Assembly (NCBI GenBank): GCA_045807985.1
Contig: JBJMGL010000127.1
Span: forward strand, 1 to 37,546
Direction: 5' to 3'
Length of the DNA stretch: 37,546 nt
Origin: Bryobacteraceae bacterium
GTDB lineage: Bacteria > Acidobacteriota > Terriglobia > Bryobacterales > Bryobacteraceae
In this document: positions 1 through 37,546 of the stretch, in pieces
Numbering within the stretch: the stretch's first letter is position 1
How the letters are laid out: each line of letters opens with the position of its first letter
Notes under the pieces: model-generated
Told to the model about the DNA's origin: nothing
Seen by the model: only the letters and a program-made list of their open reading frames with translations
Databases searched by the model: none
Made by a program: the position numbers and the translations under genes

Positions 1-240
1 CGCCAAACCCCTCTTCTTCTTATCGAGATTGAGTAACGCAAGGTCGGGATCGGAACCGAGGTTCTCAAAGATACGTTTCCCGTGCTCTTGAAACCGGAGG
101 GCATAGGTCGCTTCCGGGTGATGCTCCTCTTTGCCGTCGATCTTCGCATACAGGGCCTTGAGTTTCTTGCCCCTCTTGGTGTCGACCATCACCGGAGTTA
201 CATACCGATACTTTCGTTGGCCTATCCGGATACGCATCAT
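1..240 (-). CDS. tyrosine recombinase / island integrase, N-terminal 80 codons only (gene runs off the left edge)
   Basis: My own reverse-strand translation from the ATG at 240 gives MMRIRIGQRKYRYVTPVMVDTKRGKKLKALYAKIDGKEEHHPEATYALRFQEHGKRIFENLGSDPDLALLNLDKKKRGLA, open to position 1. The 'YALRF.E.GKR..E.LG.D...A' pattern is typical of integrase N-terminal regions. It is absent from the supplied track because it has no stop in the window. Confidence 0.45.
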   Translation of the reverse strand, partial: MMRIRIGQRKYRYVTPVMVDTKRGKKLKALYAKIDGKEEHHPEATYALRFQEHGKRIFENLGSDPDLALLNLDKKKRGLA

Positions 241-284
241 CAGTCGGACACTTGGTTGTTTTTTCACCTGCAAACCTCTTCATT

Positions 285-399
285 GGAATAGTGGCCGAAG
301 TAAGGCGTTTATCGCAGAAAAAAACGGTAGCACTGGCGGTAGCACAGGGGTAAGTCGTTGAATCTGAAGTGCGAGGGTAGAGTCCCCCCCTCTCCGCCA
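285..399 (+). other. tRNA-Ser-like remnant (non-functional), possible att-site relic
   Basis: The 5' part, GTGGCCGAAGTAAGGCG, resembles a tRNA-Ser D-arm. The 3' part, GAGGGTAGAGTCCCCCCCTCTCCGCCA (371-399), resembles a tRNA-Ser T-arm/acceptor ending G-CCA. However, the acceptor arms do not pair (GGAATAG vs CCTCTCC), the T-loop is one nt short and the total length is 115 nt. The internal tandem CGGTAGCAC occurs twice (326-346). Confidence 0.3.
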
Positions 400-474
400 T
401 GAAAGTTCTAATTAGAATCAATAACTTAAAAAACGCAGAAATTTTGTACACACGATCTTTGGAGGTGATCTCCG

Positions 475-618
475 ATGATCGAGGTGTACACGCGTCACGC
501 GTCTGGTTGCTCTAAGGACAACAAAAGGGACTGGAAAACCTGCAAATGTCCCAAGTGGCTTTACGATCCGAGAACGCGGCGACGCTGGAGCGCAAAAACG
601 CGATCGTGGGAAAAGCAG
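475..618 (+). pseudogene. integrase N-terminal fragment (about 48 codons), truncated
   Basis: MIEVYTRHASGCSKDNKRDWKTCKCPKWLYDPRTRRRWSAKTRSWEKQ matches the Cys-containing N-terminus I associate with a family of bacterial integrases. Beyond about 618 the ORF (475-870) becomes low-complexity and overlaps the antisense RibD_C-like gene. Confidence 0.4.
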
Positions 619-744
619 CTAGGCTTGCTAGGGCTTAGAGTAAGTGGGAACAGCGATCCAGTTCCACTGCCAGGACCGAATTCACTGTGGCACGCTGTTG
701 GTCGACGGCCTGCTCTAGGCTTGCACTCTGCTCATCAGGGACAA

Positions 745-1335
745 TCAGTTGCGCGGAATAACTGGAATCGCTATTCGCGTCAGAGCACTACATCGATCAG
801 GAAGCCTGCTCGTACTGGGACGGTAGGTCAAAAGGACGATACCATTGTCGTAAATCTTATGTGCCAGTAGCTGAAGAAAAACAGGTTTGGCAATGTGGGA
901 GAACAGAGAAACTCCCGGACCAAGTAACAGCGGATTCAATTTGATAATGATTTGGTCGGTCAGCCGTGCTGCCAATAAAGTCGAAGCCAAAGTCCCCCCG
1001 CCACACAGGTAGATGTCTCGCCCTGGCCGCTCCTTTAGAGCAGCGGTAAAAGGGGCAGGGTCCTCGTGAATGAATTGAACTCGGTCATTCGGGTTTTCTT
1101 CTGCATAGTGGAGAAGACATAGCTGTTGAACTTGGGATAAGGATCGGTCACACCAAATTGCAAGCCGACCTCGTAGGTGCTGCGTCCCATCAACACATCG
1201 TCAAACGTTTCCAGAGCGGAAAGATAATCGTTAACGTGTTCTCCCTCGATCTGCATAAAGCATTGGAAACCTCCATCTTTCTCCGCAATGGCTCCCATCC
1301 ACACTGCTCGCCACGTAATAGACCACTTGTCTCAT
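745..1335 (-). pseudogene. RibD C-terminal domain / dihydrofolate-reductase-like family protein, at least 2 frameshifts
   Basis: Three collinear reverse-strand pieces:
- MRQVVYYVASSVDG, from the ATG at 1335.
- AIAEKDGGFQCFMQIEGEHVNDYLSALETFDDVLMGRSTYEVGLQFGVTDPYPKFNSYVFSTMQKK, track ORF 1035-1304.
- NPNDRVQFIHEDPAPFTAALKERPGRDIYLCGGGTLASTLLAARLTDQIIIKLNPLLLGPGVSLF..IVLLTY, which includes track ORF 745-990.
The second junction is restored by adding one base to the T4 run at 1094-1097. Confidence 0.6.
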
Positions 1336-1419
1336 ACAACCCCTGCCACAGAAACATTGGTCACACATATCTCAGCGTAGGTATTTCAGAAAGAGTGAGC
1401 AGACGCTTTCTTAATGTTG

Positions 1420-1437
1420 TTCTTATCCTGATAAGAA
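1420..1437. promoter_or_regulatory. perfect palindrome TTCTTATC-ct-GATAAGAA in a divergent intergenic region (possible operator)
   Basis: Seen directly. An outer inverted repeat GCTTTCTTA (1405-1413) / TAAGAAAGC (1432-1440) nests around it. It lies 11 bp upstream of the methyltransferase ATG. Confidence 0.2.
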
Positions 1438-1447
1438 AGCATTAGAC

Positions 1448-2017
1448 ATGAGAAACTTGGGAGCACCTGCCAGGATGTGTACTGCTGAACAGCAGCCAGA
1501 CCCATCAAATGGTTACGAAAAGGCAGCGGAATGTTTCATGCTCTCGCGAAATCCTCAGATCGGGGCTGCCACGGTACGTGAATGGAGCAAACGGCTCCTG
1601 CGTGGCGCTTCGGTCCTCGACATCGGTTGTGGGCACGGTACTCCGATTTCACAAGTATTGATTCAAGAAGGATTCGTTCTGTACGGCGTAGACGCCTCTG
1701 CGAAAATGATTGCTGCTTTCCGCACCAACTTTCCACATGCCTTTGCGGAATGCTCGGCGGTCGAAGGTTCGGATTTCTTTGGCCACACGTTTGACGGCGT
1801 GGTCGCCTGGGGCTTGCTCTTTTTACTGTCGCCCGCAGCCCAAGCCAAACTGATTCACAAGGTAGGGAAAGTACTGCGAAACGGCGGTCAGTTCTTGTTC
1901 ACTTGTCCGCGAGAGTCGGTCACATGGAACGATGCGCAAAGCGGAAGTGAATCCTGCTCACTGGGGTTGCCTGCAGGGCGGCCTCATGAGAGTAAGAGGA
2001 TTCGATTGAGTGTTTGA
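1448..2017 (+). CDS. class I SAM-dependent methyltransferase (3' end probably replaced by the IS remnant)
   Basis: Motif I 'VLDIGCGHGTP', post-I 'LYGVDAS', and 'FDGVVAWGLLFLL' / 'LRNGGQFLF' fit the Methyltransf_11/25 layout. The last ~15-20 codons overlap the C-terminus of the antisense transposase remnant. Confidence 0.7.
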   Translation: MRNLGAPARMCTAEQQPDPSNGYEKAAECFMLSRNPQIGAATVREWSKRLLRGASVLDIGCGHGTPISQVLIQEGFVLYGVDASAKMIAAFRTNFPHAFAECSAVEGSDFFGHTFDGVVAWGLLFLLSPAAQAKLIHKVGKVLRNGGQFLFTCPRESVTWNDAQSGSESCSLGLPAGRPHESKRIRLSV

Positions 2018-2900
2018 TGATCCCAGCCTGCTTTTTTCCTCCATCGTTTCAGTGACTCTCGCTTTTGTTGGGCGGCTTGGAGGAGATGGAGGGCTCTCTG
2101 GCGCATCGTGGCCCGTGCGCGCGGCGCAGTGTCTTTGTGGAGGCGCCGGGCGTCTTCGCCGAAGCTCAGATCGAGCCTCCCGCGGAGGGTGTTTTCCCGG
2201 GCCCCCTGGCTGCGGGGATCCGCCAGGATACGCCACGCGGGTGCCTCCGTCGCCTGGCAGCGGCGGATTTCGATCCGGCCCGGGCCCTGGCCGGCGTCGG
2301 CGGGCGTGGCCCGGCAGGCGGGTTCAGGCGCTGGCTCGAAGAACCGGCGCCCAGGCGCGTGCCGCGTCCCCTGAGGGCCTGGGAGACCGAGCCGCTCCGG
2401 TCCGCCCCCCTCCCTGCTCGGCGCGGCGATCGCGCGCGGGCCGCCCCGGGCAGCGCAGGAGACGGTCGCCCCGCCCCGGTCCAGCCGGCACCGCCGTTCG
2501 GGGAGGGCCGTGATTTCGTTGCGCTTCTCTTTCCGCGCCCTCTGCGCCAAGCGCCGCCGCGCTTCGCTCGCCCCAGCGCTCCCCCGAGGCCCGGCTGGGG
2601 CCGTCCCGTCCGGGCGGCGCCGCCCGCTCTTCCCGGCCCGGGCCATCCGGCGCGCCGGCGCTTCCGGCAACAACGCGCCTACCCCGGCGCCGCATCCCGC
2701 CGGCAAGGCCGGGGGGCGCTGGCCCGAAAAAACCGCCGCCGGGGATCGGCGCCGGGAAGGCCGGGCGCCCACGGCCGCCTCGGGTACCCGAACTCCCGCT
2801 TCGACTCGCCGTCAGCTTCCCTCTCTTGCCAGCCGTCCGCCCCCGCGAGCACACCGTTCGCTAGTACCGGAGTCGGGGGGCACCATATTCTGCTGTGGCA
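1984..2900 (-). mobile_element. ISAs1-family (IS4-like DDE) transposase remnant, degraded, embedded in an extremely GC-rich patch
   Basis: The track ORF 1984-2772 ends ...ENTLRGRLDLSFGEDARRLHKDTAPRARATMRQRALHLLQAAQQKRESLKRWRKKAGWDHQTLNRILL. This follows the ISAs1/H-repeat C-terminal signature (W.IEN.LHW.LDV.FGEDA.R.R...AP.N....R..ALNLL......S.K.KR..AGWD...L). Upstream, 'KEKRNEITALPE...GGATVS...PRAIAA..REGGG' and 'GRIEIRR' are collinear with the family core but with aberrant residues. No terminal repeats were identified. Confidence 0.5.
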
Positions 2901-3495
2901 GGGCATGCAATCGGCCGACTCTTCCGGCTCCCGTGGGATCTTGCGCGGGATCGGGCTGGAGAGCCCAGTAGCCGCCCCTGGGAGTGCCATCAGCGTTGAT
3001 CGTTTTGACGTGCGGAGCCGGGAGCTGAACAAAGATGATCCGGGGCTTGCCGGCCACTTTGGCGGGATCGTGCCATATGCTGATCCCGTACGTATTGGTG
3101 GGCAAATCGATGGTAGAGCACGCATTCATATTCACGTTGACGACCACTTGTCCGGAAGGATCGGTAACGGTCATAGTGGTCAGGGAGGGATCTCCCTTCA
3201 GGCAGAAGTTGTAAGCGCCGGAGGACAGTTGATACCGCACTTTGTGCTGCTGGAGCGAGGGACTTGTCCCAGAAGCGGGCAGCAGAGTCAGCACCGCGAC
3301 CTGATTCGGGAGAGCGACGAGGGTCGGATCAGCCACAAAATCTTGTTCGTAAAAGAAGGTCCGAGCCGGATTAGCCTTGAGGACGGGCTTGATCCAGGGA
3401 TTGGGAAAGGCACAGGTCGAAAACAGGAGTACCAGAGCCAGTGGTGCAGGCACGCCTGCTTCCAACGTCACCGCAAGACCACGAACCGTTCTCAC
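2812..3495 (-). CDS. hypothetical lipoprotein/secreted protein; 3' end runs into the GC-rich patch (probably truncated or fused)
   Basis: A GTG at 3495 overlaps the upstream stop (GTGA). The N-terminus VRTVRGLAVTLEAGVPAPLALVLLFSTCAFP has a signal/lipobox-like shape. The body is beta-rich (TMTVTDPSGQVVVNVNMNACSTIDLPTNTYGISIW). Codon usage changes after about 2900. Confidence 0.4.
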   Translation of the reverse strand: MRTVRGLAVTLEAGVPAPLALVLLFSTCAFPNPWIKPVLKANPARTFFYEQDFVADPTLVALPNQVAVLTLLPASGTSPSLQQHKVRYQLSSGAYNFCLKGDPSLTTMTVTDPSGQVVVNVNMNACSTIDLPTNTYGISIWHDPAKVAGKPRIIFVQLPAPHVKTINADGTPRGGYWALQPDPAQDPTGAGRVGRLHALPQQNMVPPDSGTSERCARGGGRLAREGS

Positions 3496-3798
3496 GGGTT
3501 CAGCCCTGCCCCTTTCCGTGAAAAAGCAGCGAGAGCGAGCGACCCTGGCGCTTCGAAAGCGATGGACTGCGGTGCCACCATGCCGGTCGAGGTCGTGCCG
3601 CCCGCATAGCCGTAGCTGCGGATGTCGACTGACCCGGCGGTCGCGACCGTGAGGTTGAAGAGCTAGCACGGCATCCTCCGTACCGATCGCGCCTTGGAGT
3701 GTAAGATCGGCACCACTAGCCGGTCCTGAAACGAGAGCCATGCTGAGCGCTATCCCTAAACACAGCGCACGGCTGCTTTTTCTTTTCCGAAACATCAT
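3492..3798 (-). pseudogene. small secreted protein, frameshifted near 3665
   Basis: AAGGAG lies upstream of the ATGATG at 3798. The signal peptide is MMFRKRKSSRALCLGIALSMALVSGPASGADL... After a 1-nt frame change it continues as LFNLTVATAGSVDIRSYGYAGGTTSTGMVAPQSIAFEAPGSLALAAFSRKGAGLNP*. The 'F.L....SVDI.SYGYAGG' segment resembles N-terminal modules of PEP-CTERM-type exported proteins. Confidence 0.35.
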
Positions 3799-4965
3799 AC
3801 TCTCCTTTTCACTTCTCCTTCCACAACAAACAGTGACGACTTTGCAATCAGCCAAGGCGGTCTCGCGACAAGGAGAAACTCGCTACGTTACCTGACTCGG
3901 TGGAAGCTCCACCCCGTATTGGGAGCCCATGCAGATGGTCGACCGAGCAACCACAAACGCCCTAGGCAAGTCAGTGATAGATTCCTCACACAGTCCTCCA
4001 GATCCTCGACCATTGCGGCTGCCGCTCGTCGTGCAAGTTTGGCGTGTGCCGGATCATGGTCTTCTCGGGCTGGCTGCCATGCTGAGAAAACGGCACCAGT
4101 TCGCCCGTCAGAGGTAAAGCGCAGCGCACAGGAATTTCGGATCATTGAAAAATCGAGAAGCCAATCCTGCCGAGCTAACACCACAGCCATTAAACCGGCT
4201 GTTCGATCTTTTTCTTGCCTGCCGAGAAATGGACGGCGACGCGCCTGGCTGAAGCAGTAAAGGCAGCCAACGAAAAATTGCCGTTTGCGCGTCTGGATAG
4301 TAGCATCAGACCTCACTACTCGTCCAGTGCCGAACGGGAGCGCGGCCGATCGGCCGAGGGGTGTCCCTTTTTGAGCACACTCGTGCTCAGTCCATCGATC
4401 AGGAGAAATGATGAAACACAAATCAACACAGTCCCGGCCAGGCTTCGACCAACTCTGCCGCCAGGACGCCAAGAGCCTCGTGATGGGCGGGCGGCTCACT
4501 CTTCTGGCGCTGGTGGTCGGGGGGCGGCTCTTGCGTATGCGACACCTTCCTCGGGGCAAACCTCCCTCCGCCCGGCTGCCGATTGGGTTAGCCGGCTCTG
4601 GCTCTCGCTGGGCCGCAACATCGCACGGCACTCCCGTGGACCAACCGCCCGCTCGGGCGGCCCTCGTCGTTCACGGCCTTCCCGTCGTACCTGCTGTTGC
4701 CTGGCGGTTCCCCATTGGGACCATACACCCGCTTTCGCTCTCCTCCGGCAGTCCCCTCCACGGCACCGCTTCGTTTGTTCCCCCCTTCCACCTCTGCCGC
4801 ATTCCGAAACCCCTGTGGACTGCTAAAGGTTGTTTACAAGACCGTTGCAATTTGGTAAGGATACGGTAATTTCCGTGTTTCATTGAATTTAAGCGGCATA
4901 ATGAAAGTGGGATTTGAGTTCTCTGTCGCGTCAAGTCTTCCTTTTTGGTCCTTATCGGTCAAATC

Positions 4966-6381
4966 ATGCGAGCCACAAAAATTGTCGCCACGCTCGGCCC
5001 CTCCACGGATGCGGAAGGTGTTTTAAGAAAGTTCTTTGAAGCGGGAGTGGACGTCTTTCGGCTCAACGCTTCTCACGGCACACACGAGGATCTGGCTCGC
5101 CGTATTAAAGACGTTCGCGAACTCGCGGACGAATTTAAATCACATGCCAGCATTCTTCTCGATCTGCAAGGACCCAAAATCAGGCTAGGCACGTTTAAGG
5201 ATGGTCCCTGTACTCTGCGCGATGGTGAAACCTTTACCATCACCACCCAACAGGTTGAAGGTGACAGTACAATTGCTTCCACAAATTACGCTGCTTTGGC
5301 GACTGATGTAAAACCAGGTGATCCTATTCTGTTGGCTGACGGATCAGTCACTTTGCGTGTGGTGGCAACCGATGGCGTTTCGGTCCGCTGCCTCATCGAA
5401 AACGGCGGCAGGATCAGCGACCGGAAAGGCATCAACCTGCCCGGCGTACACGTCAGCACCCCGTCTCTCTCGAAAAAAGACATCTCCGACGCGCACTTCG
5501 GCGTGGAGCAAGGCGTCGATTTCTTTGCTCTCTCCTTTGTCCGGAACGCCCGCGATGTGCTCCGCCTCCGCCACTTGCTGGAAGAAGTGGACGCCAAACA
5601 GCCCATCATCGCCAAGATCGAAAAACCCGAAGCTTGGCAGAACCTGGACTCCATCCTTGACGAATGCGATGGGGTTATGGTGGCGCGCGGCGATCTCGGC
5701 GTGGAAATGGCCCCTGAGAAAGTGCCATTTATCCAGAAAAGCATCATTGAATGCTCACGGAAACGCGGAGCCTTCGTCATCACTGCCACTCAAATGCTCG
5801 AATCTATGATCGAAAACCCGTGGCCCACCCGAGCCGAAGTCAGCGACATCGCCAACGCTATTTACGACGGTACCAGCGCAGTTATGTTATCGGCGGAAAC
5901 GTCGGCTGGCAAGCACCCGGTCGAGGCCGTACGGGTCATGGCGCGCATCGCCGCCGAAACAGAAAGCTCCATGGGCAGAAATTTCCCGCAAGTCTCAAAC
6001 AGCAATAAACTGTCTATCCCTGAGATCGTCGCCGAGGCTGCTTACCATGCCGCCCAGTCCGCCGGAGCCGTAGGGTTGGCCGTGGGCACCGCCACCGGCG
6101 CTTCAGCCCGTTTACTGGCCCGCCATCGTCCACCCGTCCCCATTTACGCCTTTACATTAAGCGAAACTGTCGCTCGCCAGCTTTCGGTAGTTTACGGTGT
6201 CCACTCCGTTATGATTTATTCCATCGACTCCACCGATGGAATGATCCAAGAAATGGAACGGTTGCTGCTCGAAACCGGCCGCGCAAAACCGGGCGACCAT
6301 GTAGTGTTTGTTGCGGGTCAGCCGGTCGGTCTGCGAGGCTCCACCAATATGCTCAAGCTCCACCAGCTCACGGGCGTGTAA
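4966..6381 (+). CDS. pyk: pyruvate kinase
   Basis: MRATKIVATLGPS start, 'FRLNASHG', 'GPKIRLG', 'MVARGDLGVE', 'ATQMLESM', C-terminal regulatory domain. I prefer the ATG at 4966 to the track's upstream alternative start at 4945. Confidence 0.95.
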   Translation: MRATKIVATLGPSTDAEGVLRKFFEAGVDVFRLNASHGTHEDLARRIKDVRELADEFKSHASILLDLQGPKIRLGTFKDGPCTLRDGETFTITTQQVEGDSTIASTNYAALATDVKPGDPILLADGSVTLRVVATDGVSVRCLIENGGRISDRKGINLPGVHVSTPSLSKKDISDAHFGVEQGVDFFALSFVRNARDVLRLRHLLEEVDAKQPIIAKIEKPEAWQNLDSILDECDGVMVARGDLGVEMAPEKVPFIQKSIIECSRKRGAFVITATQMLESMIENPWPTRAEVSDIANAIYDGTSAVMLSAETSAGKHPVEAVRVMARIAAETESSMGRNFPQVSNSNKLSIPEIVAEAAYHAAQSAGAVGLAVGTATGASARLLARHRPPVPIYAFTLSETVARQLSVVYGVHSVMIYSIDSTDGMIQEMERLLLETGRAKPGDHVVFVAGQPVGLRGSTNMLKLHQLTGV

Positions 6382-6386
6382 CTACC

Positions 6387-7439
6387 ATGTATGATGCTCT
6401 TTTAATTGTTTCTTTCGGAGGTCCCGAAAAGCCGGATGACGTGCTCCCATTTCTGGAAAATGTGACCCGTGGCCGCAATATTCCACGTGAGCGGCTGCTT
6501 GAAGTGGCCGAACACTATTATCATTTCGGCGGCAAAAGCCCTATTAACGATCAAAACCGCGCCCTCATCGCTGCCCTGCGGAACGAACTGGACGCAACGG
6601 GGATCAAACTCCCCATCTACTGGGGCAATCGCAACTGGCATCCATTTCTCACCGGGGCCCTGCGTGAAATGCGCGCTAACGGAGTAAAGAATGCCCTGGC
6701 CTTCATGACCTCCGCCTATAGCTCCTACTCAGGATGCCGTCAATACCGTGAAAACATCGCCGCTGCCCAGGCTGAAGTGGGGGAGGGCGCGCCAAATATC
6801 GACAAGCTGCGCGTCTTCTACAACCACCCCGGCTTCATTGAAGCCAGCGCCGCCCGTGTCCGTGAGGCTCTTTCACAATTTTCAAATGCAGAAAACCTGA
6901 AGGATGTTCAACTAGTAGTTTCCGCCCACAGCATTCCACGCTCGATGGCCGAAACCAGCAACTATGAAAAACAGCTTGGAGAAACGGCGCGCCTGGTGGC
7001 GGAGGAGGTAGGCGTAACCAACTGGGATCTCGTTTATCAAAGCCGTAGCGGCCCGTCCACTCAGCCCTGGCTGGGTCCTGATATCCTGGACCACCTGCGC
7101 GACTTGCGCAATCGCGAGATAAACAACGTGGTCGTCGCCCCGCTCGGCTTTATTTCAGATCACATGGAAGTGCTCTACGATCTGGACACGGAAGCAGTGG
7201 ATCTGGCAAAGGAACTCGGAATGAACTTAGTTCGTGCCGCTACGGTAGGCACGCATCCTGCCTTTATTCGAGCTATCCGCCAACTCATCCAAGAACGCCT
7301 ATCGCCGGAAGAACCCAGACTATCCATTGGCCGTTTCGGCCCTAATCACGACATTTGTCCGGCGAACTGTTGTCCCCCGCTGCAGCGAGCCGATAAATCT
7401 CCCGTTTCGGCAAACCCAGTCGTTTCGCTACAGACTTGA
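6387..7439 (+). CDS. hemH: ferrochelatase (Cys-rich C-terminal extension; possibly the coproporphyrin type)
   Basis: 'LLIVSFGGPEKPDDVLPFLENV', 'SAHSIP', 'GPSTQPWLGPD', 'VVVAPLGFISDHMEVLYDLD'. The C-terminal 'ICPANCCPP' plus internal 'YSGCRQY' resembles the [2Fe-2S]-ligand arrangement of cluster-containing ferrochelatases. The gene starts 5 nt after the pyk stop. Confidence 0.9.
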   Translation: MYDALLIVSFGGPEKPDDVLPFLENVTRGRNIPRERLLEVAEHYYHFGGKSPINDQNRALIAALRNELDATGIKLPIYWGNRNWHPFLTGALREMRANGVKNALAFMTSAYSSYSGCRQYRENIAAAQAEVGEGAPNIDKLRVFYNHPGFIEASAARVREALSQFSNAENLKDVQLVVSAHSIPRSMAETSNYEKQLGETARLVAEEVGVTNWDLVYQSRSGPSTQPWLGPDILDHLRDLRNREINNVVVAPLGFISDHMEVLYDLDTEAVDLAKELGMNLVRAATVGTHPAFIRAIRQLIQERLSPEEPRLSIGRFGPNHDICPANCCPPLQRADKSPVSANPVVSLQT

Positions 7440-8196
7440 TCGCTTCCATGCGATCGAGTCCCAACTCCTTCTGCAATCGCTGGATCTCCGCCAGCGGATC
7501 AGCAATTTCCGGTTGGGTCTCCGCTCGCCCAATCACCAGCGTAATCTCCCCCTTCACCGAACCTCTGCGCTCCAACTCGTCACGAATCGTGCGTGCCGAA
7601 CCACGGAGAAACTCTTCGTGCAGCTTCGTCAGCTCACGAGCCAATACTAATGGCCGCTCACCAAAAATCTCGGACATGTCGCCCAATGACTCCAAAATCC
7701 GGTGCGGGCTCTCATACGCAATCACTGTCGCTGCTTCATCAGCAAGCGCCTCCAGCGCCTTCCGGCGCGCCCCGGCTTTCGGCGGCAGGAAACCGATGAA
7801 TCGAAACTGATCAGTAGGCAAGCCGGAAGCAGTCAACGCCGTTAGCGCCGCCGATGCGCCCGGCAAAGGAACAACCGGATGCCCCTTTGCAACGGCCTCA
7901 TGCACCACGCGATAACCCGGATCAGAAATCAAAGGCGTTCCGGCATCGCTCACCAGCGCCACCGATTCGCCGCGCTCCAACGCGCCCAAAAGCTGCTCCG
8001 TGCGGCTTGCCTCATTATGCTCGTGATAACTCAGCAGCGGCTTTCGAATCTGAAAGTGCTCCAGCAACTTTTGCGTCTGCCGAGTGTCTTCGCAAGCGAT
8101 CACCGACGCTTGATCCCGCAGCACGCGCAACGCGCGCAACGTAATATCTTCGAGATTGCCAATCGGTGTGGCAACCAGATACAAAGTGCCGGACAA
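7342..8196 (-). CDS. rsmI: 16S rRNA (cytidine1402-2'-O)-methyltransferase
   Basis: 'LYLVATPIGNLEDITLRALRVL', 'IACEDTR.T.KLL', 'SDAGTPLISDPG', 'PGASA' are tetrapyrrole-methylase-fold RsmI signatures. The 3' end overlaps hemH by 98 nt (convergent). Confidence 0.9.
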   Translation of the reverse strand: MSGTLYLVATPIGNLEDITLRALRVLRDQASVIACEDTRQTQKLLEHFQIRKPLLSYHEHNEASRTEQLLGALERGESVALVSDAGTPLISDPGYRVVHEAVAKGHPVVPLPGASAALTALTASGLPTDQFRFIGFLPPKAGARRKALEALADEAATVIAYESPHRILESLGDMSEIFGERPLVLARELTKLHEEFLRGSARTIRDELERRGSVKGEITLVIGRAETQPEIADPLAEIQRLQKELGLDRMEAIKSVAKRLGLPKREIYRLAAAGDNSSPDKCRD

Positions 8197-8247
8197 TACT
8201 AAGCAGTGTACCGTTTATTCTGAAATGGCGCTGTTGACGAGAAAAGG

Positions 8248-9231
8248 ATGGCAAAACAGTTTGAAGAGCAACCAGTCACTGAGGCTCCGCTTTATATCCG
8301 ATGGGGAGCGGATCGCTCACCCTACGCGATTGAGCTAAAACTGGAACTCATCGGCAAAATCCGTCAGGAACTGGCTGCGGCGGAAGCATCGGGTGTCGAG
8401 ATTGGGGGAGTACTGGTTGGATCTCTGCCCAACAATTATTCCTCCACGCTGCGGATTGACGACATCGAACTGATTCCACGCAGTTCCCAGGACGGAACCA
8501 CCTTTATGCTCGATCCTAGCCAGGAAGATCGGTTCGCGGAGGTTCGTTGGCGAGCGCGCGCTAAGGAACGAACGGCTTTAGGTCTTTTTCGAAGTCACAA
8601 GCGACCCGGACACCTGCGGCCATCCATAGCGGATCGAACCCTGTTATCCGCCGAATTTCAGAATACCGTTCATACCTTACTGCTTGTGGGAGCCGCGGAG
8701 CCGTATACAGCAGCATTCTTCATCTCGGCGGATGGCCAACTGCCTCCTGAGTCTTCCGTCCGGGAGTTCCGGTTCGACGAATCCGAATTCAAATCGCTTC
8801 CAGAATTGGACCTTGAACCGCAGGACCAAAGACCAACCCAAAAACTCAAATCAAAGGGAAGCCTAGGAACCGTTGCCGCATTAGGCGCTATCGCATCAGG
8901 AGTTATTGCGCTGCTTTGGTACTTCAACCAATCGGTCATTTCGCTGCCCTCCTTCATGTCACGCTCTCAACAATTGCAGCTAGCGGTCACCGGTGAAAAC
9001 CGGCTATTGCACATTTCTTGGAACCACGCCGCCAAAGACCTGGATCACGCCTCGGGAGCAACCCTCATCATCCGAAGCAAAGCAGGCGTGCGTGAAATCA
9101 AACTGGGCGCGGACGAACTGCGGCTGGGATCAGTCGATTGCGAAGTCAATTCGCCCAATGTCGAAATGACCCTGGCCCTCAACAAGCCAGGGTCTGTCTC
9201 CATTAGTCAATCCATAATTTGGAAGCAGTGA
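8248..9231 (+). CDS. membrane-anchored protein with an N-terminal MPN/JAB-like (probably degenerate) domain
   Basis: 'VEIGGVLVG' fits the E-x-GG-x-L-x-G motif. 'FRSHKRPGHLRPSIAD' aligns to the JAMM motif H-x-H-x7-S-x2-D, but the first His is Arg and there is one extra residue. There is a single TM helix (LGTVAALGAIASGVIALLWYF) followed by a beta-rich C-terminal domain of about 95 aa. Confidence 0.6.
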   Translation: MAKQFEEQPVTEAPLYIRWGADRSPYAIELKLELIGKIRQELAAAEASGVEIGGVLVGSLPNNYSSTLRIDDIELIPRSSQDGTTFMLDPSQEDRFAEVRWRARAKERTALGLFRSHKRPGHLRPSIADRTLLSAEFQNTVHTLLLVGAAEPYTAAFFISADGQLPPESSVREFRFDESEFKSLPELDLEPQDQRPTQKLKSKGSLGTVAALGAIASGVIALLWYFNQSVISLPSFMSRSQQLQLAVTGENRLLHISWNHAAKDLDHASGATLIIRSKAGVREIKLGADELRLGSVDCEVNSPNVEMTLALNKPGSVSISQSIIWKQ

Positions 9232-9287
9232 TTTAAGCTACGGAAAGATAAACAAAAGATGCTGTAATGAAGGATTTACCTGGCAAT

Positions 9288-10316
9288 TCATTGCCGCAAG
9301 AAAATCGTAAAATCTCCGCCCTTAGCGTCCAGGATGACTGTCGCACCCGGCGGAACTTGCCCTTGCGCTACGAGCGCCGCCACTGGCTGGATAAAGTTTC
9401 TCTGTACTGTGCGCTTCAATTCCCGAGCGCCAAACTCAGCACTCACGCCTGTGTCCAGCAGTAAACTCCGGCCTGCGGGAGTGCAATTCAACTTAAAGCC
9501 ACGCAGTCCCAAGCGGCTCTGAATCAGGCGCGCAAACTCGGAAAAAATCTGCTCAAGAATGGTTTCGCAAGCCTCGCGTTCCAACGGCTTATACGTCACC
9601 ACCGAATCAATCCGGTTCACAAACTCCGGTGAAAACTTCTGACGCACAGCACTCAAGCCCGCGCTCTGAATTCTTTTGTCTTCGATGGCTTTGGGTGGAA
9701 GCATGGCCTCAAACCCAAAATCCGGCGTATTGATCTTCTGAATTGACTTAGCGCCCAAGTTGCTCGTCAGGAAAATCAAGCTGCGCTCGAAATTAACCGT
9801 GCTATTGTCACCTAGCCGAAGCGTTGCTTTATCCAAAATACCGAGCAGCAATCGCGCCATCGAAGCGGCAGCCTTCTCAATCTCATCAAAAAGCACCAGC
9901 GAAATATCGCTTCCCTCCGAAGTGACGCCGCCCAACTTCGCCTGTGTCAGCATCGGCTGCGTTTCCCGATGTCCCAAATATCCCGGAGGAGCGCCAATCA
10001 ACTTAGCGACTTCATGTTCCATCTGGAACTCACCGCAATCCACCTTCAGCAAGTTTTTGCTGCTGCCGTGTAAAACCTCCGCCAAAGCCTCTACCGTGCG
10101 TGTCTTTCCCGTACCCGTCGGTCCTAGTAGCAGAACAACGCCAATCGGCCGACCCTCCGGCGAAAGCCCTGCTTGGTGCATTTGTACGAAAGGAACAATC
10201 GTATCAATCGCTTCCGATTGGCCAATCAGCAAACGGCTAAGCTGGGCCGCTAATCCATTGGAACTTTCGGGCGTGATGGAACGCTTAGCGCGTGCCGCTG
10301 TGTTTTGAGATCGCAT
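9288..10316 (-). CDS. single-module Clp/Hsp100-type AAA+ ATPase (NBD2 + D2-small only)
   Basis: Walker A GPTGTGKT, Walker B LVLFDEIEKA, 'GAPPGYLGH', sensor-1 'LTSNLG', 'SPEFVNRID', sensor-2 'GARELKR'. There is no N-domain, NBD1 or M-domain. GGAGG lies 5 nt upstream of the ATG. Confidence 0.85.
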   Translation of the reverse strand: MRSQNTAARAKRSITPESSNGLAAQLSRLLIGQSEAIDTIVPFVQMHQAGLSPEGRPIGVVLLLGPTGTGKTRTVEALAEVLHGSSKNLLKVDCGEFQMEHEVAKLIGAPPGYLGHRETQPMLTQAKLGGVTSEGSDISLVLFDEIEKAAASMARLLLGILDKATLRLGDNSTVNFERSLIFLTSNLGAKSIQKINTPDFGFEAMLPPKAIEDKRIQSAGLSAVRQKFSPEFVNRIDSVVTYKPLEREACETILEQIFSEFARLIQSRLGLRGFKLNCTPAGRSLLLDTGVSAEFGARELKRTVQRNFIQPVAALVAQGQVPPGATVILDAKGGDFTIFLRQ

Positions 10317-10560
10317 GTGCCTCCCCGGAATCTCTTGCTCCTGAAGGTAAAGGCATGGAAAGCCTGAACGGAGCCCGGCACCACTGCCAAAAAGCGGCTA
10401 GCATCTCACATTTCTCGTGCAAGCTCCTTGATCTCAGCTATTTAGTACGGCTAAATATATTTCCGAACTTTTCTTCCGGTGCTGTGACTGAGTATTTTTT
10501 ACCCTGCAAAAAAGCAAAGGCAGGTAAATTATCTCGACGCTTAAGGCTGATGCAGAAGAT

Positions 10561-12624
10561 CTACATCATAGCCACCGGCGGAGCAGGCTCATCCGGACTG
10601 CCCGCGCTCGATAAAGGAAACCGGACCATCACCCAAGCCAGACCCGCCAGCACCACTAACCCGACCAGATAAGACGGATGCTTCAGCAATTGCAGATGTG
10701 CCCGCACGGAAGCGGGCGCAAACTGCAAACCAGCCCAAACTAAACCTAACACCGCTTCCCCTGCAATCAAACCGGAAGCCGTCAGAACACCCGCATTCTC
10801 CACCCGCGCCTTTTGCGCCTCATTGTATCCACGCCGCCGTGCCGCCCAATCGGCCATCGCGCGAATCACGCCACCCACAAAAATCGCAAACGTCGTCTCA
10901 AACGGAAGATACATTCCAACCGACACCAGCATAGGGCTGCGCACCTGCATGGCCATCAAAGCCAGACCCATGAATATACCAACCAGTACCAGCGGCCAAG
11001 GCATATCCCCGCCTACAATCCCCTGCGCCAGCAACGCCATTAAACCAGCCTGCGGAGCCGGTAATTGCCGGTCCCCAAATCCTGTCCCGCCAGCCTTGAT
11101 ATTGCCTTCATGCAAAAGCACCAGCGGAAAATACATGACAAGGCTCGCCACCAACACCGCCATCAACTCCGCAATCTGAATATTCCGGGGCGTGCCGCCC
11201 AAAATAAATCCAACTTTAAAGTCTTGCAGCAACTCGCCCGCGACAGCCGACGAAACGCAAACCACCGCCGCCACCCCCAATACCGCCGCCACCCCGCCAA
11301 TACCCGAAACGCCCAACGACACCATCAAAAGCGCGGCAATAATCAGCGTCGAAAGCGTTAACCCCGAAACCGGATTATTCGAAGATCCGATCATTCCGCA
11401 CAGGCTTCCCGAAACTGTGGCAAAAAAGAAGCCGAGGACCAGCATAATAACAGCCGCCACTACCCCCGCCGTCACTGCCTGCGCAAAGTAAATGTAAAGC
11501 GCAATCATCACAAGGAACACCACGCCGATCAACGCAAACACGACCTTGGAACTCATATAGCGTTCCGTGCGCCCCAGCGCAGCCGTCTGCTCCGCCGTTT
11601 GCCGCATATCGCCGATCACGCGCTTCAAACCGGAAGCCAGGCTATTTCGCATGCGGAACAACGTGTAAGCCGCCCCCACCAACATGCCGCCAACAGCAAT
11701 CGGACGCACAATATACCGCCACACGCTGGCCGCCATGGCGGGCCACGAATCCGCAGGCGCGCCCGCCGGCAAAAAGTTTTTCAACTGCGGACCCAGGAAG
11801 TAGATCAATAGCGGAACCATCAATCCCCAAGCCAGCACGCCACCCGAAAATTGCAGCGCCGCCAGCCGGGCCCCAATCACGTATCCCACGCCCAGATACG
11901 CTGGACTGACGGAAGGAGCCGCAAACGTGGAAACCCCGCCCGCGCTCAAAAAGTTATTCGAATTGGCGCTTCCTAAACGCACCCGGCTGGCCCCAAGCTG
12001 CCCAATCGGCACTGCAAACTCGGCATCAGAAGCAAACAATCCAAACCGGCCCAGCAGAAAAACGATCCCACCCAGCCCAATGTTCCAGAACAGATACTTT
12101 GCCGCTTGCGCTCCCCGCTGTCCCGCCTTATGAATCTCGGAAGCCGCAATCGATTCCGGGAAGGGAAGCTCTGGATCATCCACCATGATCCGGCGCACCA
12201 GTGAAATAAACAAAACTCCCAGAACGCTGCCCACTAAAATGAGCGCCGTGGATTTCCAGTAAGCATCAGTAAAACCGAACGAATGCCAAGCGCCTGAAAG
12301 CAAAAAAGCGGGAATCGTGAAGATCGCCCCCGAAGCCACACCCTCGCCAATTGATCCGCTCGTGCGAGCAATATTCTCTTCCAGAAGCGAACCCTTCCAG
12401 GCCCGCATGGCAGCCATGCTGATCACAGCCGCCGGATACGTAGCCGCGACCGTAATACCCGCTTTCAGCCCCAGATACGCATTAGCTGCCCCTAGCACCA
12501 CAGTCATAAAAAGACCCAGCAGCATCGCGCGCATCGTCAGCTCGCGCATCTGCACATGCTCGGGAACGAAAGGTTGAAACTGCTTCGCCTGCGTGCTCAC
12601 AGGCAAACACCTGCGAAGCGGCAT
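10561..12624 (-). CDS. OPT-family oligopeptide transporter
   Basis: 687 aa and polytopic. 'FQPFVPEHVQMRELTMRAMLLGLFMTVVLGAANAYLGLKAGITVAATYPAAVISMA' is the canonical OPT N-terminus. Confidence 0.9.
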   Translation of the reverse strand: MPLRRCLPVSTQAKQFQPFVPEHVQMRELTMRAMLLGLFMTVVLGAANAYLGLKAGITVAATYPAAVISMAAMRAWKGSLLEENIARTSGSIGEGVASGAIFTIPAFLLSGAWHSFGFTDAYWKSTALILVGSVLGVLFISLVRRIMVDDPELPFPESIAASEIHKAGQRGAQAAKYLFWNIGLGGIVFLLGRFGLFASDAEFAVPIGQLGASRVRLGSANSNNFLSAGGVSTFAAPSVSPAYLGVGYVIGARLAALQFSGGVLAWGLMVPLLIYFLGPQLKNFLPAGAPADSWPAMAASVWRYIVRPIAVGGMLVGAAYTLFRMRNSLASGLKRVIGDMRQTAEQTAALGRTERYMSSKVVFALIGVVFLVMIALYIYFAQAVTAGVVAAVIMLVLGFFFATVSGSLCGMIGSSNNPVSGLTLSTLIIAALLMVSLGVSGIGGVAAVLGVAAVVCVSSAVAGELLQDFKVGFILGGTPRNIQIAELMAVLVASLVMYFPLVLLHEGNIKAGGTGFGDRQLPAPQAGLMALLAQGIVGGDMPWPLVLVGIFMGLALMAMQVRSPMLVSVGMYLPFETTFAIFVGGVIRAMADWAARRRGYNEAQKARVENAGVLTASGLIAGEAVLGLVWAGLQFAPASVRAHLQLLKHPSYLVGLVVLAGLAWVMVRFPLSSAGSPDEPAPPVAMM

Positions 12625-12648
12625 TTCCAGTTAAGAATAATAGGTGAA

Positions 12649-12680
12649 GGCAACACGAAGCTATGATAGCCGTGTTGTCC
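12649..12680 (-). terminator. possible intrinsic terminator after the ArsA-like operon
   Basis: GGCAACACG (12649-57) pairs with CGTGTTG(T)CC (12671-80). On the minus strand the hairpin is followed by TTCACCTATTATTCTT. The stem is imperfect and the U-tract interrupted. Confidence 0.3.
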
Positions 12681-12699
12681 TCAGCGTGTAAAAGGGCGT

Positions 12700-12945
12700 C
12701 TACTCAACCACAACACTAGTGCCCGAACCTTTAGTGCGGGACATCCGGTTAATTCGGTGATCAATCAGCGCGCGAATACCCCGTAAAAACTCAATCCGGG
12801 CCTCGCGGAAATGCCCCAGCGCCGGTTCGGGCGGAGTCACGGAGTCCGCTACTTGGCGCAATCCATCGCGCAGCGCATCACAGAACGCATCCACATTGGG
12901 ATACGCCCGTGTGTTCTGACCGGCTGTCCCCTCACCATTAGTCAT
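12700..12945 (-). CDS. 81-aa hypothetical protein, translationally coupled to the ArsA-like ATPase
   Basis: 4-nt overlap (12942-12945) with the upstream gene. Predicted helical core ('FREARIEFLRGIRALIDHRINRM'). No family recognised. Confidence 0.55.
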   Translation of the reverse strand: MTNGEGTAGQNTRAYPNVDAFCDALRDGLRQVADSVTPPEPALGHFREARIEFLRGIRALIDHRINRMSRTKGSGTSVVVE

Positions 12946-14132
12946 TGCTTCTCTCCTAGCTCTACTACTAGCTTACGCCCAAGAAGACGAGCTTTGCGCG
13001 GCGTCAAATGTGCCAGCGTCGTTGGAAGCCCCACATGCCGACGCACCGTGCCAACCTGAATCACCAGTTCATCATCTTTCTTAAACAAACCCACTTCCGC
13101 CTTTTCCGTAAAAGGAAGGTCCAGTTCCACTTGGTAGCCATTCCCCTCACGCACAAAAGCAAACGGAGCCGCGCTTCGGCTCACCGCCGCCGGGTCCTCT
13201 CCAGCCTCATACAAAGCAGAAGCCAACTGCCGAAGCCGCTCATACCCCAATACCTGATCCCGAAACATAGGCACCTTCCGAACCGGCACCGGGGCAAAGT
13301 ATTGCTCAATCTCGGCCACCGTCTCCCCCTGCGCTTGCCGCCAACCATCAAAAAATGAATCCCGAACTTCATCTGGAAGTAAGCGGTTCACCACGATTCC
13401 ATCCACCACCAGCCCGTTCAAAGAAAAATAGACAAACGCCCGCTGCGTCTCGCGCAGCACCATCTTTTCCGCATTTGTCACCAGGCGCACGCTCGTCATA
13501 GCGGCATCCTGCAACACAACATCAATTCCCTCAATCTTCTCGAACAAACTTTGGATATTACGAAAGTAGCTATCCGGAGGAAGCTCCATCGGAGCAATGT
13601 GTTTCGCAAGGGGCCGCACAGCCTTCAAAAGGCTTCGCTGAAACCCGAAAATATGCTTCATGTACCAATCGAGCGTGGTCGGTAGACTGACGAACCGCAA
13701 CGATTCCGCCGTGGGAGCGCAATCGAGAATCATGACATCAAAATCACTACCCTTGCGGTACTGATTGACATACATCATGGCGCTGAGTTCTTCCATCCCC
13801 GGAAAGATTGCCATCTCCTCCGCCTGCACGCCGCTCAGCCCAGTAGTCCGAAGCAGCGACGTCAGATAAGCGGAAATATCGTTCCAGTAATGCTTAATCT
13901 CATGGTTGATATTGACTTCCTGAATCCACAAGCGATCAGCAATCGAAAGCGGCTCCGAAGTACGGGCATGGAACAAAGCCCCACCTAAGTCAAAAGAATC
14001 CGCCAGACTATGCGCCGGATCAACGCTAATCACCAGCGTTCGTTTCCCCATCGCCGCCAGTTGAACACCCGTAGCCGCCGCCACGCTCGTCTTGCCGACA
14101 CCGCCTTTGCCGCTAAAAAGAAGGATTCTCAC
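12942..14132 (-). CDS. ArsA/GET3/TRC40-family ATPase with C-terminal HSP20-like domain
   Basis: Deviant Walker A 'SGKGGVGKTSVAAA', 'VISVDPAHSLADSF', 'ILDCAPTAESLR'. The C-terminal 'YQVELDLPF..KAEVGLFKKDDELVIQVG..RRHVGLP' forms an alpha-crystallin/HSP20-like beta sandwich. GTG start 6 nt after the S9 peptidase stop. Confidence 0.85.
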   Translation of the reverse strand: MRILLFSGKGGVGKTSVAAATGVQLAAMGKRTLVISVDPAHSLADSFDLGGALFHARTSEPLSIADRLWIQEVNINHEIKHYWNDISAYLTSLLRTTGLSGVQAEEMAIFPGMEELSAMMYVNQYRKGSDFDVMILDCAPTAESLRFVSLPTTLDWYMKHIFGFQRSLLKAVRPLAKHIAPMELPPDSYFRNIQSLFEKIEGIDVVLQDAAMTSVRLVTNAEKMVLRETQRAFVYFSLNGLVVDGIVVNRLLPDEVRDSFFDGWRQAQGETVAEIEQYFAPVPVRKVPMFRDQVLGYERLRQLASALYEAGEDPAAVSRSAAPFAFVREGNGYQVELDLPFTEKAEVGLFKKDDELVIQVGTVRRHVGLPTTLAHLTPRKARLLGRKLVVELGEKQ

Positions 14133-14138
14133 AGCAGA

Positions 14139-16597
14139 CTACTGTAAAGTCGCATTCATCATCCCACTGGCATTCGCGCCTTTGACGTATTTATCAAACC
14201 AGGAAATCTCTTCATGGAGCACATGCTCAATCGACTCCCGCCCCCGATACCCGTGCGCCTCATACGGCAGCGTAACTAGTCGGACCACTCCGCCATTTCC
14301 GCGCACCGCTGCGTACATCCGCTCCGACTGAATCGGAAACGTTCCCGTATTGTCATCCGCTTCTCCATGAACCTGCAGCAGTGCGCTCTTGATCTTCTCA
14401 GCCGACAGAAAAGGAGACATTTTCAGATAAACATCTGGAGCTTCCCAAATCGTCCGTCGTTCGGTCTGAAACCCAAAAGGAGTCAGCGTGCGATTATAAG
14501 CTCCGCTCTCAGCCACTCCCGCCTTGAACAGGGTGGAATGCGCCAGTAGGTTAGCCGTCATGAACCCCCCATAGCTATGGCCGCCCACGCCCACCCGCGC
14601 CGGATCAGTGACACCCATCTCCGCCGCTTTATTAATCGCCGCTTTCGCATCCATCACAATCTGTTCCAGGTACGTGTTATTCACCGTGGTGGGATCGCCA
14701 ATCACCGGCATCGCTGCATTAAATAAAACCGCATATCCCCGCAAAGCAAAAAAGATCGGCGATGATCCCGTAAGTGTCGTGAATCGTTTAGTTGACCCCG
14801 AAATCTGCCCGGCCGTATCGGCATCGTTATATTCATACGGATAAGCCCAAACCACTGTAGGAAGCCGCATCCCTTGCCGATATCCAGGCGGCAAGTACAA
14901 AGTAAAAGAAAGTGGAACCCCATCCGGCCGCTTGTAAGTCACAAGCTGCTTCGTTATCTTCCGTAGCTCCGGCGTCGGATCAGAAAAATGCGTCACTGCC
15001 TGAGCCTCTGCCTTCCCCATACTCCGCACAAAATAGTTTGGAGGCTCTATGAGGGACTCGCGCCGAGTTAAAAACCGGCTCCCCGTCTCATCCAGCAAAG
15101 CGACAACGGCTTCATAACGCTCCTCATCAGACTGGAACAACGGCTCGGCCGTTTTCGAGCGAAGGTCAAAACGGTGGAGAAACGGACGATCCCCCTGAGG
15201 CGTAGCCCCGGTGCTCTGCAAGAAAATCGCATCCCCATTCTGCCGGATGACCCGTTTCCCATTCGGAAGAGTCCGCATTTCAGGAGTCCCAGGATCTTTA
15301 TATCTGTCTTGCATATTGCGCTCCCAAATCAACTTCGGCTCCGCCCCTAAATTTTGGGATCAACCGCAAACGTCCGAACCCAACGCTTATTCCGCTCGTA
15401 ATCCGTCACCAGCGCGAATGCCCCCAACTCCCCAAACTCAATCCGCTGAAACCGCTGCTCCACCTTCAGCAACTCTCGCGGTCCCGCCGAGCCAACCGGC
15501 AACGAGGCAATCAAAATACGATCCCGATGCGGAACTTTCTCCTTCGGATTACCGCCATCCATCGCCTCCACCCAATACACCGACGCGGGCTCCGTCGGAA
15601 TCCAGTGATAATTTCGCGGTCCCGTCGGCACTCCCTCAATCGGAACCCGATCCGCCAAAGGCAAGGAAGCCACCTGATAAACCACCTTCGCCGACCGGTC
15701 CCAAACCTCTACCTCCTTAGGAAACGCCTCAAACGGATGGAAGTAAGAGTAAGGTTTATGGACACGAGCCACCAGCACATCCTGGCCATTCGGTGAAGGT
15801 TCCACGCTCGCAAAAATAGCCGCCTTGCCATAAGGCGTGACACGGCCGTTAGTGCAATCGACAAAAACTAACTGAGAAAGGGCATAGTAATCAAACAAAT
15901 CCTCATCATGCGCGTTCTTCAATAAATCCTCAAATGTGGGAGCCGGACCAGCCTTGCCAAAACTCTCCTGCGTATGCGGACCCGGCGGAACAGCCATTTC
16001 CTGCGGAGGCGCGCCGCGCCCATCCGGCACCGTTTCCACCAGAAGACCGCGGCTATCCGGCATCCATCGCAAAGCCGTCCTGCCCGCGTTAAGAGAAGTC
16101 GCATTGGTGGTAAGCGCCGCATTCACGCGAACCCTCTCCACCTTGCGGACCTGCCCCGTCCCGCCCTCGCCAATCCACAACTCAACCGCGTTCCGCGTCA
16201 GATTCGCAAACGCGAAGCGCTTCCCATCGGGACTCCATAAGGGCGAAGTAATTTCCGCATCAGCGGGGATCACGACCCTTACCGCCGCCGCATTCCCATC
16301 CAAGCGCTGCACCATCATCGACCGGTAAACAACAGCGTTGTATGGCCCGTTATTGCCCGGATCGATCCGCAAACCGGCAATCCGCAATATCGGACGCGCC
16401 AACTCCGCAACCGGCGGATAAACCATCCGTTCCACCAGTAGCATCTCCGCGCCAGAAGGACTAACCAACGCTTCCGGCGTGGGAGGCGCATGCAATACAC
16501 GGAGAACATCAGAAGGAGGCTGCCGGTAAGCCTCATCAGCAAATACTCCCGCCACAGACACGAAAGCACTGAACGAAGTGAGAACTACCTTGCGCAT
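14139..16597 (-). pseudogene. S9 (prolyl oligopeptidase-family) serine peptidase split by one frameshift
   Basis: The N-terminal propeller part (15347-16597, signal-like MRKVVLTSFSAFVSVAGVFA) and the catalytic part (14139-15332; 'GGHSYGGFMT', 'HGEADDN', 'YEAHGY') are collinear. Adding one base to the T4 run at 15352-15355 gives a continuous ...RTFAVDPKNLGAEPKLIWERN... Confidence 0.8.
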
Positions 16598-16654
16598 GGA
16601 TAAATCTATCTTCCCCTACCATGAATTTTTATATCGAAGTTACACAATAAAACT

Positions 16655-18049
16655 ATGGACGCTCCAACACGAACTGAATCGGACAGCATGGGACCTATTG
16701 AGGTGCCCTCGGGCCAATATTGGGGAGCACAAACGCAACGCTCTCTGATCCACTTCGATATCGGCGACGATAAAATGCCGCCGGAACTCATCCGGGCCTT
16801 CGGGGTCTTAAAAAAGGCGGCTGCCCTGGTCAATCACGATCTAGGCAAATTAGACGAAGAAAAAACCAGCCTTATCACAAAAGCCACCGACGAAGTTATC
16901 TCTGGCAAATTAAATGCTGAATTTCCCCTGCGCATCTGGCAAACCGGCAGCGGAACCCAAACCAACATGAACGCAAACGAGGTCATCTCGAACCGCGCCA
17001 TCGAGCTTGCAGGCGGCGTGATGGGAAGCAAAAAACCCATACACCCCAATGACCATGTCAACATGTCGCAATCCTCTAACGACACGTTTCCAACGGCCAT
17101 GCACATCGCTGCCGCTGAACAGGTACAGCGCAAACTCATTCCTGCTGTCGAGGAACTGCGCAACGCTCTGGACGGGAAAGCACAGCAGTTCGCAGACGTC
17201 GTCAAAATCGGTCGCACGCACCTGCAAGACGCTACCCCCATCACCGTCGGCCAGGAAATCTCAGGTTGGGTGTCATTACTGGATCGAGACATTCAACGCC
17301 TACGCGAAACCCTCGCCGGGCTCTACGACTTAGCCATCGGAGGAACCGCCGTAGGAACCGGAATCAATGCTCACCCGGAGTTCGCGGAACGCGCCGCCGC
17401 CAAAATCGCGGAACTCACAGGCCTGCCCTTCCGCTCCCACCCCAACAAGTTCTCTGCTCTCTCTGCGCACGACGAACTAGTAGCCGCCAGTGGCTCATTA
17501 AAAACTCTGGCCGCCTCCCTCATGAAAATCGCCAACGATATCCGCTGGCTCGCATCAGGTCCCCGCTGCGGACTAGGAGAACTAATCATACCGGAAAACG
17601 AACCTGGCTCCTCCATCATGCCAGGCAAGGTAAACCCAACCCAATGCGAAGCCATAACCATGGTAGCCGCCCAAGTCTTCGGCAGCGACGCCACTATCGG
17701 CTTCGCCGGTTCTCAAGGCAACTTCGAGCTAAACGTCTTCAAGCCGGTTATTATTTACAATTTTCTCCACTCCGTCCGCCTGCTCTCCGATGCCTGCCAC
17801 AGCTTCACGGAACACTGCGCGGTCGGCATCGAAGTAAACCGGAAGCAAGTGGAGCACCACGTCGCCCACTCTCTCATGCTGGTAACTGCCCTCAGCCCCA
17901 TCGTCGGCTACGACAAATCCGCTAAAATCGCCCACACCGCCCACAAAGACGGTTCCAGCCTGCGCGAGGCTGCGGTAAAACTAGGCTTCTTAACTGAAGA
18001 ACAATTCGATCAACACGTCAAACCCGAACAAATGACCCGCCCCGCCTAA
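16655..18049 (+). CDS. fumC: class II fumarate hydratase
   Basis: '[16 protein letters not shown]' signature, '[10 protein letters not shown]', 'SSNDTFPTA'; 464 aa. Confidence 0.95.
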
Positions 18050-18135
18050 GGATGTGCAGCAATAAGAATTCCAGAGACTTTCGCCCCCGCCAACCAACCA
18101 TTTCCTGAAAGCTCCAAACCTCTGCGGCTTTGTTC

Positions 18136-18519
18136 ATGGCAAAACAAACCGAAGCGTCTCGGATCACCTATGCGGTTTTCAATGAAAACCGTGGCCGAAA
18201 TATTGCCACCCGTGTATCTGTCGCTGGCACAAGCCAAGCCCGCCGCGAAGGTCTCCTCGGAAAAGAGTTGATCGAGCCGGAATCCGGACTCTGGATCGCC
18301 CCCTGTGAGGCGATCCACACCTTCGGCATGAAGACAGTCATCGACATAATCTTCCTGGACCGCCACGGTCGAGTCAGCAAGCTAGTACACAATCTAAAAC
18401 CGCGCCGCATCGCCATATGCCTGAAAGCCGCCTCCGTGCTGGAACTGGCAAGCGGAAACTTAACGCAGTCTGAAACCCGTGTAGGCGACCAGCTCCAATT
18501 CCACCCCTCAAACGAATAA
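18136..18519 (+). CDS. DUF192 (COG1430) family protein
   Basis: 'ARREGLLG...ESGLWIAPCEAIHTFGMKTVIDIIFLDRHGRV....ASVLELASG' fits the DUF192 pattern. I prefer the ATG at 18136 to the track's TTG at 18130. Confidence 0.7.
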   Translation: MAKQTEASRITYAVFNENRGRNIATRVSVAGTSQARREGLLGKELIEPESGLWIAPCEAIHTFGMKTVIDIIFLDRHGRVSKLVHNLKPRRIAICLKAASVLELASGNLTQSETRVGDQLQFHPSNE

Positions 18520-18523
18520 CCAC

Positions 18524-19048
18524 ATGCCCATACTCCTGAAAGTCATTCTCATCGGCGTTGTCCTCGTGGCAGGCGCTTACGACGCGCGTTACCGGAAAAT
18601 TCCAAACTGGTTGAGCCTAAGCGGACTGATCCTGGGCCTGGGCATCAACACTCTGCTTTCTGGCTGGGGAGGCTTAGGAGCCGCGGCTCTTGGGTTTGGC
18701 TTGGCAATGCTGATCTACACGCCGATCTATCTCGTACGCGGAATGGGCGCGGGTGATGTAAAGCTGATGGCCGCCATCGGTGCAATCGTCGGGCCGCATG
18801 ACTGGCTTGGCATCTTCATCGCCACTGCGCTAGTCGGAGGCGTCGTGTCACTAACGGCAGTTGTCATCAAGAAACGGACCCATCAAACACTCTTGAATCT
18901 GGCTACGATCCTTTCCGAATTGTTGCAATTTCGCCGCCCCGCAAAAACCGATTCCCGGCTGGATGTCAGAAACTCCAACGCTCTGCGCATGCCCCACGCC
19001 CTAAACATCGCTGCCGGTTGCATTGCCTTCTTGTGCCTGAGCCGATAA
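18524..19048 (+). CDS. cpaA: A24-family prepilin peptidase, short CpaA/TadV type
   Basis: 174 aa and polytopic. Two catalytic-Asp contexts: 'AYDARYRKIPNWL' and 'GMGAGDVKLMAAIG'. No methyltransferase domain. Confidence 0.8.
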   Translation: MPILLKVILIGVVLVAGAYDARYRKIPNWLSLSGLILGLGINTLLSGWGGLGAAALGFGLAMLIYTPIYLVRGMGAGDVKLMAAIGAIVGPHDWLGIFIATALVGGVVSLTAVVIKKRTHQTLLNLATILSELLQFRRPAKTDSRLDVRNSNALRMPHALNIAAGCIAFLCLSR

Positions 19049-19124
19049 AAATAATCAGGTCCACCCGTGCCGGACGGCGAACCGGTCTCACCATTCAAAA
19101 TGCTTCGCGTTAATCTGAAACTTG

Positions 19125-19547
19125 ATGGAGCTTCCTACAGCGGCCTCGGATGCTGTACGACAGAAACTGAAAGAAGTACGAGGCATCTTACTCACTCTGC
19201 ATAAAGCGCTGCTTGATTCCGAGCGCACCTCTTACGAGCTGATTCACGGCAACGTCGCTTCGCCAGCAGCATTCCTGCAACTGCTCATCAACGATCCCTG
19301 GTTCGCTTGGCTGCGTCCGGTAACTACCTTGGTCGTGCAAATTGATGAAGCCTTGGCCGCAAAGAATCCGCCCAAAACCGAACGTGACTTCGCACAGCTC
19401 TTGGAAGACACGCGGGCCCTGCTCTCGCCTTCGCGCGAAGCCGATGACTTCTGGAAACGTTACCTGGGAGCCGTGCAGCGTGATCCCGGCGTAGCTCTCT
19501 TACACGAGCAAATGGAAAAGCAGCTAACCTGCCAGAACCGCAAGTGA
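19125..19547 (+). CDS. hypothetical protein (140 aa, helical)
   Basis: Clean ORF. 'LHKALLDSERTSYE...FLQLLINDPWFAWLRP' looks like a conserved uncharacterised family that I cannot name. Confidence 0.6.
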   Translation: MELPTAASDAVRQKLKEVRGILLTLHKALLDSERTSYELIHGNVASPAAFLQLLINDPWFAWLRPVTTLVVQIDEALAAKNPPKTERDFAQLLEDTRALLSPSREADDFWKRYLGAVQRDPGVALLHEQMEKQLTCQNRK

Positions 19548-19587
19548 AGCGATCTGGTTTGGTTCCTTCGCGATTCGATTCCTTCTC

Positions 19588-21156
19588 TCAGTACGCCATT
19601 ACCTTCAAACGCAGCATCGCTCCGGGCGCGGGAAGCCTTACTCCGAAAAACGTCTCATCCCCATTCAGAACCCGCTTGGTCTTCCATTGCCCCTCCACAT
19701 AAGTCCCTTCTTCCGCGCTGAGAAACTGCGCATTGCGTTGCTTGCGCCCGCGTGCTGGCCGGAATTGCACGTGTGCATCCATGCCCATCACGACAAACTC
19801 GTCCGGAGCCAGTTCCGCCACCAAGACGCGGCCGCTGATGGCCGGGGTCTGTGTTCCAAACGTGCCGCCGTACTCTGAGTGCAGCGTCCCGAACTGTACC
19901 AGCACATCAAACTCCGAAGAGTGAATCAGCCGCTCTGTCAAATGCGCTTCTTCTACGGCTGAGTGCAGCTTACCCGTGCCTTGCAACTCAGCGATCAAAG
20001 GAAGCGCCGGTCCGAGCAGCTGACAGTCTTGGGCGAATCCCTTCGCCATATCCTTCACCTGACTGCCCTCGATGGCCATATCGAGTCCGAACGGCGCGTA
20101 TCCGAGGGCGTCGAAATCACCGAACGCGTAAAAGATATTCGACGCAAAGCGAGGGCCACCTGTTTCCGGTACTAGCAGCGGATTGTCACTGCGGCGATAA
20201 CCGGCCAGCACGCGTTGGTAATTGACGTAATCCAACACATAATTGTCTGGCGCAATCACATCCAGCGACGGCGTCATTGCTTTCCAGAGATCCAGCATGT
20301 TCAGTGTCGCTCCGCCGCTCGGGTACGCCTCGCCGGGCCGCATGAAATTCTTCTGCTCTCGTAGCCACACGTTGACATAAGCGGGTAATGCATACTCTTT
20401 TTTTCCGGCCTCGGCCACGGCATTGACGTAACGCGAAACGTAATAAGCCGCAAAGGCTTCATCGGCTTCAGCGCCGAAGACTTGCGTCCAGGTGCCGGGC
20501 TTTTTATGCAGCGCCTCAAGCAGCGGTGAAGGCACCGCTCCGGCAAATTGCCGATTTGCTTCCGTCGAATGATCCCGATCGGCAAACAAAGATCCTGGCT
20601 CATTTTCCACTTGCGCCAGAATTACCGTATGTTGATCGCCGTCCACTTGTTTTAAGTGCTTCATCAATTGCGAGTACGCGCGCTGGTCGGCACTCCGGTT
20701 GGCCTCGCTCAGCGGAGTCAACACACGCACGGGATGCCCGCTGTCATCGATCATGCGGGGAAACCGCTCGGGATTCGTTTTGACCCAAGTCGGCGCGTAA
20801 TCCATCGTGCCGTTCTTCCAGGTTCCAAACCACAGCATCACTAAATGAAAGTGGTGCTCACGCGCCAGTCGAATGATGTTGTCAAAGGTATCGAACCGGA
20901 ACTGCCCTTCCTGGGGCTCCACATCCTCCCAGTAGACCGGAACCTCAATTGTGTTCAGGTGCAGGGCCTCGGCTCCCGGCAGCAGCTTTTCAAGCTCAGA
21001 CGGCCATCCGCTCGAATTATTGACCTGCGCGCCGAGCACAAGGTAGGGCTTGCCTTCCACCAGCAACGAATATTTATTGCCTTTCCGCGCAATCTGGGGA
21101 ATCGGACCCGCCGCCAACCCCTGGACGAGCAGCAAGAAACACAGGAATTTCCTCAT
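19588..21156 (-). CDS. secreted glycoside hydrolase, GH35-like (beta-galactosidase-like with DUF5597-type C-terminus)
   Basis: Signal peptide MRKFLCFLLLVQGLAAG. 'NTIEVPVYWEDVEPQEGQFRF', 'LWFGTWKNG' and 'QVENEPG' (acid/base Glu context) indicate a TIM-barrel clan GH-A. Confidence 0.7.
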   Translation of the reverse strand: MRKFLCFLLLVQGLAAGPIPQIARKGNKYSLLVEGKPYLVLGAQVNNSSGWPSELEKLLPGAEALHLNTIEVPVYWEDVEPQEGQFRFDTFDNIIRLAREHHFHLVMLWFGTWKNGTMDYAPTWVKTNPERFPRMIDDSGHPVRVLTPLSEANRSADQRAYSQLMKHLKQVDGDQHTVILAQVENEPGSLFADRDHSTEANRQFAGAVPSPLLEALHKKPGTWTQVFGAEADEAFAAYYVSRYVNAVAEAGKKEYALPAYVNVWLREQKNFMRPGEAYPSGGATLNMLDLWKAMTPSLDVIAPDNYVLDYVNYQRVLAGYRRSDNPLLVPETGGPRFASNIFYAFGDFDALGYAPFGLDMAIEGSQVKDMAKGFAQDCQLLGPALPLIAELQGTGKLHSAVEEAHLTERLIHSSEFDVLVQFGTLHSEYGGTFGTQTPAISGRVLVAELAPDEFVVMGMDAHVQFRPARGRKQRNAQFLSAEEGTYVEGQWKTKRVLNGDETFFGVRLPAPGAMLRLKVMAY

Positions 21157-21265
21157 GGGTGTCTATTATCTGTCAAGGCAAGGCTAACCAGAGATGCGTC
21201 ATACTACGGAACAAGTCATATTACGAGTCTGACGGCTCAGTTCTGACCCTTTCTATCGTTGTCCC

Positions 21266-22030
21266 ATGCTCAACTTCCTGGAAAGCAGTCTGATTGTTAT
21301 AGGCAGCATCACGCTAGCGCTCCTTCTGCTCTGGCAACTGCGCCGGGTTTGGCCGCCTCAAGACCGTAAAGTGCATAATGATCTGATCGGCTGGCAAATT
21401 GGGTTTCTCGGCACCACTTACGCCGTGATCATCGCATTCATGCTCTCGGGTGTTTGGAACGATTATCAGTCTGCCGAAGAGAACGCCGAAGTGGAAGCGA
21501 ATTCCCTTATCAACCTGTATCGAATGGCTGATGGAATACCTGCCGCTCCCTGTGCCCAACTCAAGTCGCTGACTCGCCATTACGCGGATTTGATGATTGC
21601 TGACGAATGGCCTGCCATGGGAAGCGGAGTGCTGAATGATCATGCCGCGCGCTTGCTCCAAAGCATGTGGAAAATAGCAACCCAGGCACAACCGCAAACA
21701 CCGGGCGAGACAGCCATTCTAAGCCGCGTCATTACGGAGTTGTCCAATTTGGCCGAACATTGCCGTGTCCGCCAATACCAAAGCCGTTCCCAGTTGCCTG
21801 GCCTTTTCTGGCTGGTTCTGATCGTCGGCGGTGTCGTTACAGTGGCCTACACCTGCCTCTTGGGAGTGGAAAGCCGCCGCATGCACATCATCCAGGTGGG
21901 GACAACCGCTTTGATGGTCTCGCTTATACTTGTAACCATTGCCGATATCGATCAGCCCTTTCGTGGCGCTATACGCGTGTCTCCGGACTCTTTCCAGGGT
22001 GCCCTAAAGCTTTTCGATACCCAGCCATAA
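21266..22030 (+). CDS. DUF4239-like membrane protein
   Basis: N-terminal TM, then 'HNDLIGWQIGFLGTTYAVIIAFMLSGVWNDYQSAEENAEVEANSLINLYRMADGIP', and two C-terminal TM helices. The family name is from memory and unverified. Confidence 0.65.
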   Translation: MLNFLESSLIVIGSITLALLLLWQLRRVWPPQDRKVHNDLIGWQIGFLGTTYAVIIAFMLSGVWNDYQSAEENAEVEANSLINLYRMADGIPAAPCAQLKSLTRHYADLMIADEWPAMGSGVLNDHAARLLQSMWKIATQAQPQTPGETAILSRVITELSNLAEHCRVRQYQSRSQLPGLFWLVLIVGGVVTVAYTCLLGVESRRMHIIQVGTTALMVSLILVTIADIDQPFRGAIRVSPDSFQGALKLFDTQP

Positions 22031-22068
22031 ACGCAGCTTTGCTAACTCCATTCGTAGATAGGAAAAAT

Positions 22069-23238
22069 TCACCGATACGCCGCCACACCCGTCACTTTTT
22101 CCCCAATCACCAGCGCATGAATATGGTCCGTACCCTCATACGTTTTCACCGTTTCCAGGTTGCACATGTGCCGCATAATCGGGTATTCATCCATAATTCC
22201 GTTCGCCCCCAGCAAGTCCCGGCTCAAGCGCGCGCACTCCAGTGCCATCGCGACATTGTTGCGCTTCAGCATCGAAATATGAGCGGCTTCCACCTTGCCC
22301 GCATCTTTCAGCTTTGCCACATGATAAGCCAGCAATTGGCCCTTGGTGATCTCCGTAATCATCCAAGCCAGCTTCTCCTGAACTAACTGATGCCCGGCCA
22401 ATGGCTTGTCATCAAACTGTTTACGGGCAAGCGAATAAGAACGGGCTGTTTCAAAACAATCCATCGCCGCGCCCAGCACGCCCCAGCCGATCCCAAATCT
22501 CGCTTGCGACAAACACCCAAGAGCCGCTTTTAATCCCTTGCCGCAAGGCAGTTGATTTTCCTCGGGAATCTCACAATCAGCCAGGTGCAAGCTGGACGTT
22601 ACTGACGCGCGCATCGATAGCTTGCCATGAATATCACCGGTCGAATAACCGAGAGTTCCCGCTTCCACCAGAAACCCGCGAATACCGTCGGGCGTGCGCG
22701 CCCACACAACCGCCACGTCGGCAACAGACCCGTTCGTAATCCAGGTTTTCTCGCCATTCAATACCCATTTATTCCCACGCTTTTCCGCCGTTGTTCGCAT
22801 GCCGGAAGGATTAGAGCCGAACCCCGGCTCCGTTAAGCCAAAACAGCCGATTGCTTGGCCAGCTTGCAATTTAGGAAGCCAGCGTTCTTTCTGTTCTTCC
22901 GAGCCGTAAGTGTAGATGGGGTACATCACCAGGGCACCCTGCACACTGACAAAACTGCGCACGCCCGAGTCACCGCGCTCCAATTCCTGCATCATCAGGC
23001 CGTACTCGATATTGTTCATGCCTGCGCAGCCGTAACCCTCCAGGTTCGCGCCGAAAAAACCGAGTTCGCCCATTTCAGGAATAAGCTGTTTAGGAAAAAT
23101 GGCGCTGTTATATGCATCGCGCATAAGCGGAATCACGCGATCATCCACAAATTGCCGTGCTGTTTGGCGCACCAGGAGTTCCTGCTCGCTCAGCAGCGAA
23201 TCAAACTCAAGATAATCGACACCAGGGAAGCGAGCCAT
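22069..23238 (-). CDS. gcdH: glutaryl-CoA dehydrogenase (acyl-CoA dehydrogenase family)
   Basis: 'GCFGLTEPGFGSNPSGMRTTAEK', 'LNGEKTWITNG', C-terminal 'YEGTDHIHALVIG'. The overall pattern matches GCDH rather than generic ACADs. Confidence 0.85.
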   Translation of the reverse strand: MARFPGVDYLEFDSLLSEQELLVRQTARQFVDDRVIPLMRDAYNSAIFPKQLIPEMGELGFFGANLEGYGCAGMNNIEYGLMMQELERGDSGVRSFVSVQGALVMYPIYTYGSEEQKERWLPKLQAGQAIGCFGLTEPGFGSNPSGMRTTAEKRGNKWVLNGEKTWITNGSVADVAVVWARTPDGIRGFLVEAGTLGYSTGDIHGKLSMRASVTSSLHLADCEIPEENQLPCGKGLKAALGCLSQARFGIGWGVLGAAMDCFETARSYSLARKQFDDKPLAGHQLVQEKLAWMITEITKGQLLAYHVAKLKDAGKVEAAHISMLKRNNVAMALECARLSRDLLGANGIMDEYPIMRHMCNLETVKTYEGTDHIHALVIGEKVTGVAAYR

Positions 23239-23439
23239 TACGGCTTTATTGTAACGGGAGCTGAGGCTTCTATCACGAGACAGTGTCAGGTAAGGTATTC
23301 AAGAAAGTTCCGCAGTACTCTATGTGAATTTGCCCATGCATTTGCCGTTTGGCAGGCAAATGGATCATTTGATTTTGTCAACTTGGCCTGGGCTTATCCT
23401 CCGCGCTTGTCGAGATTTTCAGATTAAGATGAGAGCTTT

Positions 23440-23682
23440 TTAGGAAATTGGAGCGCCGGGCGGTCCAATGTCTACCGGATGATCCGCAGACACCTCGGCA
23501 ACGCCCGGAACGCCTCGTAATTTATTAACAGTCTGGGGTTGGGCGGAACCGGTCACGGTGCCTGTAAACTCAAGGACTTGATCCACGTCGAGGCCAGCCG
23601 CCCTGAGATCTTTAGCTACGTCGTGAATGGGCCGATTACCGGACACTGTGACTATCAAGGCTTGTTTCGCTTCGTCAGCCAT
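23440..23682 (-). CDS. 80-aa stand-alone subtilase-propeptide (I9 inhibitor)-like protein
   Basis: AAGGAG lies 5 nt upstream of the ATG. 'ALIVTVSGNRPIHDVAKDLRAAGLDVDQVLEFTGTVTGSAQPQTVNKLRGVPGVAEVSADHPV' follows the I9 propeptide pattern (..IV......v...l...G..v...f..i.g......v..L...PgV..V..D..v). Confidence 0.6.
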   Translation of the reverse strand: MADEAKQALIVTVSGNRPIHDVAKDLRAAGLDVDQVLEFTGTVTGSAQPQTVNKLRGVPGVAEVSADHPVDIGPPGAPIS

Positions 23683-23715
23683 TGTTTCTCCTTAGGAATT
23701 ACAGCTTCACTCGCA

Positions 23716-23757
23716 ACAATTGCCGCGCCGGAAATTGAGCACCGGCGCGGCAATTGT
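23716..23757 (-). promoter_or_regulatory. perfect 16-bp GC-rich stem-loop between the S8 peptidase and the small ORF
   Basis: ACAATTGCCGCGCCGG (23716-31) is the exact reverse complement of CCGGCGCGGCAATTGT (23742-57). The loop is 10 nt, and there is no U-tract on either strand. Confidence 0.5.
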
Positions 23758-23770
23758 TTGACGAGGATGA

Positions 23771-25063
23771 CTATGGGGCTTGCACAAGACCAGCGCCTAC
23801 GTCGCTGGCGGGGAATGGCAGATGCTTTGCCGTAGCAATCAGCTTTGCCCGCAGGGCTGCTCCTCGGAGAGACGCGCTGCTCTGGGCCCACAGCGCGGCG
23901 CATCCGGCAACGTGCGGGGTTGCCATGCTGGTGCCGCTGAGCGTATTGTGCAAAGTTGGCCTCTTGAACGATGAAAAGACATTCACACCGGGTCCGGCAA
24001 TGTCTATTTTTCCGCCACAGGAGAACACGGCTACTTTCAGTGCGCTGTCGAGTGCGGCAACCGACATAATAGTCGGTGAATTCGCGGGCGCACCTGCGGG
24101 AACAATAGAGCCGGGACGGTTGCTGGCGTTTCCCGCAGCTGCAATAATCAGACAGCCATGAGCCAAAGCAGCTGCTCCAGCAGCGGTGTAAGAAGGTTGC
24201 ACCGGGATTTGAGCGCCAAGCGACATAGAAATGACGGGGCACTTATTAGCAATGGCCCAGTTCATACCGGCTAGAACCTGCGCTTGTGTTCCCGACCCTG
24301 AATTGGTCAGCACCTTGCCAGTGAAGATAGTTGTCTTAAATCCGATTCCGTAGCGCTGGATCAGACCGGCCGGAGCCTTGGGTCCGCAAGCCGTGCCAGT
24401 CGTATGGGTTCCATGCCCGTGGAGATCTGCCACCGGTTGCCCAACAAAAGTTTGGGCCACAAAGGACCGGCCCACGAAATCAGGGTGTCCAATATCGAAG
24501 CCAGTATCGAGTACCGCCACTTTGATTCCGGTACCGTCGAAGTGACTGGGAGGCACTTTGCACGCGGTGAGACCCCAGGTTACGCCCGATACTTCTGGTG
24601 AAACTCCGTTGGCCACTGCTGTTTCTTCTTCTCCGCCGAGATCCGCGTAGATCGTCTGAGCCGCGCGCACGACACCTTTCAAGTAGTCGGCGGCATGGAT
24701 TTGCGTCGCAAACATGAAGTATTCCGGATCAATGGACTGCACGGGACTATCTTGAGCAATGGAGGTTTCAGCAGTCATGCTGCGCGCGGAAGCTGCTTCG
24801 CCGCTCACCAGAGCCACGCCGATTTCGGGGAACACGAGCGATTCCGCATCTCCGGCCTGCTCAAAGCTCACGGCCTGATCAGTGAAGTCGCGCGCATTTG
24901 CCACTTTGAAGCCGTGCTCCGACTGGAGGGACTGCATGCCCGCCTCGGTAGCGCCTTCCTTGAAGGTCATTAAATAACGTCCGGTTTTCGCGGGGTCGCC
25001 TCCCTGTTCGAGAGCCGCGAGTAAAAGATCATCAACGCTTGTCGATATTCGTAGATCAGCCAT
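23771..25063 (-). CDS. S8 subtilisin-family serine peptidase with N-terminal I9-like propeptide and no signal peptide
   Basis: Catalytic triad contexts 'VAVLDTGFD', 'HGHGTHTTGTA' and 'SGTSMATPHVAG', with oxyanion 'AAAGNAS'. The N-terminus MADLRISTSVDDLLLAALEQGGD has no hydrophobic core. GGAG lies 6 nt upstream of the ATG. Confidence 0.9.
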   Translation of the reverse strand: MADLRISTSVDDLLLAALEQGGDPAKTGRYLMTFKEGATEAGMQSLQSEHGFKVANARDFTDQAVSFEQAGDAESLVFPEIGVALVSGEAASARSMTAETSIAQDSPVQSIDPEYFMFATQIHAADYLKGVVRAAQTIYADLGGEEETAVANGVSPEVSGVTWGLTACKVPPSHFDGTGIKVAVLDTGFDIGHPDFVGRSFVAQTFVGQPVADLHGHGTHTTGTACGPKAPAGLIQRYGIGFKTTIFTGKVLTNSGSGTQAQVLAGMNWAIANKCPVISMSLGAQIPVQPSYTAAGAAALAHGCLIIAAAGNASNRPGSIVPAGAPANSPTIMSVAALDSALKVAVFSCGGKIDIAGPGVNVFSSFKRPTLHNTLSGTSMATPHVAGCAALWAQSSASLRGAALRAKLIATAKHLPFPASDVGAGLVQAP

Positions 25064-25114
25064 TTTTATCTCCGTTGAGGTGACACCGCTAGCTGCGCGA
25101 CCGATTAGGTTTCA

Positions 25115-25139
25115 GAGTTAACACTGATCGCGAGTTAAC
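25115..25139. promoter_or_regulatory. direct repeat GAGTTAAC x2 (17-bp register), each containing the GTTAAC palindrome; candidate operator
   Basis: Copies at 25115-25122 and 25132-25139, in the 147-180 bp divergent region between the S8 peptidase and the 25211/25244 ORF. Confidence 0.3.
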
Positions 25140-25243
25140 GATGCATGATAGTGTCGTGAAGTCATTTACCGTTTCCACGAAAGCAGAGTTCTTCCGGATT
25201 TAACGAAAATTTGAGCGGTGTATTGAATTTAATTTGTAAGACT

Positions 25244-26041
25244 ATGACTATCCTAAATGCCACGGTGACGATTGTGCCTCTGGTGCCCAACGCGGTGCTG
25301 CCGCATCCAGCTTCCGCACGGACCCGTGCTATGATTCCTTCTGGCTATGGTGTTCAGGAGCAGTGTTTGCCATTTACCGCGGCTAGCGCCTTGGGCTTCG
25401 TGATACCGTCTCCCATTCGTTGGGGTTTGTGCGTTCCTGAAGAAGCGCCGGAAGGATGCCGCACCTTCCGGTCACCGTTGGATAGCCCGGCTGCCAATGG
25501 GCAGTTTGCGGACGCACGCATCTTCTACGTGATTGATCATCCGGACTGCCGTTTTCATGGCAACGCCTATGCGTTTGAGGGAATTCCGGTCGTTGGCTCT
25601 CGTACATCCACAGTTCAGGAGCCGGGAATCAGTTTTTTCGACCGCCAAGATCAGGGTGATCTGTTTAAGCTGCACCTTCCTTATATCTGGCGAACGCCGG
25701 ACTCGGTGGACACGCTGTTTCTGCCGCTTTTGAACCGCTCGGCTCAGGGGCTGAGTGTCCAAAGCGGTTTAGTGGAAACTGACTGGTACACCAGCCCTGT
25801 TAACCTCATTCTCGGCAAGCCGCCAGGATCGGTCCACGTCCGCCCGGGAGATCCGGTAGCACACGCCATCCTGATTCCGCGCCACTTCCGGCGGCCCACG
25901 CTGGAAGCCGCTCCGGGGCATGCCCGGCTGAGCCGTGATGCTCGCAAGGGTTTGGCTGATTGGGATAAACAGCACGCCGAAGATCGTAGCGCTTATAAGG
26001 TATTAGCGCGCAGTCGACACGGCCGCGTTGAATCGGAATAA
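25244..26041 (+). CDS. uncharacterised protein (possibly DUF6065-like)
   Basis: Long clean ORF. 'EQCLPFTAASALGFVIPSPIRW' resembles the conserved C-x-P-F..A...G motif of a family I recall as DUF6065 (unverified). The start is ambiguous (TTG at 25211 or ATG at 25244). Confidence 0.6.
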   Translation: MTILNATVTIVPLVPNAVLPHPASARTRAMIPSGYGVQEQCLPFTAASALGFVIPSPIRWGLCVPEEAPEGCRTFRSPLDSPAANGQFADARIFYVIDHPDCRFHGNAYAFEGIPVVGSRTSTVQEPGISFFDRQDQGDLFKLHLPYIWRTPDSVDTLFLPLLNRSAQGLSVQSGLVETDWYTSPVNLILGKPPGSVHVRPGDPVAHAILIPRHFRRPTLEAAPGHARLSRDARKGLADWDKQHAEDRSAYKVLARSRHGRVESE

Positions 26042-26048
26042 TCGAAAG

Positions 26049-26492
26049 CTACCAGCCTACTTTCTGTCCGTTCAGCATAATCGTAAACTCCTCATTCTTC
26101 GCTGGAAGTTCGATTTGCGCGGAGAATGGCTGTAACATTTGAGCGCACATTTGGGCCGGATCGGAGACGGACCAAGCTTCAATCCGTAGAACTCTCCGCG
26201 CATCCGGGCTATCGGGAATTTGCAGCCGCAGTTCGTGGCAGGGCGTCGGCAGGTTGCCCTTAATGGCTAATGTCGAGGCAGCCTTCGCAGCAATCCCAAT
26301 AATAGCCGCATGCTGAATTTCGACACTGCCGCGAGTTAGTTTCGAGTCGGCAGGTTTAGGGGAGTACGGATTCAATACCACAGTTTTTACTCTCGGCTGA
26401 GTGTTGCTGCTCGGGGCTGATTTCGGGCTTTGGCACGCTGACAAAAGGGCGCAGGCCAGCGTGATAGCCCTACTTTTCCGGGCGTGTCGCAT
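26049..26492 (-). CDS. lipoprotein, last gene of the PspA/flotillin operon
   Basis: The signal peptide plus lipobox is MRHARKSRAITLACALLSAC. The start overlaps the PspA stop (TAATG). Confidence 0.7.
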   Translation of the reverse strand: MRHARKSRAITLACALLSACQSPKSAPSSNTQPRVKTVVLNPYSPKPADSKLTRGSVEIQHAAIIGIAAKAASTLAIKGNLPTPCHELRLQIPDSPDARRVLRIEAWSVSDPAQMCAQMLQPFSAQIELPAKNEEFTIMLNGQKVGW

Positions 26493-27154
26493 TAATGCTG
26501 CTCTTCGGCTTTTCGAGCTTTTAGTTCGGCTAATAACTGTTCGACCCGGTCTGATTTTTCGAGCGCGGCCAGGCGCTGCTCGGCTCCCGGCTCGGCAGCA
26601 AGGAGGTAACCGCGGCCGAGCGCGTCGGCTTCCGATACCTTTGATTGAGCGCGTTGTAGCAGTGCTTCGCCTTCGAATTCCTTAAGCTGTGCCGTTCCGG
26701 CGCGGGCTGCCAGGCGGGCTCTGCGGTGTTGCGCAATCAGGAGTTCAGTCTTGGTTTTCGTTTCGGTCATTTTCTGCTCCAGCCGGTGCAAGGCGTCGCG
26801 CAGAATGTTTACCTGGTGAGATTGATCTTCAATCTGTTGCGCAAAGTTTTTGGCGGCGTTTTCGTAGGTCAAAGAACGTTCCAATGCGATGCGCGCCAGA
26901 TCTTCTTCATTTTTAGTAATGGCTAGCTCGGCCTTACGCACCCAGTCGCGTTGCGCTTCCAGATTTTCCGTCTGTTTTTTTTCAAGTAGGTGCTGATCCG
27001 CAATGGCAATGGCAACCTGTGTCTTGACTTGCATGAACTGGTTTTGCATGTCGAGGAGAAGCTGCTTGAGCAGCTTCTCCGGATCTTCGGCCTTATCCAC
27101 TAAGTCGTTCAGGTTTGCCCTGATGAGCGTTGTCACTCGATCCAGTAATGGCAT
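26492..27154 (-). CDS. pspA: PspA/IM30/Vipp1-family protein
   Basis: 'MPLLDRVTTLIRANLNDLVDKAEDPEKLLKQLLLDMQ' is the canonical family N-terminus, followed by coiled coil throughout. I prefer the ATG at 27154 (GGGGG/AAGG upstream, 13 nt after the flotillin stop) to the track start at 27220. Confidence 0.9.
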   Translation of the reverse strand: MPLLDRVTTLIRANLNDLVDKAEDPEKLLKQLLLDMQNQFMQVKTQVAIAIADQHLLEKKQTENLEAQRDWVRKAELAITKNEEDLARIALERSLTYENAAKNFAQQIEDQSHQVNILRDALHRLEQKMTETKTKTELLIAQHRRARLAARAGTAQLKEFEGEALLQRAQSKVSEADALGRGYLLAAEPGAEQRLAALEKSDRVEQLLAELKARKAEEQH

Positions 27155-27167
27155 CCTTTTCCCCCCA

Positions 27168-28610
27168 TCAGGCCCTTGGTGTCGAGCCGTTAGCCTTCCC
27201 ATCGGAACCAGAGCGGTCATTGATCCCCCTTACCTTTCCCAATAGTTCGGACATTTGCATTCCAGACAGCGTCTCAAAGAGCGCCGGAATCTGGGCTGCC
27301 ATTTTGGTCATATCGCCAGTAATTTTATGCATGCCGGCAGCTCCGTTTTCGCCAGTGGACACGATCGTGATTTTGTCCACATTGGCAAGCGGTGCCGCTA
27401 ACGCTCTTACGACTTCAGGCATGTTGGTAATGAGTTTGTCCACCACAGCGGCCTGGTTCCATTCCTGATAGGCCTCGGCTTTCACGTTCATTGCCTTGGC
27501 TTCCGCTTCGCCCTTCTTGGCAATGATTTCGGCATCCGCCTCGCCTTGCAACCGCGTCGCGGCAGCAGCGCCTTCAGCTTCGGCAGTCACCTTTCTCCGC
27601 ATGGCTTCAGCGATCATCTCGATCCGTTTCCGTTCGATTTCGGCGCCCTTCAGAACGGTCGCGATGAGTTCCTTTTCGTGACGCAGAATCTCTGCTTCCT
27701 GTACTTTAATTTCACCTTCCTTTTCCACCTGGCGGACCCGAACAGCTTCCGTGGCCACTTGCTGCTGCATGATGTTTGCTTGGATGTCGTATGATTTATC
27801 CGCTTGGGCTTGCTGGCGTTTAATCGTCTCGACGTACTGCGCTTTTCTGATTTCCAGGTCGCGCTGAGCTTCGGCCTGCGCCGCTAAGGAGAGCGCTTCG
27901 GCGAGCACGCGTTCCTGGTCTGCTTGCGCTCTGGCGACCGCAGAGGCTCGCATTGCTTCAGCCCGTTTAATGGCAGTGTCCCGTTCTGCTTCTGCGGCTG
28001 CTACATCCGCATCGCGCCGGATGCGAGCGACATCGGGACGGCCCATATTCGTGATGTATTCGTTTTTGTCGCGAACTTCTTTAATGGTGAAAGAGACAAC
28101 CTCCAGGCCCATCTTGCTCATATCGTCGGCGCAGGTAGCTCGCATGCGGTCGCCTACCATTTCAGGCTCTTTTACGATCTGCTCGACGGATAACTGTCCG
28201 ATGATGCCGCGCAGATGTCCTTCCATGACGAGCCGGATCAAGCCTTCCCGCGCTTGGTCCGTTTTCGTCAGGAATTGCTCCGCGGCGGTTTGGATGGATT
28301 CGGGATCGCTTTTCACTTTAATTTGCGCCACGGCTTCCACAGTCACAGCCACGCCTTGTTTGGTATAAAGATCCTGCTGCGGCGCGACATCGAACGACAT
28401 GAGCTGTAAAGAAAGTTGACGGTAGTTCTCAACCATGGGGACGATCATGGTTCCGTGGCCTTTTACAATGCGGGTTCCGCGTATCCCATACACAATCAGG
28501 GCTTCATGCGGACCCGCTTTTCGATATATCGCCGCCATGGCAGTCATAAAGCTGAGCAGAATCAGCACCACAACGACTGAAATAATCACAACTTCACCGG
28601 ACATTTCCAT
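27168..28610 (-). CDS. flotillin-family SPFH (band 7) protein
   Basis: N-terminal TM, then an SPFH domain ('HEALIVYG...', 'VEAVAQIKV'), then a long Ala/Glu-rich flotillin repeat region ('AEAERDTAIKRAEA..AQAEAQRD'). 480 aa, YqiK/FloT-like. Confidence 0.9.
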   Translation of the reverse strand: MEMSGEVVIISVVVVLILLSFMTAMAAIYRKAGPHEALIVYGIRGTRIVKGHGTMIVPMVENYRQLSLQLMSFDVAPQQDLYTKQGVAVTVEAVAQIKVKSDPESIQTAAEQFLTKTDQAREGLIRLVMEGHLRGIIGQLSVEQIVKEPEMVGDRMRATCADDMSKMGLEVVSFTIKEVRDKNEYITNMGRPDVARIRRDADVAAAEAERDTAIKRAEAMRASAVARAQADQERVLAEALSLAAQAEAQRDLEIRKAQYVETIKRQQAQADKSYDIQANIMQQQVATEAVRVRQVEKEGEIKVQEAEILRHEKELIATVLKGAEIERKRIEMIAEAMRRKVTAEAEGAAAATRLQGEADAEIIAKKGEAEAKAMNVKAEAYQEWNQAAVVDKLITNMPEVVRALAAPLANVDKITIVSTGENGAAGMHKITGDMTKMAAQIPALFETLSGMQMSELLGKVRGINDRSGSDGKANGSTPRA

Positions 28611-29229
28611 TCTCCTTTTGCAATGTTTCTGAACCGAGCCATGGGCTGTTCAACTGGGTCATTGCTTCCCAGGTGCGTACGTATGCAATTCCCTTTTCGT
28701 AGCGGGTGACAATCACTTCTTGTCCACGGCTAATATCGATGTTTTCTTCACTGCGCGCGGGCACCAGCTTTCTGCCTCCGTCACGAAGATAAATCACTTC
28801 GCCCACTCCGCCGGACCGTATCGGGCTGGATACCTGACCGAGTACTCCGGTCATTTCGTAGTCGGCGGGATTCAGCGGGCGCTCACGATTCTGCAAAAAA
28901 TTTAGAAAGCGGGATAAGAGCCAAGCTCCCAGCAGTCCGACTGCGGTTGCGAATCCAAAATCAACCCACAGTTCCAGACCGGAATGGCGTGTGAGCAGGT
29001 AGCCGATGCCGCCAAACCATGCCATGAATACAGCAATGGAGCCTGGGTTCAGCATGTCGGATACATGCGAGTGGCCGTGATGAGCCGGGCCATGGTGACC
29101 CGCCCCGTGATGCCCGTGGTGGCCCAAGTGGAAGTGGCCATGCCCAATGTCCATGCCGCCCAGGAGCGAGATCACGCTCCATAAACCGCCCACCGTCAAG
29201 CAAAACAGATAAATGTCAGGCCACGTCAT
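28594..29229 (-). CDS. NfeD/YqiJ-like membrane protein with a His-rich loop
   Basis: TM helices flank 'GHGHFHLGHHGHHGAGHHGPAHHGHSH'. The C-terminal OB-fold NfeD domain is 'GVLGQVSSPIRSGGVGEVIYLRDGGRKLVPARS...GQEVIVTRYEKGIAYV'. The gene overlaps flotillin by 17 nt. Confidence 0.8.
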   Translation of the reverse strand: MTWPDIYLFCLTVGGLWSVISLLGGMDIGHGHFHLGHHGHHGAGHHGPAHHGHSHVSDMLNPGSIAVFMAWFGGIGYLLTRHSGLELWVDFGFATAVGLLGAWLLSRFLNFLQNRERPLNPADYEMTGVLGQVSSPIRSGGVGEVIYLRDGGRKLVPARSEENIDISRGQEVIVTRYEKGIAYVRTWEAMTQLNSPWLGSETLQKENGNVR

Positions 29230-29707
29230 GTTCCCTTCCTTCTTTCAACTGCAATACTTCCCATAAACGCCCGACGAGATCCGGCGTGTCAAGAATGGCA
29301 GCAAGCAGCAGCAGGCACTTACGCGTGTCACTGTGCCGTGAAATTTGGAGCAATGCTTCTGCCAAAGGGGGATCTCGGCGGAATCGTTCGGCTCCCGCAA
29401 TAAACCAGAGATCCAGTTTGTCCTCCGCATCTCGCAAGTCACTGATCAGTTCTGTTTGAAAGCCTTCCGGATCGTCCACCAGATAACCGGGATGAACACG
29501 AAAGAATTTAGCTAGTAGTAGGCGCGTAGTGTTGGTTAAGTGCTTACGGCGTCCGCTCTCTAATTGCGAAAGATAAGGCTGGCTTACGGTGCGCTGAAAT
29601 TCACTACGGATGGCGCTAACCACCTCCTTTTGCGTCATCTCACGGCCAAGGCCGCGAAGGTGGCCTTCCACGAGGCGGAGATACCGAATTTTCTCGGCAA
29701 CGCTCAT
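29216..29707 (-). CDS. XRE-family helix-turn-helix transcriptional regulator
   Basis: 'MTQKEVVSAIRSEFQRTVSQPYLSQLESGRR' is a Cro/C1-type HTH. The C-terminal domain of about 80 aa is unrecognised. The gene overlaps NfeD by 14 nt. Confidence 0.8.
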   Translation of the reverse strand: MSVAEKIRYLRLVEGHLRGLGREMTQKEVVSAIRSEFQRTVSQPYLSQLESGRRKHLTNTTRLLLAKFFRVHPGYLVDDPEGFQTELISDLRDAEDKLDLWFIAGAERFRRDPPLAEALLQISRHSDTRKCLLLLAAILDTPDLVGRLWEVLQLKEGREHDVA

Positions 29708-29708
29708 A

Positions 29709-29721
29709 TAGCAATCTGCTA
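29709..29721. promoter_or_regulatory. palindrome TAGCA-N3-TGCTA immediately upstream of the XRE start codon (candidate autoregulatory operator)
   Basis: Seen directly. It lies between the putative minus-strand -10 (29724-29729) and the ATG (29707). Confidence 0.3.
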
Positions 29722-29723
29722 AC

Positions 29724-29752
29724 TATATATCACAAATTGCAATCTTCTACAA
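29724..29752 (-). promoter_or_regulatory. putative sigma70-type promoter for the XRE-NfeD-flotillin-PspA operon
   Basis: Reverse strand: TTGTAG (29752-29747), 17-nt spacer, TATATA (29729-29724). This would give a very short leader (~10 nt). Confidence 0.35.
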
Positions 29753-29766
29753 TCCTTTTGTATAAT
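29737..29766 (+). promoter_or_regulatory. putative sigma70-type promoter for the ECF sigma operon
   Basis: TTGCAA (29737-42), 18-nt spacer, TATAAT (29761-66), about 140 nt upstream of the ATG at 29907. Its -35 lies 5 bp from the -35 of the opposing promoter. Confidence 0.45.
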
Positions 29767-29906
29767 TTTCGAGAGCTGGCGTGTTCTCTTGGCAGTTTCT
29801 CTTCCAGCCGCTTGGACTTCTAAGGTAAAGCTTTGTAACCTAACAAGTTGCTGGAGCGCCTAGTTGTATAGGGAGATTTACAGATTCCGGCGGATTTGCG
29901 GCCGGT

Positions 29907-30482
29907 ATGCTTGTTGAACAAGATCTAATCGAGAAGGCGCGAACCGGGGATGCTGGAGCGTTTAATCAGATAGTTCTGGCTTACCGGCGGCGTATTCTCG
30001 GCACCATCTCGCGGCTAATTGGACGCCCGGAAGATGTTGAGGATGTAGGACAAGAGGTTTTTGTCAGGTTGTACTATTCGTTGGATCAGCTTCGGACCGC
30101 TGAGGTGTTCGAGCCTTGGCTTTACCGGCTGACTGTGAATGCCTGTTATGACTATTTGCGGCGGGCAAAGCGCCGGAATGAATCTCGTATGGCGGATCTA
30201 AGCGAGCAGCAGGTGATGATGGCTGACTCGCTCGCTGGAGGAAGACAGGAAACGGAGGAGCGGCAAAAGGGAGAGACTCGGGAGTTCATGGACGCGCTGT
30301 TTCAGCATGTTTCCGAAGAGGACCGTTTGTTGCTTACTTTGAAGGAAGTGGAAGGGTTGTCGCTGAAGGAGTTAGAACGGATCTACAGGGTGAATGAGAA
30401 CGCGTTGAAAGTTCGCCTTTTCCGTGCTCGTCAGCGAGTTCTGAAGGCATATCAGACTGCTGTTGCGAACGGCAGGTTTTAG
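29907..30482 (+). CDS. ECF-type RNA polymerase sigma-70 factor
   Basis: Region 2: 'EDVGQEVFVRLY......FEPWLYRLTVNACYDYLRR'. Region 4: 'LLLTLKEVEGLSLKELERIYRVNENALKVRLFRARQRV'. Confidence 0.9.
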   Translation: MLVEQDLIEKARTGDAGAFNQIVLAYRRRILGTISRLIGRPEDVEDVGQEVFVRLYYSLDQLRTAEVFEPWLYRLTVNACYDYLRRAKRRNESRMADLSEQQVMMADSLAGGRQETEERQKGETREFMDALFQHVSEEDRLLLTLKEVEGLSLKELERIYRVNENALKVRLFRARQRVLKAYQTAVANGRF

Positions 30483-30501
30483 GGTTAGCTGAGGAGACGC
30501 T

Positions 30502-30870
30502 GTGGATGGTATGAGGAAACAAGAGATGATGAGTGACGACGAGTCCGGACTGGATCAATTCTTCCAGCACTACCGCCGATCGTTTCCCGACATGGAGCCT
30601 TCCGTTAATTTCATGCCCATGCTTTGGCAGAAGATCGAGGCGCGTCATAGCTTTCCGTTTATCTTCCGCAGACTGGGCCGGAGCGTGATGACAGCCTCGG
30701 CTGCCTTATGTTTACTGCTATTGGCGCTGAACTTGGCGACAACACCTCAGATGAGCGCAAGCTACGCGGATGCTCTGATTGCGGAGGGTTCGGCGGAGCA
30801 GACGGACTACACAGAGGCAATCGTAAGCACCTCTTCCCTGGAGGGCGTTCCTTCTCCTCCGCGCCGTTAA
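30502..30870 (+). CDS. putative anti-sigma factor (single-pass membrane protein)
   Basis: GAGGAG lies 5 nt upstream of the GTG at 30502. The layout is a cytoplasmic N-terminus, the TM helix 'VMTASAALCLLLLALNLA' and a short periplasmic tail, in the position directly after the ECF sigma gene. Confidence 0.6.
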   Translation: MDGMRKQEMMSDDESGLDQFFQHYRRSFPDMEPSVNFMPMLWQKIEARHSFPFIFRRLGRSVMTASAALCLLLLALNLATTPQMSASYADALIAEGSAEQTDYTEAIVSTSSLEGVPSPPRR

Positions 30871-30891
30871 GGATTTTGAGTTTAGGTCAGC

Positions 30892-31323
30892 ATGAAGCGA
30901 AATCAGTGGTCGGCTGTTCTCCTGGCAATGTTGCTGTTTTGCTGTGGAGTCGCTGTGGGAGCTTTGGCGCACCGATACTACAGCGCCACGGTTGTGAATG
31001 CGAAAGGCGAAGATTTACGCCAGCATTATTTGTCTGAGATGCGCTCAAAGCTGGGGTTAACGTCCGCGCAGGTGAGCCAGCTTGAAGCGATCATGGACGA
31101 AACGAAAGCGAAAACGAGAGCAGTGCGCGATCAGTACCGGCCTGAGATGCTCAAGGTTAGAAATGAACAGATCAACCGGGTGAAGTCGATTTTAACTCCA
31201 CAGCAGATTCCTATCTACGAGCAGCTTGTCGCTGAACGGGAACGCCGTGCCCGGGAACAGGAAGAGCATGACCGGAAAGAAGAGCAGAAACGGGCCGCGT
31301 CCCGGCATCAATTGACGCACTAG
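30892..31323 (+). CDS. periplasmic LTXXQ-motif protein (Spy/CpxP/ZraP/CnrX-like 'heavy-metal sensor' family)
   Basis: N-terminal anchor/signal 'WSAVLLAMLLFCCGVAVGALA'. Two LTXXQ motifs ('LGLTSAQVSQL', 'ILTPQQIPIY') and a charged helical tail. Confidence 0.75.
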   Translation: MKRNQWSAVLLAMLLFCCGVAVGALAHRYYSATVVNAKGEDLRQHYLSEMRSKLGLTSAQVSQLEAIMDETKAKTRAVRDQYRPEMLKVRNEQINRVKSILTPQQIPIYEQLVAERERRAREQEEHDRKEEQKRAASRHQLTH

Positions 31324-31364
31324 ACAGGTTTAGATACAGACAGCGAGGGGTGTAGAATTGCCGT

Positions 31365-32795
31365 TTGTTCCAATGTCTTGCTGTTTTCGCCTGTGTCAGT
31401 CTCCTTTGTCCCTTCTTGGCTTGGGGGCAAAGGAGACTGACACCCGGTACAGAGCCATTTATAGCTCTGCATGAGCGCTCACTGGCGCTGGTCCATGTGC
31501 GTGTCATTGACGGAACTGGAAGTGCTGCGCGGGAAAATCAAATCGTCGTTATTGAGAACGGCCAGATCCGCGCAGTAGGAACTCCAGAAAGTACCCCGGT
31601 ACCAGCTGGCGTGCGGCAACTCGACTTATCTGGGCATACCGTCTTCCCTGGCTTAGTCGGTATGCACGAACACTTATTTTATCCTTCTGGCGGCGGTGTG
31701 CCGATCTATAGTGAGCAGGCATTCAGCGCACCGCGCTTGTACCTCGCCTCAGGTATCACAACCATGCGAACCGGCGGTTCGCTTGAGCCTTACACAGATA
31801 TTAATATCAAGCGGCTTATCGATGCAGGTAAAATGCCAGGACCCAAAATGGACGCTACCGGACCCTATATTGAAGGACCCGGCAGTTTTTCCATTCAAAT
31901 GCCGAGTATCAATTCGCCGGAACAAGCTCGCCGTACAGTGGATTTTTGGGCGCGCGAAGGCGCTACTTCTTTCAAGGCATACATGAATATTTCGCATGAC
32001 GCACTTGGTGCGGCGATTCAGGAAGCTCACCGGCGCGGGCTGAAGATGACTGGACATCTCTGCTCAGTTGGCTTCACCGAAGCAGCGGAACTGGGCATCG
32101 ACAACCTGGAGCATGGCCTGTTGGTAGATGCTGAGTTTGCTTCCGGCAAGCAGCATAACGCGTGCCCGAGCAATCAGCAGGTAATGGCCTCCATCATGAG
32201 CTTAGATTTGAAGGGACCGGAAGCGCAACGTATGATTCGTACTCTAGTGGGGCATCATGTTGCCATTACGTCTACTCTGGCGGTGTTTGAAGCTTTTCTG
32301 CCCGGACGTCCGCTATTCGAAGAGCGCCAACTTCAAGCAATGTCGCCGGAAGCAGCAATTAGCTACTTGACAGCCAAGGAACGCGTTAGTCATGGCACCA
32401 TCCGCGACGAGAAATGGCTTAGAAAAGAAATGGAGTTCGAGCGGGAATTTGTTGCAGCGGGCGGTTTGTTAATTGCCGGTTGTGACCCTACGGGCAATGG
32501 TGGCGCTCTGCCCGGCTTTGGCGATCAGCGAAACTTAGAATTGCTGGTGGAGGCGGGTTTTAAGCCGGAGGAAGCAATACGCATTTATACGCTGAATGGG
32601 GCGCAATATCTGGGCCAGGCGGATCGCATTGGCTCGATCAACTCCGGTAAGCAGGCTGATTTGGTTGTTGTCGAGGGTGATCCTTCCGCTCAAATCGCTG
32701 ATTGCGAAAAGGTCAAATATGTATTCAAAGAAGGTGTTGCTTATGACCCGGCAAAGCTGATTGACTCTGTGCGCGGCACACTTGGTATTCACTAA
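31365..32795 (+). CDS. amidohydrolase-family metallo-hydrolase (probably secreted)
   Basis: 'VHVRVIDGTG', 'PGLVGMHEHL' (HxH metal site), 'FKAYM', 'GHL', 'CDP', 'ADLVVVEGDP'. The only in-frame start before the domain is the TTG at 31365 (a stop lies at 31353). Confidence 0.8.
   Translation: MFQCLAVFACVSLLCPFLAWGQRRLTPGTEPFIALHERSLALVHVRVIDGTGSAARENQIVVIENGQIRAVGTPESTPVPAGVRQLDLSGHTVFPGLVGMHEHLFYPSGGGVPIYSEQAFSAPRLYLASGITTMRTGGSLEPYTDINIKRLIDAGKMPGPKMDATGPYIEGPGSFSIQMPSINSPEQARRTVDFWAREGATSFKAYMNISHDALGAAIQEAHRRGLKMTGHLCSVGFTEAAELGIDNLEHGLLVDAEFASGKQHNACPSNQQVMASIMSLDLKGPEAQRMIRTLVGHHVAITSTLAVFEAFLPGRPLFEERQLQAMSPEAAISYLTAKERVSHGTIRDEKWLRKEMEFEREFVAAGGLLIAGCDPTGNGGALPGFGDQRNLELLVEAGFKPEEAIRIYTLNGAQYLGQADRIGSINSGKQADLVVVEGDPSAQIADCEKVKYVFKEGVAYDPAKLIDSVRGTLGIH
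31394..31442. repeat. perfect 15-bp inverted repeat with a 19-nt spacer
   Basis: TGTCAGTCTCCTTTG (31394-31408) is the exact reverse complement of CAAAGGAGACTGACA (31428-31442). It lies inside the predicted signal-peptide codons of the amidohydrolase ORF. Confidence 0.8.
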
Positions 32796-34804
32796 TGACA
32801 AAACTTTCCCTGATTAGCTTGCGGGTATTTTGCGCCTGTCTTTTCATTTCTTTTATCCAAGCGCAGGAGCCCTCGGTCGGGCCCATTCTTAAGCAGTTAG
32901 AGCAGGTACGTGCCATTTCGGGAGTTACGATTTCGCCAGACGGCGGGAAAGTAGCTTGGATCATCACAACGCCGGATGGCAAAGGTAATGATGTTTATTT
33001 GCTTGACTTAAAGTCAGGTGCGCCGAAGCTGATTCAGGCGGGTAATAGCGACGGAGTTCATCAAAATGCCGGGATTCGCTGGTCGCCTGATAGCAGGGTT
33101 ATTGCTTTTCTTTCCGATGCCGGCTCGCCGTCACAACAGCAGGTGTACTTGTACGCGGTTGGGGAAGGCAAAGCGCAGCGGGTTACCTCATTGAAGGGGT
33201 ATGTTACTGACATCCGCTGGTCGCCTGACGGGAAACAATTGGCGTTTCTTTATGCGGAGGGTGGTGGAGGCGGCGGTCCGCTGGAGGCGGAGCCCGCTCA
33301 AACCGGCGCGATTGGAAGTGACGTTCACAATCAGCGGCTTACGATTATCGGTGCAACAGGCGGCAACATGCGCCAGGTGTCGCCCGCTGAACTGAATATT
33401 TATGAGTATGACTGGGCTCCGGATGGAACACGATTTGCTGCTTTGGCGGCTCCGGGTCCAGCCGATAACAATTGGTGGATTGCGCAGCTTTATACGGTGG
33501 CGGTGAATTCGGGGCAGATGACCCCCCTGTATCGTCCACCAGTTGACCGTCAGCTTGCCGTGCCGCGCTGGTCGCCGGATGGTGAACAGATCGCCTTCCT
33601 TGGCGGAATCATGAGCGACCAGGGATTTAACGGCGGCGATCTTTTCGTAATCAACAGCAGCGGAGGAGAGCCGCGCAACATGACCTCCGGGCGAAAAGCT
33701 TCGCCGAGCGGTTTGTCGTGGCAGAGCAGTACTCACATTATTTTCACGGAGACTGTTGATGGACATGGGGCTATATCGACCCTTGACGTGAACAGAGGAC
33801 AGAGAGAGACGATCTGGCAAGGCAACGAGGGGGTCCATCAGGACGGCAATTTCCCGAACTTTTCACTGGCTAAGGATGGGCGGACCAGCGCTATCGTCCG
33901 GTCTTCCTGGGAGCGTGCTCCGGAAGTGTGGGCCGGGCCGATTGGCGAGTGGCGTCAACTGACGCGTGTCAACGCCGACCAGAAACCGCATTGGGGCAAG
34001 GCCGAAAGTGTTATATGGCAGAACGAAGGATTTCGGATGCAGGGCTGGCTGCTTTATCCCGAGCATTATGACCCGGCCCAGCGCTATCCGATGGTGACGG
34101 AAATTCATGGCGGGCCTGCTGGTTCCGTGACGCCCGCTTGGCCGTCCGCTCGTTTTGATATGTCGGTTCTGGCGAGCTTGGGGTATTTTGTCTTTTTCCC
34201 CAATCCTCGCGGCAGCTATGGAGAGGGCGAAGCGTTTACCAGAGCGAATGTCAAAGATTTTGGCGGCGGCGACTTGCGCGACATTCTCGCTGGCGTCGAT
34301 CAGGTGATCAAGCAAGCGCCGGTAGATAGCAACCGCTTGGGAGTGACAGGCTGGAGTTACGGCGGCTTTATGACCATGTGGACGGTTACGCAAACGAACC
34401 GTTTTCGCGCGGCGGTAGCGGGCGCGGGTATTGCGAACTGGCAGAGCTATTACGGCCAAAACTCGATTGATGAATGGATGATTCCTTACTTTGGAGCTTC
34501 GGTTTATGATGACCCGGCGGTCTACGCGAAGAGCTCTCCCATCACATTCATCAAGCAGGTGAAGACGCCCACGCTGGTGGTGGTGGGAGAGCGTGATGGC
34601 GAGTGTCCAGCGCCGCAGTCCTTTGAGTTCTGGCATGCGCTGAAATCTCAGAAGGTGCCGACACAACTCGTGGTTTACCCGGGCGAGGGCCATGGATTTC
34701 ATGAGCCGAAAAACCGTTTGGATGTCCTGCGACGGACGATTGAGTGGTTTAGTGCTTATCTCAGGGAGAATTCTCCGGCCCAAAGCGCCACAGCGCTAAA
34801 ATAA
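32795..34804 (+). CDS. S9 prolyl-oligopeptidase-family serine peptidase (acylaminoacyl/dipeptidyl-peptidase-like)
   Basis: Signal peptide; WD-like propeller repeats ('IRWSPDSRVIAF', 'IRWSPDGKQLAF', 'PRWSPDGEQIAF'); 'TGWSYGGFMT', 'GERDGECP', 'GEGHGF'. The start overlaps the upstream stop (TAATG). Confidence 0.9.
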   Translation: MTKLSLISLRVFCACLFISFIQAQEPSVGPILKQLEQVRAISGVTISPDGGKVAWIITTPDGKGNDVYLLDLKSGAPKLIQAGNSDGVHQNAGIRWSPDSRVIAFLSDAGSPSQQQVYLYAVGEGKAQRVTSLKGYVTDIRWSPDGKQLAFLYAEGGGGGGPLEAEPAQTGAIGSDVHNQRLTIIGATGGNMRQVSPAELNIYEYDWAPDGTRFAALAAPGPADNNWWIAQLYTVAVNSGQMTPLYRPPVDRQLAVPRWSPDGEQIAFLGGIMSDQGFNGGDLFVINSSGGEPRNMTSGRKASPSGLSWQSSTHIIFTETVDGHGAISTLDVNRGQRETIWQGNEGVHQDGNFPNFSLAKDGRTSAIVRSSWERAPEVWAGPIGEWRQLTRVNADQKPHWGKAESVIWQNEGFRMQGWLLYPEHYDPAQRYPMVTEIHGGPAGSVTPAWPSARFDMSVLASLGYFVFFPNPRGSYGEGEAFTRANVKDFGGGDLRDILAGVDQVIKQAPVDSNRLGVTGWSYGGFMTMWTVTQTNRFRAAVAGAGIANWQSYYGQNSIDEWMIPYFGASVYDDPAVYAKSSPITFIKQVKTPTLVVVGERDGECPAPQSFEFWHALKSQKVPTQLVVYPGEGHGFHEPKNRLDVLRRTIEWFSAYLRENSPAQSATALK

Positions 34805-34860
34805 TTGAAGTTGCACACAGCCTGCCTTTGGCGGTAGAGCCTTGATACGCAAATTGCAAG

Positions 34861-35637
34861 ATGATTGAACTCGTAAGAGATTCCATTCGCTATCGCGAAC
34901 TGATTTGGGCGCTGGCTCTGAAAGAATTAAAAGTTCGCTACAAGCGTTCGGTCCTGGGCTTTCTATGGGCGCTGCTGAACCCCATGCTGCTCATGCTGGT
35001 GTTGACCGTGGTTTTCTCCAGCGTGCTCAAAATGAATATTCCCCATTATGCGATCTTCCTGCTGAGCATGATTTTGCCGTGGACCTTCTTTTCACAGTCG
35101 CTGGCGTATGCGGCCGAATCCGTGGTTGGAAACGGCGATCTCCTTAAAAAAATTCGCGTCGCCAAAGTGGTTTTTCCGTTAGCGGCAGTGGCATCGAACA
35201 TGATTAATCTGCTGCTGTCATTGATCCCGCTCATTCTGATTGTGCTTGTTATGGGGCATCCGTTCTACGTTACATGGCTTTATCTGCCGGTGCCGCTGCT
35301 GGCTTTAACGATTTTCACGATTGGCGCGACCTTTTTCTTTGCCGCGGCTAATGTTTACTACCGCGACGTTGCCCATATTTTGCAGGTTGTCCTGCAGGTT
35401 TGGTTTTATATCACGCCGATTCTTTACTCGATTGATTTCTTCCCAGCCCAGTACCGTTGGATTTTCAAGCTCAACCCGCTGATCTTTGTGATGAATGGTT
35501 TCCGGCTCAGCGTTTACTATGGCCTGCTCCCAACGGCGCAATCAATTTTGGCTTCGTTCGTTTGCGCGTTTCTGGCTTTGTTTATCGGCTTTGCTGTTTT
35601 CCGCCGGTATCAAGATCAGTTTGTTTACTACGTCTGA
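34861..35637 (+). CDS. ABC-2 type polysaccharide/O-antigen/teichoic-acid exporter permease (Wzm/TagG-like)
   Basis: 'ELIWALALKELKVRYKRSVLGFLWALLNP' is the canonical ABC-2 N-terminus. Six TM segments. Confidence 0.85.
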   Translation: MIELVRDSIRYRELIWALALKELKVRYKRSVLGFLWALLNPMLLMLVLTVVFSSVLKMNIPHYAIFLLSMILPWTFFSQSLAYAAESVVGNGDLLKKIRVAKVVFPLAAVASNMINLLLSLIPLILIVLVMGHPFYVTWLYLPVPLLALTIFTIGATFFFAAANVYYRDVAHILQVVLQVWFYITPILYSIDFFPAQYRWIFKLNPLIFVMNGFRLSVYYGLLPTAQSILASFVCAFLALFIGFAVFRRYQDQFVYYV

Positions 35638-35649
35638 GGGAAACAGCCT

Positions 35650-36420
35650 ATGAAATCTCCCGTTATCAGAGTAGAAAACGTAACGCAGCGGTTCCGGCTC
35701 ATTCATGAGCGCCCAGATTCTTTGCGGGAATTATTTACTAAATTTTTCCGGCACAAATCGGAGTTTCATAATTTCGAAGCGGTGCGGAATGTCTCCTTCG
35801 ATGTGCATGAAGGAGAAATGGTTGGCTTAATTGGCCGCAACGGTTCAGGCAAAAGCACGCTGCTAAAACTGATTGCCGGAGTGTACAAGCCGACCTTCGG
35901 ACGGGTGGAAGTACATGGTTCGATTGCTCCTTTGATCGAATTGGGGGCCGGTTTTCACGGCGAACTCACGGGACGCGAAAATGTGCTGATGAACGGACTG
36001 CTGATGGGTTTCACGAAACGTGAGATGAAGGCACGCGAAAAGAGTATTATTGATTTCGCCGATATTGGCGATTTCATCGATTCGCCCGTGAAGCAGTATT
36101 CGTCAGGCATGTACACTCGTTTGGCATTCGCCGTGGCAACAGAAGTAAATCCAGATATTCTCGTAGTGGATGAGATTCTCGCAGTGGGCGATACGGCGTT
36201 CCAACAGAAATGCTTTGAAAGACTGGAAAACTTTCGCCGTTCCGGCAAAACAATCTTGTTTGTGACACACAGCTTGGGACAGGTTGTGGAGCATTGTGAT
36301 CGCGCTCTTTACTTGGATAAGGGACGTATTGTCGCGGATGGGGAACCGGAACAAATTGTGGAATTATATACAGCCGCGAATGCCGTTGAGCAACCAGAGT
36401 TATTAAACGCTCCTTATTAA
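35650..36420 (+). CDS. ABC exporter ATP-binding protein (Wzt/TagH-like, short form)
   Basis: Walker A 'GRNGSGKST', signature 'YSSGMYTRLAF', Walker B 'ILVVDEILAVGD', H-loop 'VTHS'. In the stop codon TAA (36418-36420), TA is the duplicated IS target and the final A is the first base of the IS. Confidence 0.9.
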   Translation: MKSPVIRVENVTQRFRLIHERPDSLRELFTKFFRHKSEFHNFEAVRNVSFDVHEGEMVGLIGRNGSGKSTLLKLIAGVYKPTFGRVEVHGSIAPLIELGAGFHGELTGRENVLMNGLLMGFTKREMKAREKSIIDFADIGDFIDSPVKQYSSGMYTRLAFAVATEVNPDILVVDEILAVGDTAFQQKCFERLENFRRSGKTILFVTHSLGQVVEHCDRALYLDKGRIVADGEPEQIVELYTAANAVEQPELLNAPY

Positions 36421-37544
36421 GTAGGTCCTCAAAAGTCTTTTGACAGCTTGGCGAGCCAGAAACGGCCAGACAAAATCCCCGCTTTGCGTAATCGTTCGCG
36501 CCGGGACAAACCTAATATGTATTGACACGCTGCCTCGGCGCTTTGGTCCATCGAGCGGGTGGGCTGGTTGGCTAACACGTTGGCTTTTACGTGTTTCCAC
36601 AGATTGTCCATCGCCTTCAACTCCGGCGTGGCGCGTGGCAACCAGCGCCCTTCAACTCCTAGCTCACGAACCAGTGCCCGGCTCTCGGCCGCCGTATGCG
36701 CCGGACCACGGTCTTCAAACAGCACAATGTGCCAACCCCGCCAGTGCGACCGGATCTGGCGCAAAAAAGCTTGCTGCGTTTCTGCGTCCCATTCCGCCGT
36801 CGCCAGTAGGATCACGTCGCCGCTGCGGATGTTGATCGCCCCGTGCAAAATGCGCTTGGCACGAGAGCCACTGATGGGCACTTCGGCTTGTGCTCCGACT
36901 GGCCCATAACGGGCATAGAGCGGCGGAGTTTCGGTCACAATGGTTTCGTCCAACATCAGCACGAGCGTGCGGAGACGGCCTTTTAAGCCTCTTTGCAGCC
37001 CCCTTTTGCTTGGCGCCATGTCGCGGACCGAAGCGCCAGGCGATAGCGCGGACGTTTCCAGCGCCGCCGCAATCGGTGAATGACCCGACGCACGCTCATG
37101 ACACTGACCACTTTTTGATGTTGCTCGGCTAAATGTCTCTGCAGCAGCGGAGCCGTCCAGGCTGTGGCGGCATAGCCCCAATCCCGAGGATCGCCGTCGA
37201 TCAGTTCGGCGATGAGCGGATCGATGACTCCCTGCGCAGTCGCCGGACGACCGCTTCGTCCGGCATCGGTCAAGCGTTCGGAAACCGGGCCGGACCGGAC
37301 GGCGAAGCACGTTATCCAGTTGTGGACTGTTTGGCGGGAAACCCCGAGCCGTACTGCAATTTCCGTCGTGCTTTCGCCTTCGTCGCGCCATAACAACGCT
37401 TGTCCGCGCCGGAGAAGACGCGCCTCGCGCGTTCCATGCACGAGCCGTTGGACAGTCATGCGCTGCTGGGTCGTCAGGCGGAACGGAGCACTGTCATCAG
37501 CCATGACCCGTAGACGCTTGTCAAAAGACTTTTGAGGACCTACT
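36420..37544 (-). mobile_element. IS630-family insertion sequence, complete (1125 bp) with TA target-site duplication
   Basis: The 26-bp perfect terminal inverted repeats AGTAGGTCCTCAAAAGTCTTTTGACA (36420-36445 and the reverse complement of 37519-37544) are flanked by TA at 36418-19 and 37545-46. Confidence 0.9.
36429..37504 (-). CDS. IS630-family transposase, two overlapping frames (HTH part 36983-37504; DDE part 36429-~37010), probable -1 frameshift
   Basis: The N-terminal HTH is 'STTEIAVRLGVSRQTVHNWI'. The DDE part is 'LMLDETIV...', 'HIVLFEDRGPAHTA' and 'LPRATPELKAMDNLWKHVK'. The frames join at CAAAAGGGGGC (about 36998-37010): ...RSATWRQAKGG / LQRGLKGRLRTLVLMLDE... Confidence 0.85.
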
Positions 37545-37546
37545 TA

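Follow-up and report, generated by a model that had tools for sequence, protein, structure and literature searches.

PspA was first discovered as a phage-induced protein, and in Bacillus subtilis yuaFGI and pspA are separate operons that both belong to the ECF sigma (sigma-W) regulon. The SPFH protein YdjI of B. subtilis is required to localise PspA (PMC8581546). Comparative genomics by Popp et al. 2022 (mSystems, PMC9239133) found PspA together with Band7/FloT, NfeD and HTH regulators in operons of Acidobacteriota, and Ravi et al. 2024 (PMC11237479) described PspA-flotillin-YqiJ/YuaF operons with CesT/Tir and AAA+ ATPase. The EspR protein of Mycobacterium tuberculosis controls its own promoter and has TTTGC[TC][GA] as its recognition sequence (PMC3315491). 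Here we compare these systems with a locus found in a 37,546-nt stretch of DNA from a Bryobacteraceae bacterium (the window). Its regulator, NfeD, flotillin and PspA genes probably form a conserved operon of Terriglobia, to which an unrelated lipoprotein gene is attached at the 3′ end in the lineage of the window, this estimate being a joint one that includes the mechanism proposed below. The genes considered are the following.

29216..29707, minus strand: regulator gene, 163 aa, EspR-like XRE-type HTH plus a helical C-terminal domain
28594..29229, minus strand: NfeD-family membrane protein gene, 211 aa
27168..28610, minus strand: FloT-type flotillin gene, 480 aa (478 aa from the ATG at 28604)
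26492..27154, minus strand: PspA/IM30 gene (ESCRT-III superfamily), 220 aa
26049..26492, minus strand: lipobox protein gene, 147 aa, Pfam PF27154 ORF11_beta, a lineage-specific fifth gene
25211-26041, plus strand: DUF6065 gene (Pfam DUF6065, 1.8e-8), convergent with the lipoprotein gene, whose stop is 7 nt away; outside the operon
23771-25063, minus strand: S8 subtilase gene (Pfam Peptidase_S8, 1.6e-38), outside the operon
29907-30482, divergent, on the strand opposite to the operon: ECF sigma factor gene, with anti-sigma-like and LTXXQ/Metal_resist genes

Reading the ORFs and junctions of the window bore out the initial annotation, which had placed five minus-strand genes at 26049-29707. The regulator and NfeD genes overlap by 14 nt (29216-29229) and the NfeD and flotillin genes by 17 nt, or by 11 nt with the second flotillin ATG at 28604, which has a better spacing from AAGGAG than the first. 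The flotillin and PspA genes are separated by a 13-nt spacer, read as TGA-tggggggaaaagg-ATG, and PspA and the lipoprotein gene are joined in TAATG. For PspA we chose the ATG at 27154 to match its relatives, which have 219-222 aa, the mechanical ORF beginning at 27220. A simple scan of the minus strand inside the operon gave neither a sigma-70-consensus promoter nor an intrinsic terminator. The assigned identities (XRE HTH, NfeD, flotillin, PspA and lipoprotein) were likewise upheld, by matches to Pfam, NCBIfam and structure profiles together with the lipobox.

For PspA this included a full-length match to PspA_IM30 (Pfam, 3.6e-32) and one to TIGR02977 (8.5e-34, below the equivalog cut-off). 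The flotillin, with an N-terminal membrane anchor, an SPFH domain, an Ala/Glu-rich coiled coil and a flotillin C-terminal domain, matched Band_7 (2.2e-28) and Flot (3.3e-8) in Pfam as well as positions 1-475 of 477 of the NCBIfam FloT model (1.7e-92, below the equivalog cut-off). The NfeD protein of the window matched nothing in local copies of Pfam and NCBIfam; its homologues carry precomputed PF25842 NfeD_TM and source names of the NfeD family or COG1585, and the family profile A2 matched the soluble domain of YuaF (2k14) over 71 residues with an E-value of 5e-5. Hydropathy and profile together give the order TM1, His/Gly-rich loop, two more TM segments and, at the C-terminus, a beta domain like that of YuaF. 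The loop counts 13 His among 35 residues, and across homologues its composition is kept while its length varies; to our knowledge, neither YuaF nor YqiJ has been described with a long loop of this kind following TM1.

To profile the neighbourhood, we took, from at least 584 species-representative genomes that encode the regulator, the best 80. These 80 all belong to Acidobacteriota (Bryobacterales, Terriglobales and Acidobacteriaceae, including the isolate Acidobacteriaceae bacterium TAA 166). Within the reach of the contigs, 80/80 of these Terriglobia loci have the order regulator-NfeD-flotillin-PspA on one strand; among the 68 not cut by a contig end, PspA followed flotillin in every one and NfeD was found in 67. 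Recurrence of this order in 80 independent genomes places the arrangement far beyond chance. Among the four genes, conservation is highest for flotillin, with a median identity of 77% in the related loci, compared with 56% for PspA. The five genes had initially been taken as one unit, and of these the regulator, NfeD, flotillin and PspA are thus conserved and co-oriented, whereas the fifth was missing from all 80. Every junction had also been proposed to be tightly coupled, and this holds for the sub-lineage of the window; the regulator and NfeD genes overlap in 54/73 loci, but a gap of more than 100 nt separates flotillin from PspA in 26/67 loci (reaching 680 nt) and NfeD from flotillin in 17/64. 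With flotillin-PspA gaps of 100-680 nt in a third of the relatives, separate promoters and independent regulation are possible there.

The regulator consists of an HTH at residues ~24-80 and a C-terminal domain at ~85-163. Its match to HTH_3 was below the Pfam cut-off (E 8.5e-4), and residues 24-80 matched the HTH chains of EspR, the only solved relative, with an E-value of 5e-8. Homologues numbered at least 7999 at E 0.001, the best 120 of which were 74-99% identical and nearly all 163 aa long, while the C-terminal 80 aa matched just 166 cluster representatives in 1.84 billion. As judged from these sequence comparisons, the HTH is EspR-like and the C-terminal domain is restricted to the regulator's own family; the extra C-terminal domain of the initial annotation was thus upheld, as a helical and family-confined one. 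The AF2 model of the regulator (pLDDT 49) was too poor for comparing this domain with the dimerisation domain of EspR.

Upstream of the regulator gene, the following promoter elements and candidate operators were found.

29747..29752, minus strand: putative -35 hexamer, TTGTAG in the window and TTGAC in the family consensus
29729..29743, minus strand: candidate operator O1, ATTGCAATTTGTGAT, a 15-bp palindrome that occupies the whole -35/-10 spacer
29724..29729, minus strand: putative -10 hexamer, TATATA, family consensus TATnAW, with one base common to O1
29708..29722, minus strand: candidate operator O2, TTAGCAGATTGCTAT, abutting the ATG and covering the expected transcription start

The window's own -35 is weak, with 3/6 matches, and was not called by a simple scan; the family consensus, position-anchored in 78/81 loci, is TTGAC, 17 nt and TATnAW. 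Both operator sites, with the consensus ATYGCA-N3-TGCRAT, occur at the same place in 75-78/81 loci, with little or no variation at positions A1, T2, C5, G11, A14 and T15. In the window, O1 is the top PWM match of the whole stretch (21.9 bits) and O2 the second best (15.6 bits). The TAGCA-gat-TGCTA palindrome directly 5′ of the ATG (29710-29722), flagged initially as TAGCA-N3-TGCTA, turned out to be part of O2 and hence of one of two conserved candidate operators. The start-to-start distance of O1 and O2 is 21 bp, or two helical turns, in 73/75 loci, and O2 adjoins the ATG in 49/75. Over the 80 loci, sites scoring 13 bits or more number 160 within 90 nt 5′ of the regulator gene, compared with 21 in the remaining ~1 Mb; the NfeD-flotillin gap holds operator-like sites in five loci. 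In the family consensus O1 lies in the -35/-10 spacer and O2 two bases past the -10, a geometry that, on sequence grounds, is typical of repression. With O1 in the spacer and O2 abutting the ATG, autorepression and a very short leader are implied. Regulator dimers would bind both palindromes on one face of the DNA and thereby repress their own operon, and the message leader would have at most ~10 nt and no Shine-Dalgarno sequence. Membrane stress would lift this repression, our preferred guess being that it does so via the family-specific C-terminal domain, e.g. by feedback from free PspA. As has been suggested for the YuaF-FloT and YqiJ-YqiK pairs, NfeD would use its cytoplasmic beta domain to anchor and organise the flotillin scaffold. 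This scaffold would help to recruit PspA to sites of membrane damage, much as YdjI, an SPFH protein, does in B. subtilis.

The lipoprotein (lipobox LLSAC) is predicted to be an 8-strand beta sandwich with two conserved Cys (AF2 pLDDT ~90, residues 40-147), and no match was found in the PDB (best E 0.16). The TAATG overlap means that in the window it must be co-transcribed, and is probably translationally coupled, with PspA, and the same PspA-lipoprotein junction is seen in L083. Both observations would suit an integrated five-gene machine, with the lipoprotein as a dedicated outer-face partner and lesions sensed and patched on both faces of the inner membrane. Against such a machine, neither phmmer nor HMM searches found the lipoprotein in any of the 80 related loci, and it is missing from L085, although the regulator (P0123) and NfeD (P0005) of that locus are 94% and 81% identical to those of the window. 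The search gave 20 homologues, and a link to PspA is seen only in the window and in L083. A 76%-identical one (L087) and 48-52%-identical ones (L081 and L088) instead lie beside S8 and DUF6065 genes, which in L081 and L088 form a trio with the lipoprotein gene in the absence of PspA and which also adjoin the lipoprotein gene of the window; distant relatives lie downstream of RtcB. The ORF11_beta relatives mostly have the S8 peptidase and DUF6065 genes as neighbours, and others are in unrelated surroundings, again without PspA. The genes 3′ of PspA also vary between lineages and include metabolic and convergent ones, with an alcohol-dehydrogenase-like and short-chain-dehydrogenase-like pair and a thioredoxin-like protein recognised by eye from translations. 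As a conserved module, the five-gene machine is thus already largely refuted, and we regard it as very unlikely; the dedicated outer-leaflet lipoprotein of the initial annotation falls with it, and the suggested sensing and patching of metal or phage damage across both membrane faces found no support here. We infer that the lipoprotein is a local add-on, riding on the transcript in the lineage of the window only.

The most serious competitor, in our judgement still rather unlikely, holds that NfeD-flotillin and PspA are parallel, physically independent membrane-stress effectors merely sharing a promoter, similar to the separate sigma-W operons yuaFGI and pspA of B. subtilis. The flotillin-PspA gaps above 100 nt and the widespread NfeD-flotillin pairs without adjoining PspA (PMC11237479) favour it, and contact between a FloT-type flotillin and PspA is itself a matter of inference; against it stand the flotillin-then-PspA order in 68/68 complete loci from divergent families, across which PspA has drifted to 56% median identity, and the B. 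subtilis SPFH protein required for membrane foci of PspA (PMC8581546). The stress input could also come mainly from the divergent ECF sigma factor with its anti-sigma and LTXXQ protein, the HTH protein then being an activator or fine-tuner. That cluster lies 199 nt upstream on the other strand, with synteny kept in about 12 of the closest loci, and an ECF sigma drives both systems in B. subtilis; most of the 80 loci, however, have no adjoining ECF cluster and yet keep the sigma-70-like -35/-10 and both operators, whose positions in the 17-nt spacer and over the start site fit repression rather than activation, and no ECF-type promoter was identified, which makes this input improbable. An anti-phage defence or abortive-infection module of membrane proteins, brought to mind by the discovery of PspA and by the phage damage initially proposed, is hardly credible, as no PADLOC family matched any of six proteins, no nuclease, NTPase or toxin domain was found, and in many Terriglobia genomes the locus belongs to the stable, syntenic core and does not behave as a variable island.

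As for known systems, soil Acidobacteriota commonly have this four-gene unit, and comparative genomics has described it before. The initial view that it is not a characterised module stands in that no experiment in Acidobacteriota was found in the literature, but its architecture has been published (PMC9239133), and the PspA-SPFH link is covered by the related PspA-flotillin-YqiJ/YuaF operons (PMC11237479) and by the recruitment of PspA by an SPFH protein in B. subtilis (PMC8581546). The network predicted by Popp et al. 2022 (PMC9239133) unites PspA, Band7/FloT, NfeD and HTH in Acidobacteriota as here, but at the level of Pfam domains for 19 PspA genes, with no operator, promoter, regulator subfamily or experiment, and it does not include the lipoprotein. 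The operons of Ravi et al. 2024 (PMC11237479) also bring PspA, flotillin and YqiJ/YuaF together, whereas the window has an HTH regulator instead of the CesT/Tir chaperone, AAA+ ATPase and phospholipase D. In yuaF-floT(-yuaI) of B. subtilis and yqiJ-yqiK of Escherichia coli, NfeD likewise lies directly upstream of a TM, SPFH, coiled-coil and flotillin protein, and the C-terminal domain of the window NfeD matches the solved YuaF domain, but those operons contain neither PspA nor a dedicated HTH regulator. The pspA-ydjGHI (samGHI) operon of B. subtilis is another stress operon combining PspA with an SPFH protein that puts it on the membrane (PMC8581546; bioRxiv 10.64898/2026.02.06.704340); there PspA comes first, no HTH gene is present, and YdjI is cytosolic, is recruited by YdjG and YdjH (zinc-ribbon and TPM proteins) and is not an SPFH protein of the FloT type with an NfeD partner.

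With clgR-pspA-pspM-pspN of M. tuberculosis, the locus shares a Cro/XRE-type HTH gene at the head of a pspA-containing operon, but has NfeD and flotillin and not PspM and PspN; the analogy to ClgR drawn initially is looser than stated, the nearest solved relative of the regulator being EspR. The likeness to EspR (3qwg, 3qf3, 3r1f, 4ndw) is shown for the HTH, where residues 24-80 have a common S-PYLSQL-SG-R recognition region; both proteins are two-domain ones with a C-terminal extension, and the TTTGC-type half-sites of EspR resemble the WTTGCRAT half-site found here. EspR has no link to PspA or flotillin, and as a nucleoid-associated protein it has sites by the hundred, binding distant ones as a dimer of dimers, whereas here two compact palindromes lie at one promoter. 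What is new here is the EspR-like HTH, its family-confined C-terminal domain and the two conserved promoter palindromes.

The operon is encoded entirely on the minus strand, with the five ORFs and the junctions between them agreeing exactly with the initial annotation of this DNA:

29707-29216, minus strand: XRE-type HTH regulator gene, heading the operon
29229-28594, minus strand: NfeD gene, 211 aa
28610-27168, minus strand: flotillin gene, with an alternative second ATG at 28604
27154-26492, minus strand: PspA gene (the mechanical ORF begins at 27220)
26492-26049, minus strand: lipoprotein gene, the fifth gene

As read from the sequence, the regulator and NfeD genes overlap by 14 nt, and the NfeD and flotillin genes by 17 nt, or by 11 nt if the ATG at 28604 is used, which has a better AAGGAG spacing than the first flotillin ATG. 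The flotillin and PspA genes are separated by a 13-nt spacer, tggggggaaaagg, and the PspA and lipoprotein genes are joined through TAATG. We placed the PspA start at 27154 because of the Pfam alignment and the length of the relatives (219-222 aa). No minus-strand promoter or terminator was seen within the operon using a simple scan, in which the number of promoter-like matches equalled chance expectation.

We determined how far this gene order is kept among relatives. In a species-level scan with one genome per species, at least 584 genomes were found to encode the regulator, and the best 80 of these loci, all from Acidobacteriota of the class Terriglobia, were examined. The order regulator-NfeD-flotillin-PspA on one strand was kept in every one of these 80 loci up to the contig ends; in each of the 12 loci without PspA the contig breaks off within flotillin or ahead of it, and PspA was present in all of the 68 complete loci. 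NfeD was found in 67 of these 68 and, within the limits of the contigs, lies immediately 5′ of flotillin in 79 of the 80 loci, with the same locus (L045) as the exception, giving the adjacency and co-orientation known from the yuaF-floT and yqiJK pairs. Median identity to the window among the related loci was highest for flotillin (77%), followed by the regulator (68%), PspA (56%) and NfeD (44%). At least one isolate (Acidobacteriaceae bacterium TAA 166) has the operon, as do Edaphobacter and Acidobacterium genome bins. Thus, of the five-gene order put forward for neighbourhood profiling, four genes were recovered in the 80 loci but the lipoprotein gene in none. The tight translational coupling initially described is likewise present in the window but is not a general trait. 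Regulator and NfeD genes overlapped in 54 of 73 loci (gap above 100 nt in 3), NfeD and flotillin lay within 30 nt of each other in 37 of 64 (gap above 100 nt in 17), and flotillin and PspA did so in only 28 of 67, with a gap above 100 nt in 26. Since the junction gaps vary in this manner across the loci, tight coupling throughout is a trait of the sub-lineage to which the window belongs.

The lipoprotein, assigned to the family ORF11_beta (Pfam PF27154) and having only 20 detectable homologues, had been proposed as a dedicated component of the system, a role that these comparisons argue against. It was absent from all 80 loci, as searched with phmmer and with an HMM of the lipoprotein family, and also from L085, a close relative of the window (regulator 94% and NfeD 81% identical) in which the operon stops at PspA. 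Among the seven contexts of the lipoprotein family that were looked at, the gene followed PspA only in the window and in L083; in L081 and L088 it lies between an S8 peptidase gene and a convergent DUF6065 gene, without PspA or flotillin, and in L087 (lipoprotein 76% identical), L082 and L089 it has other contexts. In the window, DUF6065 and S8 genes lie directly beyond the lipoprotein gene. Most simply, the lipoprotein would be a member of the adjacent S8/DUF6065 group that became fused to the operon's 3′ end in a single lineage. As a model, the lipoprotein was predicted by AF2 with confidence as an eight-stranded beta sandwich with two conserved cysteines, for which a PDB fold search gave nothing better than E 0.16. 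As a separate observation, the lipoprotein gene, the convergent DUF6065 gene and the S8 subtilase gene (23771-26492 in the window; also in L081, L088 and L083) form a co-travelling trio, with or without the PspA operon. At the same position in L085, 3′ of PspA, there is a convergent M4 peptidase gene with an emfourin inhibitor, which hints at a protease/inhibitor theme.

The identities of the proteins encoded by the conserved unit were examined by profile searches. PspA carries a full-length PspA_IM30 domain (PF04012, 3.6e-32, residues 3-216 of 220) and matches TIGR02977 at 8.5e-34, which is under the equivalog cut-off; by eye, its N-terminus MPLLDRVTTLIRANLNDLV resembles the PspA helix alpha-0. 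Among the flanking genes scanned, none gave a PspB, PspC or AAA+/sigma-54 activator domain. Flotillin matched Band_7 (2.2e-28) and Flot (3.3e-8) of Pfam and, over its full length, NCBIfam FloT at 1.7e-92, under the equivalog cut-off of 700 bits. It is predicted to consist of an SPFH/Band_7 domain, a coiled coil and a C-terminal flotillin domain, anchored in the membrane by its N-terminus, which has a hydrophobic segment in residues 1-32. The NfeD protein gave no match in local Pfam or NCBIfam copies; NfeD_TM (PF25842, precomputed) is found on it and on its homologues, which the source databases call NfeD family, and a profile of 34 homologues matched B. subtilis YuaF in its solved soluble domain (2k14) with an E of 5e-5 over 71 residues. 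The 211-aa protein is thereby predicted to be an NfeD protein having a TM domain and a C-terminal beta (OB-like) domain. Following TM1, it has a His/Gly-rich loop with 13 His among 35 residues (residues 26-60; 29053-29157), the composition of which is kept in the family while its length ranges between about 20 and more than 60 residues. Should the YuaF-like domain lie in the cytoplasm, this loop would lie there too. Metal binding and pH sensing are possible functions of the loop. A conserved QKE..NVE at the NfeD C-terminus (28594-28624) was rejected as a protein motif, being an overlap artefact that arises because the Shine-Dalgarno sequence and start of flotillin are read there in another frame.

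The regulator itself fell below the HTH_3 cut-off of Pfam. Its residues 24-80 align to residues 25-80 of M. tuberculosis EspR (phmmer E 5e-8 with the window protein and 1.2e-7 with the family profile); no other solved protein matches at that level. The regulator thus has the EspR-type N-terminal HTH domain, and the sequence alignment ends at residue 80. The C-terminal 80 aa are predicted to be helical, and a search with them returned only 166 cluster representatives from 1.84 billion, nearly all of the same family or fragments, for which reason we regard this domain as family-confined. An AF2 model of the regulator, made with 23 close homologues, had a pLDDT of 49 and was too poor for fold search or comparison. 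At least 7999 homologues of the regulator passed E 0.001, the best 120 being 74-99% identical and nearly all of 163 aa. We dropped H-[DE]-[LV]-A at the regulator C-terminus as a candidate ClgR-like degradation tag, because the same 14 nt (29216-29229) encode the near-invariant NfeD N-terminus M-x-W-P-D.

Alignment of the DNA 5′ of the regulator gene from the 80 loci and the window revealed a compact promoter with two candidate operators. The consensus has TTGAC at -35 and a 17-nt spacer filled by O1, a 15-bp palindrome with the consensus ATTGCAAnTTGCGAT; a -10 box, TATnAW, overlaps O1 by one base, and two bases past it starts a second palindrome, O2, with the consensus ATTGCAGATTGCAAT, which adjoins the ATG in 49 of 75 loci. 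The two best matches to the PWM in the window were:

29729-29743, minus strand: O1
29708-29722, minus strand: O2

O2 contains the TAGCA-N3-TGCTA palindrome that had been pointed out for a binding assay with the regulator. The start-to-start distance of the two palindromes was 21 bp in 73 of 75 loci, their positions A1, T2, C5, G11, A14 and T15 were invariant or almost so, and sites of at least 13 bits numbered 160 in the 90 nt 5′ of the regulator genes versus 21 in the other approximately 1 Mb of the loci. From this geometry, it would follow that repression occurs by occlusion and that the transcript starts inside O2, with a leader of at most about 10 nt and no Shine-Dalgarno sequence. EspR is known to bind its own promoter and to recognise TTTGC[TC][GA] (PMC3315491), and the half-site here, WTTGCRAT, has the TTGC core in common with that motif. 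A wider regulon within the window was rejected, the next-best PWM match (12.9 bits at 32694) being inside a coding region and probably due to chance. In five loci of one Acidobacteriaceae sub-lineage (L036, L054, L063, L066 and L067), the gap between NfeD and flotillin is 250-300 nt and holds operator-like sites, e.g. TTAGCAATTAGCAAT, partly in tandem, between about +1110 and +1390 relative to the regulator start. This suggests that in those loci the same regulator controls a putative internal promoter of flotillin-PspA.

Divergently from the operon, at 29907-32795 on the plus strand, lie genes for an ECF sigma factor, a one-TM anti-sigma-like protein, an LTXXQ/Metal_resist (Spy/CpxP-like) periplasmic protein and an amidohydrolase, making up a second envelope-stress unit adjoining the operon. 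Synteny of the first three is limited to about 12 of the nearest loci, three of which also share the amidohydrolase. The simple scan also gave a plus-strand promoter-like TTGCAA-18-TATAAT (29737-29766) that faces the ECF sigma gene and has its -35 hexamer within O1; promoter-like matches in that scan were at chance count. The regulator could also switch off this putative divergent promoter, but we do not claim co-repression, because its -10 was by eye not conserved in L008 and L012, two of the related loci. Elsewhere in the window, an island of about 770 bp (2060-2830) has approximately 73% G+C versus about 54% outside it. Its two strands carry ORFs that overlap, and neither Pfam nor Rfam nor a tandem-repeat search gave a match there; the island could be an unannotated element, foreign DNA or the result of an assembly join. 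Over the whole window, Tandem Repeats Finder and Rfam (gathering thresholds) returned nothing.

Of the integrated membrane-repair operon that was first proposed, the regulator-NfeD-flotillin-PspA unit is thus retained and the lipoprotein is not, and both this four-gene unit and its dual putative operator are conserved. As a working model, NfeD would organise the flotillin scaffold, as has been suggested for the analogous YuaF-FloT and YqiJ-YqiK pairs, and the SPFH scaffold may help PspA reach the membrane, as does YdjI in B. subtilis (PMC8581546). The regulator would keep the operon repressed until membrane stress. The products could instead be parallel, non-interacting effectors sharing one promoter. 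Control might also come from the divergent ECF sigma cluster, which adjoins the operon in the window but is syntenic only in approximately 12 of the nearest loci. A defence role is improbable; PADLOC assigned none of six proteins to a defence family.

As to induction, we favour the hypothesis that feedback acts through the regulator's orphan C-terminal domain. That this domain is a sensor reading the state of the machine it controls is a speculative idea that we consider rather improbable as it stands. It might, for example, bind free PspA, or the cytoplasmic domains of NfeD or flotillin, as a co-repressor, whereupon movement of PspA to damaged membrane would release the two-operator repression. 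Such sensing, if it occurs, would parallel the PspA-PspF partner switch in a repressor-based form and would be common to hundreds of soil Acidobacteriota species.

Acidobacteriota rank among the most abundant bacteria in soil, and to our knowledge there is almost no experimental knowledge of membrane protection in them. In this operon, one promoter couples a flotillin scaffold with a PspA/ESCRT-III-type repair protein, which is the cleanest natural argument for a cooperation of the two systems. Such cooperation of SPFH proteins and PspA has, as far as we know, so far been tested only in Bacillus and with a different SPFH protein. The putative two-palindrome operator together with a small dedicated regulator also makes a directly testable regulatory switch.

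Comparing the operon with known systems, the classical proteobacterial Psp system (pspF/pspABC) has PspB, PspC and PspF beside pspA, whereas here flotillin, NfeD, the XRE regulator and, in the window, the lipoprotein are found. In clgR-pspA-pspM-pspN a Cro/XRE-type HTH gene also heads the operon; the nearest solved relative of the present regulator is EspR. Where that operon has PspM (Rv2743c-like) and PspN (DUF3046), pspA is followed by the ORF11_beta lipoprotein gene in the window and, in the relatives, by unrelated genes. The pspA-ydjGHI (samGHI) operon of B. subtilis encodes YdjG (zinc ribbons), YdjH (TPM) and a cytosolic SPFH protein; here YdjG and YdjH are lacking from the operon and the SPFH protein is of the membrane-anchored FloT type with an NfeD partner. 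Closest is the acidobacterial neighbourhood of Popp et al. 2022, with the same PspA, Band7_Flot, NfeD and HTH regulator, all four of which are ordered here; in that study, PspA adjoins Band7_Flot in 11 of 19 Acidobacteriota cases, NfeD is a neighbourhood partner and HTH regulators occur in PspA operons of the phylum (PMC9239133). Ravi et al. 2024 further describe PspA operons with TM, Band-7 and flotillin as well as YqiJ/YuaF proteins (PMC11237479). A literature search on Acidobacteria, flotillin and phage shock protein gave no match, partly as a matter of spelling, with Popp et al. using ‘Acidobacteriota’. The initial view that this is not a characterised module hence holds with regards to experimental study but not for the architecture, which both papers had described in silico, and because of this the gain here is one of detail and testability rather than of kind. 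What is added is the EspR-like regulator with its orphan C-terminal domain, the promoter with a putative dual operator and a predicted short leader, and the placement of the lipoprotein outside the module.
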